Shown: piece by piece, positions 1 to 64,000 of the stretch
Position numbering within the stretch: the first letter of the stretch is position 1
How the letters are laid out: every line of letters starts with the position of its first letter
Assembly (NCBI GenBank): GCA_017537175.1
Contig: JAFYLH010000012.1
Location: 65,375-129,374, forward strand
DNA: 64,000 nucleotides
Direction of reading: 5' to 3'
Source: Clostridia bacterium
Lineage (GTDB): Bacteria > Bacillota > Clostridia > Oscillospirales > CAG-272
The notes under the pieces: model-generated
What the model was told of the DNA's origin: nothing
The model's database searches: none
What the model saw: the letters and a program-made list of their open reading frames with translations, nothing else
Made by a program: the position numbers and the translations under genes

Positions 1-115
1 ATTATTGTTTAATATTAAATCTTCTATTTGTAATTCAAGCTTACATGATATATCCGCATATAATTTCCTGTGTCCGAAAAAACAACAACACTTCATTTTC
101 TGCACTCCTCAAATA

Positions 116-189
116 TTGACCAGTATAGCGGACAACTTTTGGGACAATTATATCATAAAATATTCTCGGTTGCAACCAATACTGGTCAA
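116..189. promoter_or_regulatory. Perfect 11-bp inverted repeat TTGACCAGTAT (116-126) / ATACTGGTCAA (179-189) in the leader of the XRE regulator gene; candidate operator pair or 5'-UTR stem
   Basis: Read directly from the sequence; the right arm ends 3 nt before the AGGAG RBS (193-197). Confidence 0.35.
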
Positions 190-203
190 AACAGGAGTAA
201 TTT

Positions 204-443
204 ATGGAGCAGAAGATAAGACAGGATATGAATATCGGTGTTAACTTACGCAGACTGCGAGATAACAGCGGCTTGTCTCAGGAGAAGCTGTGTGCCGAAT
301 TGCAGTTAAGAGGTTGCGACATCGGTCGTTCTACTTATGCAAAATATGAAGCAGGCGAGCTGAACGTAAAGGTAAGCGTTATCATACAGCTGACAAAGAT
401 ATATAACTGTTCCTTTGACGAGTTTTTCAAGGATCTGGACTAA
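204..443 (+). CDS. XRE (Cro/C1) family helix-turn-helix transcriptional regulator, 79 aa
   Basis: ORF track; GVNLRRLRDNSGLSQEKLCAEL...STYAKYEAG is a typical HTH_3 pattern; AGGAG RBS 6 nt upstream of the ATG; a terminator follows. Confidence 0.8.
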   Translation: MEQKIRQDMNIGVNLRRLRDNSGLSQEKLCAELQLRGCDIGRSTYAKYEAGELNVKVSVIIQLTKIYNCSFDEFFKDLD

Positions 444-448
444 ACAAG

Positions 449-476
449 GATGTTGCTTTAGAGCAACATCTTTTTT
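449..476 (+). terminator. Rho-independent terminator after the XRE gene
   Basis: GATGTTGCT-TTAG-AGCAACATC stem-loop followed by TTTTTT. Confidence 0.75.
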
Positions 477-510
477 GATCGTTGTATTGTGCAAAATCAC
501 TATTAATTTA

Positions 511-539
511 TTGACATTTTTAAACTTTTGGTATATAAT
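511..539 (+). promoter_or_regulatory. Sigma-A type promoter for the GH18 surface protein gene
   Basis: TTGACA (511-516), 17-nt spacer, TATAAT (534-539); both hexamers match consensus exactly. Confidence 0.65.
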
Positions 540-589
540 AACTAATGATATGCGATAATATCATACTTTTAACACTATAAAGGAGGAGT

Positions 590-3500
590 ATGGCAATGAC
601 AAAAAGAGTGATATCATTATTGATGACCGTGGTAATGCTGATAGGAGTATCAGCCTTCGCCCTTCCTGTCAATGCCGCCGAGAGCTGCACGATTATATTT
701 GATGCCAACGGCGGTACAGGTGTGGGAATGCCCGAAAATATTACGGTAGATGCGGGAACTATAATCACACTTCCTGCAAGCTCACCCACAAAACCGGGAA
801 TGGTTTTTAGAGGTTGGGCATTCAGCAAAGAGGATGCCGACAACGGTGTTATTACCTATGCGGCAGGCACAACTCCTCAGATCCACGTAAACAACGGAGC
901 AATACTTTATGCTTCCTATGCATATTCGGTAGTTCTCAACCACGGTAACCGCGGCTGGGGTAATGCCGCAGTTCAGCTCTATAAATTCCCGGGTAAGGAC
1001 CTTGAGCTCTATCACAAAAAGGACCTGATCCAGCAGAATTACGGAATGCTCCCCGGTGCTTCGGGAGAGACCACCAACCTTATGGTATTTATGGAGTGGA
1101 ACACCTCTCAGGCATTTAACGGTTTAGGTGACGGCATAGGCTATCACGAAAGATATACCACCAATGCATCGACTACTCTTTATTGCATCTGGGGTAATCC
1201 TGTTGCCTACAACGCCAACGGCGGTACATTCCCCGCAACAGGCACAGACCGCCAGTCAAAGTACGTTGTAAACTGGAGTATAAACCGTCACGATGATACC
1301 ACCTTCGGTCTGTTTGATTTTCCGGATGAAGAAAACTCACCCGTAAAGGACGGCTGCCGTCTCTATACCAACGAAGCGGGCGAGACCGTTTATGCAAGAG
1401 TATTCTTGAACGGCAATATATACCGCTATGAGTCGGATGACAGCTGGCTTGATATGCCTATATTCAACGGCCCCGGCTATAAGTGGGAGGATTTTTATAC
1501 CTATATTCTGCCCATAGACGAAAGAGCGCTTGAGCTTTATGCAATTTGGGAGCCCTCTGTTACATACAAGGCTAACGGCGGCAAGGGTGCTGACATAGTT
1601 GAGTATATGGAGCATATAGGCCCTACACTTTTCAGCTATGCAGATTATACCGTACGTAACAATTCTTTTGTAAACGACGGACGTTTTCTCGGCTGGAATA
1701 CCAAGCCTGACGGCAGCGGCGAGAGCTACGAGGCAGGTCAGGTGATCACAGACTATGACACAAGCGAGCCTATAATTCTTTATGCTCAGTGGTCTGATGG
1801 CTGTGAAGCAAAGGAATATACCGTAACCTTTAATGCAATGGAGGGTTATCTCCCCTTTGAAGCGCAGAGCTTTGAAATAGCTTACGGCGAGAGCTTCAAG
1901 GATGCCTTTGAGCTTCCCATACCCACAAGATCGGGGTATCTCTTTAAGGGTTGGTATAACGAAGAAACAGAGTCTTATCTTAATTATGCAGATGAAATCT
2001 ACTCATTAGACCGTGACAGCGTTTATACAGCAGAGTGGGTGCGTCATGATAATCACTATATCGAGGACTTCAAAGTAGAGTCCACCTGTATGACCGAGGG
2101 CAGCTACACCTCTTACTGTACTACCTGTGATTATTACAATACCATTACTTACGGCAAGGTAGAACATACCTTCACCGACTGGAATTATGTAGGCGATACA
2201 AATCTTGTTGTAAGAAGCTGTACACTTTGCGGTGCAAGTGAAAATGACGAGATCCCTCCGTCGGTACAGCAGCAGGTAATTGCTTACTGTAACAAGAATG
2301 TAGCATACAAGGATGTGGATTTCCCCTATATCGATGTTCTCAATTACCTCGGCCCCGCAATCGACGGTGGTCCCGGTGAATATCCCTTCCAGGAGTCCTA
2401 CTTTGGTGAGGCTGCCTATATGAGAAAGGTAGCAACTGCAAAGAACCCCAATATCAAAATAGTTTGTACAGTCTTTAACAGAAACATAGTTAAGTTTGAA
2501 AATTGGCTGAGAACTCCCGCATCCCGTGCCGAGTTTGCAAACCACCTGACAGGCGTTGTATTTGCAAATAACTTTGACGGTCTTGATATCGACTTTGAGT
2601 TCCCGTCGGATCTGTCTCTGCGTGACGAATATGCACTTCTCTTGGGTGAGATCAGAGCAAGATTCAATGCAAAGACCGCACAGACAGGCAGACAGTATAT
2701 ACTGAGTATCGCTACTCCCGCAGCCCATTGGGCAACAGAAAAATTTGACCTTGTTGCCTGCGCTCAGTATCTTGACTACTTTAACATAATGAACTACGAC
2801 CTCTATTGCGGCTCGGCGGTTCCTTATACACATCACCATACACCTCCCTTTGACAATATCGACCCCTACGGACACGTTCCCACAGGCGGCTCTGTTCAGG
2901 GTGATATCAATATGTACAAGGCTCTTGGTATCCCCGGAGAAAAGATAGTTTCGGGTATGGGTCTTTATTCAAGAGAGTGGCAGGGCGTTCCCAACCGTAA
3001 CAACGGTCTCTTCCAGCCCGCAGCACTCCAGGCAAGTAACTATCACTATGACCTGCTTTTGGCATCCTTTGTTAACCGTAACGGCTATGTCCGTTACTGG
3101 GACGATACCTCAAAGGCACCTTATCTCTTTAACGCAGGAGCAGGTATATTCCTCTCCTACGAGGACCCCGAATCCATTAACTATAAGTGTCAGATAGTTT
3201 CAAAGGAAAGAGTCCGCGGTGTTATGGTATTTGACTACGTAACCTGCGACGGTACCGGAATATTTGCACATATAAGAAATCAGCTGGGCTCTGTGCTTCA
3301 CGCCTGCACACCCGGCAGAACCGAGACAAAGGCGGCAAGCTGCAGTGAAAACGGCTATACCAAGACCTACTGCTATTTCTGTGAAGCCCTTATCAAGCAT
3401 ACCGAGGTATACCACGAGGGTCATTATGCCACCGACTGGACTGTAGTTACCCCCGCAACAAAGGGTAGCGCCGGTATAGAAGAGGCAATATGCCTTAACT

Positions 3501-5017
3501 GTAACGAAAGCTTCACAAGAGAGATTCCCGCATTGGGCTATAAGATAAGCTTTGATGCAGGTGAGGGCAAAAAGCTCGGCTCCACCGCATTTATAATTCA
3601 AAAGGGTCAGAACTATGCAGAGATTGTAGGCGAGGATCCTCAGGCGATTCTCGAAGACACAAGCCTTGTTGGTTGGTATGCTGACGGCTATATGCTTAAT
3701 ACCGCAGACAGCTTTGACTTTGATGATGATGTAACCTTTACAGCAGTATGGGAAGAAGAGGGCGAGCACACCCACAGATATACCTCAAAGGTAACAAAGG
3801 AAGCAAGCTGTACCGCAGACGGTGTTATCACCTACACCTGCCGCTGCGGAGACAGCTATACAGAGATGATCCCCCAGCTCGGTCACGAATATGTTGGCTG
3901 TGAGACCCTTGCTCCCACCTGCGGTGCAGAGGGCGAATATACCTATACCTGTACCAACTGCGGGGAGGGCTACACCGAAAGTATTGCTAAGCTTGATCAC
4001 AGCTTTGACACAGGAACTACCACTACAATGCCTGCATGTACCACTGAGGGTACAAAGACCTATACCTGTACGGTATGCGGTGAAACCAAGACTGAATCTA
4101 TCGCGGCTCTCGGTCATGTATGGAGAGCCTGGGAGGTAGTAAAGGAAGCAACCGAGACTGAGGACGGCTTACAGCAAAGAATCTGCCGTCGCGGCTGTGG
4201 TACGGTTGAAGAAGAGATCATCCCCGCACTCGGCGGTGGAGAGGTAACCGAGGTTACAGTATCCTCCGACGGTCCTAACCTTACTATCAGCGGTATGGTT
4301 GATGTAAAGGATGTATTTATCGCTCTTGGTGATTACAATACCTACGCAGATGTTAAGGCAAACGCAGTAGTTCGTCTTACTCCCGATAAGCTTGCGGGAG
4401 CAGAGTCCTATACATACACACTCAAGGCAGGCGGTTACTACACCGTTCTTGTAAGATACAATGACGGCACAAGCGTATATCTGTATGAACAGATAGATGT
4501 TACCGAGCCCGGTTTCTCTGCAGACGGCTTACAGCTTACAGTATCTAACCTTGATAATGTAAAGGTTATCAGAACCGCATACGGTGAATACACCACAGTA
4601 TCTCAGATCAAGAAGGCAGAGGGCGCAAGAGCCTTCACCGCAAAGAACGACATCAAGGGTGCTGATTCCTATAAGATCCAGTACAGATACAACGGTAAGG
4701 TAACAGTAGCAGTACAGTACAATGACGGCTACACCAAGATCTACACCTATACCGTAGAGCAGAAGGTTCCCGTATTTACACAGTCTAACAATGTAGTTAC
4801 CATCGGCAATATCGACGATCTCTACATCGTAAGATATGCTCCCGGCGAGTGGAAGACATCATCCGAGATCAAGAAGGCAGCAGGCTCTGTAGCTATCAAA
4901 GCTTCTGCAGCAGTTGACGGTGTGATCACCGTAAAGAACCTCAAGTCGGGTACTTACACATTCTGTGTTCAGTATAACGATGAGTCTTATAATTATTACG
5001 TAATTACCGTAGAATAA
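590..5017 (+). CDS. Secreted multidomain glycoside hydrolase family 18 (chitinase-like) protein, 1475 aa, with Listeria-Bacteroides-type repeats, Cys-rich modules and three C-terminal tandem repeats
   Basis: N-terminal signal peptide (LMTVVMLIGVSAFALPVNA); repeats ending in F(R/L/K)GW; GH18 catalytic signature DGLDIDFE at nt 2576-2599; AGGAGG RBS. The start could instead be ATG 596. Confidence 0.8.
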   Translation: MAMTKRVISLLMTVVMLIGVSAFALPVNAAESCTIIFDANGGTGVGMPENITVDAGTIITLPASSPTKPGMVFRGWAFSKEDADNGVITYAAGTTPQIHVNNGAILYASYAYSVVLNHGNRGWGNAAVQLYKFPGKDLELYHKKDLIQQNYGMLPGASGETTNLMVFMEWNTSQAFNGLGDGIGYHERYTTNASTTLYCIWGNPVAYNANGGTFPATGTDRQSKYVVNWSINRHDDTTFGLFDFPDEENSPVKDGCRLYTNEAGETVYARVFLNGNIYRYESDDSWLDMPIFNGPGYKWEDFYTYILPIDERALELYAIWEPSVTYKANGGKGADIVEYMEHIGPTLFSYADYTVRNNSFVNDGRFLGWNTKPDGSGESYEAGQVITDYDTSEPIILYAQWSDGCEAKEYTVTFNAMEGYLPFEAQSFEIAYGESFKDAFELPIPTRSGYLFKGWYNEETESYLNYADEIYSLDRDSVYTAEWVRHDNHYIEDFKVESTCMTEGSYTSYCTTCDYYNTITYGKVEHTFTDWNYVGDTNLVVRSCTLCGASENDEIPPSVQQQVIAYCNKNVAYKDVDFPYIDVLNYLGPAIDGGPGEYPFQESYFGEAAYMRKVATAKNPNIKIVCTVFNRNIVKFENWLRTPASRAEFANHLTGVVFANNFDGLDIDFEFPSDLSLRDEYALLLGEIRARFNAKTAQTGRQYILSIATPAAHWATEKFDLVACAQYLDYFNIMNYDLYCGSAVPYTHHHTPPFDNIDPYGHVPTGGSVQGDINMYKALGIPGEKIVSGMGLYSREWQGVPNRNNGLFQPAALQASNYHYDLLLASFVNRNGYVRYWDDTSKAPYLFNAGAGIFLSYEDPESINYKCQIVSKERVRGVMVFDYVTCDGTGIFAHIRNQLGSVLHACTPGRTETKAASCSENGYTKTYCYFCEALIKHTEVYHEGHYATDWTVVTPATKGSAGIEEAICLNCNESFTREIPALGYKISFDAGEGKKLGSTAFIIQKGQNYAEIVGEDPQAILEDTSLVGWYADGYMLNTADSFDFDDDVTFTAVWEEEGEHTHRYTSKVTKEASCTADGVITYTCRCGDSYTEMIPQLGHEYVGCETLAPTCGAEGEYTYTCTNCGEGYTESIAKLDHSFDTGTTTTMPACTTEGTKTYTCTVCGETKTESIAALGHVWRAWEVVKEATETEDGLQQRICRRGCGTVEEEIIPALGGGEVTEVTVSSDGPNLTISGMVDVKDVFIALGDYNTYADVKANAVVRLTPDKLAGAESYTYTLKAGGYYTVLVRYNDGTSVYLYEQIDVTEPGFSADGLQLTVSNLDNVKVIRTAYGEYTTVSQIKKAEGARAFTAKNDIKGADSYKIQYRYNGKVTVAVQYNDGYTKIYTYTVEQKVPVFTQSNNVVTIGNIDDLYIVRYAPGEWKTSSEIKKAAGSVAIKASAAVDGVITVKNLKSGTYTFCVQYNDESYNYYVITVE

Positions 5018-5029
5018 TATAATGAAGAA

Positions 5030-5056
5030 AACAGCAGGGGTAACCCTGCTGTTTTC
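5030..5056 (+). terminator. Rho-independent terminator after the GH18 gene
   Basis: CAGCAGGG-GTAA-CCCTGCTG stem followed by TTTT. Confidence 0.7.
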
Positions 5057-5062
5057 AACCAT

Positions 5063-5163
5063 AATTCCGCACTCCGTGTTCCGACCGGAGGGAGTGCCAA
5101 GAGGCTTTGCCTCAGGCCGCATTCCGCATTCCTCTCATTTTCCGTTCATTATTTCCGCTTGAC
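5063..5163. repeat. Heptad-repeat mosaic element, partial copy C: TTCCGCA-type heptads flanking a 36-bp core (5081-5116)
   Basis: AATTCCGCACTCCGTGTT-[core]-CCGCATTCCGCATTCCTCTCATTTTCCG...; the core is 33/36 identical to the reverse complement of 60479-60514. Confidence 0.7.
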
Positions 5164-5187
5164 TTTTACTTTTAGCTTTGCTATAAT
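5159..5187 (+). promoter_or_regulatory. Sigma-A type promoter for coaX
   Basis: TTGACT (5159-5164), 17-nt spacer, TATAAT (5182-5187). Confidence 0.6.
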
Positions 5188-5216
5188 ATTTCCATTAATT
5201 TACGACGGAGGTAATT

Positions 5217-5981
5217 ATGCTTTTAGCTATTGATATCGGCAACACAAACATAGTGCTTGGCGGCTTTGTGGAGGATAAGTTATCCTTTATGGCTCGTATC
5301 GCTACAAATCCCTCAAAGACCGAGGACGAGTATGCCACAAAGATAAAAAGCGTTCTCTGTCTCCACGGCATAGAGAAGGCAGAGCTGAGAGGCGGTATTA
5401 TCTCCTCTGTTGTTCCGCCCCTTACCTCTATTGTCAAAAAGGCTATACAGAAGGCCTACGGCATCGAGTGTATGACCGTAGCACCCGGCATCAAGACAGG
5501 CATCAACCTGCTCTGCGACTCGCCCTCCACCGTTGGCTCCGACCTTATATGCGGCTGCGTTGCGGCGCATCACATCTACGGCAGCCCCTCACTTATAGTT
5601 GATATGGGTACTGCAACCAAGATACTTCTGGTTGACAAGAACGGTGCTTTCTGCGGCTGCTCCATCATCCCCGGTGTCAACATTTCGCTGAAAGCTCTTG
5701 CAAGCGGTACCGCACAGCTTCCCCAGATAGGTCTTGAAGCGCCTAAGTCTGTTATCGGTAAGAACACCGTTGACTGTATGCGCTCGGGTGTTGTGTTCGG
5801 TCACGCATCTATGATCGACGGCATGATTGACCGTTATATCGAGGAGCTGGGATACGACCTTAAGGTATATGCAACAGGCGGTCTTGCTCCCGCCATCGTG
5901 CCTCACTGCAAGCACGAGATAACCTATGACGATCACCTTGTATTAAAGGGATTGAACATCATTTACAAAAAGAATAATTAA
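5217..5981 (+). CDS. coaX: Type III pantothenate kinase
   Basis: MLLAIDIGNTN... N-terminus and overall pattern typical of CoaX; GGAGG RBS. Confidence 0.9.
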   Translation: MLLAIDIGNTNIVLGGFVEDKLSFMARIATNPSKTEDEYATKIKSVLCLHGIEKAELRGGIISSVVPPLTSIVKKAIQKAYGIECMTVAPGIKTGINLLCDSPSTVGSDLICGCVAAHHIYGSPSLIVDMGTATKILLVDKNGAFCGCSIIPGVNISLKALASGTAQLPQIGLEAPKSVIGKNTVDCMRSGVVFGHASMIDGMIDRYIEELGYDLKVYATGGLAPAIVPHCKHEITYDDHLVLKGLNIIYKKNN

Positions 5982-6061
5982 TTGTGTATAACTCATTTGA
6001 GTTAATATAAATTTTTATGCGTCGCACCACATAAGTGGGTGACAGCAAGGAGGAAATTTTT

Positions 6062-6643
6062 ATGAACACACAAGCGAGAAGAAAGAAGACCGAGCAGCTG
6101 GCCTTGTTAGCTTTGTTTACTGCATTGGTCGCTGTGCTTGCCTATTATGGCGGTTTTATCAAGATTGGAGGTCTTGCATCGATCTCTCTTACTCTGATAC
6201 CTGTTGTTCTCGGTGCGGCACTTTGCGGACCTTGGGCAGGTGCTTGGCTTGGAGCAGTATCCGGAATAGTATTCTTCTTTACTGCAGATGCAGGCTTTTG
6301 GTTTGGACTCAGCATACCCGGAACCGTTATAACAGTTATGTTAAAGGGAATCCTGTGCGGACTTTGTGCCGGCTTAGTCTACAAGCTGCTCGAAAAGAAA
6401 AACAAGTATTTGGCGGTGGCAACAAGTGCTGTAGTTTGTCCTGTTGTTAATACCGGTATATTCATATGTGGATGCTTTGCATTCTTTATGGATGCGGTAA
6501 ATTCAGGTGCTGCCGAAAAGGGAATGTCGGTAGGCATGTACCTTATAATTGTATTTGTAGGATTGAATTTTGTGTTTGAGCTTGTAACCAACATCATCCT
6601 CAGCCCTGCAATTGTAAGATTACTTAACATCAAAAAGAAATAA
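6062..6643 (+). CDS. ECF-transporter S (substrate-binding) component-like membrane protein, about 193 aa
   Basis: Multi-TM 190-200 aa protein with an S-component-like ISLTLIPVVLGAALCGPWAG segment; ATG 6062 has an AAGGAGG RBS. The track start at 6035 is GTG and lacks an RBS. Confidence 0.6.
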   Translation: MNTQARRKKTEQLALLALFTALVAVLAYYGGFIKIGGLASISLTLIPVVLGAALCGPWAGAWLGAVSGIVFFFTADAGFWFGLSIPGTVITVMLKGILCGLCAGLVYKLLEKKNKYLAVATSAVVCPVVNTGIFICGCFAFFMDAVNSGAAEKGMSVGMYLIIVFVGLNFVFELVTNIILSPAIVRLLNIKKK

Positions 6644-6644
6644 G

Positions 6645-6672
6645 AAAAGGCAGTCGTTTGACTGCCTTTTTT
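6645..6672 (+). terminator. Rho-independent terminator after the S-component gene; its stem GGCAGTC/GACTGCC recurs at 7360-7376
   Basis: AAAAGGCAGTC-GTTT-GACTGCCTTTTTT. Confidence 0.75.
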
Positions 6673-6692
6673 GAAAAGATGCGGATGTTGTA

Positions 6693-6721
6693 TTGCAAAC
6701 CGCGATACAATATGATATAAT
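6693..6721 (+). promoter_or_regulatory. Sigma-A type promoter (extended -10) for the toxin-antitoxin operon
   Basis: TTGCAA (6693-6698), 17-nt spacer, TG-A-TATAAT (6713-6721). Confidence 0.6.
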
Positions 6722-6744
6722 GATAGACGAAAGGTGGTGCCAAT

Positions 6745-7041
6745 ATGGCTAATAAAACAGCAAACGTAACTGCGAGGGTAAATCCCGAAGTCAAAAGACA
6801 AGCCGAAGAAGTATTACAGCAGCTCGGTGTTCCGGTTTCGGTTCTGATCGATTCGCTATACCGTCAGATCATTATGACCAACAGCATACCTTACTCTTTT
6901 GCGCTTAACACATTACCGACCCGTGATACTATGACGGACGCACAGTTTGATCGGATGATGGCAAAGGGCTTGGAGCAGGCAAAGAACGGACAGGGTGTAA
7001 GTCTGAGTGACGCTTTCTCTGAGATAAACGACAATATTTGA
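6745..7041 (+). CDS. Type II antitoxin, RelB/DinJ family, 98 aa
   Basis: N-terminal ANVTARVNPEVKRQAEEVLQQLGVPVSVLIDSLYRQI matches the DinJ/RelB ribbon-helix-helix pattern; the next gene starts 1 nt after its stop. Confidence 0.8.
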   Translation: MANKTANVTARVNPEVKRQAEEVLQQLGVPVSVLIDSLYRQIIMTNSIPYSFALNTLPTRDTMTDAQFDRMMAKGLEQAKNGQGVSLSDAFSEINDNI

Positions 7042-7042
7042 T

Positions 7043-7357
7043 ATGAAAGTTAATTTAACCGACCACGCCGTTGAACAGTTGAAAAATATCGTATGGTATA
7101 TTTCTAAAGTTCTTTTGGAACCCGAGACGGCGAAACGAGTGTCGAAAAGGATCGAGGATGAAATTTCCTCACTTGATCATATGCCTTACCGTTATCCTCT
7201 TGTAACCGAGGAGCCTTGGCGAACGCAAGGAATACGCAAAACAACGGTGAAAAATTTTATAGTTTACTATTGGATCGACGACGACAATTCTACGGTTTGG
7301 GTCACGGCGGTTGTATATGGCAGAAGGGATCAGATATCCGCTTTGAGAAATATGTAA
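7043..7357 (+). CDS. Type II toxin, RelE/ParE family, 104 aa
   Basis: About 100 aa, directly follows the antitoxin; ...IVYYWIDDDNSTVWVTAVVYGRRDQ C-terminal pattern typical of ParE/RelE toxins. Confidence 0.8.
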   Translation: MKVNLTDHAVEQLKNIVWYISKVLLEPETAKRVSKRIEDEISSLDHMPYRYPLVTEEPWRTQGIRKTTVKNFIVYYWIDDDNSTVWVTAVVYGRRDQISALRNM

Positions 7358-7380
7358 CAGGCAGTCTATGACTGCCTGTT
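7356..7380. terminator. Bidirectional hairpin terminator between the TA operon and the convergent gene; near-duplicate of the 6649-6666 hairpin
   Basis: AACAGGCAGTC-TAT-GACTGCCTGTT, 11-bp stem. Confidence 0.6.
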
Positions 7381-7381
7381 A

Positions 7382-7942
7382 TTATTTGATCAGCGTATGT
7401 CCGCAATCAAAGCATTTGATTGCGTTTATATGATTTTCGATACCGCATATGGGACATATGTAGCTTTTTTGATCATCCTTGAATACTACGTACTGCTTTG
7501 TGCAGCCTATATGTAATATATAGCTGCCGATAGGGTAGATATCCATAATGCTGTTCAGCGGAACATTTTTCGGCAGACGGATTATCTTATTGGATGTCGT
7601 ATCTCCGTTTTTTATAGAGAACATTAAAAACGTACCCGATGTCTTGCGATAGGGAACTAGTCTGTTTGCACCGCGGACGGGAAGCTCTACCGTAAGATCT
7701 TTTATCTTGACAACCTCTCCTGCCCAAGTCTTATCAAAAAGATTGTTTTTGAAAACAGGGAGATTATAAAATATGATAAATGATACGATAAGTCCGATGA
7801 CTACACCGACAGGCGGGATATATTGGCATGATATACATATGAATGTAACTATGCCCATGAGTGCAAGAAAGAACAGGACGTAGGGAATACGGCGTTTTAG
7901 TATATACATTCGGATGTCTTTGGGGATTTTGAAGTCTTTCAT
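7382..7942 (-). CDS. Hypothetical membrane protein with a C-terminal zinc ribbon, about 186 aa
   Basis: Two predicted TM helices; CPICG...CFDCGH at the C-terminus; ATG 7942 is preceded by AAGGTGA (the track start 7951 is GTG inside the RBS). Confidence 0.6.
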   Translation of the reverse strand: MKDFKIPKDIRMYILKRRIPYVLFFLALMGIVTFICISCQYIPPVGVVIGLIVSFIIFYNLPVFKNNLFDKTWAGEVVKIKDLTVELPVRGANRLVPYRKTSGTFLMFSIKNGDTTSNKIIRLPKNVPLNSIMDIYPIGSYILHIGCTKQYVVFKDDQKSYICPICGIENHINAIKCFDCGHTLIK

Positions 7943-8242
7943 TTTTATCACCTTAAGTATATATTACATTATAACATGTCGAAAGTCAATATTACTATAC
8001 TGAAATCAAATTTCACCAACCACAGTTTTAATGTATCTGACGTCGGTGAAGTTTTTACGCTTTGCGGAAAAGTATTGTAATTAGAGAGCACCTCACCCTC
8101 GTACAGTGATATACGCTATAGCAGATCAAGTGCTTCCCCTCAAGGGGAGGGACTATTGATCGTAGCCTCACCCTCGTGTGATGATGCACGGCTACAGCTT
8201 ACTTCACCCGATTGAAGGGTCAAGGGACAGGTCCCTTGAAAG

Positions 8243-8270
8243 AAAAAAACTCGACCTAAGTCGAGTTTTC
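8243..8270 (-). terminator. Rho-independent terminator of rplS
   Basis: Minus strand: AAACTCGAC-TTAG-GTCGAGTTT followed by TTTTTTT. Confidence 0.75.
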
Positions 8271-8285
8271 TTTTCTTGTTTTAAG

Positions 8286-8627
8286 TTAGATAAGCTCCTT
8301 AACCTTGGAAGCCTTACCAACTCTGCCACGGAGATAATAGAGCTTAGCTCTTCTAACCTTACCGCGTCTGATAGTTTCAACCTTTTCAACGTTGGGAGAG
8401 TGAACGGGGAATGTCTTCTCAACGCCTACACCGTAGGAAATTCTTCTAACTGTGAAAGTCTCGGAAATTCCGCCGCCGTGACGGGCAATAACTGTACCCT
8501 CAAAAAGCTGAATTCTTTCTCTTGCACCCTCTTTGATCTTGTTGTGTACACGAACTGTGTCACCAATCTTGATCTCGGGTACCTCTGTCTTTAACTGCTC
8601 ACTTGTAAAAGCCTTAATAAGATCCAT
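8286..8627 (-). CDS. rplS: 50S ribosomal protein L19
   Basis: [28 protein letters not shown]...; start moved to the internal ATG at 8627, which has an AGGAGGAAAG RBS. Confidence 0.95.
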
Positions 8628-8866
8628 TGTAGCTTTCCTCCTAATTCTTAACGGATATTCTTGCAGAGCGTCGCAGCGGACTATCCGTGTCATATTTATA
8701 ACAGCGAGATTATATCACAGTTTTTTCCTAAATGCAACACTTTTTTAAAAGTTTATTTTTTTGTTACAATTGCGGCAAGCTGCCGCACCCAAACTGCGCC
8801 CGTCAGCATCCTATTTCAAATCACACGGAATGTGGATCTATAGAAAAATAAAATTTTATAAAGGTC

Positions 8867-8895
8867 TTGTAAAAACAGACAGTATGTTATATAAT
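8867..8895 (+). promoter_or_regulatory. Sigma-A type promoter for the apgM-lepB... operon
   Basis: TTGTAA (8867-8872), 17-nt spacer, TATAAT (8890-8895). Confidence 0.55.
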
Positions 8896-8931
8896 ATATT
8901 ATTATACTAAATATGTCAAGAGGAAAAGACT

Positions 8932-10125
8932 ATGAAATATCTTGTACTTGTAACAGACGGCGCAGCCGATTATCCTATAGAAGAGCTGGGCGGAGCTACT
9001 CCCCTGGAGAAGGCGAACAAGCCTAACATCGATGCTTTGGCTAAAAAAGCCTTCTGCGGAACGGTATCCAATGTTCCCGAGGGTATGGTTCCCGAAAGCG
9101 ATACCGCAAATATTGCAATTATGTCCTATGACCCAAAGATCTACTCCAAGGGCAGAAGTCCCCTTGAGGCAGTAAGCATGGGTCTTAGTATGACCCCCAC
9201 TCAGACAGCCTTCCGTACCAATGTAGTTACAATGGGCGACGAGGAGGGCTACGAAAACAAGACTATGATCGACCACTCGGCAGACGAGATCACAACAGCC
9301 GAGGCCGATGAGCTTATCAAGGCTATTGACGCTGAGCTTGGTGACGAGCTTAAGCATTTCTATACAGGTGTAAGCTACCGTCACTGTCTGCTCTGGGAAA
9401 ACGCTCCCGAAAATGTGGACTTTATGAGACCCCATGATATCTTAGGTCAGAAGGTTACAGAATATCTTCCTCCCGAGCCCTTCCTTACCTTACAGAAGAA
9501 GAGCTGGGACATCCTTACAAATCATCCCGTAAACAAGGCGAGAGTAGAAAGAGGCCTTCGCCCCGCAAACTCTATCTGGCTCTGGAGCCCCGGCAAGAAG
9601 CCTGCGCTTCCCAACTTCAAGGAAAAGTGGGGAGTTGAGGCAGCGGTCATCTCTGCCGTTGACCTTATCAAGGGTATCGGTCTCTGTGCAGGCATGGAGT
9701 CTATCGATGTTGAGGGTGTAACAGGTAACGTACATACCAACTATAAGGGCAAGGCGGATGCGGCTATAGATGCATTCAAGAGAGGAAAGGAATTTGTTTA
9801 CATCCATGTAGAAGCTCCCGACGAGTGCGGCCACCGTGCCGAGCTTGACAACAAGATCCTTTCTGTTGAGCTTATTGACGAAAAGATCCTTAAGCCTGTA
9901 TACGAATACCTTGTATCTACAGGCGAGGATTTCAAGATACTTATCCTCCCCGACCATCCCACACCTATCTGCACCCGTACACACGCTATGGATCCCGTTC
10001 CCTTTGTGCTTTATTCCTCCAATGAAGAGGTAGAGGGAGCAGACTCCTTCAGCGAAAAGGCAATGGTGGGCAAGACCTATATTTCTGACGGAAGCACACT
10101 TCTGTCCTATATGATAAAGGAATAA
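8932..10125 (+). CDS. Cofactor-independent phosphoglycerate mutase family protein (archaeal ApgM type), 397 aa
   Basis: MKYLVLVTDGAADYPIEELGG...TPLE.A..PN.D N-terminus and size are characteristic of the ApgM/metalloenzyme superfamily. Confidence 0.8.
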   Translation: MKYLVLVTDGAADYPIEELGGATPLEKANKPNIDALAKKAFCGTVSNVPEGMVPESDTANIAIMSYDPKIYSKGRSPLEAVSMGLSMTPTQTAFRTNVVTMGDEEGYENKTMIDHSADEITTAEADELIKAIDAELGDELKHFYTGVSYRHCLLWENAPENVDFMRPHDILGQKVTEYLPPEPFLTLQKKSWDILTNHPVNKARVERGLRPANSIWLWSPGKKPALPNFKEKWGVEAAVISAVDLIKGIGLCAGMESIDVEGVTGNVHTNYKGKADAAIDAFKRGKEFVYIHVEAPDECGHRAELDNKILSVELIDEKILKPVYEYLVSTGEDFKILILPDHPTPICTRTHAMDPVPFVLYSSNEEVEGADSFSEKAMVGKTYISDGSTLLSYMIKE

Positions 10126-10129
10126 GATA

Positions 10130-10831
10130 ATGGATAACAATCAGATCGAAGCCGAGGTTAACACCGATAAGGCAGTAAAAAAGGAAAAGCAGAAATTCAG
10201 CCTTTGCCGCTCCGTGTTTGAATGGGTAGAGCTTGTAGCCATTTCCATAACCGTGGTAATACTGATACTCAACTGCTTTGCAAGATATTCTCCCGTTGAC
10301 GGTCAATCTATGAACGAGACCCTGCAGCATCAGGATATACTGATACTGAGCGATTTGTTCTATACACCCAAAAACGGAGACATAGTGGTATTTGCTTCTC
10401 AGCAAACAAAATATGATACCCCTTATGTCAAGCGTGTAATTGCGGTTGCGGGTCAGACTGTTGACTATGATCCGGTAACAGGCAGAGTTACCGTTGACGG
10501 TAAGGTTCCCGAGTGGGAAAAATATGCGGTTCATAAGACCAACGATGTAATCACGGGAGAAACGGTATATTGGGAGTATAATACGGAGGACGATACCGTA
10601 ACCAAAAACGGTCAGCCCTGTGATATGGCAGAGTATGAAGAACAGAGAAACAAGGGCTATGATGTTGGTCAGGTGACATATCCCTATACCGTACCCAAGG
10701 GACATATATTTGTAATGGGTGATAACCGTTGGCACTCCAGCGACAGCCGCTTGATCGGAGCTGTTGATGTAAGAACGGTCCTTGGTAAAGTGGTGTTCAG
10801 ACTTTTCCCGAATACGGGAATTGTAGATTAA
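10130..10831 (+). CDS. lepB: Signal peptidase I (S26 family)
   Basis: N-terminal TM; catalytic Ser box GQSMNETL, Lys box VKRVIAVAG, GDNRWHSSDSR box. Confidence 0.9.
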   Translation: MDNNQIEAEVNTDKAVKKEKQKFSLCRSVFEWVELVAISITVVILILNCFARYSPVDGQSMNETLQHQDILILSDLFYTPKNGDIVVFASQQTKYDTPYVKRVIAVAGQTVDYDPVTGRVTVDGKVPEWEKYAVHKTNDVITGETVYWEYNTEDDTVTKNGQPCDMAEYEEQRNKGYDVGQVTYPYTVPKGHIFVMGDNRWHSSDSRLIGAVDVRTVLGKVVFRLFPNTGIVD

Positions 10832-10920
10832 TTAGGAGTTAGGAGTTAGGAGTTAATGAAGATTTTTGTTTCTTTATGAAACAAAAATCCACATTAATTT
10901 TGCATTTTGCATTTTGCATT
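10832..10920 (+). repeat. Heptad-repeat palindromic element, copy A: (TTAGGAG)x3 - TTAATGAAG - 12-bp hairpin - CACATTAA - (TTTTGCA)x3
   Basis: Read directly; heptads at 10832-10852 and 10898-10918, stem 10861-10872/10878-10889; same architecture as 60451-60589. Confidence 0.8.
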
Positions 10921-10937
10921 CTCCGAAGGAGGTATTT

Positions 10938-11810
10938 ATGCCGTCAAATCAGATACAGTGGTTTCCCGGCCATATGGCCAAGACCCGCCGACTGATAACA
11001 GAAAATCTTTCGGCAGTTGATATAGTAATAGAAATTCTTGATGCCCGTATTCCCGAAAGCTCCAAGAACCCCGAGATTATGAGACTTTGCAAGGACAAGC
11101 CCATGCTTACTCTTCTTTCAAAGTCCTCTCTTGCAGACCCTGCGGCCTCTGATAAATGGAGAGCATATTATCAGAAGAACGACCGTCACTGTATGTTTAT
11201 CGACAGCGTAACAGGTGCAGGTGTCAAGGATATCGGGGACGCGGTGCGTGAGGTTCTCAAGGAAAAGGTAGAAAAATACGAAAGCAAGGGTATGCAGGGT
11301 AGAGCCTTAAAGGCGATGATCGTTGGTATACCCAATGTTGGCAAGTCCTCTCTTATCAACCGTCTTGCGGGACAGAAAAAGGCAAGGGTAGAGGATCGTC
11401 CCGGCGTTACAATGACAAAGCAATGGGTAACCACCAATGTGGGACTTGAGCTTCTTGATATGCCCGGAGTTCTCTGGCCCAAGTTTGAGGACGAATATGT
11501 AGGCGAGAATTTAGCTATCACGGGAGCTATCAAGGATCAGGTAATGGATCTTGACCGTATCTCCTGCGCTCTTGTTTCAAGACTGCGTAAGAGATATCCC
11601 GAGCTTCTTTGCGAGAGATACAAATTAGGTGATATTTCTCAGTATGACGACCTTGAGGACTGGGAGCTTGCTGAGGTCATCGGCAGAAAGAGAGGCTTCC
11701 TTATCTCGGGCGGAGAGGTAAGCTGGGAGAGACTGTCAAACATTCTTCTTGACGAGTTCAGAGGGGCAAAGATAGGAAGAATAACCTTAGAATTACCCGG
11801 AGAGAGATAA
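10938..11810 (+). CDS. rbgA: Ribosome biogenesis GTPase A (YlqF/RbgA)
   Basis: MPSNQIQWFPGHMAKTRR start typical of RbgA; GIPNVGKSSLINRL G1 motif; AAGGAGG RBS before ATG 10938. Confidence 0.9.
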   Translation: MPSNQIQWFPGHMAKTRRLITENLSAVDIVIEILDARIPESSKNPEIMRLCKDKPMLTLLSKSSLADPAASDKWRAYYQKNDRHCMFIDSVTGAGVKDIGDAVREVLKEKVEKYESKGMQGRALKAMIVGIPNVGKSSLINRLAGQKKARVEDRPGVTMTKQWVTTNVGLELLDMPGVLWPKFEDEYVGENLAITGAIKDQVMDLDRISCALVSRLRKRYPELLCERYKLGDISQYDDLEDWELAEVIGRKRGFLISGGEVSWERLSNILLDEFRGAKIGRITLELPGER

Positions 11811-12406
11811 TGAACTGGGATTACGAAAATAAATACTTTGAACAGGGCTACACCTGGGTATGCGGTACAGACGAGGCAGGCAGAGGCCCCCTTGCAGGGC
11901 CTGTGGTAGCCGCCGCCGTCATACTTCCCGAGGGGCTTATGATAGACGGCCTTAACGATTCAAAAAAGCTCTCGGAAAAGAAAAGGGAAAAGCTCTATGA
12001 TATTATCAGAGAAGAGGCGGTAAGCTTTGCCATATGCGAGGCAAGTGTGGAGGAGATAGATACACTCAATATTCTCAACGCCTCTCAGCTTGCTATGAGA
12101 AGATGCGTAGAGCAGCTTGTTCCCAAGCCCGAGGTAGTGCTTGTTGACGGCAATATAGCAAGGGATTTTCCCATAATTGCCGAACCTGTAATCAAGGGTG
12201 ATGCACTTTCTCCCTCTATAGCCGCGGCATCCATACTTGCAAAGGTTACAAGGGACAAAATGCTGGTGGAGCTTGACGCACAGTACCCCGAATATAATTT
12301 TAAAAAGCATAAGGGCTATCCCACAAAGGAGCATCGCGAAGCCGTTATCAAATACGGCCCCAGCCCGGTGCATAGAAAGACCTTTTTAAAATTTCTCGAT
12401 AAATGA
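11810..12406 (+). CDS. rnhB: Ribonuclease HII
   Basis: GTDEAGRGPLAGPVVAAAV catalytic motif; start overlaps the rbgA stop. Confidence 0.9.
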   Translation: MNWDYENKYFEQGYTWVCGTDEAGRGPLAGPVVAAAVILPEGLMIDGLNDSKKLSEKKREKLYDIIREEAVSFAICEASVEEIDTLNILNASQLAMRRCVEQLVPKPEVVLVDGNIARDFPIIAEPVIKGDALSPSIAAASILAKVTRDKMLVELDAQYPEYNFKKHKGYPTKEHREAVIKYGPSPVHRKTFLKFLDK

Positions 12407-12774
12407 GTACAAAAAAGGAAACAGGCGATTACGGTGAAAGACTTGCAAAACGGTATCTCAGATTCCGTTTTTACCGTATTCTTGAAACAAACTATAAAAC
12501 AAGACACGGTGAGATAGATATTATCGCCAAAAAGGGAAAGCATATCGTCTTTATAGAGGTCAAGACCCGAAAGCAGGAGCATACCGAGGTCTACGGCAGA
12601 CCCGCCCTTGCGGTAAACTATCAAAAGCGCGAGCACATGAGGTACAGCATAAAAAGCTATCTTGCCCGCAGTAATAGTAAGCTAATACCGAGAATAGATA
12701 TTATAGAGGTATATTTATCAGAGAAGGGACACCGTATAGAGCATATAAAAAATGCTTTCGGCGCACAGGGATGA
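12403..12774 (+). CDS. YraN family (UPF0102) endonuclease-like protein
   Basis: GERLAKRYL...GEIDIIAKKGKHIVFIEVKTR pattern; conserved position after rnhB. Confidence 0.8.
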   Translation: MSTKKETGDYGERLAKRYLRFRFYRILETNYKTRHGEIDIIAKKGKHIVFIEVKTRKQEHTEVYGRPALAVNYQKREHMRYSIKSYLARSNSKLIPRIDIIEVYLSEKGHRIEHIKNAFGAQG

Positions 12775-13637
12775 AGCTGATTGATCTGCATTGTGACACT
12801 CTTTACGAAATGTACAAAAGAGACTGTCACTTTGATAAAAATGAACTTAACATAAGCCTTAAAAAGGCAGAATGCTTTGATGAATACAAGCAGGTTCTTG
12901 CAGTATGGAGTCAAAATGACTTAAGCGAGGAAGAATGCTTTAAGCAATTTCTTTCGGTATATGAGATATATAAGGAAAGGATCCCAAAGGATTTCCCTCA
13001 TGTTCTTGCAGTTGAGGGAGGCAAGGCTCTTGGCGGCAGAATAGAAAGCCTTAAGCTCCTTTATGATATGGGAGTTTGCTTTCTTACCCTTGTATGGGCA
13101 GGGGAGTGTTCTCTTGGCGGTGCTCACGATACCGATATAGGATTGACCGATTTCGGCTATGAGGTACTCAACGGTTGCTTTGAGCTTGGCATCATACCCG
13201 ATATCTCCCACGCAAGCGATGTGATGTTTTGGCAGGTTTACGAGGAAGCAAAAAAGCGCGGAAAGCCCTTTGTTGCCACCCATTCTAACAGTAGATCGGT
13301 ACATAATCACAGAAGGAACTTGACAGATGAGATGTTCTGTGCTATAAAAGATGTTCAGGGTGTTGTGGGTATCAGCCTTGAGCCTACCCATACCTCGGCG
13401 GGTGAAGTGACGGTCAGGGATATATGTAAGCATATTCTTCATTATATATCTCTTGGCGGCGAGGACAATATCTGTCTTGGCTGTGACCTTGACGGTGTTA
13501 CCCGTAATATAAAGGATATTCCCGACATTTCACATCTTCCAAAGCTCTATGAGGCATTGAGGGCAGAGGGTGTGGATGCGGATAAAATATTTTATAACAA
13601 TGCAAATAATTTTCTTATAAGGAATGTAAAAATATGA
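12771..13637 (+). CDS. Membrane dipeptidase (peptidase M19) family protein
   Basis: MKLIDLHCDTLYEM N-terminus, HASD and ATHSNSR motifs. Confidence 0.7.
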   Translation: MKLIDLHCDTLYEMYKRDCHFDKNELNISLKKAECFDEYKQVLAVWSQNDLSEEECFKQFLSVYEIYKERIPKDFPHVLAVEGGKALGGRIESLKLLYDMGVCFLTLVWAGECSLGGAHDTDIGLTDFGYEVLNGCFELGIIPDISHASDVMFWQVYEEAKKRGKPFVATHSNSRSVHNHRRNLTDEMFCAIKDVQGVVGISLEPTHTSAGEVTVRDICKHILHYISLGGEDNICLGCDLDGVTRNIKDIPDISHLPKLYEALRAEGVDADKIFYNNANNFLIRNVKI

Positions 13638-15121
13638 AATACTACAGCACAAGAAATCTAAATCAAGAGGGAGTATCTGCGGCTCAGGCTATAAAGCAGG
13701 GTCTGTGTAATGACGGCGGTCTCTTTATGCCCGAGACTATTCCCGCGCTTACTCTTGAGGATATCACGGCTCTCAAGGATAAGAGCTATGCGCAGAGAGC
13801 GGCATATATCCTCTCCCTTTTCCTTACAGACTATACATACGAGGAGCTTTTGGCAGATTGCTCCGAGGCATACGGTGAAGCTCGCTTCAAGGGCGGTGCC
13901 GCACCTCTTGCAACCCTTAATGACAACACAAGTGTGCTCGAGCTCTGGCACGGTCCCACAAGCGCATTCAAGGATATGGCGCTTCAGATAATGCCCAGAC
14001 TTCTTTCCCGCGCCCTTGACAAGACAGGCGAGGAGAGAACCGCATTTATACTTGTTGCTACCTCAGGTGACACAGGTAAGGCAGCTCTTGAGGGCTACCG
14101 TGATGTAAACAAGGTAAGAATTACAGTATTCTATCCCGTTGACGGTGTCAGCCGTGTTCAGAAGCTTCAGATGGCTACCCAGGAGGGCGAAAATGTTGAG
14201 GTTTGTGCAGTTATCGGTAACTTTGACGATGCACAGAACGGCGTAAAGAAGATCTTTTCTGACAAGGCAATGGCAGAAAAGCTCAACGCCAACGGCTATT
14301 TCCTTTCCAGCGCCAACTCTATAAACTGGGGCAGACTTGCTCCCCAGATCGCATACTATGTTTCCGCTTACTGCGACCTTGTGGCTCAGGGTAAGATCGC
14401 TCTTGGCGACAAGATGAACGTATGCGTTCCCACAGGTAACTTCGGCAATATCTTTGCCGCTTATATCGCAAAGCGTATGGGTCTGCCCGTAAACAAGTTC
14501 ATCTGTGCCTCCAACAAGAACTCTATCCTTACAGATTTCTTAAACGAGGGCAAGTATGACCGCAACCGCGATTTCTATACCACCATGTCCCCCTCTATGG
14601 ATATCCTTATCTCCTCCAACCTGGAGAGACTTCTCTATCTCGTTGGCGGAAGCGAGCGTACCGCACAGTATATGAAGGATCTTAATGAGAAGGGCGTATA
14701 TACAGTAGATGCAGATATCAAGGCAGCACTGGATGCCGAGTTTGCAGGCTATTTTGCAGACGAGGACGAGTGTGCCGCTACCATAAAGAGCACCTTTGCA
14801 GACGGCTACCTCTGTGATACTCACACCGCAGTTGCAATTACAGCGGCTAAGAAGTATCAGGCAGAGTCGGGCGATGACACATATACAGTTGTTGCCTCCA
14901 CCGCCAGCCCCTATAAGTTTGCGGCAGATGTTTACAAGTCCATCAAAGCAGATGCAGATTTTGCCGATGACTATGACGCACTGCCCGCACTTAATGAGCT
15001 TTCCGGTGTTGAGATTCCCGAAGGACTTGCAACCCTTATGTCAAAGACAGTCCGCTTTGACAAGGTAATCGATGCCGCAAAGATGCCTGAGGAAGTGCTT
15101 TCCGAGCTTGGAATACAGTAA
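13634..15121 (+). CDS. thrC: Threonine synthase (long form)
   Basis: GGLFMPE..., PLP-lysine motif SAFKDMALQ, 495 aa. Confidence 0.9.
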   Translation: MKYYSTRNLNQEGVSAAQAIKQGLCNDGGLFMPETIPALTLEDITALKDKSYAQRAAYILSLFLTDYTYEELLADCSEAYGEARFKGGAAPLATLNDNTSVLELWHGPTSAFKDMALQIMPRLLSRALDKTGEERTAFILVATSGDTGKAALEGYRDVNKVRITVFYPVDGVSRVQKLQMATQEGENVEVCAVIGNFDDAQNGVKKIFSDKAMAEKLNANGYFLSSANSINWGRLAPQIAYYVSAYCDLVAQGKIALGDKMNVCVPTGNFGNIFAAYIAKRMGLPVNKFICASNKNSILTDFLNEGKYDRNRDFYTTMSPSMDILISSNLERLLYLVGGSERTAQYMKDLNEKGVYTVDADIKAALDAEFAGYFADEDECAATIKSTFADGYLCDTHTAVAITAAKKYQAESGDDTYTVVASTASPYKFAADVYKSIKADADFADDYDALPALNELSGVEIPEGLATLMSKTVRFDKVIDAAKMPEEVLSELGIQ

Positions 15122-15122
15122 C

Positions 15123-15152
15123 AAAAAAAGCGCATCTGCGGATGCGTTTTTT
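15123..15152 (+). terminator. Rho-independent terminator after thrC (A-tract/T-tract, potentially bidirectional)
   Basis: AAAAAAAG-CGCATC-TGCG-GATGCG-TTTTTT. Confidence 0.75.
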
Positions 15153-15174
15153 GTTAAATGAAAGGAGGTTTACT

Positions 15175-15879
15175 ATGGCATTATTCACCCTTGCCGACAC
15201 CCATCTGTCCATAACCACACACAAGCCTATGGACATTTTCGGATCCCGCTGGAAGGATCACACCAACCGAATAAAAGAAGAATGGGAAGCCGTAGTTACT
15301 CCCGACGATACCGTGGTCATCCCCGGTGATATCTCCTGGGGCATGAACTTTGAGGAGGCCAAGGAGGATTTTTTGTTCCTTGACGCTCTTCCCGGACATA
15401 AGCTGATAAGTAAAGGCAATCACGATTATTGGTGGGCTACAAAGACCAAGCAGGATGCCTTCTTTAATGAGATAGGTATTACCACCATAAGTCAGCTTTA
15501 TAACAATGCTTATAAGATAGGCGATCGTATGGTTTGCGGAAGCCGTGGCTGGTATAATGATGACCACAACGCACCAAAGGATTCTGATTATGACAAGATA
15601 GTCAACCGCGAGGTTGGACGAATGGAGCTGAGCATCAAGGCGGCAAACGATATCGATCCGAACCTCGAAAAGCTGATGTTTTTGCACTTTCCTCCCGTGT
15701 TCGGAGACTATGTCTGTCAGGAGATAGTTGACTGTCTCAAGCGGCATAATATCCGCCGCTGCTATTACGGTCATATCCACGGTAAGTACAGCTGTCCCCC
15801 GGTGCACAGCTATGAAGGAATAGATTTTTATATCATTTCGGCTGATTATCTTGAATTTAAGCCTATGTTGATTATTTAA
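15175..15879 (+). CDS. Metallophosphoesterase family protein
   Basis: ADTHL, GDISW, GNHDYW, GHIHG motifs; AAAGGAGG RBS before ATG 15175. Confidence 0.75.
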   Translation: MALFTLADTHLSITTHKPMDIFGSRWKDHTNRIKEEWEAVVTPDDTVVIPGDISWGMNFEEAKEDFLFLDALPGHKLISKGNHDYWWATKTKQDAFFNEIGITTISQLYNNAYKIGDRMVCGSRGWYNDDHNAPKDSDYDKIVNREVGRMELSIKAANDIDPNLEKLMFLHFPPVFGDYVCQEIVDCLKRHNIRRCYYGHIHGKYSCPPVHSYEGIDFYIISADYLEFKPMLII

Positions 15880-15978
15880 CAAATTGAAAATTTTACATAT
15901 TTTACTTGACTTTACATTATAAATAAGTACAATGTATTTGTTATAAAAGTTTTAAGAGATGAAAGGACATTGAAAACA

Positions 15979-17385
15979 ATGGTAAAAGTAAACAACATTG
16001 AGACCAACAAGGTAGAATTAGAGTTTACTATTGATAAGGAGAGCTTCGATAAGGCATGTAACGCCGCATACAAGAAGCAGGTAGGCAAGATCCAGATCCC
16101 CGGCTTCCGTAAGGGTAAGGCTCCCAAGGCTATGATCGAAAAGATGTACGGCGCAGGCGTATTCTATGAAGATGCATTAAACGATCTTCTTCCCGATGCA
16201 GTAGAGGCAGCAGTTAAGGAGGCAGACATCAAGGTTGTCAGCGCTCCCGAGTATGATATTGATACAATTGACGAAAACGGCGTTGTAGTTAAGGCTAAGT
16301 TCTTTGTATATCCCGCAGTAGAGCTCAAGGAGTACAAGGGTCTCAAGGCTGAGCGCAATGTAAAGAGCGTTACCGCAACCGAGGTAAACGAGGAGATCAA
16401 GAGAGTTCAGCAGAGAAATGCAAGAACTATCGATGTAACCGACAGAGCAGCTAAGAAGAACGATACAGTTAACATTGACTATGCAGGCTCTGTAGACGGT
16501 GTTCTCTTTGAGGGCGGTTCTGCACAGGGTCACGACCTCAAGCTCGGCTCCGGCCAGTTTATCCCCGGCTTTGAGGATCAGATCATCGGTCATAAGATCG
16601 GTGAGGAGTTTGATGTAGAGGTAACCTTCCCCGAAGAGTACCACGCAGCAGATCTTGCAGGCAAGGCAGCAGTATTTGCTACCAAGATCAATGCTATCAA
16701 GTATGAGGAGCTTCCCAAGCTTGACGACGAGTTTGCAAAGGATGTTTCCGAATTTGACACACTTGCTGAATACAAGGCAGATGTTAAGGCTAAACTCACA
16801 GAGAGAAACGAAAAGGCAGCTGACGCTGAGGTAAACGAGCTTCTTATGGAAGCACTCAGAGCAAACCTTGAGTGCGAAGTTCCCGCTCCCATGGTAGAGC
16901 GCGAGGCTGAGAATATGGTTCGTGACTACGATACCAGACTCCGTATGCAGGGTCTTGATCTCGCTACCTACTTCAAGTATACAGGTCAGACACTCGAAAC
17001 TCTCCGTGCTCAGTTTATGCCCGAGGCAGAAAAGCAGGTTAAGACCAGACTTGCTCTTGAGAAGATCGCACAGACAGAGGCTCTTGAGGCTTCTGAGGAT
17101 GAGATCAACGAGGAGTACAAGAAGCTTTCCGAGGCTTACGGTGTAGAGGTTGACAGAGTTAAGGAGCTTGTTGATGATTCTGCAATTGCAGAGGACATCA
17201 AGGTAAACAAGGCATTCGAGCTTGTTCGCGCTGAAGCTAAGATCACCAAGAAGAAGGCAGCTAAGAAGACCGAGGCTAAGGCTGAGGGCGAAGAGACTGC
17301 CGAAGAGGAAAAGCCTGCAGCTAAGAAGACAACTGCCAAGAAGACAACCAAGAAGGCAGCTGAAAAGAAGACCGAAGATAAATAA
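15979..17385 (+). CDS. tig: Trigger factor with a Lys/Ala/Glu-rich C-terminal tail
   Basis: Ribosome-binding motif GFRKGKAP, FKBP-type PPIase core; ATG 15979 preferred over the track TTG at 15970. Confidence 0.9.
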   Translation: MVKVNNIETNKVELEFTIDKESFDKACNAAYKKQVGKIQIPGFRKGKAPKAMIEKMYGAGVFYEDALNDLLPDAVEAAVKEADIKVVSAPEYDIDTIDENGVVVKAKFFVYPAVELKEYKGLKAERNVKSVTATEVNEEIKRVQQRNARTIDVTDRAAKKNDTVNIDYAGSVDGVLFEGGSAQGHDLKLGSGQFIPGFEDQIIGHKIGEEFDVEVTFPEEYHAADLAGKAAVFATKINAIKYEELPKLDDEFAKDVSEFDTLAEYKADVKAKLTERNEKAADAEVNELLMEALRANLECEVPAPMVEREAENMVRDYDTRLRMQGLDLATYFKYTGQTLETLRAQFMPEAEKQVKTRLALEKIAQTEALEASEDEINEEYKKLSEAYGVEVDRVKELVDDSAIAEDIKVNKAFELVRAEAKITKKKAAKKTEAKAEGEETAEEEKPAAKKTTAKKTTKKAAEKKTEDK

Positions 17386-17390
17386 TCTTT

Positions 17391-17426
17391 TCAATCACTT
17401 GCATCCTTGGTGCAAGTGATTGTTGT
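17391..17426 (+). terminator. Hairpin terminator/attenuator after tig
   Basis: CAATCACTTGCA-TCCTTGG-TGCAAGTGATTG 12-bp stem, then TTGTAT (weak T-tract). Confidence 0.55.
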
Positions 17427-17513
17427 ATATGGACATCACAAAAAACATACTGTAGGGGCGGATATCATCCGCCCGCACAAAACAGCAACAATTATATTTA
17501 GGAGGTAAATAAA

Positions 17514-18098
17514 ATGGCATTAGTACCAACCGTCATTGAACAGACCAACCGTGGCGAAAGAGCATATGATATATACTCAAGACTTTTAAACGACCGTATT
17601 ATCTTTCTTGCAGATCAGGTAAACGATGTAACTGCATCCCTTGTGGTTGCTCAGCTTCTTTTCCTTGAGGCACAGGATCCCGACAAGGATATCTGTATGT
17701 ACATCAACAGCCCCGGCGGAAGCGTATCTGCAGGTATGGCGATCTATGACACAATGAACTACATCAAGTGTGATGTATCCACCGTATGTATCGGTATGGC
17801 GGCAAGCATGGGCGCGTTCCTGCTTTCCTCGGGTGCAAAGGGTAAGAGAATCGCACTTCCCAACAGCGAAATTATGATCCACCAGCCTCTTGGCGGTATG
17901 CAGGGTCAGGCATCCGATATCAAGATCCACGCAGACCACATTCTGCGCACCAAGGCAAAGCTCAATGAGATCCTTGCTCTTAATACCGGTAAGCCTCTTG
18001 AGCAGATCGAGCGCGACACCGACCGTGATAACTTCTTAACAGCTCAGCAGGCTTTAGAGTACGGTCTTATAGACAAAGTTTTTGATAAGAGAGCGTAA
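17514..18098 (+). CDS. clpP: ATP-dependent Clp protease proteolytic subunit
   Basis: Highly conserved ClpP sequence (catalytic GMAASMG, IHQP); AGGAGG RBS. Confidence 0.95.
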
Positions 18099-18104
18099 TT
18101 TTTA

Positions 18105-19373
18105 ATGGCTAACGAAAACAACACAAAAAACACACCCTACCGTTGTTCCTTTTGCGGCAGAGAAGAGAAGGATGTGCTTTTCCTTATTCCTTCTCCCGTC
18201 AACAGAGGTACATTTATATGTAACGACTGTGTGGATGCCTGCACCGAGCTTCTCGGTGACTATGCTCCCGAGGCTGTAAAGACCTCGGATGGCGGTAAGC
18301 TGACCTACGAGACACTTCCCAAGCCCGTAGCTATCAAGGCTACCCTTGACGAATATGTTATCGGACAGGATGCGGCAAAAAAGGCATTGGCGGTAGCGGT
18401 ATACAATCACTATAAGCGTATCCTTTCCAAGGACAGGAAAAAAGATGACGACGGTGTGGAGATACAAAAGAGCAATGTTCTGCTCCTTGGCCCTACAGGT
18501 GTGGGTAAGACCTTCCTTGCTCAGACATTGGCAAAGACCCTCAAGGTTCCCTTTGCCATAGCCGATGCCACCACTCTTACCGAGGCAGGCTATGTGGGTG
18601 AGGATGTAGAGAACATATTGCTGCGCCTTATTCAGGCGGCTGATTTTGACATCGAGCTTGCAGAGAAGGGTATCATCTATATCGACGAGATCGACAAGAT
18701 CTCCCGTAGAAGTGAAAACCGCTCCATCACCCGTGATGTATCAGGTGAGGGCGTTCAGCAGGCACTTTTAAAGATACTTGAGGGAACGGTATCAAATGTT
18801 CCTCCTCAGGGCGGCCGTAAGCATCCCAACCAGGACTTTATACAGATCAATACCGAAAACATCCTCTTTATCTGCGGCGGTGCCTTTGACGGTATCTCCG
18901 AGATAATCGAGAAGCGCAAGGGCAGCGGCTCTATGGGCTTTGGCGCAGAGGTAAAGACAAAGCAGGATAAGCAGCAGACCGCTATCTACAAGGATGTAGG
19001 CCCCCACGATATTATGAAGTACGGACTTATCCCCGAGCTTGTGGGCCGTCTGCCTCTTATAGTAGGCCTTGAGGGACTTGACCGCGATGCTCTTGTACGC
19101 ATCTTAAGAGAGCCCAAAAATTCACTTATCAAGCAGTACAAAAAGCTGTTCGGTATGGATAATATGGAAATAGAGTTTACCGACGAGGCTCTTTACAAGG
19201 TGGCAGATCTTGCTATAGAGCGTAATATCGGTGCAAGAGGTCTGCGCTCCATTATGGAGGAGATGATGCTCACAATGATGTATGAGCTTCCCTCAAAGAC
19301 CGAGGTCAAAAAGGCCATCGTTAACGAAAAGGTGGTTACGGGCGAGGGCGAGCCTGAGCTTATAACAGAATAA
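18105..19373 (+). CDS. clpX: ATP-dependent Clp protease ATP-binding subunit ClpX
   Basis: N-terminal zinc finger CSFCG...CNDC, Walker A GPTGVGKT, conserved ClpX body. Confidence 0.95.
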
Positions 19374-19375
19374 TA

Positions 19376-19410
19376 AAATGTCCTGTGACACGATGTATCA
19401 CAGGACATTA
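19376..19410. repeat. Left copy of a 35-bp direct repeat that is itself a terminator hairpin (clpX terminator)
   Basis: AAATGTCCTGTGACACGATGTATCACAGGACATTA; 34/35 identical to 19743-19777. Confidence 0.85.
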
Positions 19411-19711
19411 CAGACTGTCGAAAAAGTCGGTCGGCCGTGTGGGGCAAGTTGCCCCTGCCATACTACGCGCTGTAGGACATTGGACATTTATCATAAAAAA
19501 CACGACACAACGCAAAAAGCATCTTACCAATATGGAAAGTTATTATTATAATGACTATATCTCCCAATATAGTCTGATAAGTATTCAAAAGTGGTGTATA
19601 CATCGAGTATACACCACTTCTTCACACTTTCCCGCGAAAAGGGTCACTACCGTACTTAGTACGCCTACGGACCCTTTTCACGAAAACCGACACTTCCTTT
19701 TTCGAAGTCTG
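19411..19711 (+). mobile_element. MITE-like non-coding element, copy 1 (301 bp) with CAGACT(G)TCGAAAAAG / CTTTTTCGAAGTCTG terminal inverted repeats
   Basis: TIRs read directly; blocks shared with 47156-47396 include a 13-bp-stem hairpin (19589-19619) and CTACCGTACTTAGTACGCCTACG. Confidence 0.75.
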
Positions 19712-19742
19712 CCAGCGTGTCGATAGGTTTATCGACACGCTG

Positions 19743-19777
19743 AAATGTCCTGTGACACGATGTGTCACAGGACATTA
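19743..19777. repeat. Right copy of the 35-bp hairpin direct repeat; overlaps the 3' end of the 19765-21039 gene
   Basis: AAATGTCCTGTGACACGATGTGTCACAGGACATTA; perfect 13-bp stem. Confidence 0.85.
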
Positions 19778-21039
19778 TTATATTTATTTATCGCCGCACA
19801 GCATATGGCATTGATCTTGGGTGAGCAGTCCTTTTCCTGCCATATACCCACATCATTTCTTTTTGACATAAGTCTTTGATATACGGTATGTCTTTGCTCA
19901 AGACCGTAGACAGAGAGGGCATATAACAAAAGCGCGGTCATTTCTGTATCAAGCACTTTTTTCGACAGTCCTTTCAGTATGCCTGGTATATCATCAAACA
20001 TAGGAATATCAAGCCCTAAATATATCATTACAAGCAGGGGCAGATCTGACAGCTGTTCGGTGTTGTCGGGGATATTGGAGGGCAGATCTGCATCCTCAAA
20101 GCAGTCTGTACAGGCATAGGTGGAGTGGCGTGTGCGTTCAAGCCATACCCCGTTTTGCTTGCAATAAGGACATAAGCCGAATTTAAATCTTGCAAGACGG
20201 AGGTTTTCTCTGCGCTTGCGGGAATTAAGAGCCGCCTTGTCACCGCGGACAAAGTTTTCGCGATAGAGCTTTTTACATCTGTCGGCATATTTTCCGCCGC
20301 TTCGGATGTATAAAAGTGTATCTATAGCCGAGCCGTCCTCGCTGTCCTTACAGCCAAGCGCGCCGTGTACTATACTCTCATCATCAAAGGTGATAATGGG
20401 AAAATTGTGCTTTATTCCCAAAAGCTTAAGGGAATAGAGATACAAGGGATCCTTTTCGTAGCCTATAGAGGTATACACGGTATCAAGAGCATTGGAAAGC
20501 TCGGTTTTTTCTACCGGCTTGCTTTCGTATACATCTTCAGACATCCTTGCGGCGTTTCTCAGCAGAGCCGCAGGATCCTCCCCCTGACATATTATTATTT
20601 CGTGACAGCCCTCGGGTACTGTAAGAATACTGTTGATGCTGTTATAGTACATTTCACCCGACAGGATAATAAACCCGATCTTTGTACCCCTTGAATACCG
20701 GATAACAGGTAAGCGCTGCTTACCCACGGTATATTTACGGTGATATATACTTTGCTTGTCTGCATCAACAGAAAATTTAAGCTCTGTTAAGGTATTTATA
20801 TTTCTTATCAGAACGCCTTTGTCTGCAAAGAAGCGGTCCTCTGTGCAAAACAGACTTACAAGAGTGTCATTACGGTATGTAAGACAGCGTGTAAGCCAGC
20901 TGCCCTCTTTTCCCAGGAACTGTAGCCTTGTAAAGGAGTTATCCGGTATGCCGAGCAGTCTGAGTGACATAAGCTCCGAGCTTATGTCAAAGCCGTCATA
21001 AAGCAGATATGCACTGCGGTGCAGCATATTACCACTCAT
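19765..21039 (-). CDS. Hypothetical protein, 424 aa, with an internal CPYC...CTDC zinc-ribbon-like motif
   Basis: Long ORF whose start overlaps the trmL stop by 11 nt; I recognise no family. Confidence 0.6.
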   Translation of the reverse strand: MSGNMLHRSAYLLYDGFDISSELMSLRLLGIPDNSFTRLQFLGKEGSWLTRCLTYRNDTLVSLFCTEDRFFADKGVLIRNINTLTELKFSVDADKQSIYHRKYTVGKQRLPVIRYSRGTKIGFIILSGEMYYNSINSILTVPEGCHEIIICQGEDPAALLRNAARMSEDVYESKPVEKTELSNALDTVYTSIGYEKDPLYLYSLKLLGIKHNFPIITFDDESIVHGALGCKDSEDGSAIDTLLYIRSGGKYADRCKKLYRENFVRGDKAALNSRKRRENLRLARFKFGLCPYCKQNGVWLERTRHSTYACTDCFEDADLPSNIPDNTEQLSDLPLLVMIYLGLDIPMFDDIPGILKGLSKKVLDTEMTALLLYALSVYGLEQRHTVYQRLMSKRNDVGIWQEKDCSPKINAICCAAINKYNNVL

Positions 21040-21526
21040 ACTGTGTCAGCTGTCCCTGCTCTATAAGACCCTCAAATCCTCTTTGACGGAAGGCCTCGTA
21101 TACGGCAATAGCCACCGTGTTTGAAAGGTTAAGACTTCTTAGATTCTCACGCATGGGCATACGCACGCATCTTTCGCGGTTATTGTACAAAAGCTCCTCG
21201 GGCAGACCCTTGGTCTCCTTGCCGAACACAAGAAAGACTCTCTTTGGATAAGTCACATCGCTGTAGCATTGTGGAGCCTTGGTGGTAAAGTAATAAAACT
21301 CTTCGCCCTTGTTTCTTTCAAAAAAGTCGTTTATATCTTTATAATATGTAATATCAAGCTCGTGCCAGTAATCAAGACCCGCCCGCTTGAGCTTGCGGTC
21401 ATCCACCTTAAAGCCCATAGGCTCAACCAGATGAAGCGATGCACCGGTAGCGGCACAGGTACGGGCAATATTGCCTGTATTCTGCGGTATCTCGGGCTCA
21501 ATAAGTACTATGTTTATGTTGCTCAT
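21029..21526 (-). CDS. trmL: tRNA (cytidine/uridine-2'-O-)-methyltransferase TrmL (SpoU/TrmH family)
   Basis: NIVLIEPEIPQNTGNIARTCAATG and C-terminal LNLSNTVAIAVYEA knot motifs; GAGGTGA RBS before ATG 21526. Confidence 0.85.
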   Translation of the reverse strand: MSNINIVLIEPEIPQNTGNIARTCAATGASLHLVEPMGFKVDDRKLKRAGLDYWHELDITYYKDINDFFERNKGEEFYYFTTKAPQCYSDVTYPKRVFLVFGKETKGLPEELLYNNRERCVRMPMRENLRSLNLSNTVAIAVYEAFRQRGFEGLIEQGQLTQYEW

Positions 21527-21579
21527 ATTTTCACCTCGGGTATATGATAGCACTTTAAAGGGGAAATATCAAGTAAGGG

Positions 21580-21608
21580 TTTACAATTTTATTTGTTTGT
21601 GATATAAT
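21580..21608 (+). promoter_or_regulatory. Sigma-A type promoter (extended -10) for secA
   Basis: TTTACA (21580-21585), 17-nt spacer, TG-A-TATAAT (21600-21608). Confidence 0.55.
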
Positions 21609-21623
21609 AATTTATTATAATTA

Positions 21624-24401
21624 ATGAAAGCGAGAAAAAAATTGGGTATTTTCAGTTCAATTTTCGGAACATACAGCCAGCGCCAGATCAAAAAGATCAC
21701 TGCTACAGTCGATTCTATCGAGGCAATGGCGGATAAATATTCTAAGATGACCGACGAGGAGCTCAAGGCAATGACCCCTGCGCTTAAGGCAAAGCTTGAA
21801 GCAGGTCAGACCCTTGACGATATACTCCCCGAGGCATTTGCCACAGTCCGTGAGGCTTGTACCCGTGTCCTTGACAAGACCCCCTTCCGTGTACAGCTTA
21901 TGGGCGGTATCATACTTCATCAGGGCCGTATCGCCGAGATGAAGACAGGTGAGGGTAAGACTATTGTTGCCACCCTCCCCGCATATCTTAACGCACTTAA
22001 CGGCAAGGGTGTTCATATCGTTACGGTAAACGAATACCTTGCCCGCCTTGGTGCAGAGGAGATGGGTCGAGTATACGAGTTCCTGGGACTTAGCGTAGGT
22101 CTTATCTGTCACGGACAGACCCCCCGCGAAAAGCAGCAGGCATATAACGCGGACATCACCTACGGTACCAACAACGAATACGGCTTTGACTACCTCAGAG
22201 ACAATATGGTGCTCTACAAGGAGCAGAAGATGCAGCGCAACCATGCCTTTGCCATTGTTGACGAGGTGGACTCTATCCTTATAGACGAGGCAAGAACTCC
22301 TCTTATCATTTCGGGTGAGGGTCAGAAGTCCACCGAGCTTTATGACCGTACCGAGACCCTTGTTGCAAGAATGCGTCAGTACCGCATCAAGGAGCTTGAC
22401 TCAAAGCAGGAAAACGACGATGTCGATGCAGACTATATCGTTGACGAAAAGGCAAGAAGCGTTGTGCTTACCGCCTCGGGTATTGCAAAGTGCGAGGAAT
22501 ACTTTGGTATAGAAAACCTTTCTGATGCCGAAAACTCTCTTCTCTCCCACCATGTACATCAGGCTATCCGCGCTCACGGTATTATGCACCGCGATGTAGA
22601 CTATGTGGTCAAGGATGGCGAGGTGCTTATAGTTGACTCCTTTACAGGCCGTATTATGCCCGGCCGTCGCTATTCGGACGGTCTGCATCAAGCAATCGAG
22701 GCAAAGGAGCATGTTAAGGTAGAAAAGGAAAACAAGACCCTTGCTACCATCACATTCCAGAACTTCTTCCGTCTCTATGAAAAGCTCTCGGGTATGACAG
22801 GTACCGCTCTTACCGAGGAGATGGAGTTCAGAGAAATATATAACCTTGACTGTGTAGAGATACCTACCAACAAGCCCATGATCAGACAGGATCATAACGA
22901 TGTTGTATATAAGACAACAGCCGCAAAGAACGATGCTATTGTCCGTCAGGTAATTGCCTGTCACCAAAAGGGACAGCCTGTGCTTGTGGGTACTGTTTCT
23001 ATCGATAAGTCCGAGGAGCTCAGCCGACTCTTAAAGCGCGAGGGTATAGAGCATACCGTCCTCAACGCCAAGAACAACGAAAAGGAAGCCGAGATAGTTG
23101 CCTGTGCAGGTAAGCTGGGCAGAGTTACCATATCCACCAATATGGCGGGCCGTGGTACAGATATTATGCTTGGCGGTAACCCCGAGTTTATGGCTAAGCA
23201 GGAAATGCGCAAGCAGGGCTATGAAGAGGATGTTATCGGTCTTGCAGTAGGCTCATCCTCCAATGTAAGCGAGGAGGTCCTTGCGGCAAGAGTAGTATAT
23301 AAGGATCTTTACAAGCAATATAAGGAGCAGATAGCTCCCGAGGCTAAGCGCGTATGCGAGGCGGGAGGTCTGTTTATCGTAGGTACCGAGCGACATGAAA
23401 GCCGCCGTATCGACAACCAGCTCCGCGGTCGTGCGGGCCGACAGGGTGACCCCGGTGAATCCCGCTTCTATCTCTCTCTTCAGGACGATCTTATGCGTCT
23501 GTTTGGAAGCGAAAGAGTTTTCAATGCGGTAGAGCGTATCGGACTTCCCGACGATCAGCCTATTGCGGCAGGTATACTTTCCAACTCTATAGAAAACGCC
23601 CAAAAGCAGCTTGAGGGCAACAACTTTGAAAGAAGAAAGCATGTACTGAGCTATGACGATGTTATGAATCAGCAGCGTAAGGTCATCTACGCACAGCGTG
23701 ACGATGTACTTAACGGTGCGGATCTTAAGGAAAAGATCACCAAGATGATCACAGATGTTATAGAGGCGGTTGTAGAAAGCGCAGCCCCCCATCCCGACGA
23801 TGAAGAGGGCGTATGGAATCTTGATGTGATCAAGCAGAGCTTCGGAACCCTTTTCATTACTGAGGAGGAGCTTGAATACAGTGATGAGGAGCTCAGCACT
23901 CTTACTCCCGACATTCTTACCGAAAAGCTTTGTAAAAACGCAATGGCTCTTTATGCCGAAAAGGAGGAGCTCTTTGGTGAAGAGCAGATGCGCGAGATAG
24001 AGAGAGTTGTTCTGCTTCGCCGTGTGGATATCAACTGGATGGATCAGCTTGATGCCATGGATGAGCTTAAGGGCAGCATCGGACTTCACGCATATGCACA
24101 GAGAGATCCTATAGCTATGTACAGACTCCAGGGTGCGGATATGTTCGACGATATGATCGCTACCATCCGTAACGAAACAGTCCGTGCGGTGCTGTCTGTT
24201 CGTCCCCGTGAGGAGGTAAAGCGAGAGGCGGCAGCCAAGGTAACAGGCGAGGGCTTTGTGGGTGCAGGCGACGGTACCGTTAAGAAAAAGCCTGTGGTCA
24301 AGAAGTCGGCAGATAAGGTTGGTCGTAACGATCCCTGTCCCTGCGGCAGCGGTAAGAAGTACAAAAAGTGCTGCGGAGCCAATCTTGACGAGACAAACTG
24401 A
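21624..24401 (+). CDS. secA: Preprotein translocase ATPase SecA
   Basis: Conserved SecA motor domains ([27 protein letters not shown]) and C-terminal zinc motif [14 protein letters not shown]. Confidence 0.95.
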
Positions 24402-24410
24402 ACAAAACAC

Positions 24411-24448
24411 AAAGGAACTTTTTGTCTAAAAGGCAGAAAGTTCCTTTT
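24411..24448 (+). terminator. Hairpin terminator after secA
   Basis: AAAGGAACTTT ... AAAGTTCCTTT 11-bp stem with a 15-nt loop, then TTAAAT. Confidence 0.5.
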
Positions 24449-24550
24449 AAATATGTAAAAAAGTTGGTTTTTTCACAAAAAATGTTGCTTATTTTTTAAA
24501 ATTTGATATAATGTATATGTATGAGTGTGTTCTTAAAAGGAGATAGTGTT

Positions 24551-26842
24551 ATGTTGACTCTCAAACGAACAGTTGCATATGTATTGACTATTGTTATGCT
24601 GTTCGGCATTGTTTGTTCGGGCACGTCCGCTGTCAGCGCAAAGACAGTCTCGCCTGTTATCTCTTTTTCTGTCAATATTGATACCGATTCTCTGATCACT
24701 TATCTTGAAGAAGAGCTTGTGACATGTCCCAAGAGAGTGGATGTATCGGCTTTCGGTATACCCTATACCAATGAGGACGGTGTAGCGCTTCAAAATCTGG
24801 TATGGCACGGTACTCCCTTGCTGTTCCATGTATCGGGTATAGGTTTGTCGGGTGCTAACGGTATTATAGAATATTTGTTTTTCACATATCATTATACCGC
24901 CACAGAATACAGACGGATGCTTGATGAATGTATGGCGGTGGCTGATAAAATGACGGCAGATATCAAGGATAACAAGGCTATCGACGATGTCACCAAAGCG
25001 CTTCTGCTCCACGACCGTATTATAGTAAATTGTGAGTATGACCTTAAGGGTGCAACCTCAGGTAATATTTCAAATGAAAGTCAGGAGATGTACGGTGCTC
25101 TTGTAAACGGTGTTGCTACCTGTCAGGGTTATGCGTATGCGTATATGTATCTTCTTGAGCTTGTAGGCATAGAGAGCTATGTATGTACCTCGGAGGATAT
25201 GCGTCACGACTGGAACATTGTTATCCTCAACGGCAAAAAGTATCATGTTGATGTTACCTTTGACGATCCGGTACAGGATGTTACGGGCAGGGTATATCAC
25301 GATTACTTCCTGCTTTCCACTCAGGCACTTAAAAAATCAGAGCATAACTACAACGATTTTGACTCCTCTCCCAATGCTACTACCTACGACAATTACTATT
25401 GGCGCAACTCAAGAGCAGAGTTTGTGCTTGTTGGCTCGGATATATATTATATCGACAATATCAATGAGTACCTTTACCGTTTAGGTAATTCAAATCCAAT
25501 TTTGGATATAAGCGATATATGGACTACATACGAGGGTAACTACTGGAAGGGCAATTTTTCCAGACTGTCAACTGACGGTGTTAATATTCTCTATTCAAAA
25601 TCGGATGCCGTATGTATGTATACTCCATCAAGCGGTGCTAAAAAGACGGTATACCGCCCCTCATTTTCGGGTGAAGCAACAGGTATTTACGGCTTTACCT
25701 GTGATGGCGGATATATGATAATAGACCGCTTTGATAGCCCGGCCTTTGAATCTGATACCAAGTCAAAATATCAGCTCAGGGTTCCCTATGACACACAGGC
25801 ACCCAAGGCTGCCGCTTCATACACCAACAATGTAAGCGCATACCAGACTCTTACCTTCAGCTTTTCCGATAACAACGGTATTGCGGGATATTATTGGGGC
25901 AGAGAAGAGCTGTACAGCGCAAACAAGCTTATCTCTACCCACTCTGCCTCTGTGACCGAATATGTTTCTCAGTCGGGAAAATATTATCTTACCGCCATGG
26001 ATACGGCAGGGAATCTTTCCGAGACCGTTTCGGTTGAATTTGTTTTGACAAGGCTTGAGACAGACGGAGCCGGCATTGTTACCGCTTCTGTAATAACACC
26101 CAAGGGCGAGAGCTTTACTTTACCCGTTCCTGCAAAGAACGGCTATGAGTTTATCGGCTGGTCAGAAACCTATACCGATATGGGAAATTATATCGAGAGA
26201 TATACTCCAAAGTCTGACGGTGTGCTTTATGCCCTGTGGCGTTATACCGGAGAAAGCGATCCATCTGTCGACCAACCCGTATATAAGAAAAGCTTTGAGG
26301 ATGTACCCGGGTCGGCCTGGTATGCGGATGCTGTGGCATACTGTGTAGGCAAAGGCTATATCAACGGTGTTTCGGACACCAGATTTTCTCCCGCTGCCAA
26401 CCTTACAAGAGAACAATTTGTTGTTATTCTTGCCAATGTGGCGGGTATAAAGACCGACAATTATAAGTTTGTAAACAGCGGCATGAAGGATGTGGCTGTG
26501 GGCAGATGGTACAGCGGAGCTGTTGCCTGGGGGGTATCCGAGGGATATGTCAAGGGTATGTCCGCAGACCGCTTTGGCTTAGGGCAGAATATAACCCGTG
26601 AGCAGCTTGCCCGACTCTTTTATGTCTATGCCGAGGATATCGGTATTGATGTAAAGGGCAGAGCATCACTTACAGGCTTTTCGGACCGTGCTTCGGTATC
26701 CGACTGGGCATACGAAAATGTTGAGTGGGCTGTATATTCGGGCATTATTTCAGGTATGACAGAGAACGCCCTGGGACCGAGGGGATATGCCACAAGAGCA
26801 CAGGCTGCAAGGATGTTTATGGTGTTCGATAAACTTCAATAA
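24551..26842 (+). CDS. Secreted transglutaminase-like (Cys-His-Asp) protein with one Listeria-Bacteroides repeat and three C-terminal SLH domains
   Basis: Signal peptide; CQGYAYAYMYLL ... HDWNIV ... DVTFDD triad pattern; GYEFIGW repeat; three SLH units (FEDVPGSAWYADAV..., MKDVAVGRWYSGAV..., FSDRASVSDWAYENV...); AAGGAGA RBS before ATG 24551. Confidence 0.8.
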   Translation: MLTLKRTVAYVLTIVMLFGIVCSGTSAVSAKTVSPVISFSVNIDTDSLITYLEEELVTCPKRVDVSAFGIPYTNEDGVALQNLVWHGTPLLFHVSGIGLSGANGIIEYLFFTYHYTATEYRRMLDECMAVADKMTADIKDNKAIDDVTKALLLHDRIIVNCEYDLKGATSGNISNESQEMYGALVNGVATCQGYAYAYMYLLELVGIESYVCTSEDMRHDWNIVILNGKKYHVDVTFDDPVQDVTGRVYHDYFLLSTQALKKSEHNYNDFDSSPNATTYDNYYWRNSRAEFVLVGSDIYYIDNINEYLYRLGNSNPILDISDIWTTYEGNYWKGNFSRLSTDGVNILYSKSDAVCMYTPSSGAKKTVYRPSFSGEATGIYGFTCDGGYMIIDRFDSPAFESDTKSKYQLRVPYDTQAPKAAASYTNNVSAYQTLTFSFSDNNGIAGYYWGREELYSANKLISTHSASVTEYVSQSGKYYLTAMDTAGNLSETVSVEFVLTRLETDGAGIVTASVITPKGESFTLPVPAKNGYEFIGWSETYTDMGNYIERYTPKSDGVLYALWRYTGESDPSVDQPVYKKSFEDVPGSAWYADAVAYCVGKGYINGVSDTRFSPAANLTREQFVVILANVAGIKTDNYKFVNSGMKDVAVGRWYSGAVAWGVSEGYVKGMSADRFGLGQNITREQLARLFYVYAEDIGIDVKGRASLTGFSDRASVSDWAYENVEWAVYSGIISGMTENALGPRGYATRAQAARMFMVFDKLQ

Positions 26843-26858
26843 AATCTGTTTTTACCTA

Positions 26859-26887
26859 TTGACAAATCATACATAGTCTGCTATAAT
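26859..26887 (+). promoter_or_regulatory. Sigma-A type promoter for the sortase-substrate gene
   Basis: TTGACA (26859-26864), 17-nt spacer, TATAAT (26882-26887); exact consensus. Confidence 0.65.
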
Positions 26888-26931
26888 ATTCGCAGTATTT
26901 TGTAAATAATATATTTAGAGAGGTTACTATA

Positions 26932-27378
26932 ATGAAAAAGATTTTTGCTATACTTATGGTAGTTGTAATGCTGTTTGCAATCGCAATTCCCGTATCTGCT
27001 GAGATCAGCCCTAAGCCCCAGCCCGATGTTGATATTTCTGTTGTTCCCGAAAAGGGCGGCGAGATCACCGAAAAGGACAACGGCGACGGTACTATCACCA
27101 TCACTGTTAAGCCCAACAGCGGCTATGACTTTGTTAAGTGGGAGCTCACAGGAGAGTACGAGATCGTTTCCGGTAAGCTTACCGACAAGACCATCACTAT
27201 CAAGCCCATTACCGATGTTAAGGCACAGGCTGTTATGAAGACACAGACCACAGTTAAGCCTACACCCGGTCCCGGCACATCTTCTCCTTCTACAGGTGTT
27301 GCACCTGCTATGATGGTAGTTGCTTTTGTTGGCTCTATGGCAGCTGCAGGCTACTCCTTCAAGAAGAGCAGCAAGTAA
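26932..27378 (+). CDS. Small cell-wall-anchored surface protein, 148 aa, with a C-terminal SPSTG sorting signal
   Basis: Signal peptide; SPSTG (nt 27283-27297), then hydrophobic VAPAMMVVAFVGSMAAAGY and a KKSSK tail; sits next to srtB. Confidence 0.75.
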   Translation: MKKIFAILMVVVMLFAIAIPVSAEISPKPQPDVDISVVPEKGGEITEKDNGDGTITITVKPNSGYDFVKWELTGEYEIVSGKLTDKTITIKPITDVKAQAVMKTQTTVKPTPGPGTSSPSTGVAPAMMVVAFVGSMAAAGYSFKKSSK

Positions 27379-27395
27379 TTAACAAGCATTTTAAG

Positions 27396-27421
27396 ACCTA
27401 CCTCTCACAGGGGTAGGTTTT
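27396..27421 (+). terminator. Hairpin terminator/attenuator between the substrate gene and srtB
   Basis: ACCTACC(T)-CTCACAG-(G)GGTAGGT followed by TTTTATCATTTTT. Confidence 0.6.
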
Positions 27422-27449
27422 ATCATTTTTGTCATATGACGAGGATATT

Positions 27450-28310
27450 ATGAAAGATTCTTCAAATAAAAAAATCGCGGGTAAAGTAATATGGAGTATC
27501 ATCGGTGTATTCTTTCTTGTTCTGGCACTTATCTTTGCGGTGTTGTTTTTTTTCAGCATCCGCGGATGTGAAGGGAATATCGGGGATATAACCGATAACC
27601 CGGGAAACAAGGTTACATTGCCGGTAGAAACAGGTGAGGACACCTCTGATATTACTACGCCTCCCGAGCCTGAGGAGCCCATAATTACAGGTGAGCTTCC
27701 TTCCGAGATAGACGAAAAGTATGATATCAATTTTGCCGAAATGTATGATATCAATCCGGATATCCACGCCTGGATATATATTCCCGAAACTCCGGTCAAC
27801 TACCCCGTGCTCCAGAGTCAGGTAAGCGACCTTTATTACGAGCGCAGGAGCTATACAGGAGAATACAGCATATCAGGATGTATATTTACACAGTATTATA
27901 ACGAGCCCGATTTCAGTGACCGCAATACTGTGCTTTACGGACATTATATGCTTGACGGGACATTTTTCGGTACTCTTCATAACTACAAGGACCCCGAGTT
28001 TTTTGAAAATAACAGATATGTGTATATAACTATACCCGGTCATATTCTTGTTTACGAGGTCTTTGCGGCATATGAGACCGATAACCGTCATGTTCTTACC
28101 CTGTGTAACTACTATGATGACGAGGAGTATCTTGAATATCTCAACAGCTGTCTCAATCCGTCTACAATGGTGCGTAATATCAGAGAGGGTACCGAGCTTA
28201 CCGTGGATGACAGGATAATTACCCTCAGCACCTGCACCTCGTATTATACCTACACCAACCGCAGATATTTAGTACAGGGGGTACTTGTAGCAGATGTCGA
28301 AACAAAATAA
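27450..28310 (+). CDS. srtB: Class B sortase
   Basis: N-terminal TM anchor; DINPDIHAWIYIP, NTVLYGH, catalytic TLSTC and C-terminal RRYLVQG pattern typical of SrtB; ATG 27450 preferred over the track TTG at 27429. Confidence 0.85.
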   Translation: MKDSSNKKIAGKVIWSIIGVFFLVLALIFAVLFFFSIRGCEGNIGDITDNPGNKVTLPVETGEDTSDITTPPEPEEPIITGELPSEIDEKYDINFAEMYDINPDIHAWIYIPETPVNYPVLQSQVSDLYYERRSYTGEYSISGCIFTQYYNEPDFSDRNTVLYGHYMLDGTFFGTLHNYKDPEFFENNRYVYITIPGHILVYEVFAAYETDNRHVLTLCNYYDDEEYLEYLNSCLNPSTMVRNIREGTELTVDDRIITLSTCTSYYTYTNRRYLVQGVLVADVETK

Positions 28311-29355
28311 AAACATAACCTCTGCCGACCGTTCCGATAAGAAAAAGAAGATCCGCCGTGTGATACTGTGGATATTACTGTCTGTTGCAATAATTATAGC
28401 TGCTGCTGCGGTCAGCGCAGGTGTGGCTATGGGCGTTATGTATAACAAGGGCAGAATATCCATGTCCAACGAAGAGATCAAGGTCACAGCACCCCAGGGA
28501 GTAGAGATCATTGACGACGGAGCAGAGGTTCACTATAACGGCGGAAAATATAATTTTAACAAAAACATTATTTCTATACTTATCATAGGTGTTGATAAGG
28601 AAAATCTCCTGGATGTGGGAGATATGGGCTATAACGGACAGGCTGATGCTCTGTTTCTTTTGGTTGCCGATACCTCAACGGGAGAGGTGGATCTTATCAA
28701 TATATCCCGTGATTCTATGGTCAATGTTGATGTATATACTCCCGACGGAACCTATATTACAAACCGAAAAATGCAGCTCTGTCTGTCCTATGCCTACGGC
28801 AAGGACGAGCAGGCAAGTGCAGAAAATGTGATAAAATCTCTGTCCGAGCTTATGTACGGTGTTCCCATAAACTCTTATTTTACAATGGATATTGCTGCCG
28901 TGCGTATGCTTGTTGACAAGGTTGGCGGAGTAACGGTTCCCGAGTATACCGACAATTATTCCAAGCCCACAGGTAGGACCGTAACTTTGTGGGGCAAGGA
29001 TGCCGAAAAATACATCCGCGAAAGAAATACAAATGTGCTTGATTCTAACCTTGTCCGAATGGAAAGACAAAAGGCATTCATTTCTGCCTTTGTCTCAAGG
29101 ACTGTCGAGCTTACAAAAAAGGATCTTATGACACCCATAAATCTCTATAATTCGCTTGATGGCTATATTTACACCGACATAGGTCCCGAGGAGGTAACCT
29201 ACCTTGCCGCCAATTTTATGCAGGGTGTTGCAAATATGGATACCTATAATGTAGCGGGACAGGTGGTCAAGGGCGAGCAGTATGCCGAGTATGATGTGGA
29301 TATGCAGGCATTGTACGAGCTCATATTAGAGGTATTTTATGTAAAGGTGGAGTAG
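28294..29355 (+). CDS. LytR-CpsA-Psr (LCP) family cell-wall glycopolymer ligase
   Basis: N-terminal TM; ILIIGVD...GQADALFLLVAD...INISRDS LCP core pattern; overlaps the srtB end by 17 nt. Confidence 0.85.
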   Translation: MSKQNKNITSADRSDKKKKIRRVILWILLSVAIIIAAAAVSAGVAMGVMYNKGRISMSNEEIKVTAPQGVEIIDDGAEVHYNGGKYNFNKNIISILIIGVDKENLLDVGDMGYNGQADALFLLVADTSTGEVDLINISRDSMVNVDVYTPDGTYITNRKMQLCLSYAYGKDEQASAENVIKSLSELMYGVPINSYFTMDIAAVRMLVDKVGGVTVPEYTDNYSKPTGRTVTLWGKDAEKYIRERNTNVLDSNLVRMERQKAFISAFVSRTVELTKKDLMTPINLYNSLDGYIYTDIGPEEVTYLAANFMQGVANMDTYNVAGQVVKGEQYAEYDVDMQALYELILEVFYVKVE

Positions 29356-29464
29356 TTTATTCTTTATTTACAAATAATCCCATGTACCGAAATATTCTCA
29401 TAATTATCGGTTTATAAATCTCTGTTATGATTAGATATAGCATTTTTCAGAGAAGGTGAACCGG

Positions 29465-29635
29465 ATGAACGAAAACAAGGTACCCACATACGGAGCGGTG
29501 GTATCGTCTATAGATTATGACACCAAGCTCAGAAGGCGTCTGTGGTTTAAAAAGCACGGTACAAAGCTTTTTGCTGCCTGCGGTGCGGCTGTTGCGACAG
29601 CGTTGATAATAGTTGCATTATTTGTATTGATATAA
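29465..29635 (+). CDS. Unannotated small ORF, 56 aa, predicted tail-anchored membrane protein
   Basis: My own translation: MNENKVPTYGAVVSSIDYDTKLRRRLWFKKHGTKLFAACGAAVATALIIVALFVLI; AAGGTGA RBS; ends at a strong terminator. Below the 60-aa cutoff of the ORF track. Confidence 0.4.
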   Translation: MNENKVPTYGAVVSSIDYDTKLRRRLWFKKHGTKLFAACGAAVATALIIVALFVLI

Positions 29636-29666
29636 AAAAGATGCGGATCAAATCCGCATCTTTTTT
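29635..29666. terminator. Bidirectional rho-independent terminator (small ORF on +, rpe on -)
   Basis: AAAAA-GATGCGGAT-CAA-ATCCGCATC-TTTTTT. Confidence 0.8.
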
Positions 29667-29686
29667 CTTTAGTGTTATTAAAAAAT

Positions 29687-30331
29687 TTATGCTTTAAGCT
29701 CCTGTACGGTCTTGGGTATATCGCTTGAGCCGAATACCGCAGAGCCTGCAACGATAACATTTGCGCCTGCTTCCTTTACTATGTGGGCGTTCTTGGGTGA
29801 AACCCCGCCGTCAACCTCAAGCTCTATCTCGCGGCCGATTTCCTTGATCATAGCATCGCAGGCCTTGATATTTTCAACGGTAGCATCTATAAAGGACTGA
29901 CCGCCAAAGCCGGGCTCAACAGTCATAACCAGGATAAGGTCAACACGGTCAAGATAGGGCTTAAGTATTTCGGGCTTGGTGTTGGGCTTGATGGACAATC
30001 CCACTTTTTTGCCGTTAGCCTTGATACGGTCAATTGCCGCATTTACATCAAAGGTGCTTTCTACATGAATAGTGATAAGATCTGCGCCTGCCTTTGCAAA
30101 ATCATCGATATAACGGATAGGGTCGGTTATCATAAGATGAACATCAAAGAAAAGCTCTGAATACTTGCGGATAGCCTTGACAACGCAGGGACCTAAAGTA
30201 ATGTTAGGCACAAATATGCCGTCCATAACATCGATATGCAGATACTCTACACCTGCATCCTCTACCTTTTTGATCTCGCTCTGCAGATTTGCAAAATCGC
30301 AGGCAAGAATCGAGGGTGAAACCTTGATCAT
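29687..30331 (-). CDS. rpe: Ribulose-phosphate 3-epimerase
   Basis: MIKVSPSILACDFANL...HIDVMDG...conserved Rpe sequence; GGAGGAAA RBS. Confidence 0.95.
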   Translation of the reverse strand: MIKVSPSILACDFANLQSEIKKVEDAGVEYLHIDVMDGIFVPNITLGPCVVKAIRKYSELFFDVHLMITDPIRYIDDFAKAGADLITIHVESTFDVNAAIDRIKANGKKVGLSIKPNTKPEILKPYLDRVDLILVMTVEPGFGGQSFIDATVENIKACDAMIKEIGREIELEVDGGVSPKNAHIVKEAGANVIVAGSAVFGSSDIPKTVQELKA

Positions 30332-30500
30332 TTTAATTTCCTCCGAAATTTATTGAAATGTATTTTTGACATAATTAAAAATATCTCATAAGATATTAAA
30401 GGAGCGATAAAGCCCGGGTACGAGGTGTTCAGCCGACTTAAAAAGAAACGGAAGTGCAACCAAACTCTGTTCAGCTTGTACTCTTTATATAAAATTCCCG

Positions 30501-30557
30501 GAAACCGCTTCGGCGGTTTTCTTCATTAATTCCGCACTCCGCACTCCGCATTCCGCA
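30501..30557 (-). repeat. Heptad-repeat element, half copy D: (GCGGART)x4 - TAATGAAG - terminator hairpin, read on the minus strand; supplies the ispF C-terminus, stop codon and terminator
   Basis: Plus strand: GAAACCGC-TTCG-GCGGTTTT CTTCATTAA (TTCCGCA/CTCCGCA)x4; heptads at 30530-30557. Confidence 0.75.
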
Positions 30558-31023
30558 CTATCAGTGCCACTGCGTGGGCACTGATCCCCTCCAGCCTTCC
30601 GGTAAAGCCAAGCTTTTCCTCGGTTGTGGCCTTGATGCTTACACGGGAGATATCAATGCCTAAGGCATCGGCTATGTTTTTTCTCATACCGTCGATATAA
30701 GGAGCTAATTTGGGCTTCTGTGCTATGACGGTTGCATCTATGTTTGAGACCTTGTAGTCTCCCAAAAGAGATACACAGTGCTTAAGCAATACTATACTGT
30801 CAGCGCCTTTGTATTTAGGGTCTGTGTCGGGAAAATGCTTTCCTATATCCCCAAGAGCCAATGCGCCCAGCAGGGCATCGCTTACCGCGTGGCAAAGCAC
30901 ATCTGCATCGCTGTGACCTAAAAGACCCATTTCGTATTCTATTTCTGTTCCGCCTAAAATAAGCTTTCTGTTTTCGGCAAAGCGGTGAACATCATATCCG
31001 TGGCCGATGCGTATATCCGTCAT
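30526..31023 (-). CDS. ispF: 2-C-methyl-D-erythritol 2,4-cyclodiphosphate synthase
   Basis: [10 protein letters not shown]...[11 protein letters not shown]...conserved IspF; the last 9 residues RNAECGVRN are encoded by the heptad repeat. Confidence 0.95.
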
Positions 31024-31757
31024 TGTTTTTCCTCCTTTAACAGCATTTGCGCAATGTAAATATCCTCGGGGGTGGTTATCTTTATATTGCGGTATCCGCA
31101 GTCCACCATTTTGACCTTGCCGCCCAGATGCTCCACAAGGGAGTTATCGTCTGTTGCACCATAGCCCTCCTTGAGAGCCATAAAGGCAGCTGCCCGGTAG
31201 AGATCTGCTCTGAATATCTGAGGTGTCTGTGCCGCCCACAGGGTAGCGCGGTCGGGGGTAGAGAGGACAAAGCCCTCCTTGTTTGTTATCTTTACGGTAT
31301 CCTTTACGGGATTTGCCGCACTTGCTGCCTCGTGCAGCTCTGCCTCATGCAGAACCTTTTCTATTATTTTTGGGGTCACAAGACATCTTGCGCCGTCGTG
31401 TATTGCAACAAAATCGCAGTCGTCGTCTATTTTCTTAAAGCCGTTGAGCACAGACTCCTGTCTTGTGTCTCCGCCCTTAACTATGCGTCTGACCTTTTTA
31501 AAGGAATATTTCTTCACAAATTCCTTGTATATATCGATCTCGTCAGCCTTTGCAACAATGATGATATCCTTGACCGCAGGAGTCTTTTCAAAGGCGAGGA
31601 TAGTCCTTACCACCACAGGTATACCGTCAAGCTCCATCATCTGCTTTGTAACATTACCGCCCATACGGCTGCCGCTTCCGCCTGCAACTATTATGGCGCA
31701 TACATGCTTTGCGCATCTTTTGGGAACAAAATTCCCCAGTATTTTTTTAAGCTTCAT
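31020..31757 (-). CDS. ispD: 2-C-methyl-D-erythritol 4-phosphate cytidylyltransferase
   Basis: [14 protein letters not shown]-loop-like motif; stop overlaps the ispF start; ATG 31757 (GGAG RBS) preferred over the track TTG at 31769. Confidence 0.9.
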
Positions 31758-31841
31758 TTGCAACTCCAATACTTTGATAAGGGTATTGTATCACATTTTT
31801 TTAAATTTGTACAGATAATTGAAAAAAGTCTTAAATTTAGA

Positions 31842-31870
31842 TTGAAATTATATCATATTTATGATATAAT
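31842..31870 (+). promoter_or_regulatory. Sigma-A type promoter (extended -10) for cdaA
   Basis: TTGAAA (31842-31847), 17-nt spacer, TG-A-TATAAT (31862-31870). Confidence 0.6.
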
Positions 31871-31907
31871 GTACCCGGAGAATTATTTGCACAGCCCGGA
31901 GGACAAG

Positions 31908-32771
31908 ATGACAGGAATAGTAGCGTGGATCGTTGAGGTATGGACATTTTTTATCAGTCACATACTGTCTATAGGAATATCTGATGTTATCGATATCATA
32001 TTGGTATCGGTGCTGATATATTATATTTACAAGTTTATCCGTGAGCGCAGAGCAGGTAAGCTTGCTATGGGTATCGGCGTGCTTGCGCTTATGATGATAC
32101 TCAGCAATGTGTTTGAGCTTTCGGTAATAAACTACTTTATGAAAAACATATTCCAGATCGGTCTTATAGCGGCGGTCATTATATTCCAGCCCGAGCTGCG
32201 CTCACTGCTTGAAAATATGGGTGGTGACTCTATTAAGGGTCTTCGCAGTATAGGCGAGGATAAAGAAAATCAGCAGACTCTCAAGTTTATTAACGAGGTC
32301 TGTGAGGCTGTGGGCGAAATGTCTATGTCAAAGACCGGTGCTCTTATAGTTATAGAGCAGTCCACAAAGCTCGGTGATATCATCGCCACAGGCACTACAG
32401 TCAACGCAGATACATCATCCATGCTTATCCGCAATATATTCTTCAACAAGTCTCCTCTCCATGACGGTGCAATGATAATCCGTGACAGACGCATCTTTGC
32501 GGCAGGCTGTCTCTTGCCTCTTGCCACAAAGAACAATATCACAAAGGAGCTGGGTACCCGTCACCGTGCGGCAATAGGTGCAAGCGAAGCAAGTGATGCT
32601 CTGGTCGTTGTTGTTTCCGAGGAAACAGGCACCATATCCCTTGCTCATAAGGGACATATGCACAGAGGCTATGATGTTGTCCGCCTCAAGGCAAAGCTTG
32701 ACTCCCTGCTCATAGAGGAAAAGAGCAAGAAGAAGAGCATTTTATCCAAGAAAAACCGCACACAGAAATAA
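31908..32771 (+). CDS. cdaA: Diadenylate cyclase CdaA (membrane-bound DAC domain)
   Basis: Three N-terminal TM helices; DAC motifs DGAMII and TRHRAAIG; GGAGG RBS before ATG 31908. The upstream part of track ORF 31047-32771 is antisense to ispD. Confidence 0.9.
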   Translation: MTGIVAWIVEVWTFFISHILSIGISDVIDIILVSVLIYYIYKFIRERRAGKLAMGIGVLALMMILSNVFELSVINYFMKNIFQIGLIAAVIIFQPELRSLLENMGGDSIKGLRSIGEDKENQQTLKFINEVCEAVGEMSMSKTGALIVIEQSTKLGDIIATGTTVNADTSSMLIRNIFFNKSPLHDGAMIIRDRRIFAAGCLLPLATKNNITKELGTRHRAAIGASEASDALVVVVSEETGTISLAHKGHMHRGYDVVRLKAKLDSLLIEEKSKKKSILSKKNRTQK

Positions 32772-32791
32772 TACCGAAGGGAGGATATGAT

Positions 32792-34063
32792 ATGGCGCGC
32801 AAGCAGGACAGTATAGTTATGGGTGCAAACGAAGAAGCAGCCCGTAAAAAAGGACATAACATAATCCCCAAGGTAGTGTCGGTCTTAATAGCATTTATAC
32901 TTTGGTTCTATGTAATGTCGGTGGAGTCTCCCACCTACGAAAAGGTATTTTCTCAGATACCTATTGAGATAAAAACAGCACAGGGATCAAAGCTCACCCC
33001 CAATCTTGACTATATTCCTACAGTTGACATAACAGTCAGCGGCAGAAGAAGTGAGCTTAACCGCCTTTCTAAAGAGGATATCAAGGCTACTGTTGATGCA
33101 AGCGGCAGTATCCAGCCCGATACATATTCTCTGCCCATAGATGTTGAGGTTCCCGGCAACTTCAGCGTTGTGGAAAAGTCAAGCAATATCTTAAAAATAG
33201 ACCTTGACGAAAGAGTTACCATTTCTCTGCCGATAAAGGTTGTGCCGGAGGTAGGAAGCCATGATAGCTATCTTGAGATCGCAACAGATTCCGAGATAGA
33301 AAAGAGTGCTGAGGTGGTGGTCATCGAGGGACCGTCTATAGAGCTTGACAAAATAGCAGGAGCCCGTGTGACTATCAAAAAGGGTGAGGTGAGTTCCGAA
33401 TTTAGCGGAACAGAGGATGTTGTGCTTCTTGGCAAGGACGGTGAGCCTGTTAACGTAAATTATGTTACTGTAAAGCCGAGCAAGGTAACCGTTACCATTC
33501 CCGTATTTATGACAAAGGAGATAGATCTTGAAGTTGACTTTGAGCACGGACTTCTTGACTCCTCCAACTGTAAGGTTACACTTTCTCCCGAAAAGCTGAC
33601 GGTAAGAGGACCCGTGGAGGTGCTTTCCGCAATTGGCTCTACCTATGTTATCAATATAAACGAAAAGACCCTTGATACCGAAAATCACCGTGATATTTTC
33701 CTTACCGAGCTTAAGGAAATGGGTGTGACCTGTGTTGACGGAACACAGTCGGTAACCGTAGATATATCCCATGTAGGAACCAATACAAGAAATATCAGCG
33801 TTGATACTGCAGATATAGAGGTCAAAAATCCGGATAAGCTGGAGTACAGCATCGACACCGACAGTATAAGCATTAAGCTCAGAGGCAAGAACTCGGATCT
33901 TGCCAAGGTCAAGGTCGAGGATATCAGTATTTCGGTAGATCTTTCAGGCATTTCGGGGGCGGGTAGTGTTACTCTGCCCTTAAAGATAGAGATATCCGAC
34001 AAATATTCGGAGACGGTATATGAGCTCGGTACAGAATATAATGTCGCGGTAACCGTTAAGTGA
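32792..34063 (+). CDS. cdaR: CdaA regulatory protein CdaR (YbbR-domain repeats)
   Basis: N-terminal TM, repeated YbbR-like beta-rich modules, conserved position after cdaA. Confidence 0.8.
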   Translation: MARKQDSIVMGANEEAARKKGHNIIPKVVSVLIAFILWFYVMSVESPTYEKVFSQIPIEIKTAQGSKLTPNLDYIPTVDITVSGRRSELNRLSKEDIKATVDASGSIQPDTYSLPIDVEVPGNFSVVEKSSNILKIDLDERVTISLPIKVVPEVGSHDSYLEIATDSEIEKSAEVVVIEGPSIELDKIAGARVTIKKGEVSSEFSGTEDVVLLGKDGEPVNVNYVTVKPSKVTVTIPVFMTKEIDLEVDFEHGLLDSSNCKVTLSPEKLTVRGPVEVLSAIGSTYVININEKTLDTENHRDIFLTELKEMGVTCVDGTQSVTVDISHVGTNTRNISVDTADIEVKNPDKLEYSIDTDSISIKLRGKNSDLAKVKVEDISISVDLSGISGAGSVTLPLKIEISDKYSETVYELGTEYNVAVTVK

Positions 34064-35628
34064 TGAAAACAATAGTATTCAAGAATATACGACTGCCTTA
34101 TACGCATCCCTGCGATGAGGCAGTCGATATTGCCCTAAAAAGGGCAGGAAATGCGGGGATCAAAATATACGATCCCTATATTTATAAGCGCTCAATAGAC
34201 TCAAGACACAAGGATGATATACTCTTTGTATACTCGGTAGCTGCTACCTGTGAAAGAGTAAGCGACAAGCAGCTCAAAAAAGCGGATGCAAGCCTTGAAA
34301 AGCAGGGCTGGAGCACTCCCACGGAGGGCAAAGAGGAGCTTTTGGGCAGAGTAATTGTCTGCGGCTTTGGTCCTGCAGGAATGTTTGCCGCCCTTCTGCT
34401 TGCCGAGCAGGGATATCGCCCCATAGTTCTTGAGCGGGGCTCTGATGTTAAGACAAGAGCGCAAAAGGTAGATACCTTTATGAAAACAGGTGTCCTTGAC
34501 ACCAATTGCAATATACAGTTCGGTGCAGGCGGTGCGGGAACATTTTCTGACGGAAAGCTGGTGACCCGTATATCCGACCCTGCCTGCCGATATGTTTTTG
34601 AAAGACTGGTGGAGTTTGGTGCTCCCAAGGAGATAATGTATGACGCCAAGCCTCATGTGGGTACAGATAAGCTGCTTGGTATAGTTGATGCCATATCCGA
34701 GAGGGTAGTTTCTCTCGGTGGTGAGATATATTATGACACCACCCTTAAGGGCATCAACAGAGCAAACGGTCATATCACCTCTGTGACTACAGACAAGGGA
34801 GAGATCGGCTGCGGAGCATTGATACTTGCCGTGGGCAACTCCTCAAGAGACACATTCAGATATCTGATGGGCGATAACTATATAGTCGAGCCCAAGCCCT
34901 TTTCGGTAGGTGTGCGTATAGAGCACTTACGAGAGGATATAGACCGCGCAATGTACGGCAGTCACGCGGGAGATCCCATATTGGGAGCGGCACCCTATGC
35001 TTTTTCCAAAAGAGTGGGCGAGGATGCAGTATATACATTTTGTATGTGCCCCGGCGGTGAGGTTGTAGCTGCCGCCTCTGAGGAAAATACGGTAGTGACC
35101 AACGGTATGAGCCGTTATGCCCGTGACAATATAAATTCCAACGCGGCCGTAGTGGTATCGGTGCGCTCGGATGACCCCATAGCATATCAGGAGGCTCTTG
35201 AAAGAAGAGGCTTTATGGCAGGGGGAGGGGAATATTATGCTCCCTGTCAGTCTGTAGGCGATTTTCTTGACAAAAAAACGGGTAAGCTCCCCACACACAT
35301 CAAGCCCACATATATGGGCGGCAAGGTCAGAGAATATGATCTTAACGGTCTCTTTGAGGACCGCATATGCGATATGCTTAAGTTAGGAATTACCGCCTTT
35401 GACCGCAGTCTTCCCGGCTTTGCGTCAAGGGATGCTCTGCTCACAGGCCCCGAGACCAGAACCAGCGCGCCTGTAAGGATAACAAGAAACGAGGAGTATC
35501 TTGCTCTGGGTACAGATAATCTCTATCCCTCGGGCGAGGGTGCGGGCTATGCAGGTGGCATTACCAGCGCTGCAGTTGACGGACTTCGCTGTGCCTCTGC
35601 CCTTATTTCAAGATACAAAAGGAATTAA
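34060..35628 (+). CDS. FAD-dependent oxidoreductase (COG2509-like)
   Basis: Rossmann motif VIVCGFGPAGMFAALLLAEQG; about 520 aa, typical for this family. Confidence 0.7.
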   Translation: MMKTIVFKNIRLPYTHPCDEAVDIALKRAGNAGIKIYDPYIYKRSIDSRHKDDILFVYSVAATCERVSDKQLKKADASLEKQGWSTPTEGKEELLGRVIVCGFGPAGMFAALLLAEQGYRPIVLERGSDVKTRAQKVDTFMKTGVLDTNCNIQFGAGGAGTFSDGKLVTRISDPACRYVFERLVEFGAPKEIMYDAKPHVGTDKLLGIVDAISERVVSLGGEIYYDTTLKGINRANGHITSVTTDKGEIGCGALILAVGNSSRDTFRYLMGDNYIVEPKPFSVGVRIEHLREDIDRAMYGSHAGDPILGAAPYAFSKRVGEDAVYTFCMCPGGEVVAAASEENTVVTNGMSRYARDNINSNAAVVVSVRSDDPIAYQEALERRGFMAGGGEYYAPCQSVGDFLDKKTGKLPTHIKPTYMGGKVREYDLNGLFEDRICDMLKLGITAFDRSLPGFASRDALLTGPETRTSAPVRITRNEEYLALGTDNLYPSGEGAGYAGGITSAAVDGLRCASALISRYKRN

Positions 35629-35630
35629 GT

Positions 35631-36032
35631 ATGATACAAAAAGGTAAGGTCATTTCTCTTGACGGGGAATATGCTGTAGTAGAGGTCATGCGCACCTCGG
35701 GGTGTGTAGGCTGCTCTAAGCAGGAGGGCTGTGTAGCCTGTAAGAAAAAGATAAAGAGCCGCGCCTACAACAAGGCAGGAGCTAAGGTGGGGGACACCGT
35801 GACACTGGAGAGCCGTTCCGATACGGTGCTTGCCTATGCACTTGTGGTGTTTGTGCTGCCCTTGGTACTGACTATTGCCGCATATTTGCTTTCGGGACTG
35901 TTTTTTTCGGCACAATTACCTCAAATTTTGGTAAGTACTTGCATTTTTGTACTTACTTATGTTATAATATACTTTACCCTTGACCGTAGACCGGAGGTCA
36001 AAAAAAGCGTAAAGATCACAAAGATAGATTAG
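35631..36032 (+). CDS. RseC/MucC (SoxR-reducing system) family protein
   Basis: N-terminal GEYAVVEVMRTSGCVGCS..GC.AC Cys cluster followed by two TM helices. Confidence 0.7.
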   Translation: MIQKGKVISLDGEYAVVEVMRTSGCVGCSKQEGCVACKKKIKSRAYNKAGAKVGDTVTLESRSDTVLAYALVVFVLPLVLTIAAYLLSGLFFSAQLPQILVSTCIFVLTYVIIYFTLDRRPEVKKSVKITKID

Positions 36033-36042
36033 GAGACCCGCT

Positions 36043-38154
36043 ATGCGCAGATGGCAGTTTGCTTATGACAATCAAATAGACGATACTGCCGTAAGTGCAT
36101 TGTGCGGTGAGCTTGACATACTTCCCGCCACAGCGAAGCTTTTGTGGCAGAGAGGATATACCACCCCCGAGCTTGCGGGCAGATTTATCCGAAGCGAGGA
36201 CAGCTATTTCCACGATCCCTTCCTTATGGCGGATATGGACAAGGCTGTAGCGCGTATACTCCTTGCCCTTGACAAAAAAGAAAAGGTAATGATATTCGGC
36301 GACTATGATGTGGACGGTGTAACCAGCGTGTCCACACTTTACCTGTTCTTAAGGTCTATAGGAATCAGCTGTGACTATCATATTCCCAGCCGTATAGGCG
36401 AGGGATACGGCATCAGTATAGGTGCCATAGACAATATAATTGCCGAGGGCTATACTCTTATGATATCGGTGGATACAGGTATTACCGCCTGTGCCGAGAT
36501 AGAGTATGCGGCAAAGGGTGGACTCGAAACGGTTGTGACCGACCATCACGAATGTCACGCAGACATTCCCAACGCAGTAGCCGTGGTAAACCCCAAGCGC
36601 CCCGACTGTCCCTATCCCTTTAAGGAGTTGGCAGGTGTAGGCGTGGTGTTTAAGGTCATTACCGCACTGCGTATGAGACTTGACCAAAGACAGGGCATAG
36701 ACGGCAACCCCTTCCGCAGTATATGTAACGAGTATGCGGATCTTATAGCAACAGGTACTATTGCCGATGTAATGCCACTGATAGATGAAAACAGACTTAT
36801 CGTTTGTATGGGACTTTCCCGTATGGAAAAGGATACCCGTATGGGTATTGCGGCACTTCTTGATATTGCAGGTGCAAGCAAGACTAAGCGCATTACCTCC
36901 TCTACGGTAGGATATACTATTGCGCCCCGTATAAACGCGGCAGGCAGACTGAGCGAAGCCTCCATAGCCTGTGAGCTTATGCTCTGCTCTGATGAGAAAA
37001 AGGCTATGTCCTTGGCTCAGACCCTGTGCGACTTTAACGAGCAGCGCCGTGCAGAGGAAAATGCCATAGCCAAGGAAGCGGCAGAAATGATAGCCGCCGA
37101 CTATGATTTTGAACAGAATCCCGTCATCGTACTTGCCAAGGAAAACTGGCATCACGGTGTTATAGGTATAGTTTCATCAAGACTTACCGATAAATACGGA
37201 CTTCCCACCATCCTTGTATCCTTTGACGAGGAGGGTATGGGTAAGGGAAGCGGCAGAAGCGTCAAGGGCCTGAACCTTGTGGACGCCCTTTCTGCTGTCA
37301 GCGATACTCTTGAAAAGTTCGGAGGTCACGAGCTGGCAGCGGGACTCAGTGTCAAGCGGGAAAACTTTGAAGCCTTCTGCGAAAAAATAAACGAATATGC
37401 CCGTGAGCATTTTGATCACGATGCAACCTCGCTGACCTGTCAGGCAGACCTGATACTGGAAGCAGAGGATATAGACCTCAGGCAGGCAAACGAGCTCTTT
37501 TTACTTGAGCCCTTTGGTACAGATAACCCCGCACCCGTATTTGTAATCTGCGATGTTACCATAAGCGATATCCGAGGTATCGGAAACAACAAGCACAGCC
37601 GTATTACCGTTACCAAGGGAGAAAGATCCTTTGGATGTGTGTATTTCGGTATGTCGCCTGAGGATGCCTCCTTTAAGAAGGGGGATAAGGCAGATGTGGT
37701 GTTCTCCCTTGAGATAAACGAATACCGCGGTGTTACCACACCTCAGATCAATATCCGTCACATACTGCCCGACCGTAAGACTGTTGCAAAGTATGATGAG
37801 CAAAAGCAGCTTTACCGTTCTGTCAAAAACGGTATGCACTATAAATATTCGGACGAAATATTCCCTCAGCGCAAGGAATTTGCGGCACTTTATACCTATA
37901 TCAAGCGCCACGAAAAGAGGGGAGTATTCACCCTGCCCGAGCTTATAGCTCAAAGCGGTCTTACAGGTGAAAACGCAATATGCAAGCTTAAATTTATGAT
38001 TGATGTATTTACCGAAATGAAGCTTATTACGGTGGATAAGACCGAGGATGACTTTGAGGTAAAATACAATATTGCACTCAGGTTTGTCCGCGGCAAGGTC
38101 AACCTTGATAAATCGATATTATTACAGAATTTGAGATCAAAACAGGAAAAATAA
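36043..38154 (+). CDS. recJ: Single-stranded-DNA-specific exonuclease RecJ
   Basis: DHH motifs (IFGDYDVDGVTS, VVTDHHE), DHHA1 region with GGHELAAG. Confidence 0.9.
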   Translation: MRRWQFAYDNQIDDTAVSALCGELDILPATAKLLWQRGYTTPELAGRFIRSEDSYFHDPFLMADMDKAVARILLALDKKEKVMIFGDYDVDGVTSVSTLYLFLRSIGISCDYHIPSRIGEGYGISIGAIDNIIAEGYTLMISVDTGITACAEIEYAAKGGLETVVTDHHECHADIPNAVAVVNPKRPDCPYPFKELAGVGVVFKVITALRMRLDQRQGIDGNPFRSICNEYADLIATGTIADVMPLIDENRLIVCMGLSRMEKDTRMGIAALLDIAGASKTKRITSSTVGYTIAPRINAAGRLSEASIACELMLCSDEKKAMSLAQTLCDFNEQRRAEENAIAKEAAEMIAADYDFEQNPVIVLAKENWHHGVIGIVSSRLTDKYGLPTILVSFDEEGMGKGSGRSVKGLNLVDALSAVSDTLEKFGGHELAAGLSVKRENFEAFCEKINEYAREHFDHDATSLTCQADLILEAEDIDLRQANELFLLEPFGTDNPAPVFVICDVTISDIRGIGNNKHSRITVTKGERSFGCVYFGMSPEDASFKKGDKADVVFSLEINEYRGVTTPQINIRHILPDRKTVAKYDEQKQLYRSVKNGMHYKYSDEIFPQRKEFAALYTYIKRHEKRGVFTLPELIAQSGLTGENAICKLKFMIDVFTEMKLITVDKTEDDFEVKYNIALRFVRGKVNLDKSILLQNLRSKQEK

Positions 38155-38155
38155 C

Positions 38156-40381
38156 ATGGAAGACAAATATGCTCCGATAGGTAAATTACTTTCTGCCCTT
38201 GAAAAAACAGGGAAGAAGTATGATTTTGACAAAATTAAAAAAGCATATCTCCATGCCGCCGAGTTTCACGAGGGACAGTTCCGTCAAAGCGGAGAGCCCT
38301 TTGTATACCATCCCATTGCGGTAGCGGAGATAGTCGCTACCCTTGAGCTTGACACAGACTCTATCTGTGCGGCGCTTCTTCACGATACCGTAGAGGACTG
38401 CGGCGATAAGGTGGATGTAGGTCAGATCCGCCGTGAGTACGGTGAAGAGGTGGCAATGCTGGTTGACGGCCTGACAAAGCTGGTGCAGATCCCCTTTGAG
38501 GATAAGGAGGATGAGCATGTAGAGAACCTCAGAAAGATGTTCCTTGCTATGTCCAAGGATATCCGCGTTATCTTTATCAAGCTCTGTGACCGCCTTCATA
38601 ATATGCGCACCCTCTCGGCAAAAAGGCCTGAAAAGCAGAGGGTCACCGCTCTTGAAACAATGTATGTATATGCTCCTCTTGCTCACCGTCTCGGTATGCA
38701 GCGTATCAAGCAGGAGCTTGAAAACATATCCCTTTCCTATCTTGACCCCATAGGCTATTCTCAGGTCAAGACCGATATAGACAAACGCTACGGCCAAAGC
38801 CGTGATTTTATAGAAAATGCAAGATCAAGTATCACCGAAAAGCTGGAAGAGGCCAAGCTCAAATATTCCCTTGAGGGAAGAGTAAAGACTGTATATTCCA
38901 TCTATAAAAAGATGTTTGAGAATAACAAGAGCTTTGAGGAGATCTTTGATTTCTACGCACTTCGCATTATCGTTGACACCGAGCTTGAGTGCTATACCGT
39001 GCTTGGTATCATCCACGATATGTTCAGAAGCGTTCCGGGCAGATTCAAGGACTATATTTCCACCCCCAAGCCCAATATGTACCGTTCGCTGCATACTACG
39101 GTCATCGGCCGTGACGGCATCCCCTTTGAGGTACAGATCCGTACCTGGGATATGCACCGCATTGCAGAATACGGTCTGGCGGCTCATTGGAAGTATAAGA
39201 CCGGAGCCGAAAGCAAGGCAGAGATAGATCAGAAGCTCCAGTGGGTATCAAAGCTTATCGACGTTGAGGATGAAACCAACGACCACGATGAGTTTATGCA
39301 TACTCTTAAAATCGATATTTTCCACGACGAGACCTTTGTGTTTACCCCCAAGGGGGATGTTATAACCCTGCCCCAAGGTTCTACCGTCATTGACTTTGCC
39401 TATGCCATACATTCGGCTGTAGGTAACAAGATGGTGGGTGCCAAGATCAACGGTATGATAGTACCTATCGACCGTGTTCCCCAGAACGGTGAGATCGTTG
39501 AGATCCTTACCTCCAACTCCTCCAAGGGACCCAGCCGAGACTGGCTTAAGATAATAAGAACAAGCGAAGCCAGAACCAAGATAAGACAGTGGTTCAAAAA
39601 GGAAAAGCAGGCAGAGAATATCCTTGTGGGCCGATCCGAGATAGATAAGGAATTCAAGAAGTTCAACCGTCCCGCAACCGAGGAGCAGCGCGAGGAGATA
39701 CTTTCCAATGTTTCTGCACGTATCGGTATACAGAGCGTAGAGAGTCTTTATAATACCATAGGCTATGGCGGCATCAGTATGAACAAGGTAGCCTCCAAGC
39801 TCCGTGATGAGTTTGAACGTATAGTCAAGCCTGTAGCCTCAGAGCCTGTACAGGTGGATATAGAAGCTCTTAACAGACAGGCAGCTCCCCGCAAGACCAG
39901 TAAGAGCGGCGGCGTTATCATCGACGGTGTTGACGGCTGTATGGTCAAGTTTGCTAAGTGCTGCAATCCTCTTCCCGGTGACGATCTTATCGGATTTATC
40001 ACCAAGGGATACGGAGTATCTGTACACAAGCGTGACTGTCCCAATGTTATTGCCAATATGCAAAAGCCCGAGTACGAGGGCAGATGGGTCAGCGCATACT
40101 GGGAGCAGGGAGCAAGCCTTATGGGAACATCTTCCCAGTATTTCGAGGCAATGCTTCGTATATATGCCAAGGACAATATAGGTCTTCTGGCGCTTATAAC
40201 CGTAGCACTTGCGGATATGAGAGTAAATCTCGTGTCTGTATCCACACAGAAGTGCGCAGGTGACGATATAATAATTAATCTTACAGTCAACGCCAAGAAC
40301 CTTGAACACGTCAACAGTATCGTTTCAAGGCTTAAGTCGATTGACAATATAGAAGACGTAACGAGAGGATTCGGCTCATGA
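38156..40381 (+). CDS. relA: Bifunctional (p)ppGpp synthetase/hydrolase (RelA/SpoT homolog)
   Basis: HD hydrolase motif (LLHDTVED), synthetase motif RFKDYISTPKPNMYRSLHTTV, TGS and ACT regions. Confidence 0.95.
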   Translation: MEDKYAPIGKLLSALEKTGKKYDFDKIKKAYLHAAEFHEGQFRQSGEPFVYHPIAVAEIVATLELDTDSICAALLHDTVEDCGDKVDVGQIRREYGEEVAMLVDGLTKLVQIPFEDKEDEHVENLRKMFLAMSKDIRVIFIKLCDRLHNMRTLSAKRPEKQRVTALETMYVYAPLAHRLGMQRIKQELENISLSYLDPIGYSQVKTDIDKRYGQSRDFIENARSSITEKLEEAKLKYSLEGRVKTVYSIYKKMFENNKSFEEIFDFYALRIIVDTELECYTVLGIIHDMFRSVPGRFKDYISTPKPNMYRSLHTTVIGRDGIPFEVQIRTWDMHRIAEYGLAAHWKYKTGAESKAEIDQKLQWVSKLIDVEDETNDHDEFMHTLKIDIFHDETFVFTPKGDVITLPQGSTVIDFAYAIHSAVGNKMVGAKINGMIVPIDRVPQNGEIVEILTSNSSKGPSRDWLKIIRTSEARTKIRQWFKKEKQAENILVGRSEIDKEFKKFNRPATEEQREEILSNVSARIGIQSVESLYNTIGYGGISMNKVASKLRDEFERIVKPVASEPVQVDIEALNRQAAPRKTSKSGGVIIDGVDGCMVKFAKCCNPLPGDDLIGFITKGYGVSVHKRDCPNVIANMQKPEYEGRWVSAYWEQGASLMGTSSQYFEAMLRIYAKDNIGLLALITVALADMRVNLVSVSTQKCAGDDIIINLTVNAKNLEHVNSIVSRLKSIDNIEDVTRGFGS

Positions 40382-40842
40382 AGGCTGTTATACAGAGAGT
40401 TTCCCATGCTGCCTGCCACGCATTAGGCGAGGTAACCGGAGAATGTAATGAGGGACTTTTGATACTTCTTGGTGTTGCCGCAGGTGACACCGAGGAGGAT
40501 GCAAGACTCCTTGCCGAAAAGATTTCCAAGCTCCGCATATTCAGCGACGAAAATGATAAATTGAATCTTTCCGTAATGGACGTAGGCGGCTCTGTGCTTG
40601 TTATAAGCAACTTTACACTTATGGCAAACTATGCCCACGGCAACCGCCCCGACTATATGGGTGCGGAGAAGCCCGCGAGAGCAAACGAGCTTTACGAATA
40701 TTTTATGAAGCTGCTTTGCGATAAGGGCATCCCTGTAGGTAAGGGAGCCTTTGGCGAGCATATGGAGATAGTGACAAGCCTTCACGGACCTATCACCATA
40801 GTTATGGAAAGTGATGTATTGAAGAAGAAGGGAAAGCAATGA
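40378..40842 (+). CDS. dtd: D-aminoacyl-tRNA deacylase
   Basis: MKAVIQRV... start, SNFTL and GPITIVMES motifs; conserved rel-dtd pairing. Confidence 0.9.
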   Translation: MKAVIQRVSHAACHALGEVTGECNEGLLILLGVAAGDTEEDARLLAEKISKLRIFSDENDKLNLSVMDVGGSVLVISNFTLMANYAHGNRPDYMGAEKPARANELYEYFMKLLCDKGIPVGKGAFGEHMEIVTSLHGPITIVMESDVLKKKGKQ

Positions 40843-42332
40843 TAGTTAATATTGACGGTAATATCAACAGATTTTATGCGCAGACCCTATGTATGGTATT
40901 TTTCCCCGGTGCCAAGTTTGCCGAGGATGAAATAGCGACCGAAAACACTCCCATAGTAGATCTTATACAGCGTGACACCGATGAGGGCTGTTATGCCAAG
41001 GCGACTATCACCATAGGTGAAAAGTCGGTCTCCTGTGAGCATACAGAGCCCTATTCGGATACCAATGTCAAGATAAAGATCGAAAAGGTGGCGGTAGGTG
41101 CGGCACTCTTCAAGGCGGGAGAAAGGTTCTTCCGTATATCCCCCTCCTGGGGTATCCTCACGGGTGTCAGACCCGCAAAGATAGCAAGAGATATGCTCAA
41201 CCGCGGTCTTGGTATCAAGGAGATGAAATCGGTACTGACCAAGCAGTATTTTGTCAGCCACAAAAAGGCGACCCTGCTTGGTAATATAGCAAAAAACGAA
41301 AACCGCATAATCAAGCAGATGGGCGAGGGTACCTGCAGTCTTTATATTTCAATACCCTTCTGTCCTTCCAGATGCTCATACTGCTCCTTTGTTTCTTATT
41401 CTACCAAGAGACTTCTCTCTCTTATTCCCGATTATCTTGCAAAGCTGCTTTATGAGGTAGAAAATTCGCTCAAGCTTATCCGTGAGCTTGATCAGCGGCT
41501 TATTGCCATCTACATAGGCGGCGGTACACCCTCAATACTTACCCCCGACCAGATGAGACTTCTTTTGGGTGTTATTAGAGATAATGCCGATCTTTCTGAG
41601 GTAAGGGAATTTACCTTTGAGATGGGCAGACCGGATACGGTTACCGAGGAGAAGGTAAGAGTGGCTATGGAATACGGTGTCAACCGTATCAGTATAAATC
41701 CTCAGACCTTAAACGATGCGGTGCTCGAAACTATCGGAAGAAACCATACCGTAGATCAGTTTTACCGCGCTTATAATATAGCAAGGGAAGCCGGCATACA
41801 ATGTATCAATACCGATCTTATCGCAGGCCTGCCGGGTGAGAGCCCTGCAAGCTTCCAGAAGACGGTGGATGAGATACTTAAGCTCAGACCCGAGAATGTC
41901 ACCTTCCACACCTTCTGTGTCAAGAAGGCGGCGGATATCTTAAAGGACGAATGCAATGTTTATTCTCCCTTCGATCCCAATGTAGGTAAGTGCGTGGACT
42001 ATGCTCAGGTCAATGCCAAGAACAACGGATATATCCCCTACTATATGTACAGACAGAAGAATACCGTAGGTAACTTTGAAAACGTTGGTTATTCCTTACC
42101 CGGACACGAGGGTCTGTATAACATCTATATGATGGAGGAGATACATTCGGTATTTGCCTGCGGTGCAGGTGCGGTGACCAAGCTTGTATCTCCGCAAAAG
42201 GACACTATCAAGCGTGTGTTTATGCCCAAGTATCCTTACGAATATCTTTCGGACAAGGTTACAGAGGATCAGATACAGAATACATACGACAGTTTCAGAG
42301 AGTTTTACAATATCCATTTCAAGGAGCAATAA
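40839..42332 (+). CDS. Radical SAM protein, HemN/HemZ-like coproporphyrinogen dehydrogenase family
   Basis: CPSRCSYCSF CxxxCxxC motif; about 497 aa with the N-terminal extension typical of HemZ. Confidence 0.75.
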   Translation: MIVNIDGNINRFYAQTLCMVFFPGAKFAEDEIATENTPIVDLIQRDTDEGCYAKATITIGEKSVSCEHTEPYSDTNVKIKIEKVAVGAALFKAGERFFRISPSWGILTGVRPAKIARDMLNRGLGIKEMKSVLTKQYFVSHKKATLLGNIAKNENRIIKQMGEGTCSLYISIPFCPSRCSYCSFVSYSTKRLLSLIPDYLAKLLYEVENSLKLIRELDQRLIAIYIGGGTPSILTPDQMRLLLGVIRDNADLSEVREFTFEMGRPDTVTEEKVRVAMEYGVNRISINPQTLNDAVLETIGRNHTVDQFYRAYNIAREAGIQCINTDLIAGLPGESPASFQKTVDEILKLRPENVTFHTFCVKKAADILKDECNVYSPFDPNVGKCVDYAQVNAKNNGYIPYYMYRQKNTVGNFENVGYSLPGHEGLYNIYMMEEIHSVFACGAGAVTKLVSPQKDTIKRVFMPKYPYEYLSDKVTEDQIQNTYDSFREFYNIHFKEQ

Positions 42333-44038
42333 TGAAAAATAACAAAGCAAAAAGCACAGCCAACCTGTTTGTAACGGGAGTTGTGGTGCTGACTATCGCA
42401 AACCTGCTTGTCAAGGTCATAGGTGTGGCACTCAAGGTGCCGCTGGACTGGGTATTCAATACGGGTGTACCCGAAAGCGCCAAGGGCGATGCTATGGGCT
42501 TCTACAGTGCGGCATACGATGTATATGTATGGCTGTATATGATATCCACGGCAGGCCTGCCGGTTGCTATTTCCATGATGGTAAGCGAGAGCCGTGCCAA
42601 GGGTAACTTAAGAGAGCCCAAAAAGATATTCTCTATGACACTTGCCCTGCTTACAGCGGTTGGAACGGTTGGTACCTGTATCCTTATCTTTGGTTCAAGG
42701 TATATCGCCAACAATATATACAAGCTTCCGGGACTGGAATATGCCCTTTGCGCCATAGCGCCCACCCTTTTGTTCATATGCATATCGGCTGCTATCCGCG
42801 GATATTTCCAGGGCTATCAGATAATGACCCCCTCGGCAGTATCCGAGGTAATAGAATCCTTTGGTAAGCTTGTTTTCGGTATGACCTTGGCATATATCGC
42901 AATGAATATGCTTCCCGCAGACCTTGTAATGCTCAAGGACGGTATTGAGGGTAAGTATGCCATTGCGGCGGCTATGACCATATCCGGACTTACCTTGGGT
43001 GTGGGTGTATCCCTGATATATCTCTTTATAAAAAAGGCGACCTTTAAGTCTGCGGTGTATGATCTGGAGTTCAAAAATCACCACAGCTATGATAAGCCGG
43101 TGCGCTCAAATGCTAAGATCATCAAGTCGCTTATTGCTATAGCCATTCCCATAACCATCAGCTCCTCTGTAATGAGCTTTACCAGTATGCTTGACGGTGT
43201 TATCATATCCAACACCATGCAGGATGCTCTTAAGCTTTCGGCAGATGATGTTACGGGTATAATAGGTCTTTTCAAGACCCATGTAGTAACACTTTTCAAT
43301 ATGCCTCCCGCACTTATCTATCCTATCTCGGGCTCTATAGTACCCTATCTCTCGGGTATAATAGCCAAGGGCGATAAGGAAAAGGCAACCAAAATAATGA
43401 ACAGCTCTCTCAGAGTTGCTACCATGATTGCGCTTCCTTGCGCTTTGGGATTAAGCACACTTTCCGAGCCTATAATCCGTCTTTTCTTCAACAGTAGCTT
43501 CAGCCCCGATACCTGCAACACCCCCGCGCTTTTGTCTATACAGGCAATCGCGGTATTCTTTGTGGGAATGCTGGCTATGACCACCTCCATACTTCAGGCA
43601 CATAAGCAGGAGCGCAAGCCTATCATCAGTATGCTTGCGGGCGGTGCTGTCAAGATCCTGTCCAGCTATCTGCTTATAGGTAAGATAGGCATCTACGGAG
43701 CTCCCGTAGGTACACTTCTTTGCTATATCACCATCGTTTTATTCAACTTCTTCTTTGTGGCAAAGTATGTCAAGTTTATACCCAGGTTTACTCAGGTATT
43801 CTTAAAGCCTCTTATTTCGGCTGTGATCTGCTCGGGCGCGGCGCTTCTTTCCTACCGTGTTCTTGAGCATTACGGACTTAGCTTCCGTATTGCTGTAATT
43901 GCGGCAATACTTATTGCTATGGTGGTTTATGCAATAATGATCATACTCTTAAGAGCTCTGCGTAAGGAGGACTTTGAGATAATCCCCAAGGGACAAAAGC
44001 TCTATAATATACTCAGTAAGGCAAGGTTGATAAAATGA
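42332..44038 (+). CDS. MOP-superfamily polysaccharide/lipid II flippase-like protein (YabM/SpoVB/MurJ-like)
   Basis: 568 aa with about 14 TM helices; occupies the yabM position upstream of mazG (yabN). Confidence 0.7.
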   Translation: MKNNKAKSTANLFVTGVVVLTIANLLVKVIGVALKVPLDWVFNTGVPESAKGDAMGFYSAAYDVYVWLYMISTAGLPVAISMMVSESRAKGNLREPKKIFSMTLALLTAVGTVGTCILIFGSRYIANNIYKLPGLEYALCAIAPTLLFICISAAIRGYFQGYQIMTPSAVSEVIESFGKLVFGMTLAYIAMNMLPADLVMLKDGIEGKYAIAAAMTISGLTLGVGVSLIYLFIKKATFKSAVYDLEFKNHHSYDKPVRSNAKIIKSLIAIAIPITISSSVMSFTSMLDGVIISNTMQDALKLSADDVTGIIGLFKTHVVTLFNMPPALIYPISGSIVPYLSGIIAKGDKEKATKIMNSSLRVATMIALPCALGLSTLSEPIIRLFFNSSFSPDTCNTPALLSIQAIAVFFVGMLAMTTSILQAHKQERKPIISMLAGGAVKILSSYLLIGKIGIYGAPVGTLLCYITIVLFNFFFVAKYVKFIPRFTQVFLKPLISAVICSGAALLSYRVLEHYGLSFRIAVIAAILIAMVVYAIMIILLRALRKEDFEIIPKGQKLYNILSKARLIK

Positions 44039-44673
44039 TATCTCTTGAAGCATTAAAAAACAAGGACCTCTATACTATGGAGGATCTTTGTGAGATAATG
44101 AAATACCTCAGAGTAGGCTGCCCCTGGGACAAGGAGCAGACCCACGAGAGCATACGCACCTGCTTTATCGAGGAGGTGTACGAGGTCTGCGATGCCATAG
44201 ACAAAAAGGATCCCGACCTTATGTGCGAGGAGCTGGGCGATGTGCTTTTGCAGGTGGTGTTCCACGCACAGATGGCAGAGGAGGATGGCGAGTTTACCCT
44301 TGCCGACTCTGTAGACGGTATCTGTCGTAAGCTTATTATCCGCCACCCCCATGTGTTTGGTGATGTCAAGGCGGACACCTCAGGACAGGTGCTTTATAAT
44401 TGGGACAAGATCAAGGCAGAGACCAAGGGACAAAAATCTGTTGCCGATACGGTAAGGGATGTACCCAAGGCTCTTCCCGGACTTATGCGCGCCCAGAAGA
44501 TAGCCAAGCGCGCTGCCAAGGGTGAGAGCTATGAGCTTGAGAGCCGTGAGCTTACAAAGGAGAGTCTGGGTGAGGAGCTTTTTAAGCTGTGCTCTGCGGC
44601 ACAGAGGGCAGGAATCGATGCAGAAGAGGCTCTTGGTGGGTATTGTGAGCACTTTATTGCCGAATTTGAGTGA
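44035..44673 (+). CDS. mazG: MazG nucleoside triphosphate pyrophosphohydrolase
   Basis: CPWDKEQTHESI, EEVYEV, EELGDVLLQVVFHAQ MazG motifs. Confidence 0.85.
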   Translation: MISLEALKNKDLYTMEDLCEIMKYLRVGCPWDKEQTHESIRTCFIEEVYEVCDAIDKKDPDLMCEELGDVLLQVVFHAQMAEEDGEFTLADSVDGICRKLIIRHPHVFGDVKADTSGQVLYNWDKIKAETKGQKSVADTVRDVPKALPGLMRAQKIAKRAAKGESYELESRELTKESLGEELFKLCSAAQRAGIDAEEALGGYCEHFIAEFE

Positions 44674-44711
44674 AAATATTACCAAAAAACTAAAAATTTT
44701 GTATAAATCTA

Positions 44712-44740
44712 TTGATATTACCGAAGAATGATGTTATAAT
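44712..44740 (+). promoter_or_regulatory. Sigma-A type promoter for hup
   Basis: TTGATA (44712-44717), 17-nt spacer, TATAAT (44735-44740). Confidence 0.6.
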
Positions 44741-44785
44741 TATAGGGTAATGAAATAATATTAAAACAGAAAGGTGATTTTTATT

Positions 44786-45061
44786 ATGATGACCAAGGCA
44801 AATATCGTTGATGCAGTAGCAACCAAGACCGGTGCAACCAAGAAGGCTTCCGAGGCAGCTGTTAACGCAGCATTCGAGGCAATCGTTGATGCTCTTAAGG
44901 CCGGCGATAAGGTTCAGGTATTCGGTTTCGGTACCTTTGAGGTTAAGGAGCGCGCAGCTCGTACAGGCAGAAATCCCCGTACAGGCGAGACTCTTGAGAT
45001 CGCTGCTTCCAAGAACGTAGGCTTCAGCGCAGCTAAGGCTCTTAAGGACGCTGTAAAGTAA
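44786..45061 (+). CDS. hup: DNA-binding protein HU
   Basis: MTKANIVDAVA...GFGTFEVKERAARTGRNPRTGE classic HU sequence; AAAGGTGA RBS. Confidence 0.95.
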   Translation: MMTKANIVDAVATKTGATKKASEAAVNAAFEAIVDALKAGDKVQVFGFGTFEVKERAARTGRNPRTGETLEIAASKNVGFSAAKALKDAVK

Positions 45062-45080
45062 TAGCTACATTATGCACACA

Positions 45081-45148
45081 TCGGGAATCCTTGAGACCAA
45101 GGGTTCCCGATACGATTTTGTAGGGAACGCATTTATGCGTTTTGTTTT
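45081..45148 (+). terminator. Two tandem hairpin terminators after hup
   Basis: TCGGGAATCCTTG-AGAC-CAAGGGTTCCCGA (13 bp) then AACGCA-TTTA-TGCGTT followed by TTGTTTT. Confidence 0.7.
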
Positions 45149-45156
45149 AAAAGGTA

Positions 45157-45399
45157 ATGAGATTAGATAAATATTTAAAAATATCAAGAATAATCAAGCG
45201 CCGTACCGTGGCAAACGATGCCTGCGATGCAGAGCATGTACAGGTGAACGGCAGACGCGCCAAGGCTTCATATGATGTCAAGGTGGGCGATATCATCGAG
45301 ATAACCTTTGGTGAACGCACCTTAAAGCTGAGGGTCCTTGAGGTCAAGGAGCATGTGGCAAAGGCTGATGCCTCGGGAATGTACGAGGTTATAAATTAA
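45157..45399 (+). CDS. RNA-binding S4 domain protein (YabO-like)
   Basis: MRLDKYLKISRIIKRRTVAND... S4 motif; yabO position. Confidence 0.8.
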   Translation: MRLDKYLKISRIIKRRTVANDACDAEHVQVNGRRAKASYDVKVGDIIEITFGERTLKLRVLEVKEHVAKADASGMYEVIN

Positions 45400-45442
45400 G
45401 ACAGTCCTGCATATTATGTGGTATCACATAAGGAGGCAGGAT

Positions 45443-45700
45443 ATGAAGGAAAATCAGACTATAACCCTTACCGACAGAGCCGCAGCCGAGATCACGGGTG
45501 TAGAGGAGGTATTGTCCTATGACGAGAGCTCTGTAAGAATACAGACCGCTCTTGGACAATTAACTCTTGACGGAGAGGGGTTAAATGTAGTACAATTAGA
45601 TTTAGGGAGAGGCATTGTAAGTGTAGAGGGGCATATAGATGCCTTCTATTATATGGAGCAGAAGGGAAGAAGATCTCTCTTTTCCCGTATCTTGGGATAG
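45443..45700 (+). CDS. yabP: Sporulation protein YabP
   Basis: YabP/YqfC-family pattern (ITGVEEVLSYDESSVRIQT..G.L...GEGL); AAGGAGG RBS before ATG 45443. Confidence 0.8.
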   Translation: MKENQTITLTDRAAAEITGVEEVLSYDESSVRIQTALGQLTLDGEGLNVVQLDLGRGIVSVEGHIDAFYYMEQKGRRSLFSRILG

Positions 45701-45703
45701 TCT

Positions 45704-46168
45704 ATGTCTCACAGCTCAAACGGGGTAGTATTATTTATCCTGCAATCGGCACTTATAGGCTTTTTTCTCGGAGGAATATACGAGGTATTCCGTACAGTCC
45801 GTGTTATAGCGCACATGACAGGCAGACGGATATTTACCGATACGGTATATTTTGTCTGCGATATACTGTTTTTTGTTTGCTGTGCCATTGTTTCGGCAAT
45901 ATTTATTTTCTATGCCAACAACGGCAGTGTGCGCGGGGTAGCCCTTATGGGCTCGCTTTTCGGCTTTGTTGTATATTATAACACCTTAGGCAGACTTATG
46001 TCCTTTGTTATAAAGCTTCTTATACGGGCGATGTACAGGCTTATTTGTCTTATTTGGACATATGCAATATTACCTGTGGGACATATTTGTATCAGGCTGT
46101 GCGACCGTATATATACCCTCAGGCAGACAGGACGGAAAATAAGGAAATTCAAAAGGAAAGGATGTTGA
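45704..46168 (+). CDS. yabQ: Spore cortex biosynthesis protein YabQ
   Basis: Small multi-TM protein directly after yabP; GGIYEVFR pattern. Confidence 0.7.
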   Translation: MSHSSNGVVLFILQSALIGFFLGGIYEVFRTVRVIAHMTGRRIFTDTVYFVCDILFFVCCAIVSAIFIFYANNGSVRGVALMGSLFGFVVYYNTLGRLMSFVIKLLIRAMYRLICLIWTYAILPVGHICIRLCDRIYTLRQTGRKIRKFKRKGC

Positions 46169-46171
46169 GCT

Positions 46172-46444
46172 GTGACAAGATCGAATATATTTATCAAGAT
46201 CGCGGTAGTTGTTGTTATAGTAGTCTGTCTTATCACCATACTCAGACTGCAGATACAGTTCAACAAGCTTACCGACGAAAAAAAGGTCCTTGAGACTCAG
46301 GTAGAAGAATACCGTGAGGATATCGAGGAGTTAAAGGCAGAGATAGAACGTCCCTTTGACGACGAATATGTTATCCGCGTTGCAAGGGAAAAGCTGGGCT
46401 ACCACCTGCCGGATGAGATAATATATTATAACGATCTGAATTAG
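46172..46444 (+). CDS. Septum formation initiator (FtsB/DivIC family)
   Basis: N-terminal TM plus coiled coil, C-terminal IRVAREKLGYHLPDEIIY motif; GTG start. Confidence 0.75.
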   Translation: MTRSNIFIKIAVVVVIVVCLITILRLQIQFNKLTDEKKVLETQVEEYREDIEELKAEIERPFDDEYVIRVAREKLGYHLPDEIIYYNDLN

Positions 46445-46445
46445 T

Positions 46446-47150
46446 ATGAGAAATATAATAGTAACCGGCGGCAGCAGAGGAATAGGTGCCGCCATAGTTC
46501 GCCGCTTTGCCCAAAACGGTGATAATGTGGTATTCTTTTATCGCACAAACGACAGGGCGGCAGCTGAGGTAGGCATACCCTGTATCAAGGGTGATATCTC
46601 TGATCCTCTTGCGGTAAAGAGGATGATATCAAGAGCGGCAGATTATCTTGGCGGTGTAGATGTGCTGGTCAACAATGCGGGTATAGCACAGTCGGCAATT
46701 ATGGGTGATATTACCGATACCGACTATATGAATATGATCAACACAGACCTTTCGGGCTCTTTTTATTGCTGCCGTGAGGTCATACCCTATTTTCTTCGCA
46801 ATCACAGCGGTGCTATAGTTAATATCTCCTCTATGTGGGGAGAGGTAGGCGCATCTATGGAGGTTCATTATTCTGCGGCAAAGGCAGGAGTTATCGGACT
46901 TACCAAGGCTCTTGCAAAGGAGCTTGGTCCCTCGGGGGTGCGGGTAAACTGTGTGACCCCCGGTATGATAGATACCGATATGAACAAGGGCTACACTAAG
47001 GAGGATATTCAGGCAATAGCAGACGAGACCCCTCTTATGCGTATAGGTAAGCCCGAGGATGTAGCCGAGGCGGTGTTCTTTTTGGCATCGGACAAGGCAA
47101 GCTTTATTACAGGACAGATACTCGGTGTTAACGGCGGATATATTATATAA
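46446..47150 (+). CDS. Short-chain dehydrogenase/reductase (FabG-like)
   Basis: TGGSRGIG cofactor motif, NNAG, catalytic S...YSAAK. Confidence 0.85.
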   Translation: MRNIIVTGGSRGIGAAIVRRFAQNGDNVVFFYRTNDRAAAEVGIPCIKGDISDPLAVKRMISRAADYLGGVDVLVNNAGIAQSAIMGDITDTDYMNMINTDLSGSFYCCREVIPYFLRNHSGAIVNISSMWGEVGASMEVHYSAAKAGVIGLTKALAKELGPSGVRVNCVTPGMIDTDMNKGYTKEDIQAIADETPLMRIGKPEDVAEAVFFLASDKASFITGQILGVNGGYII

Positions 47151-47155
47151 ACTGA

Positions 47156-47396
47156 CAGACTTCGAAAAAGTCGGTCGGGCGTGTTAAATAAATATATCTT
47201 TGGTTTATTACCCCAACCAACAGACAGTGATCAAATATTTATCATTGCTCCCAATAAAGTCAGATAAGCATTCAAAAGTGGTGTATACATCGAGTATACA
47301 CCACTTTTTCACACTTTACCGCCAAATCCTCTCTACCGTACTTAGTACGCCTACGAGAAGATTTGACGGCAACCTACCTTCCTTTTTCGAAGTCTG
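47156..47396 (+). mobile_element. MITE-like non-coding element, copy 2 (241 bp) with perfect 15-bp terminal inverted repeats CAGACTTCGAAAAAG
   Basis: TIRs read directly; shares hairpin AAGTGGTGTATAC-ATCGA-GTATACACCACTT (47276-47306) and the CTACCGTACTTAGTACGCCTACG core with copy 1. Confidence 0.75.
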
Positions 47397-47419
47397 CAGG
47401 GAGTTTTTTAAACTCCCTG
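47397..47419 (-). terminator. Hairpin at the 3' end of the cysteine desulfurase gene (stop codon in the loop)
   Basis: CAGGGAGTTT-TTT-AAACTCCCTG directly abutting the right TIR of the element. Confidence 0.5.
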
Positions 47420-48547
47420 TTTTACTTTTTGTAACGTATCGCAGAATATATCTACCTCTTGCGGAGTGTTGTAAGCACCAAAGGATACTCTCACAGCACC
47501 TTTATCTCCCGTGCCAAGTGCTCTGTGAGCCAAGGGGGCACAGTGGAAGCCTGCCCGTACACATATACCCTCTTTGTCAAGGGCTTCTGCCACAAGATCG
47601 GGAGACACACCCTTTATATTGAAGAGTACTATCTCAGAGCTTTGCATATCAGGACAGTATACCTCTATGCGGTCATCGTTGCACAGCCTCTCAAGCATTC
47701 TCCTGCAAAGCATGGTACCGTGATCCCTTATATCAGCCAATCCCCGTTGTCGTACCTCCTTTACTCCCGCCAGCAGACCCGCAATGGCAGGAGTGGCAAG
47801 GGTGCCTGCTTCAAGGCGCTCGGGAAGATAAAGAGGCATATTCTCTTCAAGTGATGCCATACCGCTGCCGCCCTGAACTAAGGTATGCAGCATTCTTGCA
47901 GCTTTACCCTTGTATTTTTGAGAGAATACTATTCCCCCCACACCTTGAATACCGTACAGGGATTTGTGTCCCGCAAAGCAAAGGGCATCAATATTGCATT
48001 TACTCATATCTATAGGGTATATTCCCGCAGTCTGTGCCGCATCCACTATAAAGAACAGACCCCTTTGTCTGCACAGCTCTCCTACAGCTCCGATGGGAAG
48101 TCCCACGGGACAGATGTTGGAGTGGTGGGTACATACTATCCCCCTTGTACGGGATGTTATCCTTGAGCATATCTCCCTTATCATAGCCTCGGTGGGCTTG
48201 AGGGTATCAAAGACATCATAATCATAGCCCTCGGCTATAATAGGGCGCAGTACCGAGTTGTGCTCCATATTTGATATCAGTATATGGTCGCCCTTGCGGG
48301 CTATCCCCTTGATGGCGATGTTGAGGGCATGGGTGGTGTTGAGGGTAAAGACCACCGACTCGGGCTTGGCAGAAAAAAGCTCGGCAAGCTCACAACGGCA
48401 GTCATAAACCGTTTTGGCTGCTGCTGCCGACATACGGTGTCCCCCTCTTCCGGGGTTACCGCAGTACTGATCTATACATCTGCCTACCTCAGCTTTGACC
48501 GACTCGGGCTTTGGGAAGGTAGTTGCGGCATTGTCAAAATATATCAT
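47408..48547 (-). CDS. Class V aminotransferase-fold cysteine desulfurase / selenocysteine lyase family protein
   Basis: PLP-lysine region FAGHKSLYG, active-site Cys in RAGFHCAP; 379 aa. Confidence 0.85.
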   Translation of the reverse strand: MIYFDNAATTFPKPESVKAEVGRCIDQYCGNPGRGGHRMSAAAAKTVYDCRCELAELFSAKPESVVFTLNTTHALNIAIKGIARKGDHILISNMEHNSVLRPIIAEGYDYDVFDTLKPTEAMIREICSRITSRTRGIVCTHHSNICPVGLPIGAVGELCRQRGLFFIVDAAQTAGIYPIDMSKCNIDALCFAGHKSLYGIQGVGGIVFSQKYKGKAARMLHTLVQGGSGMASLEENMPLYLPERLEAGTLATPAIAGLLAGVKEVRQRGLADIRDHGTMLCRRMLERLCNDDRIEVYCPDMQSSEIVLFNIKGVSPDLVAEALDKEGICVRAGFHCAPLAHRALGTGDKGAVRVSFGAYNTPQEVDIFCDTLQKVKQGV

Positions 48548-48549
48548 GG

Positions 48550-48762
48550 CTATGATATGGGGATACTGTAGCTTATCAGTATCTGCTTTGCCGCGGCAGT
48601 ATCCCTGCAGGATACCGCTACCCCGTTGATACAGCCTCTTTTACTGTCTGTTTCCTTTACCTCTGACGCCCCGATCCCCTTTAGCCTTAAGAGCTTGGCG
48701 GCACTTATGGCATAGGTCTGTGAGGGCAGATATATCATACATCTGTCATTTGATTTCACCAT
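48550..48762 (-). CDS. DUF3343-like small protein (putative S/Se carrier-like)
   Basis: About 70 aa, MVKSNDRCMIYLPSQTYAISAAKLL...; GGGAGG RBS before ATG 48762; sits directly upstream of the desulfurase, a pairing I recall for DUF3343. Confidence 0.6.
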   Translation of the reverse strand: MVKSNDRCMIYLPSQTYAISAAKLLRLKGIGASEVKETDSKRGCINGVAVSCRDTAAAKQILISYSIPIS

Positions 48763-48891
48763 AAATTTCAACCTCCCTATTTCAGTATATGCAAAAATTC
48801 GTAATTGGGAATTAAATGAAGAAAACTGTTGCCTTAAAGCAACAGTTTTCAACTACAATTATTCATCATTCATTATTCATTACACTTGTGC

Positions 48892-49113
48892 TTACAGCAC
48901 AAGTGTATCCGGATCAAGACCGGGAATTTGGCTTGCGGGCTTGGGGTCTCTTTTAAGAGGATCGTATACAAACTTCCTGCATACATGACCGCAGGAAACA
49001 ACACCGTTGAGAGAACAGAGTACAATATCGGTGTTGTTGAGTATCTGCGCCCTTTCACAGCTTTGGCAGACACGGTTTATCTCGTGCTTTGTATTCTTTT
49101 TCTTTTTACACAT
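48892..49113 (-). CDS. Hypothetical Cys-rich small protein, 73 aa
   Basis: AAGGAG RBS 6 nt upstream of the ATG; six Cys including CQSC; family not recognised. Confidence 0.5.
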   Translation of the reverse strand: MCKKKKNTKHEINRVCQSCERAQILNNTDIVLCSLNGVVSCGHVCRKFVYDPLKRDPKPASQIPGLDPDTLVL

Positions 49114-49149
49114 AACGATCTCCTTAATACATTCTCTGATAAGTATACA

Positions 49150-49977
49150 CTAAAAAAAGAGTTTTTTCAAGTATATAATCAAAAAAACACCGCTTGCCTG
49201 TATTACTTTGCCTATATAGTATTTTTTCATAGAAAATCTGCCCTTTACCGTGGCGGCGGTCTGCATATGTACCGATACTCCCGACCATATAACGGCAAAG
49301 CCAAGCAGGGGAGCATATCTCACACTTTCGCAGATATATCTTACACCGTTTGATATCTCAAGCAGAGAGTATACAAGAGCTTTAATATACATCGGCACAG
49401 GCAACAGACCCACAAAAGAGCAGAGAAGGGCAAAGATCACCACAAAGCCGCAGATATTGAGCATAGGAGTCACCGAGGCTGTCACCGCTTTGGGGATTAC
49501 TGTAAAATCAACGACCGCTTTTTTGTTTATCTCAGGCTTTTGGGAGAGCTTTTTGGGTCTTGTTATGACTCCGTATAACAGGGTAATGATGCATTGAAGC
49601 ACAAATAGGGAAATGCCTGTATTTTCATTTCCCCACAGACTCCCCACAGCGGCAATTGCAAAGGCAGGTCCTGTGTTATTGCAGAAGGCAAGAGCATGCT
49701 CTGCCTCCTTTTTTGTACAGCCGCCCTTGTCATATATTTCTGCTATGGCATATGCTCCCTGGGGATAGCCTGATATAATACCCAGTATATAAGCCGAGGC
49801 AAGATTGCCGTTGAGATGAAAGGCTGCTTCAAAGGGTCTTTTAATCAGCCTTTTTACCATAGAATCAAATCCGCAGGAGATAAGGAGATTTGTCAGCACC
49901 ATAAAGGGAAAAACCGAGGGTATCACTGTCTCAGCGCAGAGCCTCAGAGCATCGGTAATTATGTAATTTACAGCCAT
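49150..49977 (-). CDS. YlbJ-like sporulation integral membrane protein (nucleoside-recognition/Gate domain), short form
   Basis: VIPSVFPFMVLTNLL...GYPQGA...FCNNTGPAF resembles the B. subtilis YlbJ family. At 275 aa it is shorter than the roughly 400-aa B. subtilis protein as I recall it. Confidence 0.65.
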   Translation of the reverse strand: MAVNYIITDALRLCAETVIPSVFPFMVLTNLLISCGFDSMVKRLIKRPFEAAFHLNGNLASAYILGIISGYPQGAYAIAEIYDKGGCTKKEAEHALAFCNNTGPAFAIAAVGSLWGNENTGISLFVLQCIITLLYGVITRPKKLSQKPEINKKAVVDFTVIPKAVTASVTPMLNICGFVVIFALLCSFVGLLPVPMYIKALVYSLLEISNGVRYICESVRYAPLLGFAVIWSGVSVHMQTAATVKGRFSMKKYYIGKVIQASGVFLIIYLKKLFF

Positions 49978-50031
49978 CCCTCCGCATAGAATATTTTGAT
50001 AAATTATACTTTAACGGAGGAGAAAATATAC

Positions 50032-50316
50032 ATGAAGCGCAGGAAAAGAAGTATGACCGAGGCAATAGCCGATGCCTTCAGATTTCCGGATACCGTATCT
50101 GCCACAGTACCCGATATTCATATCATCGGCACAAGGGAGATATCCATAGACGGCTGTGTGGGAATACTTAGCTATGAGCGGGACAGTATACTTTTGCGCC
50201 TGAGGGACCGCTGCGCCCGTATAACCGGTACAGATCTTACACTCAAGACCTATTACACAGGTCATGTGTCGGTAAAGGGACGGATAATGTCGCTTAGCTT
50301 TGAGGAGGGTTTATAA
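50032..50316 (+). CDS. yqfC: Sporulation protein YqfC
   Basis: YabP/YqfC-family pattern; GGAGGAG RBS before ATG 50032; followed by yqfD. Confidence 0.8.
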   Translation: MKRRKRSMTEAIADAFRFPDTVSATVPDIHIIGTREISIDGCVGILSYERDSILLRLRDRCARITGTDLTLKTYYTGHVSVKGRIMSLSFEEGL

Positions 50317-51494
50317 TGGCTTTTTCGGGGGTAAAATGGCTATGGGGGTATCGTCTGATCTCCTGTGAGGGCAAAAGCTCTGCACGGCTTATCAATCTTA
50401 TGACGGACAGGGGTATAGATTATTTCGGTTTAAGGGTCGATGAAAACGGGGAAATGCGCTTTTTTCTTTTGGAAAAAGAATACAAAATACTAACCTCGAT
50501 TCTTGACAAAAGCGACATAAAGGTTTATAGTGTATACGGAAGAGGTTTGCCTTTTGTTATAAAGCAAAGGCGCAACAGGGCAGGCCTTCTTTTAGGGCTT
50601 GTGATATACCTTGCGCTTATATATACCTCCTCTCTTTTTGTGTGGGATATAAGGGTGGTTTCGGACACCGACACCCCCCACAATATCATAATCAAAAATC
50701 TTGAGGCACTCGGCTGCTGTGAGGGCGCATATCTTAAGTCAATAGACTTTGAAAATTTATGCATCGACTATCTGGACAGGTATAGTGATTTTTCCTGGAT
50801 ATCGGTAAATATGCAGGGCACGGTTGCCTATGTGGAGATACAGGAAAAGCGGCTTTACGGTGAACAGGCAAACACACCGCGGAATCTTATTGCCGCCTAC
50901 GGGGGCATCATAGAGGATTACAGCGTTTACGAGGGCAGAAGCCATGTAAAAAGCGGAAATGTGGTCAAAAAGGGAGATCTTCTGGTCAGCGGTATCCTTG
51001 AGGATAAGGACGGTGAGCTCAGGGTCTGCCGAGCCCGCGGAGAGGTTATGGCAACAGTAGATCTCAGCTTGAGTGTAGAGGTGCCTTATAATTATCAAAA
51101 GCAGGTTTATACAGGCAGAAGCTATGAAAAAAACAGGCTCAGGTTCTTCAATATCACCTTCCCTTATTTTTCGGACAAAATACCCCGTGATATTACCTGC
51201 ACCACCCTTAACCAAACGCAGGCGGCTGTGCTTTTTGAGCGCATAGAGCTTCCACTGTCCCTTGAAAAGCAGGTGTACAGAGAATATACCGTAAAGGATC
51301 TTGTATATTCCGCAGATGAAGCAAAGGCGGCGGCTCACAGGCTGATGGAAAAGAAGGTTGCAGATGAGCTTTCAAGGGCAGAGCTTTTGAATACAGAGAC
51401 GGTCGAAAAGCAGACAGAGAGCTCTTATATACTGACACTTAACATAAAATGCAGGATGGATATAACCAAGCCTGCCGATATAGAAACACAGTAA
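50316..51494 (+). CDS. yqfD: Sporulation protein YqfD
   Basis: About 390 aa with one central TM; conserved yqfC-yqfD-phoH order. Confidence 0.8.
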   Translation: MAFSGVKWLWGYRLISCEGKSSARLINLMTDRGIDYFGLRVDENGEMRFFLLEKEYKILTSILDKSDIKVYSVYGRGLPFVIKQRRNRAGLLLGLVIYLALIYTSSLFVWDIRVVSDTDTPHNIIIKNLEALGCCEGAYLKSIDFENLCIDYLDRYSDFSWISVNMQGTVAYVEIQEKRLYGEQANTPRNLIAAYGGIIEDYSVYEGRSHVKSGNVVKKGDLLVSGILEDKDGELRVCRARGEVMATVDLSLSVEVPYNYQKQVYTGRSYEKNRLRFFNITFPYFSDKIPRDITCTTLNQTQAAVLFERIELPLSLEKQVYREYTVKDLVYSADEAKAAAHRLMEKKVADELSRAELLNTETVEKQTESSYILTLNIKCRMDITKPADIETQ

Positions 51495-51513
51495 TTTGAA
51501 AGGATCTACCTTA

Positions 51514-52539
51514 ATGGCAGAAAGAATTATTTTAACAGATACAATAGAACAGACGGCAATAATCTTTGGCAGCTTTGATGCAAATACAGTTCTTGTGGAA
51601 AAGGCCTTCGGTGTTACAATAAATAACCGCGATACCGAAAAGACTGCGGGGGATGCCATAGTTATCACAGGTGACACCGAGGCAGTAAATATGGCGGCTG
51701 ATGTCATTACCTGTATGAAGCGCATGGCTACCTTTAACGAGGAGCTGAGCCATCAGAGCATTACCTATCTTTGCGATATGGTAAAGGAGGGTAAGCAGGA
51801 GGAGCTGGCAGGCTTTGTTGACGATGATTGCATATGCATCACTACCCGCGGAAAGCCTATCAAGGCAAAGACGGTGGGTCAGCGCAAATATGTAGAGGAT
51901 ATAGAAAAAAACACTATAGTTATGGGTGTTGGCCCTGCAGGTACGGGTAAGACCTTTTTGGCTGTTGCAATGGCGGTCAAGGCTCTCAGGGCAAAGCAGG
52001 TAAACCGCATAATCCTTACCCGACCCGCAGTGGAGGCAGGCGAGAGACTCGGTTATTTGCCGGGTGATCTTCAGAGTAAGATAGACCCCTATCTTCGTCC
52101 TCTTTACGATGCGCTTTTTGAGATGTTAGGCCCCGAAAACTATCAGAGATATCTTGAGAGAGGAACTATAGAGATAGCACCCCTTGCATATATGCGAGGC
52201 AGAACCCTTGATGATTCCTTTATCATACTTGACGAGGCACAGAACACCACTCCCGAGCAGATGAAGATGTTTTTGACCCGTTTGGGCTTTAACTCCAAGG
52301 CTGTGGTAACAGGAGATGTTACCCAGACCGACCTGCCCTTCGGCAAAAAGAGCGGACTTGTAGAGGCGACAAAGATATTGGCGGATATAGAGGGTATCTC
52401 TATTCACCGCTTTACCGACCGCGATGTTGTAAGACATCACCTTGTACAGAAGATAATCAAGGCATACGAAAAATACGACAAAGAGAGAAAAGAGAACGGC
52501 AATGAGGAAAGACGGACACGACATTTTTATAAAAAATGA
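51514..52539 (+). CDS. phoH: PhoH-like ATPase
   Basis: Walker A GPAGTGKT, ILTRPAVEAGE.LG.LPG, IILDEAQN motifs. Confidence 0.9.
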   Translation: MAERIILTDTIEQTAIIFGSFDANTVLVEKAFGVTINNRDTEKTAGDAIVITGDTEAVNMAADVITCMKRMATFNEELSHQSITYLCDMVKEGKQEELAGFVDDDCICITTRGKPIKAKTVGQRKYVEDIEKNTIVMGVGPAGTGKTFLAVAMAVKALRAKQVNRIILTRPAVEAGERLGYLPGDLQSKIDPYLRPLYDALFEMLGPENYQRYLERGTIEIAPLAYMRGRTLDDSFIILDEAQNTTPEQMKMFLTRLGFNSKAVVTGDVTQTDLPFGKKSGLVEATKILADIEGISIHRFTDRDVVRHHLVQKIIKAYEKYDKERKENGNEERRTRHFYKK

Positions 52540-52975
52540 GCAGGATATCATTACAGTTACCCCCGAGCTTAAAAGGCTTATGGTAAATGCGGTTGCCAAG
52601 AGTCTGAAATACGAGGAATTTCCCGATAAATGCGAGGTCTCAATTACCCTTGTGGATAACGAAGAGATACACGCTTTAAACCTTGAGTACCGCGGTGTTG
52701 ACCGCCCCACCGATGTTCTGTCCTTTCCCATTTTTGACGAGGACGATATGGGCGGTAAAACAATACTGGGCGATATAGTTCTCTCCCTCGAAAGAGCCAC
52801 TGAGCAGGCAGCGCAGTACGGACACTCTTTTGAAAGAGAGGTCGCTTTTCTGACCGTTCACTCTATGCTTCACCTCTTAGGCTATGACCACGAGGAGGGA
52901 AAAGCCGCCGAGAGCGAAATGTTTTCCCGTCAGGAAGCAATTTTATTAAAAATGGGTCTTGCACGAAATGCTTAA
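52502..52975 (+). CDS. ybeY: rRNA maturation endoribonuclease YbeY
   Basis: Zinc motif HSMLHLLGYDH; TDVLSFP; overlaps the phoH end. Confidence 0.9.
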   Translation: MRKDGHDIFIKNEQDIITVTPELKRLMVNAVAKSLKYEEFPDKCEVSITLVDNEEIHALNLEYRGVDRPTDVLSFPIFDEDDMGGKTILGDIVLSLERATEQAAQYGHSFEREVAFLTVHSMLHLLGYDHEEGKAAESEMFSRQEAILLKMGLARNA

Positions 52976-53012
52976 TTATAGTATAATATATTGAATACAC
53001 TTTGTGTATTCA

Positions 53013-53181
53013 GCTAAATTCGCTATGCGAGCTAAATGTGCAGAGCACGCTAAATTACTTCGTAGCTAAATTGACCTTCGGTCAGCTGATATGCGAATTT
53101 AATTTAGCTGTTTCACAGAAACAATTTAGCTATCACGCAAAGCGGGATAATTTAGCTTTGCACGTAAGGGCAAAATTTAGC
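53013..53181. repeat. Array of eight octamers: four GCTAAAT(T/G) (53013, 53031, 53049, 53065) then four AATTTAGC (53101, 53123, 53149, 53174), with self-complementary spacers
   Basis: Read directly from the ybeY-era intergenic region; spacer hairpins include TGTTTC-ACA-GAAACA, TATC.CGC-AAA-GCG.GATA, TTTGC-N8-GCAAA and GACC-TTCG-GTC. Confidence 0.85.
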
Positions 53182-53221
53182 CCAACATAAGATTTTAAAG
53201 ATAATTGAGGACATATCGTTA

Positions 53222-54115
53222 ATGAAAAAAACAGGTTTTGTCGCAATAGTAGGTCGACCCAATGTAGGTAAATCGACTCTGCTTAATGCACTTTTAGGCG
53301 AAAAGATCGCTATCATATCAAAAAAGCCCCAGACCACCCGTAACCGTATTACAGGTATACTTACCAGAGGCGAAACACAGTTCGTGTTCCTTGATACCCC
53401 CGGTATGCATAACCCCAAGACCAAGCTGGGCGATTTTATGGTCAAGTCGGTTACCTCTGCTATAGGTGATGTGGATGCGGCAATACTTGTGGTGGAGGCA
53501 GGAAGTAAGCCCCACGCAATAGAGCTTGGACTTATCGAAAAGTTCAAGCGTATGGATATGCCCGCTCTTCTTGTTATCAATAAGACAGATAAGTCGGATG
53601 CAGGCAAGATAGCCGAAACTATAAACGAATATGCACCCCTCTATGAGTTTGCTTCTGTTGTTCCGATCTCGGCACTTAACAATGACGGTGTTGATATAGT
53701 ACTTAACGAAACCGAGAGCTTTATGGAGGAGGGCGTTTGGTTCTTCCCTGAGGATGCAATTACAGATCAGCCTGAGCGACAGATCGCGGCTGAGATCATC
53801 CGTGAAAAGATCCTTCGCACCCTTGATGACGAGATACCTCACGGTACTGCGGTTGTTATCGAGGCATTTGAAGAAAGCTCCAAGCTTATTAAGATCAGAG
53901 CAGAGATATTCTGTGAGAAGGCCTCCCACAAGGGAATAATCATCGGTAAGCACGGTGCATCTCTTAAGACTATAGGCTCCTATGCCCGTGAGGATATGGA
54001 AAAGTTCTTCGGCACCAAGGTGTTCCTTGATCTCTGGGTCAAGGTAAAGGAGAACTGGAGAGACTCCAACTTCAACATAAGTAACTTCGGCTTTAAGGAC
54101 GATATGGGAGAATAA
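53222..54115 (+). CDS. era: GTPase Era
   Basis: G1 GRPNVGKST, G3 DTPG, NKTD, C-terminal KH domain. Confidence 0.95.
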   Translation: MKKTGFVAIVGRPNVGKSTLLNALLGEKIAIISKKPQTTRNRITGILTRGETQFVFLDTPGMHNPKTKLGDFMVKSVTSAIGDVDAAILVVEAGSKPHAIELGLIEKFKRMDMPALLVINKTDKSDAGKIAETINEYAPLYEFASVVPISALNNDGVDIVLNETESFMEEGVWFFPEDAITDQPERQIAAEIIREKILRTLDDEIPHGTAVVIEAFEESSKLIKIRAEIFCEKASHKGIIIGKHGASLKTIGSYAREDMEKFFGTKVFLDLWVKVKENWRDSNFNISNFGFKDDMGE

Positions 54116-54116
54116 A

Positions 54117-54899
54117 ATGCGTAAGACCTTTGAGGGGCTTATACTCAGCGAGACGGTCCTGAAGGAAAGGGACAAGATACTTACCATCCTTACCGCAGAG
54201 CGGGGCAGGATCTCGGTCTATGCAAAAAATGTCCGCAGTCTTAAAAGAGGCAGTCTTGCGTATACCATGCCCTTTCAGCTTTGCCGATTTGAGGTAGAGG
54301 AGCGCACAGGCGGTATGTCCCTTATTAACGGTGATGTGCTGCATTCCTTTTACGATATTACAAACGATCTTGCGGCATTTGCCTTAGGTCAGTATGTCCT
54401 TGATATTGCAAGAGAGCTGACGGTAGAAAATAACGGTGAAGCGGATATGCTCCGTCTTACCCTTAATACATTGTATCTTATACAAAAAGCGCAAAGATCT
54501 CTTTCTCATATCAAGGCAACCTTTGAGTTCAGAGCAATGGCTCAGGCAGGCTATATGCCCGACCTTAGCGGCTGTGATATATGCGGATGCGAGGACGGAG
54601 AAATGCTCTTTGATGTAATGAACGGCATTATCTATTGCCGTGAATGTCAGAAGATAAGAAATATGGGGGATGTAAAGCCCGAGGATACGGGAACCGCATC
54701 AATAGTTCTTCAGCTGACACCCTCGATACTTAAAGGTCTTCGATATGTGCTTTCGGCCGAGCCGAGTAGAGTTTTCTCTTACTCGATAGCTGAGGACGAG
54801 CAGACAGACTATTCAGAGGTCTGCGAAAAATATATTTTAAACCATCTTGAAAGGGGCTTTACCACCCTTGACTTCTATCACGAAGTCGTGAATATGTAA
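54117..54899 (+). CDS. recO: DNA repair protein RecO
   Basis: OB-fold N-terminus and Cys4 zinc motif CDICG...CRECQ; era-recO order. Confidence 0.9.
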   Translation: MRKTFEGLILSETVLKERDKILTILTAERGRISVYAKNVRSLKRGSLAYTMPFQLCRFEVEERTGGMSLINGDVLHSFYDITNDLAAFALGQYVLDIARELTVENNGEADMLRLTLNTLYLIQKAQRSLSHIKATFEFRAMAQAGYMPDLSGCDICGCEDGEMLFDVMNGIIYCRECQKIRNMGDVKPEDTGTASIVLQLTPSILKGLRYVLSAEPSRVFSYSIAEDEQTDYSEVCEKYILNHLERGFTTLDFYHEVVNM

Positions 54900-54900
54900 T

Positions 54901-57285
54901 ATGTTTGATAAAGCAATAAAAACCTTAGAATTTCATAAGATCAAGGAAATGCTCTGTGAGATAGCACCCACCGAGGGTGCCCGTAAGCTCGCTCTTGCCC
55001 TTGAGCCCTCTCCCGAGGTCTATACAGTCAGAAGAAGGCTTCTTTGCACAACTGACGCAAAGAGACTTATTGACGAAAAGGGAATGGCTCCCTTCGGGGA
55101 TATCAAGGACATCCGCGACTCGATAGAGCGCACGGTAAAGGGAGCAAGCCTTAATACGGTAGAGCTGTTGCGTATAGCAGAGGTACTTGCAAGTGCCAGA
55201 CGCTTACAGGAGTATATCGATACCAACAAGCGCTTTGAGACAATCCTTGACGAGACCTTTTATCTTCTCACACCTAACAAGGCACTTGAGGACAGGATAA
55301 GAAAGGTCATTATAACAGCGGATATGATAGCGGACGATGCGTCCCCCGAGCTTAGCGACATCCGCCGTAAGATAAGAAACACCAACAACAAAATTAAAGA
55401 AACACTTTCAAAATATACAGGCGGACAGTATGCAAAGTATCTGCAGGAAAATATAGTCACTCAGCGCGACGGCAGATATGTTGTTCCGGTAAAGATCGAG
55501 TACAAGAACGAAATAAAGGGTCTTGTACACGACACCTCCGCTTCAGGCGCTACACTCTTTATCGAGCCTATGGCGGTGGTTGAGTCAAACAATACCCTCC
55601 GTGAGCTTGAAGCGGCAGAAAAGCACGAGATAGAGCGCATACTTGCCATACTTTCAAGCGAATGTGCCACTAACTCTCAGGAGATAATGGCAAACTATGA
55701 CAACATAACAGACCTTGCCCTTTGTTTCACTATGGGTAAGCTGTCGGTCAATATGGATGCCTGTATGCCTTCTGTTAACGAGGACGGAGAATATAACCTC
55801 ATCAAGGCAAAGCACCCCCTGCTTGACCCCAAAAAGGCGGTTGCCATTAATGTTGCGGTAGGCGGCAAGTATGATACCCTTGTGGTAACAGGACCGAATA
55901 CAGGCGGTAAAACAGTAACCTTAAAGACCCTCGGTCTTTATGCAATAATGCTTCAATGCGGACTTCATGTCCCCTGCGACCCCCAGTCTACAGCCTGTGT
56001 CTTTGATAAGGTGCTGTGCGATATAGGTGACGAGCAGAGTATAGAGCAGTCATTATCCACCTTCTCGGCTCATATGGTCAACACCGTTGAGATAATCAAG
56101 CAGGCAGGCAAGGGTTCTCTTGTACTCTTTGACGAGCTTGGCGCGGGAACCGACCCTGTAGAGGGTGCAGCTCTTGCTGTTTCAATACTCGAAAAGATAA
56201 GAGAAAAGGGTGCGCTTTGTGCGGCAACAACACACTATGCCGAGCTTAAGGTATATGCCCTTGATACAGAGGGAGTATGCAACGCATCCTGTGAGTTTGA
56301 TATAGAGACACTTCGTCCCACCTACAGACTTATAACAGGAACACCCGGTAAGTCAAATGCCTTTGCCATATCCCGTAAGTTAGGTCTGCCCGAGGATATA
56401 ATTGATAGAGCCGGCAGCTATGTGGCAAGCGATAACAAGAGATTTGAAATTGTTATAGAAAAGCTTGAAGCCACCCGAATTGAAATGGAACGGGAGCGCG
56501 ACAAGGCAAGAAGCTTAAAGAATGAATACGAGAGCTTCAAGCGTAACGCAGAAAAGAAGATGCGCGCAAGACTTGAGGAGTCAGAAAGACAGATAGAAAA
56601 GGCTGAAGCAAAGGCACAGGCTATGATAGCCTCAGCCAGAGCATCAAGCGACTTTGTGTTCCGCGAGCTTGAAAAGGTCAAGAAGCAGCGGGACAGCGAA
56701 AGACTTGCCGAGGGACTTGAGGAGGCAAGAGCCAATATCCGTAAGAAACTCCGTGATGCCGACGATAAGGCAAACCCCGTAATTGACAGAGCAAACGAGG
56801 GCTACAAGTTGCCCCGCAAGCTCAAAAAGGGTGACCTTGTCAAGCTTATGAACATCGACCGTGAGGGTATAGTTGCAGAGGAGCCTAAGGGTGATGGTAA
56901 CATATCCGTCCGCATCGGTCAGATGATAACCAAGACCAAGGAAAAGAACCTTATGCTGGTGGGTGACGGAGCGATATCGGTAACCACCAAGGATAACAAA
57001 AAAGTCACCACGGGCAGCTTTGCAAAGACGGTGTCAAGCAGCTTCAAGCCTGAGCTTGATCTTCGCGGTATGAACGGCGAGGATGCCTGGTATATGGTTG
57101 ACAAGTACCTTGACGATGCACTTCTTTCGGGAGTCAAGATAGTGACTCTCATCCACGGCAAGGGAACAGGCAAGCTTAAAGCGGCACTTAAGCCCTTACT
57201 CAAAAAAGACCGCAGAATATCAACCTTCCGTGAAGGAATGTACGGCGAGGGCGACGGCGGTGTTACCATTGTAGAACTTAAATGA
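54901..57285 (+). CDS. mutS2: Endonuclease MutS2 (MutS domain plus C-terminal Smr)
   Basis: Walker A GPNTGGKT, DELGAGTDP, Smr motif LDLRG...HGKGTGKL. Confidence 0.95.
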   Translation: MFDKAIKTLEFHKIKEMLCEIAPTEGARKLALALEPSPEVYTVRRRLLCTTDAKRLIDEKGMAPFGDIKDIRDSIERTVKGASLNTVELLRIAEVLASARRLQEYIDTNKRFETILDETFYLLTPNKALEDRIRKVIITADMIADDASPELSDIRRKIRNTNNKIKETLSKYTGGQYAKYLQENIVTQRDGRYVVPVKIEYKNEIKGLVHDTSASGATLFIEPMAVVESNNTLRELEAAEKHEIERILAILSSECATNSQEIMANYDNITDLALCFTMGKLSVNMDACMPSVNEDGEYNLIKAKHPLLDPKKAVAINVAVGGKYDTLVVTGPNTGGKTVTLKTLGLYAIMLQCGLHVPCDPQSTACVFDKVLCDIGDEQSIEQSLSTFSAHMVNTVEIIKQAGKGSLVLFDELGAGTDPVEGAALAVSILEKIREKGALCAATTHYAELKVYALDTEGVCNASCEFDIETLRPTYRLITGTPGKSNAFAISRKLGLPEDIIDRAGSYVASDNKRFEIVIEKLEATRIEMERERDKARSLKNEYESFKRNAEKKMRARLEESERQIEKAEAKAQAMIASARASSDFVFRELEKVKKQRDSERLAEGLEEARANIRKKLRDADDKANPVIDRANEGYKLPRKLKKGDLVKLMNIDREGIVAEEPKGDGNISVRIGQMITKTKEKNLMLVGDGAISVTTKDNKKVTTGSFAKTVSSSFKPELDLRGMNGEDAWYMVDKYLDDALLSGVKIVTLIHGKGTGKLKAALKPLLKKDRRISTFREGMYGEGDGGVTIVELK

Positions 57286-57299
57286 ATGAGGATATAAAC

Positions 57300-58085
57300 A
57301 TGGAAAAGATGAAATTCGGTGTACAGATATACACCATCCGTGACTACCTGACCACCACACCTCTTTTTGAGAAGTCTATCCGCAAGCTCCCCGAGCTTGG
57401 CTATAAGTACTTCCAGCTCTCGGGTGAGGGCGAGGGTGTTACCAACCCCAAGAGACTTCGTGAGCTTATGGACGAGACAGGCCTTGTATGCGGTCTTACC
57501 CACTGGGATGACAAGGAGATAGTAGGCAACACCGAGAAGTGTATCGAGGACCACGATATTATGGGTGTCAACGGTATCGGTATCGGCGGTATGCCCGGTG
57601 AGTTCAGAAACTATGAGGGCTACAGCCGCTTTATAGAAAAATATGCTCCTGCCGTTGAAAAGATAGGCAAGGCAGGCAAGAGCTTCTGCTACCATAACCA
57701 TTGGTTCGAGTTTGAACGTTTTGAAAACGGCAAGACAGGTCTTGAAATGCTCCTTGAGGGTATGCCCGAGGGCTTCAAGTTCACCTTTGATACCGCCTGG
57801 GCTCAGATAGCAGGTATCGACTGTGCCGCATTTATCCGTAAGTATTCTGACAAGATCTTTGCTACACACTTCAAGGATCTCACCGTTGTTGACAACAACC
57901 TTCAGGTAACAGAGCTTCTTACAGGTAATATGAACTTTGATGCTATCGTTGAGGCTTGTGCTGAGGCGGGCATTGAGTGGAACTTTGTTGAGCAGGATAC
58001 AGTAAGACGCTATAACCTCTATGATTCCATCAAGGTAAGCCGTGACAATATTATGGCAAGATACGGCGATTACTTCTTGCAATAA
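57300..58085 (+). CDS. Sugar phosphate isomerase/epimerase (xylose isomerase-like TIM barrel)
   Basis: AP-endonuclease-2/TIM-barrel-like pattern (YHNH...E, D.AW); GAGGAT RBS before ATG 57300. Confidence 0.7.
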   Translation: MEKMKFGVQIYTIRDYLTTTPLFEKSIRKLPELGYKYFQLSGEGEGVTNPKRLRELMDETGLVCGLTHWDDKEIVGNTEKCIEDHDIMGVNGIGIGGMPGEFRNYEGYSRFIEKYAPAVEKIGKAGKSFCYHNHWFEFERFENGKTGLEMLLEGMPEGFKFTFDTAWAQIAGIDCAAFIRKYSDKIFATHFKDLTVVDNNLQVTELLTGNMNFDAIVEACAEAGIEWNFVEQDTVRRYNLYDSIKVSRDNIMARYGDYFLQ

Positions 58086-58095
58086 GGGTAAAAAT

Positions 58096-58944
58096 ATGGT
58101 AGAATTCAAGTTAAGTGCTTTCGCGGACGAATACAGTCCCGAAATTGACAAGCAGATAGAGTGGTTAAGCTCAAACGGTGTATCACTTCTTGAGATAAGA
58201 GGAGTTGACGGTACACCCGTTGCGGATATCACCCTTGACAAGGCAAGAGAGGTCAAGGCTAAGCTTGACAAGGCGGGAATAGCTATCTCCGCCATCGGCT
58301 CTCCTGCCGGTAAGATAAACATTAAGGATGACTTTGACGCACATCTTGTGCAGTTCAGACATCTTATAGACATCGCACATATCCTTGAGGCTAAGAGAAT
58401 GCGTATCTTCAGCTTCTTTATGCCCGAAGGCGAGGACGTATCCCTTTACCGCGACGAGGTGGTAAGACGTCTTAACGTTATGTGTGATATAGCGGCAGAG
58501 GAGGGAATAACCCTCTGTCACGAAAACGAAAAGCAGATCTACGGCGAAACTCCCGAGCGTTGCCGTGAGCTTTATGAGGCAACAGGCGGCAGAATGAAGT
58601 GTGTATTTGACCACGCAAACTTCATTTCCTGCGATATAGAGCCTTATCCCTATGCTTACGATATAGTCAAGGACACCCTTTGCTATATGCATATAAAGGA
58701 CGCAAATGCAGAGAAGGAAATGGTCGTAGCAGGCGAGGGAATAGGCAATATTCCCGACACCCTTGCGGCAGTAAAAAATGACTTTGAGGGCGAGTTTATC
58801 CTCACCCTTGAGCCTCACCTTATCGAGTTCGACGGTCTCAAGGGCCTTGAGAGCGAGGGTCATACCTCTAACGTAGGTAACAAATATAAAAACACAGACG
58901 AAGCCTTTGGTGATGCTTTGTCTTCACTTAAAAAATATTTATAA
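58096..58944 (+). CDS. Sugar phosphate isomerase/epimerase (xylose isomerase-like TIM barrel)
   Basis: LCHENE, HIKD, LEPH metal-ligand-like motifs of the family; ATG 58096. Confidence 0.7.
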   Translation: MVEFKLSAFADEYSPEIDKQIEWLSSNGVSLLEIRGVDGTPVADITLDKAREVKAKLDKAGIAISAIGSPAGKINIKDDFDAHLVQFRHLIDIAHILEAKRMRIFSFFMPEGEDVSLYRDEVVRRLNVMCDIAAEEGITLCHENEKQIYGETPERCRELYEATGGRMKCVFDHANFISCDIEPYPYAYDIVKDTLCYMHIKDANAEKEMVVAGEGIGNIPDTLAAVKNDFEGEFILTLEPHLIEFDGLKGLESEGHTSNVGNKYKNTDEAFGDALSSLKKYL

Positions 58945-58967
58945 TTAACATACAGGGGGACTTTAAC

Positions 58968-60440
58968 ATGGCAGATTTCAAAATGTTAGCCATAGACCTT
59001 GGTGCTTCCAGCGGTAGAGGTATCGTAGGTCGCTTTGACGGCACAAAGCTTTCTCTTGAAGAGAACCACCGTTTTGATAACGATCCCGTAATTGCGGCAG
59101 GTACATTCTACTGGGATATCCTTCGCATATTCTTCGAGATCAAGAACTCTATCCGTAAGTGTGCACTTTCCGCAGACAAGGACATCCAGTCTATCGGTAT
59201 CGACACCTGGGGTGTTGACTTTGGTCTTCTTGACAAAGAGGGCAAGCTTATGGCAAATCCCGTTCACTACCGTGATGCACGAACCATGGACTTTGAGAAC
59301 TGGGCATTCAACAAGCTCTCAAAGGAGGATATCTTCAATAAGACAGGTATCGCACATGTAAACTTCAACAGCGTATTCCAGCTTATGTCTGCACTCCGCA
59401 CCAACCCCAATGCCTTTGATGCGGCAGACAAGCTCCTCTTTATCCCCGACCTTCTTAACTATTTCCTTACAGGTCAGGCAAAAACAGAGTATACAGTAGC
59501 CTCCACAGGCGGTCTTCTTGATGTTAAGACCCGCAACTGGGCTATGGATATGATAGCAGAGCTCGGTATTCCCACAAATATGTTTACCGAGATCGCACAG
59601 CCCGGTACAGTACTCGGCAAGCTTCTTCCTCAGATCAGTGAGGATACAGGTATCTATGATGCAAACGTAGTTCACGTTGCGGCTCACGATACTGCAAGCG
59701 CAGTTGTATCCGTTCCCGCTAAGGGCGAGGACTTCATCTACATAAGCTCAGGTACCTGGTCGCTTATGGGTATGGAGCTCAACGACCCCAATCCCTCTAT
59801 CGAGGCTATGAACTGCGGCTTCACAAATGAGGGCGGCACCAACGGCAAGATCAGATTCCTTCGTAACATTATGGGTCTCTGGCTTGAGCAGGAGTCCAAG
59901 AGACAGTGGGCTCGTGAGGGTGAAAAGACCACCTACGACCAGCTCTCGGATATGGCTATGGCAAGCGAGGCACACAAGTGCTTCATCAATCCCGACGATC
60001 CCTCCTTTATGGCACCCGGCAACCTCCCCAAGAGAGTTGCAGAGTTCTGTGAAAAGACAGGTCAGTATGTTCCTCAGACCAAGGGTGAGATCATCCGTTG
60101 TATCTTTGAGTCCCTTGCGCTTAAGTACCGTTGGACTGTAGAGAATATGGATGCTATGATGGGTAAGTACACTCCCTTCATCAACATCGTTGGCGGCGGC
60201 ACCAAGGAAGCTCCTCTCTGCCAGTTCACAGCAGACGCTTGTAAGAGACCCGTATACGCAGGTCCTACAGAGGCAACCTCTATCGGTAACCTTCTCGTTC
60301 AGCTTATGGCGGCAGGCAAGGTTGCAAACCTCGACGAGGCTCGTCAGGTAGTTCGTGACTCCTTCGAGATCAAGTGCTACGAGCCCAAGGATGCTGACAA
60401 GTGGGATGCGGCGTACGAGCGCTTCCTCAAGCTTCTTTAA
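58968..60440 (+). CDS. rhaB: Rhamnulokinase (FGGY family)
   Basis: LAIDLGASSGRGIVG...; GIDTWGVDFGLLD; about 490 aa; next to rhaA. Confidence 0.9.
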   Translation: MADFKMLAIDLGASSGRGIVGRFDGTKLSLEENHRFDNDPVIAAGTFYWDILRIFFEIKNSIRKCALSADKDIQSIGIDTWGVDFGLLDKEGKLMANPVHYRDARTMDFENWAFNKLSKEDIFNKTGIAHVNFNSVFQLMSALRTNPNAFDAADKLLFIPDLLNYFLTGQAKTEYTVASTGGLLDVKTRNWAMDMIAELGIPTNMFTEIAQPGTVLGKLLPQISEDTGIYDANVVHVAAHDTASAVVSVPAKGEDFIYISSGTWSLMGMELNDPNPSIEAMNCGFTNEGGTNGKIRFLRNIMGLWLEQESKRQWAREGEKTTYDQLSDMAMASEAHKCFINPDDPSFMAPGNLPKRVAEFCEKTGQYVPQTKGEIIRCIFESLALKYRWTVENMDAMMGKYTPFINIVGGGTKEAPLCQFTADACKRPVYAGPTEATSIGNLLVQLMAAGKVANLDEARQVVRDSFEIKCYEPKDADKWDAAYERFLKLL

Positions 60441-60450
60441 TAAGATAAAA

Positions 60451-60589
60451 AGTTAGGAGTTAGGAGTGAGGAGTTAGGCCCGAGGCAAAGCCTCTTGGCA
60501 CTTCCTTCGGTCGGAGTTAATGAAGATTTTTGTTGCTTTGGGCAACAAAAATCCACCTTAATTCCGCATTCCGCATTCTGCACTCCGCA
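60451..60589 (+). repeat. Heptad-repeat palindromic element, copy B: (AGTTAGG-type)x4 - 36-bp core - AGTTAATGAAG - 12-bp hairpin - CACCTTAA - (TTCCGCA-type)x4
   Basis: Heptads 60451-60478 and 60562-60589; core 60479-60514; stem 60525-60536/60542-60553. Confidence 0.8.
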
Positions 60590-60621
60590 TTAAATAAATA
60601 ATAATTTGGAGGATTACATAA

Positions 60622-61878
60622 ATGATCAACAAGAGCTATGAATTAGCAAAAGAGATCTATGCGGCACAGGGTATTGATACCGATGCTGCGATCGCTAAGC
60701 TTAAGAACATTCCCGTTTCACTTCACTGCTGGCAGGGTGATGACGTTATCGGTTTTGACCACGACGGCCCCCTCAACGGCGGTATCCAGACCACAGGTAA
60801 CTACCCCGGCAAGGCAACCACTCCCGAGCAGCTTATGGCTGATATGGACAAGGTTCTCTCCCTTTGCCCCGGTACAAAGAAGATCAACGTTCACGCTTGC
60901 TACGCTATCTTTGAGGACGGTCAGTTTGTAGACAGAGACAAGCTTGAGCCCAAGCATTTCGCTAAGTGGGTAGAGTTTGCAAAGGCACACGGCTGCGGTC
61001 TCGACTTCAACCCCACCTTCTTCTCTCATCCTATGCAGAAGGACGGCCTTACACTTTCCAGCCCCGACGAAAACATCCGTAAGTTCTGGGTAGAGCACGG
61101 CAAGGCTTGTATCCGCATTTCCGAGTATTTTGCAAAGGAAACAGGTATGCCCTGTGTTATGAACATCTGGATCGGCGACGGCTTTAAGGATATTCCCGCT
61201 GACCGTATGGGCCCCAGAATGAGATATAAGCAGTCTATCGAGGAGATCCTCTCCGAGCCTTATGACTTCAACCTCGTTAAGCCCTGCGTTGAGTCCAAGG
61301 TATTCGGTATCGGTGTTGAGTCCTATACTGCAGGCTCTGCAGAGTTTGCTCTCTCCGTTGTAGCGGCTAACTCCGACAAGTGCATTCCCCTTATGGATAA
61401 CGGTCACTACCATCCCACCGAGGTTGTTTCCGACAAGATCCCCGCACTTCTTTGCTTCTTCCCCGAGATCGCACTTCACATTACAAGAGGTGTTCGTTGG
61501 GACTCCGACCATGTTGTTCTCTTTGACGACGAGACCAAGGAAATGGCAAAGGAGATCGTTCGTTGCGATGCTCTTGACCGTGCTTACATGGCACTTGACT
61601 ACTTTGATGCTTCCATCAACCGTATCTCCGCTTGGACCACAGGCTTCAGAAGCTGGCAGAAGGCTCTTCTTGCGGCTATGTGTACTCCCAACGCAGCTCT
61701 CAAGGAGCTTCAGGATCAGGGTAACTTCACCAAGCTTATGGTTATGCAGGAAGAGGCTAAGATGCTTCCCTTCGGCGCAGTATGGGCTAAGTATTGCGAG
61801 GAGTGCGGCGTAGCAGGCGACGCTTCTTGGTTTGACGAAGTAGAGAAGTACGAAGCAGAGGTACTCAGCAAGAGATAA
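60622..61878 (+). CDS. rhaA: L-rhamnose isomerase
   Basis: IPVSLHCWQGDDV... and overall conserved RhaA sequence, 418 aa; GGAGG RBS. Confidence 0.95.
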   Translation: MINKSYELAKEIYAAQGIDTDAAIAKLKNIPVSLHCWQGDDVIGFDHDGPLNGGIQTTGNYPGKATTPEQLMADMDKVLSLCPGTKKINVHACYAIFEDGQFVDRDKLEPKHFAKWVEFAKAHGCGLDFNPTFFSHPMQKDGLTLSSPDENIRKFWVEHGKACIRISEYFAKETGMPCVMNIWIGDGFKDIPADRMGPRMRYKQSIEEILSEPYDFNLVKPCVESKVFGIGVESYTAGSAEFALSVVAANSDKCIPLMDNGHYHPTEVVSDKIPALLCFFPEIALHITRGVRWDSDHVVLFDDETKEMAKEIVRCDALDRAYMALDYFDASINRISAWTTGFRSWQKALLAAMCTPNAALKELQDQGNFTKLMVMQEEAKMLPFGAVWAKYCEECGVAGDASWFDEVEKYEAEVLSKR

Positions 61879-62130
61879 TCGACTTTTTGTCGATTATCTC
61901 AATGAAATGAATCCTTGCGGATTCGTGAAATGCCGAGCAGACTCACGCCCGCAGTGCGGGATGAAGTGAGGCTGGGAGGACGGCAGACACCCAATGAGTT
62001 CAAGCGACTTTAGGAGCGAAGAAGGAATTGCTGGTGTCAACGAGTGACCTTGCGGTCATGAAATGACGGCTTTGCCGTCGTGAAATGCAACTTCGTTGCA
62101 TTAAGGAAACCTTTTGCCCGAGGGCAAAAG
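61877..62130 (+). repeat. Array of six short tetraloop-type hairpins joined by four TGAAATG linkers, split by a 110-nt central segment
   Basis: Hairpins 61877-61895, 61909-61924, 62045-62058, 62065-62079, 62085-62101, 62111-62130; TGAAATG at 61903, 61926, 62059, 62081. Confidence 0.75.
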
Positions 62131-62181
62131 CTAATTCCATTATATCATTTTAATTAAACAAAAAAGAAGGTTATACTTATC

Positions 62182-63222
62182 ATGATGAATCTTGAAAAGG
62201 AGATCCGCGAGCAGCCCGAGGTGCTTGGCAGAGTTCTCACAACAAACAAAGAAGTTCTTGAGGCAGCAGCTGCTGCAATCAAGGCAAGAGGTGATATCAC
62301 CAACGTAGTATTCGCAGCAAGAGGTACATCCGACCACGCTTGTATCTACGCTCAGTATCTCTATCAGAGATATCTCGGCCTCCCTTGCGGCCTTGCTACT
62401 TCCTCGGTTAACACCAAGTACGGTGCTACCATCAACTACAAGAACACACTTGTAATCGGTGTTTCCCAGTCCGGTATGGCTAAGGACGTTCTCGCTATCA
62501 TCGAGATGGCAAAGGCTACAGGTGGTCTCACCGTTACCATTACCAACAATACCGAGTCTCCCGTAGCTAAAGCAGGCGACTTCCACCTCTTCATCGACTC
62601 GGGTCACGAGGCTTCTATCGCTGCTACCAAGACCTTTACAAGTGAGATGTATCTTCTCGCAAAATTAGGTCAGCTCTGGGCAGGTGACGAGGCTCTGGGT
62701 GCTGAGCTTGACTCTGTTCCCGCAGCAGTTGCAGAGCTCCTTGACTATCTTCCCGACCAGGTTCTTTCTACCGTTGAAAGATTCCGCTTTATGCGTGAGG
62801 GCGTACTTGTTGGCCGCGGTATGACATATCCCATCGCCCTTGAGGGTGCGCTTAAGATCATGGAGACCAACTGTCTCAAGATCTCAGGCTACGCAATCAG
62901 CGACTTCCAGCACGGTCCCCTTGCACAGCTCAATAAGAACGGTCTCTGCATCGTGCTTGCAGCTAAAGGTGCTTGTCTTGATGACGCAAAGATCGTAATC
63001 GAGAAGGTTAAGCCCACAGAGGCAGAGGTGCTTGTTATCACCGATACCGACGAGTTCGATGATATGCCCCTCGTATTCAAGCTTCCCAAGCTTGCTTCCG
63101 ACAACGTATCTCCTTACCTCTTTGCAGTATGCGTACAGCTTATCGCAATGGAGCTTACCAAGGTAAGAGGCATTGACCCCGATGTTTCTGTAGTTCTTAA
63201 CAAGATCACAGTAACTAAGTAA
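62182..63222 (+). CDS. SIS-domain sugar isomerase/deaminase-like protein (GlmS C-terminal / AgaS / FrlB-like)
   Basis: Two SIS-type modules (VIGVSQSG, VGRGMTYPIALEGALKIME); 346 aa. Confidence 0.75.
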   Translation: MMNLEKEIREQPEVLGRVLTTNKEVLEAAAAAIKARGDITNVVFAARGTSDHACIYAQYLYQRYLGLPCGLATSSVNTKYGATINYKNTLVIGVSQSGMAKDVLAIIEMAKATGGLTVTITNNTESPVAKAGDFHLFIDSGHEASIAATKTFTSEMYLLAKLGQLWAGDEALGAELDSVPAAVAELLDYLPDQVLSTVERFRFMREGVLVGRGMTYPIALEGALKIMETNCLKISGYAISDFQHGPLAQLNKNGLCIVLAAKGACLDDAKIVIEKVKPTEAEVLVITDTDEFDDMPLVFKLPKLASDNVSPYLFAVCVQLIAMELTKVRGIDPDVSVVLNKITVTK

Positions 63223-63230
63223 ACAACCGA

Positions 63231-63260
63231 GAGCCGCCCTATAGGGCGGCTCTTGCAATT
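63231..63260 (+). terminator. Rho-independent terminator after the SIS gene
   Basis: GAGCCGCCC-TATA-GGGCGGCTC then TTGCAATTTT. Confidence 0.7.
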
Positions 63261-63348
63261 TTACGAAATGAAAATATCTCAAATCCCTGTAGTATTAACA
63301 TATCCTTTTGTGTACTTATTAACAGAAGCACAAAAAGGAGGCTGTAAA

Positions 63349-64000
63349 ATGAAAGCATTATCAAGAGTTTTAGCAATAGTCATATGCATTGCCGTGACCG
63401 TGACCTCGATCCCCGTGTTTGCAGAAAACGAAAAGGTTCCTGTAATATACGTTTTTGATGATCTTGTTCCACGCAGCTGGTATTTAAGTGGTATAAGCTT
63501 TTGCTATGAGCGTAACATTATGGCAGGGGTAGGGAATAACCGTTTTGAGCCGAACTCACCTCTGACCCGTGAAATGGTTGCTATGATGCTCTATAAATAT
63601 TTAAAAGAAGATGAAAAATACACCGAATACAGCTTTGATGACGTAGAGGCAGGAGCTTGGTATGCCGATGCGGTAGAATGGATGTACCGTAACGGATATA
63701 CCGCAGGCGTAAATGAAAAGGAATTCGGTGTCGGCAGATATATCACAAGACAGGATCTTATGACCCTTGTGTATAACGTTATATTCCGAGAGTGGTATCT
63801 TTGCGGCAATTATTATTATAGAGAAGATACCATAAAGAGCTTTAGCGATGCGGAAGAAATTTCGGATTATGCGTTTGAAGCTATGAGCTTTGCGGCGGGT
63901 CTTGCCTGGTCAGGGATGTGCAGGGGTAGCGGAGAGTATGAGATAGAGCCCATATTATACGGTAACAACGGAAAAATAAAACCCAAAGATAACTGTACCC
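63349..64000 (+). CDS. Secreted SLH-domain protein, 5' partial (runs off the window end)
   Basis: My own translation: MKALSRVLAIVICIAVTVTSIPVFAENEK...; SLH-like units (FDDLVPRSWYLSGISF..., FDDVEAGAWYADAVEWMYRNGYTAG...); AAAGGAGG RBS. Absent from the ORF track because no stop lies in the window. Confidence 0.7.
   Translation, partial: MKALSRVLAIVICIAVTVTSIPVFAENEKVPVIYVFDDLVPRSWYLSGISFCYERNIMAGVGNNRFEPNSPLTREMVAMMLYKYLKEDEKYTEYSFDDVEAGAWYADAVEWMYRNGYTAGVNEKEFGVGRYITRQDLMTLVYNVIFREWYLCGNYYYREDTIKSFSDAEEISDYAFEAMSFAAGLAWSGMCRGSGEYEIEPILYGNNGKIKPKDNCT

Follow-up and report, generated by a model that had tools for sequence, protein, structure and literature searches.

The 139-base intergenic element that occupies the rhaB-rhaA spacer (copy B, positions 60451-60589 of the window, the 64,000-nt stretch of DNA that was analyzed) is probably one member of a scattered family of non-coding mosaic repeats in uncultured Clostridia from the ruminant gut, which can be compared with the REP, REPIN and BIME repeats of Gammaproteobacteria. 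It is not a structure private to rhaBA. The window itself contains two full copies (A and B) and two partial copies of the element. Copy B resembles the REP and BIME repeats of E. coli more closely than a dedicated regulatory RNA, and it is probably incidental to the rha operon rather than a rhamnose-specific regulator. A search of the literature found no description of this repeat family in Clostridia.

The preliminary description had divided copy B into two heptad arrays, a 36-bp core and a central stem. This layout was borne out, with each part found in its place and non-random:

60451-60478, + strand: left purine-rich heptad array, AGTTAGG AGTTAGG AGTGAGG AGTTAGG (TRF, double-heptad counts)
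60479-60514, + strand: 36-bp nested module (the core), CCCGAGGCAAAGCCTCTTGGCACTTCCTTCGGTCGG, exactly between two heptads
60515-60524, + strand: left junction AGTTAATGAA, made up of a degenerate fifth heptad and GAA, identical in copy A
60525-60553, no strand assigned: central palindromic hairpin GATTTTTGTTGC-TTTGG-GCAACAAAAATC, the conserved core of the repeat family
60554-60561, + strand: right junction CACCTTAA, with the variants AACCAT, CTCCAT and CACCAC in the family
60562-60591, + strand: right pyrimidine-rich heptad array, TTCCGCA TTCCGCA TTCTGCA CTCCGCA (TT)

Both arrays were called as tandem repeats by TRF, and double-heptad matches numbered 6 and 8 in the window, compared with 0.5 and 0.3 in shuffled sequence. 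The left unit AGTTAGG, when reverse-complemented, reads CCTAACT, a variant of the right-arm unit CCGCAYT, so the arms of copy B are imperfect inverted repeats at the DNA level. The hairpin stem between them, GATTTTTGTTGC(T)/(G)GCAACAAAAATC, comprises 12-13 bp and closes on a loop of 3-5 nt. The rhaA start codon (ATG) lies at 60622, ~30 nt downstream of the end of copy B. A similar distance had been claimed for the gap to the rhaA ribosome-binding site, which is wrong: the GGAGG motif (60608-60612) begins 18 nt past the element end.

Several conventional readings of the spacer were rejected. Promoters and terminators were looked for between 60300 and 60700 and neither was detected, so both readings were rejected; the stem of copy B, moreover, is A/T-rich and followed by CACCTTAA. 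The core has a length of 36 nt that would suit a CRISPR repeat, but a spacer array is absent. A coding sequence was rejected because the 7-nt period is not divisible by 3, and G-quadruplex formation is not applicable because the AGTTAGG and TGCGGAA units hold GG only, without G3 tracts. The tetranucleotide GTAG, which lies at the foot of the classical REP hairpin, is absent from 60451-60591. Rfam 15 gave no gathering-level match for the window and 14 related loci, returning chance miRNA-like matches only (E of at least 0.015).

The other copies of the element in the window are:

10830-10922, + strand: copy A in the lepB-ylqF spacer, with junctions and outer stem as in copy B, without the core, and with a TTTTGCA right arm
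5028-5135, + strand: partial copy with a terminator-like hairpin, AACCATAA and a TTCCGCA-type array that contains a second copy of the core
30500-30559, + strand: partial copy with hairpin GGAAACCGC-TTCG-GCGGTTTTC, then TTCATTAA and four YTCCGCA heptads

Copy A does carry TTTTGCA units in its right arm. Both partial copies consist of a hairpin, then ..TAA, then a YTCCGCA array, and a left array is absent from each. The first sits at the polC-coaX junction, which is non-syntenic in two of the loci fetched from related genomes (L135 and L265). At the second, the 3' end of the minus-strand ispF open reading frame (ORF) reads through the heptad array at 30526-30559 and its stop codon falls in the TTAA junction, so that the repeat provides the last codons of the predicted protein. 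The window carries further repeat-like sequence outside these copies. The spacer between rhaA and the SIS gene (61879-62181) measures 303 nt in the window vs 114 nt in L130 and contains short hairpins in a chain, separated by (G)TGAAATG, which looks like a second, different repeat type. A sequence that resembles a classical REP unit, GTAGGGAACGCATTTATGCGTT, in which a palindrome follows GTAG, is present a single time, at 45119-45145.

The size of the family was assessed by scanning contigs of one genome per species with the pattern GAAGATTTTTGT-N4-16-ACAAAAATC. Among the matches listed, the hairpin GAAGATTTTTGT..ACAAAAATC with flanking arrays occurred more than 100 times, mostly in ruminant-gut MAGs labelled 'Clostridia bacterium RGIG...', Eubacteriales or Oscillospiraceae, often with many occurrences per contig. 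The outer stem of the family hairpin is GATTTTTGT/ACAAAAATC; its outer 9 bp were required by the search pattern with which the loci were fetched, so that its invariance and the apparent uniformity of the family are partly circular. Many of these loci are mutually orthologous, and the counts are not independent. A period-7 run adjoined the hairpin in 119 of the 146 unique matches listed, and did so on both sides in 74. Polarity was pronounced among the matches listed: left arrays were purine-rich in 77/81 cases and right arrays pyrimidine-rich in 92/94. Each array usually comprises 3-5 units (mode 3-4) in fixed phase with the hairpin, and unit sequences range from AATGAGG, AACGAGG, AGTGAAG, AGAGAAA, AGTTAGG and others on the left to CATTCAT, CGTTCAT, CATTCCT, TTTTGCA, TTCCGCA and others on the right. 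Nearly all evaluable copies (74/77) are intergenic, and all four gene arrangements are represented. The genes neighboring three sampled copies were housekeeping genes (e.g. hisS, aspS, and nusB), with no transposase among them. The exact 22-mer common to copies A and B was absent from the one-genome-per-species contigs and gave one chance match, inside an ORF, in the metagenome collection. Viral sequences scanned for the hairpin pattern and the core yielded array-free chance matches only. In three loci (L195, L219, and L222), heptad-hairpin elements have beside them TGTTTCACGTGAAACA, which we take to be a match to the Firmicute parS consensus; in L195 and L222 it stands on both sides.

Heptad arrays themselves extend further. 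A degenerate triple heptad (CCKMAYT x3) matched more than 120 viral contigs (IMG/VR, L003-L122) that differ widely in G+C content, mostly as arrays of 4-5 units, with 29 convergent pairs and 0 divergent. Other heptad arrays (TTAGCTN, ACCGTGA, and GATTCCC) often adjoin these viral arrays. Related GGAAT-type heptads are present in distant taxa.

The window matches an NCBI MAG that is labelled 'Clostridia bacterium' and comes from ruminant-gut metagenomes. Comparison of orthologous sites in its relatives, which bear the labels Oscillospiraceae or Ruminococcaceae, revealed that the element is present at the rha site in some relatives and absent in others. The rhaB-rhaA spacer is just 27-28 nt long and element-free in L126 (rhaA 93.9% nucleotide identity) and in L130-L134 (90.4%); in L127 and L128, its length is 39 and 20 nt, respectively. 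In L161 (MAG RGIG1713, 94.6%) and L259, the site is occupied by a hairpin whose inner stem differs and by a right array of TTTTGCA units (three in L161, four in L259), without the left array and without the core. Taken at the level of sequence, these spacers show that the rha site gained a hairpin and right-array element in the lineage of the window organism, with the left array and the core also present in the window strain. Three long 'RhaA' proteins (P0001-P0003) were set aside; they come from unrelated organisms and have short spacers.

Copy A is kept at the orthologous site in L135 and L265 with varying array lengths, and its inner stem has changed in these orthologues yet remains paired (TTC/GAA, C/G, and CC/GG). 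Both the number and the sequence of units vary among orthologous copies, and whole arrays change in concert. Most copies have an occupied orthologous site in relatives, down to ~75-80% flank identity; site lengths range from 163 to 675 nt, and most occupied sites have a length near that of the query. This occupancy indicates that transposition is rare, or that copies are kept by selection or gene conversion. One contig (L265) terminates within its copy A orthologue (12500-12631), and assemblies thus appear to break at such repeats. The same contig carries, upstream of coaX (6740-6925), a CTATTCA array and an (AGTGAAT)x7 array in an unusual pyrimidine-first order.

The 36-bp core behaves, judged by its sequence context, as a nested secondary insertion. 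Excising it from copy B restores the heptad phase exactly, and the core alone folds at -12 kcal/mol. A second copy with 3 mismatches occupies 5081-5116 of the minus strand (shuffled sequence yields 0), splits a heptad as TT/core/CCGCA, and is oriented opposite to the core of copy B. Read in the orientation of the pyrimidine array, both cores in the window share the junctions ..T/CCGACCG...CCTCRGG/CC.. (slashes mark the boundaries). The proposal that the core is a separable insertion is therefore well founded, given that copy A lacks it and that the second core sits in another heptad array in mirrored orientation. A fuzzy search of the fetched loci, allowing up to 9 mismatches, found no copy of the window core beyond the window. 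The arrays of relatives contain other palindromic modules of 28-41 nt, located at the T/CC heptad boundary. One of these, CCGGGGTTCCCC-hairpin-GGGGTGGG (~40 nt), had 37 matches in the fetched loci, most of them in or beside C-type heptad arrays, in which they keep one polarity; a second nested type is a 28-nt GCGACGC-hairpin-GCTAAAT module. The polarity of modules is fixed relative to the heptad and hence mirrored on either side of the hairpin. In L265, the orthologue of copy A carries two nested modules that are absent from the window and from L135.

A candidate mobilizer was found in relatives. When the 1.07 Mb of fetched DNA was searched for E. coli RayT by tblastn, L235 (5e-5) and L188 matched, and the RayT-like Y1 transposase genes are located as follows, with elements or modules abutting each:

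L188, 4947-5594: RayT-like Y1 transposase gene
L235, 4956-5585: RayT-like Y1 transposase gene
L270, 2001-2579: RayT-like Y1 transposase gene
L271, 2001-2690: RayT-like Y1 transposase gene

The RayT-like protein carries HUH (PNHIHLLL) and Y..NP motifs. It scored 52.5 bits against the NCBIfam model REP_Tyr_transpos (REP-associated tyrosine transposase), below the cut-off of 80, and 19.6 bits against Pfam Y1_Tnp, below the cut-off of 23. It has thousands of homologues, and some of those in Oscillospiraceae and Clostridia MAGs bear the name RayT or transposase. In 4/4 loci examined, arrays, full hairpin elements or modules stand immediately beside the gene, and the neighboring genes differ each time. 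The 16-mers that flank the RayT-like genes recur in 7-29 loci, compared with a median of 2 for random windows. A ~40-nt module breaks the 5' coding region of the gene in L235, a region that is intact in L188. Units with a GTAG-hairpin (GTAGGGGACG..CGTCCC), which are classical-REP-like, occur beside arrays in relatives and inside the RayT-like ORF. The 64-kb window was found to contain no RayT-like gene. From the adjacency in relatives, we infer that a RayT-like protein may mobilize the family; this adjacency could also reflect the sheer density of repeats.

We tentatively hypothesize, while doubting that it will hold in full, that heptad arrays serve as landing pads for ultra-small mobile modules (28-41 nt, including the core) that insert at T/CC without duplication and in fixed polarity, and that a Clostridial RayT-like HUH transposase moves both the modules and the hairpin element via single-stranded DNA. 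Such chemistry might also underlie the convergent GGAAT-type heptamer arrays of Xanthomonas, Nostoc, and the more than 120 viral contigs.

The inverted arms invite a different explanation, in which copy B acts in cis as a structured RNA within the rhaB-rhaA transcript: its arms would pair into an extended, imperfect helix, capped by the hairpin and with the core bulging out as a branch, that controls processing, stability or rhaA translation. We consider this unlikely, even though the + strand folds strongly as RNA (-57.7 kcal/mol, z = -5.9) and, as had been proposed, can do so with its arms paired: the minimum-energy fold contains 16 arm pairs (7 GC, 6 AU, and 3 GU). The AGTGAGG variant had been credited with a new G-C pair, and G60468 does pair, but its partner is C60574 and not C60474. 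Across the family, the hairpin is paired in 99% of cells, with two inner pairs switching among U-A, C-G, and G-C, and compensatory change in it is clear. Inner hairpin sequences are diverse (48 distinct), and among the family hairpins in L148-L264 the reverse-complement loops TCGCAGA (n = 25) and TCTGCGA (n = 12) occur as flip and flop versions relative to the asymmetric junctions. For the arms, we used a MAFFT-based count in the symmetric register over 27 copies with arrays adjoining the hairpin. In the predicted register, 71% of cells were paired (G-U counted), compared with 41-54% in slid registers, and the arms pair at about 5/7 positions per heptad family-wide; one heptad position covaries between T-A and C-G on both arms. 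The preliminary description had named uncorrelated arms as the outcome that would speak against a helix, and a left-right correlation is present, as seen in the in-register pairing and in the T-A/C-G switch. When only Watson-Crick pairs are counted, however, pairing is 52% for true partners vs 48% for shuffled ones (68/2000 shuffles reach the observed value), a gain of about 3-4 points. With a partner-specific covariation this small, RNA pairing and single-stranded DNA pairing are indistinguishable.

Further points for a structured RNA are its many G-U pairs, the excess of G.T over A.C mismatches in the arms (16% vs 10% of cells), and a modest sense bias in tight co-directional spacers (16:6), with a ratio of roughly 2:1 in operonic spacers and of 33 sense to 20 antisense copies relative to co-directional flanking genes, cases that are partly non-independent; moreover, with no terminator detected, the element would be transcribed. 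Yet the minus strand folds well too (z = -4.1), like elements lie between unrelated genes in every arrangement, one position per heptad almost never pairs, some members join arrays that are not complementary (e.g. AGAGAAA with AGTTCAT), and Rfam gave no match. The rha-site orthologues lack the left arm and close relatives lack the whole element. A conserved RNA helix specific to the rha mRNA, as had been suggested, is consequently not upheld: the complementarity is mostly the family-wide heptad consensus, and L161 and L259 are without the left array. The alternation of G-C and G-U pairs between copies A and B, previously read as the sign of such a helix, turned out to be a concerted C/T difference of whole arrays, which fits turnover of the arrays at the DNA level as well as it fits RNA pairing. 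Concerted change in unit number and sequence between orthologous copies is also what plain simple-sequence repeats would show, had the arrays been made in place by polymerase slippage beside a pre-existing hairpin, with neither mobility nor machinery involved. The left array, present in the window and missing at the same site in L161 and L259, agrees with this, and heptamers are the commonest class of long simple repeats in prokaryotes, ascribed to slippage in two papers (PMC4679880 citing Mrazek 2007; PMC4692102). Slippage on its own is nevertheless quite unlikely to be the full explanation. It cannot account for the same hairpin and junctions at more than 100 unrelated sites, and it leaves unexplained the heptad phase that is fixed relative to the hairpin, the purine-left/pyrimidine-right polarity together with the 29:0 ratio of convergent to divergent viral pairs, the unit consensus common to the copies, and the site-specific nested modules.

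Two DNA-based alternatives fare worse. The size of ~100-140 nt, the inverted terminal arms, the rha site that is filled in some relatives and empty in others, and the T-runs and A-runs that lie just beyond the left and right ends, respectively, of many copies would all suit a MITE derived from a DDE-type insertion sequence, in which the arrays serve either as terminal inverted repeats or as several binding sites for the transposase, and the targets are A/T-rich. We regard this origin as very unlikely: filled and empty rha sites gave no clear target-site duplication (the spacer is A/T-rich and diverged), no DDE transposase or insertion sequence lay beside the copies sampled, and, contrary to what a typical MITE shows, it is the internal hairpin that is conserved and the arms that vary widely. 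Insertion of the nested modules, moreover, leaves no duplication, which HUH-type chemistry fits better than DDE chemistry. Highly improbable, finally, is a double-stranded binding platform, i.e. a palindromic operator accompanied by phased 7-bp sites to which a nucleoid-associated or regulatory protein would bind, selected in intergenic positions. It would explain why copies persist at orthologous sites to ~75-80% flank identity with a constant outer stem, why phase is fixed and A and T positions are invariant in the arrays, and why GGAAT-type heptads recur in distant taxa. However, the inner stem varies by compensatory substitution and the loop flips and flops, which points to a folded single strand rather than to duplex recognition; the unit sequences are too diverse for one binding specificity, and a candidate protein was not found.

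Under the favored reading of copy B as a member of a mosaic repeat family, a RayT-like HUH/Y1 tyrosine transposase would spread and maintain the family by acting on the folded single-stranded form, and replication slippage would lengthen and shorten the heptad arrays. Copy B would be co-transcribed in the rhaBA mRNA, as expected for a spacer in which no promoter or terminator was detected, and for the same reason an RNA-level effect on rhaBA expression is possible. Any effect on expression would be a by-product, such as REP-like protection of the 3' end of the rhaB mRNA or a looser translational coupling. The data do not require an RNA-level effect, and the element is missing in whole or in part from close relatives. 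If the link to RayT is true, intragenomic replicators of the REPIN/RAYT type would reach gut Clostridia, where they would have heptad-array arms and nested mini-modules. Heptameric intergenic repeats have long been noted to be in excess, and neither for this nor for their convergent pairs is there an accepted mechanism or function; the Clostridia family would make this question testable. Such repeats also occupy operon spacers, lengthen or shorten ORF calls and break MAG assemblies, and their recognition would aid the annotation of rumen and gut Clostridia.

The Clostridia arrays consist of at least two tandem, heterogeneous 7-nt units, are intergenic, and often form convergent pairs, as is found in heptameric repeat arrays elsewhere. 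Cyanobacterial STRR heptamers are further heptameric repeat arrays of the kind present in Xanthomonas and Nostoc. According to Rehm et al. 2015 (PMC4692102), the GGGAATC arrays of Xanthomonas and the GGGGAYT arrays of Nostoc are mostly of four units, are intergenic, and have no assigned function; convergent pairs number 70-75 per Xanthomonas genome, and arrays vary between close relatives. The likeness to the Clostridia family lies in heterogeneous 7-nt units with some conserved positions, the intergenic bias, the array length of ~four units, dozens of convergent plus/minus-strand pairs per genome, and a GGA(A/G)T unit core common to both (PMC4692102). Differences are that the Xanthomonas and Nostoc units contain G3-4 tracts, which none of the Clostridia units has, and that the Clostridia arrays are tied to a conserved hairpin with junctions and to nested modules, features that the available text of the same paper (PMC4692102) does not describe for Xanthomonas or Nostoc. 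The TAACTGA heptamers of Beggiatoaceae, Cyanobacteria, and Bacteroidetes are direct repeats of one unit, with one indirect repeat in 169 sets (MacGregor 2015, PMC4679880); the paired inverted array, the central hairpin, and the nested modules that mark the Clostridia family are absent from them (PMC4679880).

Compared with REP-type systems, the Clostridia elements have the two inverted arms of a REPIN that form a hairpin, imperfectly, with one mismatch per heptad. They are also built like a BIME, as mosaics that combine the hairpin with junctions, arrays, and nested modules of at least three kinds, whose polarity is mirrored across the hairpin; binding by gyrase, IHF or Pol I is a further mark of BIMEs. 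Their arms, however, are arrays of 7-nt units, whereas REP is a single unit of 20-25 nt; their conserved hairpin is A/T-rich, and copy B is without GTAG. The host is likewise different, being Clostridia, the RayT-like protein scores under curated cut-offs, and its gene was seen in loci of relatives, not in the window. In REP/REPIN systems, the cognate RAYT gene is usually single-copy and has the repeats on its flanks. The nested modules recall the small dispersed repeats (SDR) of Nostoc punctiforme, which Elhai and co-workers are said to have described in 2008 as units of tens of nucleotides with hairpin potential, reportedly inserted inside other repeats and found at some orthologous sites but not at others. 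The Clostridia modules differ from these in sequence, host, and target. RAYT groups with a clear link to REPINs have been described in Gammaproteobacteria, and Group 1 RAYTs are merely noted in Clostridia (Bertels et al. 2017, PMC5581495). Like the REP/REPIN-RAYT systems and E. coli BIMEs of the reference works (Bertels and Rainey 2011, PMC3116915; Bertels et al. 2017, PMC5581495), the Clostridia elements are short, high-copy extragenic palindromes between housekeeping genes, with inverted arms able to fold into an extended hairpin, lasting presence at orthologous sites, a mosaic construction from palindromic units, and, in the loci of relatives, a candidate RayT-like gene of the Y1/HUH type with the repeats immediately on its flanks.

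Follow-up and report, generated by a model that had tools for sequence, protein, structure and literature searches.

The REP/BIME elements of Enterobacteria are dispersed extragenic palindromes that occur in clusters in which short conserved linkers join units of often alternating orientation; the REP unit itself is one consensus palindrome of ~35 nt with a GTAG end and is tied to RAYT transposases. The ordinary intercistronic and 3′-UTR stabilisers of bacterial operons are single, locus-specific hairpins, and the sponge RNAs CsrB/RsmZ have a promoter and terminator of their own and GGA motifs placed mostly in loops. The Gut-1 motif (RF01706) was described in 2010 from metagenomes only, with just three hairpins on one strand, in an account that is silent on a mirrored half, a built-in terminator or adjacency to tRNA genes (Weinberg et al. 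2010, Genome Biol 11:R31, PMC2864571). It has been an orphan motif since then, known only from metagenomes until the present comparison. Its plan, CAAUGAAAU followed by a hairpin with a CCUUGCGG loop and then by GUGAAAU-hairpin units, and its habitat, gut Clostridia, are shared by the hairpin array that lies between rhaA and the SIS gene in the 64-kb stretch of DNA analysed here (the window).

The rhaA–SIS spacer is 303 nt long and holds seven hairpins with at least 5 Watson–Crick pairs. Dinucleotide shuffles (n = 1000) gave 1.06 ± 0.96 such hairpins and none of the 1000 reached seven. The heptamer TGAAATG is found on the + strand at 61903, 61926, 62059 and 62081, all four within the spacer, where 0.08 copies are expected from shuffles; four copies on one strand within 185 nt have P ~ 4e-9. 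Over the whole window there is no enrichment (12 found, 9.5 expected). A preliminary description of this DNA had listed six hairpins and four linkers of one orientation; all were found where it had placed them, and the array is real and non-random. The parts of the spacer, from 5′ to 3′, are as follows.

61877..61895, + strand: 5′ hairpin AATCGAC-TTTTT-GTCGATT, which starts within the rhaA stop codon (TAA, 61876–61878); it is followed by ATCT instead of a U-tract, and the + strand terminator scan gave no terminator here.
61900..61909, + strand: CAATGAAATG, the 5′ motif and first linker of array A, fitting the Gut-1 consensus CAaUGAAAU.
61909..61924, + strand: GAATCC-TTGC-GGATTC, the hairpin that opens array A; its CCUUGCGG loop is the one usual in the first hairpin of Gut-1.
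61925..61932, + strand: GTGAAATG, second linker of array A.
61932..61984, + strand: compound domain, with outer helix GCCG/CGGC in the fold.
61938–61946 and 61966–61974, + strand: inner helix of the compound domain, CAGACTCAC/GTGAGGCTG, with one A·G mismatch in the fold.
61948–61960, + strand: hairpin CCCGC-AGT-GCGGG of the compound domain, the seventh hairpin, beyond the six listed earlier.
61961–61967, + strand: ATGAAGT in the compound domain, the centre or alternative-linker motif of the Gut-1 family.
61986..62038, + strand: domain closed by GACACC/GGTGTC in the fold, with a 41-nt interior containing TTAGGAG and GGAATT.
62038..62111, + strand: array B, the better Gut-1 match of the two, in the order CAACGAG (degenerate first linker), TGACC-TTGC-GGTCA (62045–62058), TGAAATG (62059), GACGGC-TTT-GCCGTC (62065–62079), GTGAAATG (62080), GCAAC-TTC-GTTGC, ATTAAGGAAAC.
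62084–62102, + strand: longer form of the third array B hairpin, (A)ATGCAAC-TTC-GTTGCAT(T).
62111..62130, + strand: 3′ hairpin CTTTTGCC-CGAG-GGCAAAAG, without a U-tract on the + strand and like the family hairpin CATTTTGCC..GGCAAAAT.
62131..62181, + strand: AT-rich tail with the SIS ribosome-binding site AAGAAGG (62164–62170); context, outside the repeat.

The target is thus a composite of two tandem sense-only arrays, A and B, with an unrelated 53-nt domain between them. That domain (61986..62038) has no homolog in any fetched locus, and its core has no exact match in JGI metagenomes. The minimum-free-energy fold has z = −4.06, leaves the TGAAATG linkers unpaired and contains the central helices proposed earlier, both the inner helix of the compound domain and GACACC/GGTGTC. 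The term tetraloop hairpin used for the six hairpins holds for three loops (TTGC twice, CGAG once) and not for TTT, TTC and TTTTT. Short − strand open reading frames overlie the array at 61894–62040 and 62000–62140, in a region that is palindrome-rich and absent from relatives.

Gut-1 consists of hairpins joined by GUGAAAU, and the RF01706 model matched 62038–62111 over its full length (model positions 1–77) with 39.5 bits, giving E = 3.6e-6 in a 701-nt search and 3.2e-4 for the whole window. A second match, to 61900–61972, scored 26.1 bits. Both halves are below the gathering score of 50 bits: at gathering thresholds Rfam gave no match in the whole window and Gut-1 was seen only in E-value mode. 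Run as the preliminary description had proposed, the Rfam search recognises the array as Gut-1-like at a score below gathering, and the element is not of an unknown kind but of one described in 2010.

Further agreement is found at the level of individual parts. The first unit with its two linkers (target nt 21–54) is 91–94% identical to units in the loci L240, L220, L163 and L232, with E as low as 1e-7 for the best alignment; the arrays of these loci score 58–80 bits for Gut-1 and the L240 match comprises four copies. A metagenome scan for the exact first unit gave no match. The 5′ CAAUGAAAU and first hairpin with a CCUUGCGG loop that characterise Gut-1 are both present, as CAATGAAATG and GAATCC-TTGC-GGATTC at 61900–61924 and as TGACC-TTGC-GGTCA at 62045–62058. 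Set against the Gut-1 plan of three hairpins and four (G)UGAAAU linkers, array B has three hairpins and two intact linkers, its flanking linkers having degenerated to CAACGAG and AUUAAGG, and in array A one canonical hairpin is accompanied by two linkers. Agreement with the sense-only subfamily of Gut-1 extends to the hairpins at the 5′ and 3′ ends and to ATTAAGG, which resembles the GTTAAGG end of that subfamily's arrays. The target differs from Gut-1 in the low scores of its halves, each with only two intact linkers, in the interposed 53-nt foreign domain and compound hairpin, and in lying inside an operon, not after a terminator or tRNA. The rhaA–SIS array is a degenerate, lineage-specific copy of a Gut-1-type repeat, an element class already catalogued.

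Comparison across genomes shows Gut-1 to be an extragenic repeat that is dispersed through gut and rumen Clostridia and structurally constrained. It also shows a wide distribution in these bacteria, a mirrored partner, a terminator that is often built in and a position that often abuts stable-RNA genes. A pattern scan of genomes returned at least 120 loci, almost all from gut and rumen Clostridia (Oscillospiraceae, Acutalibacteraceae, Christensenellaceae and relatives), against ~10 chance matches by our own estimate from the information content of the pattern. Rfam was applied to 22 other loci and 22/22 passed the gathering score, with 50–80 bits. Hairpins are formed by 65% of 405 distinct inter-linker spacers, compared with 5% when shuffled.

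Two forms can be distinguished. The composite form runs from a bidirectional terminator through ~4 units of (G)TGAAAT and a short C-G-closed hairpin to a mirrored half, often present, of hairpin and ATTTCA(C) units. In the sense-only form, a 5′ hairpin is followed by the units, GTTAAGG and a 3′ hairpin, and the whole typically lies just 3′ of a codirectional gene, past its stop codon. (For this subfamily MAFFT slips register on the repeated linkers, and a covariance model of our own was dropped.) Directly 5′ of the first linker, family arrays have a hairpin that is often a terminator; among the matches listed, CAA or CAG precedes the first linker in 64/120 arrays and the array follows a terminator in 65/117. 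ATGAAG follows the last sense hairpin, and ATGAAG(T/G) is the usual centre or an alternative linker, as in L139 where ATGAAG serves as linker. Other arrays have the linker types ATTTAGC, ATATCAC and ATCTCAC. The composite often begins a single base beyond the CCA of a tRNA or tmRNA gene; for the terminator-plus-array unit this spacing recurs, in different genomes, with at least six tRNA isotypes.

Copies within one genome are informative about what is kept. L240 has four within 1.75 kb, in which stems and linkers are retained while flanks and free loop positions have diverged, and several genomes have 2–3 matches to one narrow scan pattern. The statement that all stems differ is correct within the array and fails across genomes, where corresponding family hairpins keep their stem sequences. 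Likewise the inverted repeat logic that had been proposed, conserved linkers with variable palindromes, applies inside one array only; from copy to copy it is the stems that are kept and the free loop positions that change.

A proposed link to the heptad elements gains a little from the ATGAAG(T/G) motif and from period-7 tracts, whose frequency within 300 nt of Gut-1 arrays is raised ~6 times, on small counts (7 vs 13). GTGAAAT/ATTTCAC may resemble ParB-type half-sites (P1 parS box A and chromosomal parS); a literature search gave no support for this likeness, and other arrays use other heptamers. Pairing of linker with linker into a ladder of four-way junctions was weakened as an idea by L181 and L146, which mix non-complementary linkers, and by the existence of sense-only arrays; the folds show an alternative long helix closing the sense half rather than a linker ladder.

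At the locus itself, relatives with SIS proteins 95, 89, 83, 83 and 74% identical have rhaA–SIS spacers of 108, 84, 53, 34 and 30 nt, respectively, and none of these five contains TGAAATG. Homology to the spacer of locus L003 is confined to the 3′ end of the target spacer, and the 3′ part of the AT-rich tail, including the ribosome-binding site, is common to relatives. The array is not conserved at this locus, an outcome that the preliminary description had named as counting against it. Further instances are numerous in other genomes, and the window has no second TGAAAT-type array; a detector of hairpin spacers with at least three linkers found none in the relatives' contigs either. Contigs encoding identical SIS and RhaA proteins have an identical spacer, so no covariation could be drawn from them.

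The window holds one TGAAAT-type and one GCTAAAT-type array. The latter lies at 52976–53221 between ybeY and era and was rightly said to echo the target: it has the same plan, in mirrored form, with the linker GCTAAAT/ATTTAGC, and sits between a conserved −10-like box and era. Three spacers of one syntenic block have each gained or lost an array between relatives whose SIS proteins are 95% identical. Comparison of filled with empty sites at rhaA–SIS and ybeY–era showed no target-site duplication. Composite arrays have inverted ends (TTTTTCAATGAAAT...ATTTCATTGAAAAA), but no such duplication was seen and the target itself has no inverted end, so that a MITE is not supported. A CRISPR or type III toxin–antitoxin RNA array, which would have identical repeats of at least 25 nt beside cas genes or a toxin gene, was rejected: the repeat is only a heptamer, the units between differ, and the neighbours are RhaA and the SIS protein.

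The position of sense-only arrays with respect to genes is strongly biased. The upstream gene is on the + strand in 24 cases against 5, and four of these five exceptions are cut by the end of the locus. Where both neighbours are codirectional the arrangement is (+,+) in 9 and (−,−) in 0, the target itself being (+,+), and about 12 sense-only arrays lie 19–70 nt past the upstream stop codon. The intrinsic-terminator test found no + strand terminator within 61877–62181, and no convincing promoter was found in the rhaA–SIS spacer. On the − strand, hairpins followed by ATTTCA at 61924–61909 and 62130–62111 were flagged as terminator-like.

With evenly balanced confidence, we read the target as a passively transcribed chain of hairpins, a degenerate Gut-1-type copy that is tolerated only in its non-terminating orientation. 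The copy would lie inside the rhaB–rhaA–SIS transcription unit and be transcribed with it as ~9 independent stable hairpins joined by short, A-rich single-stranded linkers; the mRNA strand would contain no terminator and the SIS ribosome-binding site would be left untouched. Such a structured intercistronic block may hinder 3′-to-5′ exonucleases and separate the two cistrons. In the reverse orientation the operon mRNA would carry stable hairpins with AUUUCA(C) behind them, resembling a series of weak terminators, and only the present orientation would be tolerated. The target is like the stabiliser hairpins of other operons in being stable, without a U-tract, between co-transcribed genes and with downstream translation signals intact; it is unlike them in belonging to a multi-copy family with conserved linkers. 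Nothing suggests specific regulation of the rhamnose genes by the array. It is best treated as a decaying repeat copy in a rhamnose operon; annotation as a regulator, or as a new class of RNA, would not be warranted.

Several observations do not sit easily with a passive chain. The proportion of non-Watson–Crick stem pairs, ~2%, is unusually low for selection on RNA only, and the structure-favouring C-G-closed GNA/GNNA loops are on the strand opposite the mRNA. A composite array that follows a terminator would be present in read-through RNA only. Conservation of the heptamer linkers is also left unexplained by a passive role, and the orientation bias could come in part from the replication strand rather than from transcription.

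Possible, though we doubt it, is a DNA-level palindromic repeat of REP/BIME or MITE type whose effect on RNA at the target is incidental. Such arrays would spread as selfish or topological elements and would act as mini-hairpins in single-stranded DNA or cruciforms, or as sites for a recombinase, an HUH-type enzyme or a nucleoid protein; stems of 5–8 bp are short for cruciform extrusion, which counts against this. By analogy, REP/BIME and Gut-1 arrays would have in common a place at gene 3′ ends or between cistrons, transcription with the ability to stabilise upstream mRNA, and variation between close relatives. The arrays differ from REP in comprising several different hairpins of 11–19 nt joined by an identical heptamer, and in the taxa concerned.

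Evidence for a role in DNA comes from the stems and loops. Read on the + strand the stems contain 1758 Watson–Crick pairs, 16 G·U and 19 A·C, and the closing pair is C-G in 277/306 hairpins. Loops read on the ATTTCAC strand are of the types GNA (GAA 27, GCA 14, GTA 5, GGA 3) and GNNA, including the non-GNRA loops GTCA and GATA. A DNA-level role is possible because the stems are ~98% Watson–Crick and the opposite-strand loops are GNA/GNNA. As an indicator of strand, G·U against A·C gave 24 vs 11 in favour of the ATTTCAC strand, counts too small to decide; every hairpin on the other strand is enclosed by a conserved T...G, which counterbalances this signal. The hairpins d(C-GNA-G) and d(GCGNNAGC) are extraordinarily stable in DNA and are found at single-strand priming sites and phage N4 promoters (PMC13037366, PMC3201870). 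Like the ATTTCAC strand of the arrays, d(GCGNAGC)/d(GCGNNAGC) have C-G-closed GNA/GNNA loops on short stems; in phages and plasmids one such hairpin lies at a start of replication or transcription (PMC13037366, PMC3201870), whereas the arrays are chromosomal, have four to eight hairpins and no replicon context, and the GNA strand at the target is not the strand of the mRNA.

The strand symmetry of the composite form, the unit one base past CCA in at least six tRNA isotypes, the gains and losses at three spacers and the four L240 copies also favour a DNA element. On the other side, no transposase, integrase or RAYT-like gene recurs beside the 120 arrays among the matches listed, no target-site duplication is visible at filled-versus-empty junctions, and the orientation bias of sense-only arrays with respect to flanking genes is unexpected unless it tracks replication. 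When phage and plasmid collections were searched by BLAST with a typical element, one unannotated faecal phage contig and zero plasmids were found. In viral contigs, matches to a triple-linker pattern were mostly tandem repeats; after a hairpin filter ~6 true arrays remained, which adjoin partial tRNAs and are probably the host flanks of prophages.

We consider it unlikely that the arrays are orientation-dependent transcription insulators, in which hairpin–AUUUCA(C) units are weak intrinsic terminators that together, several in a row, halt RNA polymerase. A sense-only array would on this view stop nothing but antisense transcripts that run into the upstream gene, and mirrored arrays would block read-through both ways, for example after strongly transcribed tRNA, tmRNA and rRNA genes. 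The terminator-like − strand hairpins of the target and the (+,+) bias agree with this, and the antisense readings of ATTTAGC, ATATCAC and ATCTCAC also open with A and then U-rich bases. Among the matches listed, 41/120 arrays are within 80 nt of a tRNA, whose 3′ end faces the array in 40/41; other arrays follow tmRNA or the end of an rRNA operon, and the end of a mirrored array often coincides with the −35 box of the promoter that follows (L148, for example). Yet AUUUCAC is a poor U-tract, with three U residues, most composite arrays are already flanked by canonical terminators, and the mirrored ybeY–era array, from its place between the −10-like box and era, would block era expression. The conserved CAC/GTG part of the linker is also unexplained.

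A trans-acting small RNA is very improbable. It would be, for example, a sponge whose single-stranded UGAAAU titrates an RNA-binding protein, as CsrB/RsmZ do for CsrA. Identical unpaired linkers between variable hairpins have the layout of a sponge RNA, a short motif repeated between or on many hairpins, and Rfam types Gut-1 as 'Gene; sRNA'. The arrays have no promoter of their own, which argues against an independent RNA gene, nor is there room for one, the first linker coming directly after a terminator U-tract or stop codon. The target also has no terminator of its own and is missing from close relatives, and the mirrored half and near-absence of G·U pairs are unexpected for such an RNA. 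The original authors graded Gut-1 as certainly RNA and probably not cis-regulatory (PMC2864571). The Rfam sRNA label and strand assignment for this family may be wrong. A cis-regulatory leader (riboswitch or attenuator) of the SIS gene sensing a rhamnose-pathway metabolite is hardly credible: the array is highly structured and directly 5′ of this gene in a sugar operon, but that reading is largely refuted because the array is not conserved at the rhaA–SIS locus (orthologous spacers, 30–108 nt, lack it), homologous arrays adjoin unrelated genes and tRNAs, and there are only independent hairpins with no conserved pocket-like core.

As a speculation that we think rather improbable, Gut-1 might be not a small RNA but half of an undescribed composite element in which a bidirectional terminator is joined to a mirrored array of mini-hairpins with heptamer linkers. 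In Oscillospiraceae and related gut Clostridia this element would be inserted or copied into 3′ UTRs and precisely at the 3′ ends of tRNA, tmRNA and rRNA-operon genes. It would be a new mobile element or a host-encoded, orientation-dependent insulator working through hairpins in single-stranded DNA or read-through RNA, and the TGAAATG, GCTAAAT and heptad arrays would have multiplied recently in the genome of the window. A Gut-1 array is found directly 3′ of the tmRNA gene in the cultured strain Hominenteromicrobium mulieris CLA-AA-H250, so that its function is open to experiment.

The spacer of the array (window 61879–62181) lies between the genes for RhaA (418 aa, PF06134, E = 6e-175) and a SIS-domain protein (346 aa), both on the + strand, with FGGY kinase and xylose-isomerase-like TIM-barrel (AP_endonuc_2) genes upstream. 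All six hairpins and all four TGAAATG linkers listed in a preliminary description of this DNA are where it placed them, although its word "tetraloop" fits only half of the loops, the remaining half not being tetraloops. The spacer contains seven hairpins of at least five Watson–Crick pairs, compared with 1.06 ± 0.96 in 1000 dinucleotide shuffles, none of which had seven. TGAAATG occurs four times against 0.08 in shuffles of the spacer, and over the whole window it is not enriched (12 found, 9.5 expected). The + strand fold (z = −4.06) has independent hairpins, unpaired linkers and both of the central helices described earlier. The array is real and well described.

Searching Rfam, as the preliminary description proposed, was the right check. 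At gathering scores no family reaches threshold anywhere in the window; in E-value mode, only Gut-1 (RF01706, gathering score 50 bits) gives notable matches, two of them, both within the array. The match at 62038–62111 spans all 77 model positions with 39.5 bits (E = 3.6e-6 in a 701-nt search, 3.2e-4 in the whole window) and that at 61900–61972 scores 26.1 bits. The Gut-1 consensus, CAaUGAAAU, a hairpin with a CCUUGCGG loop, GUGAAAU, hairpin, GUGAAAU, hairpin, UGAAAU, is exactly the linker-plus-hairpin plan noticed from the sequence, and the first unit of the array is 91–94% identical to units of arrays above the Gut-1 threshold. It is best read as two tandem arrays of the sense-only type (GTGAAAT-reading strand units with no mirrored half), arranged as follows.

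Features of the rhaA–SIS array (window positions)
61877–61895, +: 5′ hairpin, in the place of the family's 5′ hairpin/terminator, with no U-tract
61900–61984, +: array A; CAATGAAAT, first hairpin, GTGAAATG, then a compound hairpin with an ATGAAGT end
61986–62038, +: 53-nt domain between arrays A and B
62038–62111, +: array B, with ATTAAGGAAAC as its 3′ end
62111–62130, +: 3′ hairpin, after array B

The ATGAAGT that closes the compound hairpin of array A contains ATGAAG, the usual centre motif of the family. No homolog of the 53-nt domain was found in the fetched loci or in JGI metagenomes. Because neither half attains the gathering score, we class the array, from its sequence, as a degenerate composite variant and do not call it a family member; it is a lineage-specific variant of Gut-1. 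That family is already known, as an orphan. It was described by Weinberg et al. in 2010 from uncultured samples only, all human-gut metagenomes, with no assigned function, and was rated an RNA, probably not cis-regulatory (PMC2864571). No later paper on Gut-1 was found in the literature searched and, as far as that literature shows, the family-level picture below is new. It is of more interest than the rhaA–SIS locus itself, whose interest is modest.

Scanning one genome per species (GTDB) with the pattern TGAAAT-N3-8-CCTTGCGG-N3-8-GTGAAAT gave at least 120 loci, compared with about 10 chance matches by our estimate from the information content of the pattern. All 22 of the loci tested against Rfam gave Gut-1 matches of 50–80 bits. 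Among the matches listed, the hosts are nearly all gut or rumen Clostridia MAGs (Oscillospiraceae, Acutalibacteraceae, Christensenellaceae, Ruminococcaceae and unclassified "Clostridia bacterium" bins), with one cultured strain, Hominenteromicrobium mulieris CLA-AA-H250 (Oscillospiraceae). In the latter (locus L148, 4362–4822) the tmRNA gene with its terminator is directly followed by a 51-bit array that extends up to a consensus TTGACA-17-TATAAT promoter. A few arrays are in bins assigned outside Clostridia, namely two Akkermansia MAGs (L137, L164), Bacteroidales (L187), Anaeroplasmataceae (L162) and Phascolarctobacterium (L203), which either contamination during binning or horizontal transfer could explain; in L137 a CGAGATT-linker array adjoins the GTGAAAT array.

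Four sense linkers are present in 90 of the 120 arrays listed, and in 64 the first linker is preceded by CAA or CAG. Mirrored arrays, in which hairpin-ATTTCA(C) units follow the sense half, make up 63 of the 120; the mirrored half is detected by Rfam as Gut-1 on the opposite strand (L179, L232), so the two halves converge. A further 33 of the 120 are sense-only, with the plan 5′ hairpin, units, GTTAAGG, 3′ hairpin, and about a dozen of these lie 19–70 nt past the stop codon of a + strand upstream gene.

Hairpins of at least four Watson–Crick pairs occupy 65% of 405 distinct inter-linker spacers (5% when shuffled). The closing pair is C–G in 277 of 306 hairpins and the loops are nearly all of 3 or 4 nt, GNA or GNNA on the ATTTCAC strand and TNC or TNNC on the GTGAAAT strand; only ~2% of stem pairs are non-Watson–Crick. 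The earlier view that all stems differ holds within one array but fails across genomes, where corresponding hairpins keep their stems (TCGTTCC/GGAACGA, AAATCC(C)/(G)GGATTT, CATTTTGCC/GGCAAAAT, TAATCC/GGATT and TATTGC/GCAAT). Locus L240 (4650–6400) has four complete mirrored elements in 1.75 kb, downstream of the 23S-tRNA-5S-tRNA end of an rRNA operon and of a second tRNA. Their stems and linkers are almost identical and their flanks have diverged; the copies differ at the N positions of loops, at linker position 4 (A/T) and in one rearranged hairpin, and in almost nothing else, a pattern indicative of purifying selection acting on the folded units. Some arrays, in L181 (3867–4200) and L146, mix linker types: one half uses GTGAAAT together with GTGATAT and the other uses GATTTACC, which is the complement of GGTAAATC, so complementarity between the linkers of the two halves is not required.

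A tRNA lies within 80 nt of 41 of the 120 arrays listed, its 3′ end facing the array in 40 of the 41. Thirteen isotypes, plus tmRNA, are represented, and some other arrays come after the end of an rRNA operon. In different genomes an identical 45-nt bidirectional terminator, GAAAAGAACCCACATTTGTCTACGACAAGTGTGGGTTCTTTTCAA, stands 3′ of the CCA in tRNA-Ala, Gly, Leu, Ser, Pro and Gln, and this intervening terminator belongs to the repeat. It begins 1 base past the CCA and the array is always next (L160, L174, L177, L182, L185, L208, L219, L230, L248, L253). Its recurrence with a Gut-1 array after six isotypes in different MAGs indicates that terminator and array behave as a single cassette dispersed among tRNA 3′ ends. 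No transposase or integrase is recurrent near the 120 loci listed; the sole recurrent neighbour, at 11 of them, is a 119-aa PF05635 protein (23S rRNA-intervening sequence protein, a four-helix-bundle family), its gene directly past the array (~66 nt downstream) and pointing away (L143, L157, L165, L172, L174, L179 and others). Arrays on viral contigs adjoin partial tRNAs and are therefore probably in host flanks of prophages. Two near-identical viral/prophage contigs, L047 (9568–10167) and L091 (reverse strand, 3443–4042), have the tRNA, terminator and sense half in common; the mirrored half is in L091 only, and in L047 the third hairpin is followed by unrelated DNA. The centre of the array may be where recombination or rearrangement takes place.

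At the rhaA–SIS locus, contigs with identical SIS and RhaA proteins have an identical spacer. In five relatives with SIS proteins 95, 89, 83, 83 and 74% identical, the rhaB–rhaA–SIS order is kept, and the spacers, of 108, 84, 53, 34 and 30 nt, respectively, have no TGAAATG. The closest, L003, shares only the 3′ end of the spacer (GCTTAATTGAAAC TTTTTGC aligned to GCATTAAGGAAAC CTTTTGC in the window), so that ~195 nt, including all four linkers, were gained in the lineage of the window or lost in L003.

Being co-directional and 30–108 nt apart in relatives, rhaA and the SIS gene probably form one operon. Neither a + strand terminator nor a convincing promoter was found in the array, and the SIS ribosome-binding site is outside it and conserved. 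The array would be transcribed within the operon mRNA and fold to a chain of stable hairpins, with a passive effect as exonuclease barrier and separator between cistrons. Sense-only arrays show a strong orientation bias: the upstream gene is + in 24 and − in 5 (4 of these 5 arrays are cut by the locus end), and co-directional neighbours are (+,+) in 9 cases and (−,−) in none. The polarity expected from hairpin-AUUUCA units may keep the reverse orientation out of operons. Alternatively, the arrays may act at the DNA level: the pairing is almost purely Watson–Crick, the composite form is strand-symmetric and located beyond terminators, and the C–G-closed GNA and GNNA loops match DNA mini-hairpins that are extraordinarily stable (PMC13037366, PMC3201870). 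With no space for a promoter, the array is unlikely to be an independent sRNA or sponge. Regulation of the SIS gene is excluded because the array is not conserved at the locus; on the spacer comparison, it cannot be a conserved regulator of the rhaA–SIS genes.

Two further spacers are enlarged in the syntenic block of the window: rhaB–rhaA, with 181 nt where relatives have roughly 30–55 nt, and ybeY–era, with 246 nt where they have 48 and 59 nt. The latter (52976–53221) holds a mirrored array with another linker, four hairpin-GCTAAAT units followed by four ATTTAGC-hairpin units; its loops are of CTNNG type in one half, the first, and of CNNAG type in the other. This array is inserted directly past a conserved ATAGTATAATATAT box, is absent from the 48- and 59-nt spacers and is not detected by the Rfam Gut-1 model. 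The "heptad" repeats are a separate family, represented in the window by four or more copies or fragments (60441–60621, 5018–5216, 10829–10899 and 30526–30559): GTTAGGA-type tracts on one side and ATTCCGC-type on the other, able to pair at 5 of 7 positions, flank a GAGGC-nnn-GCCTC hairpin. In other genomes, similar period-7 tracts show ~6-fold enrichment within 300 nt of Gut-1 arrays, although the counts are small. Rfam also gives a weak, sub-threshold HrrF match at a gene end (27322–27424), with 30.9 bits where the gathering score is 77 and E = 0.2; a terminator-like hairpin probably produced it by chance.
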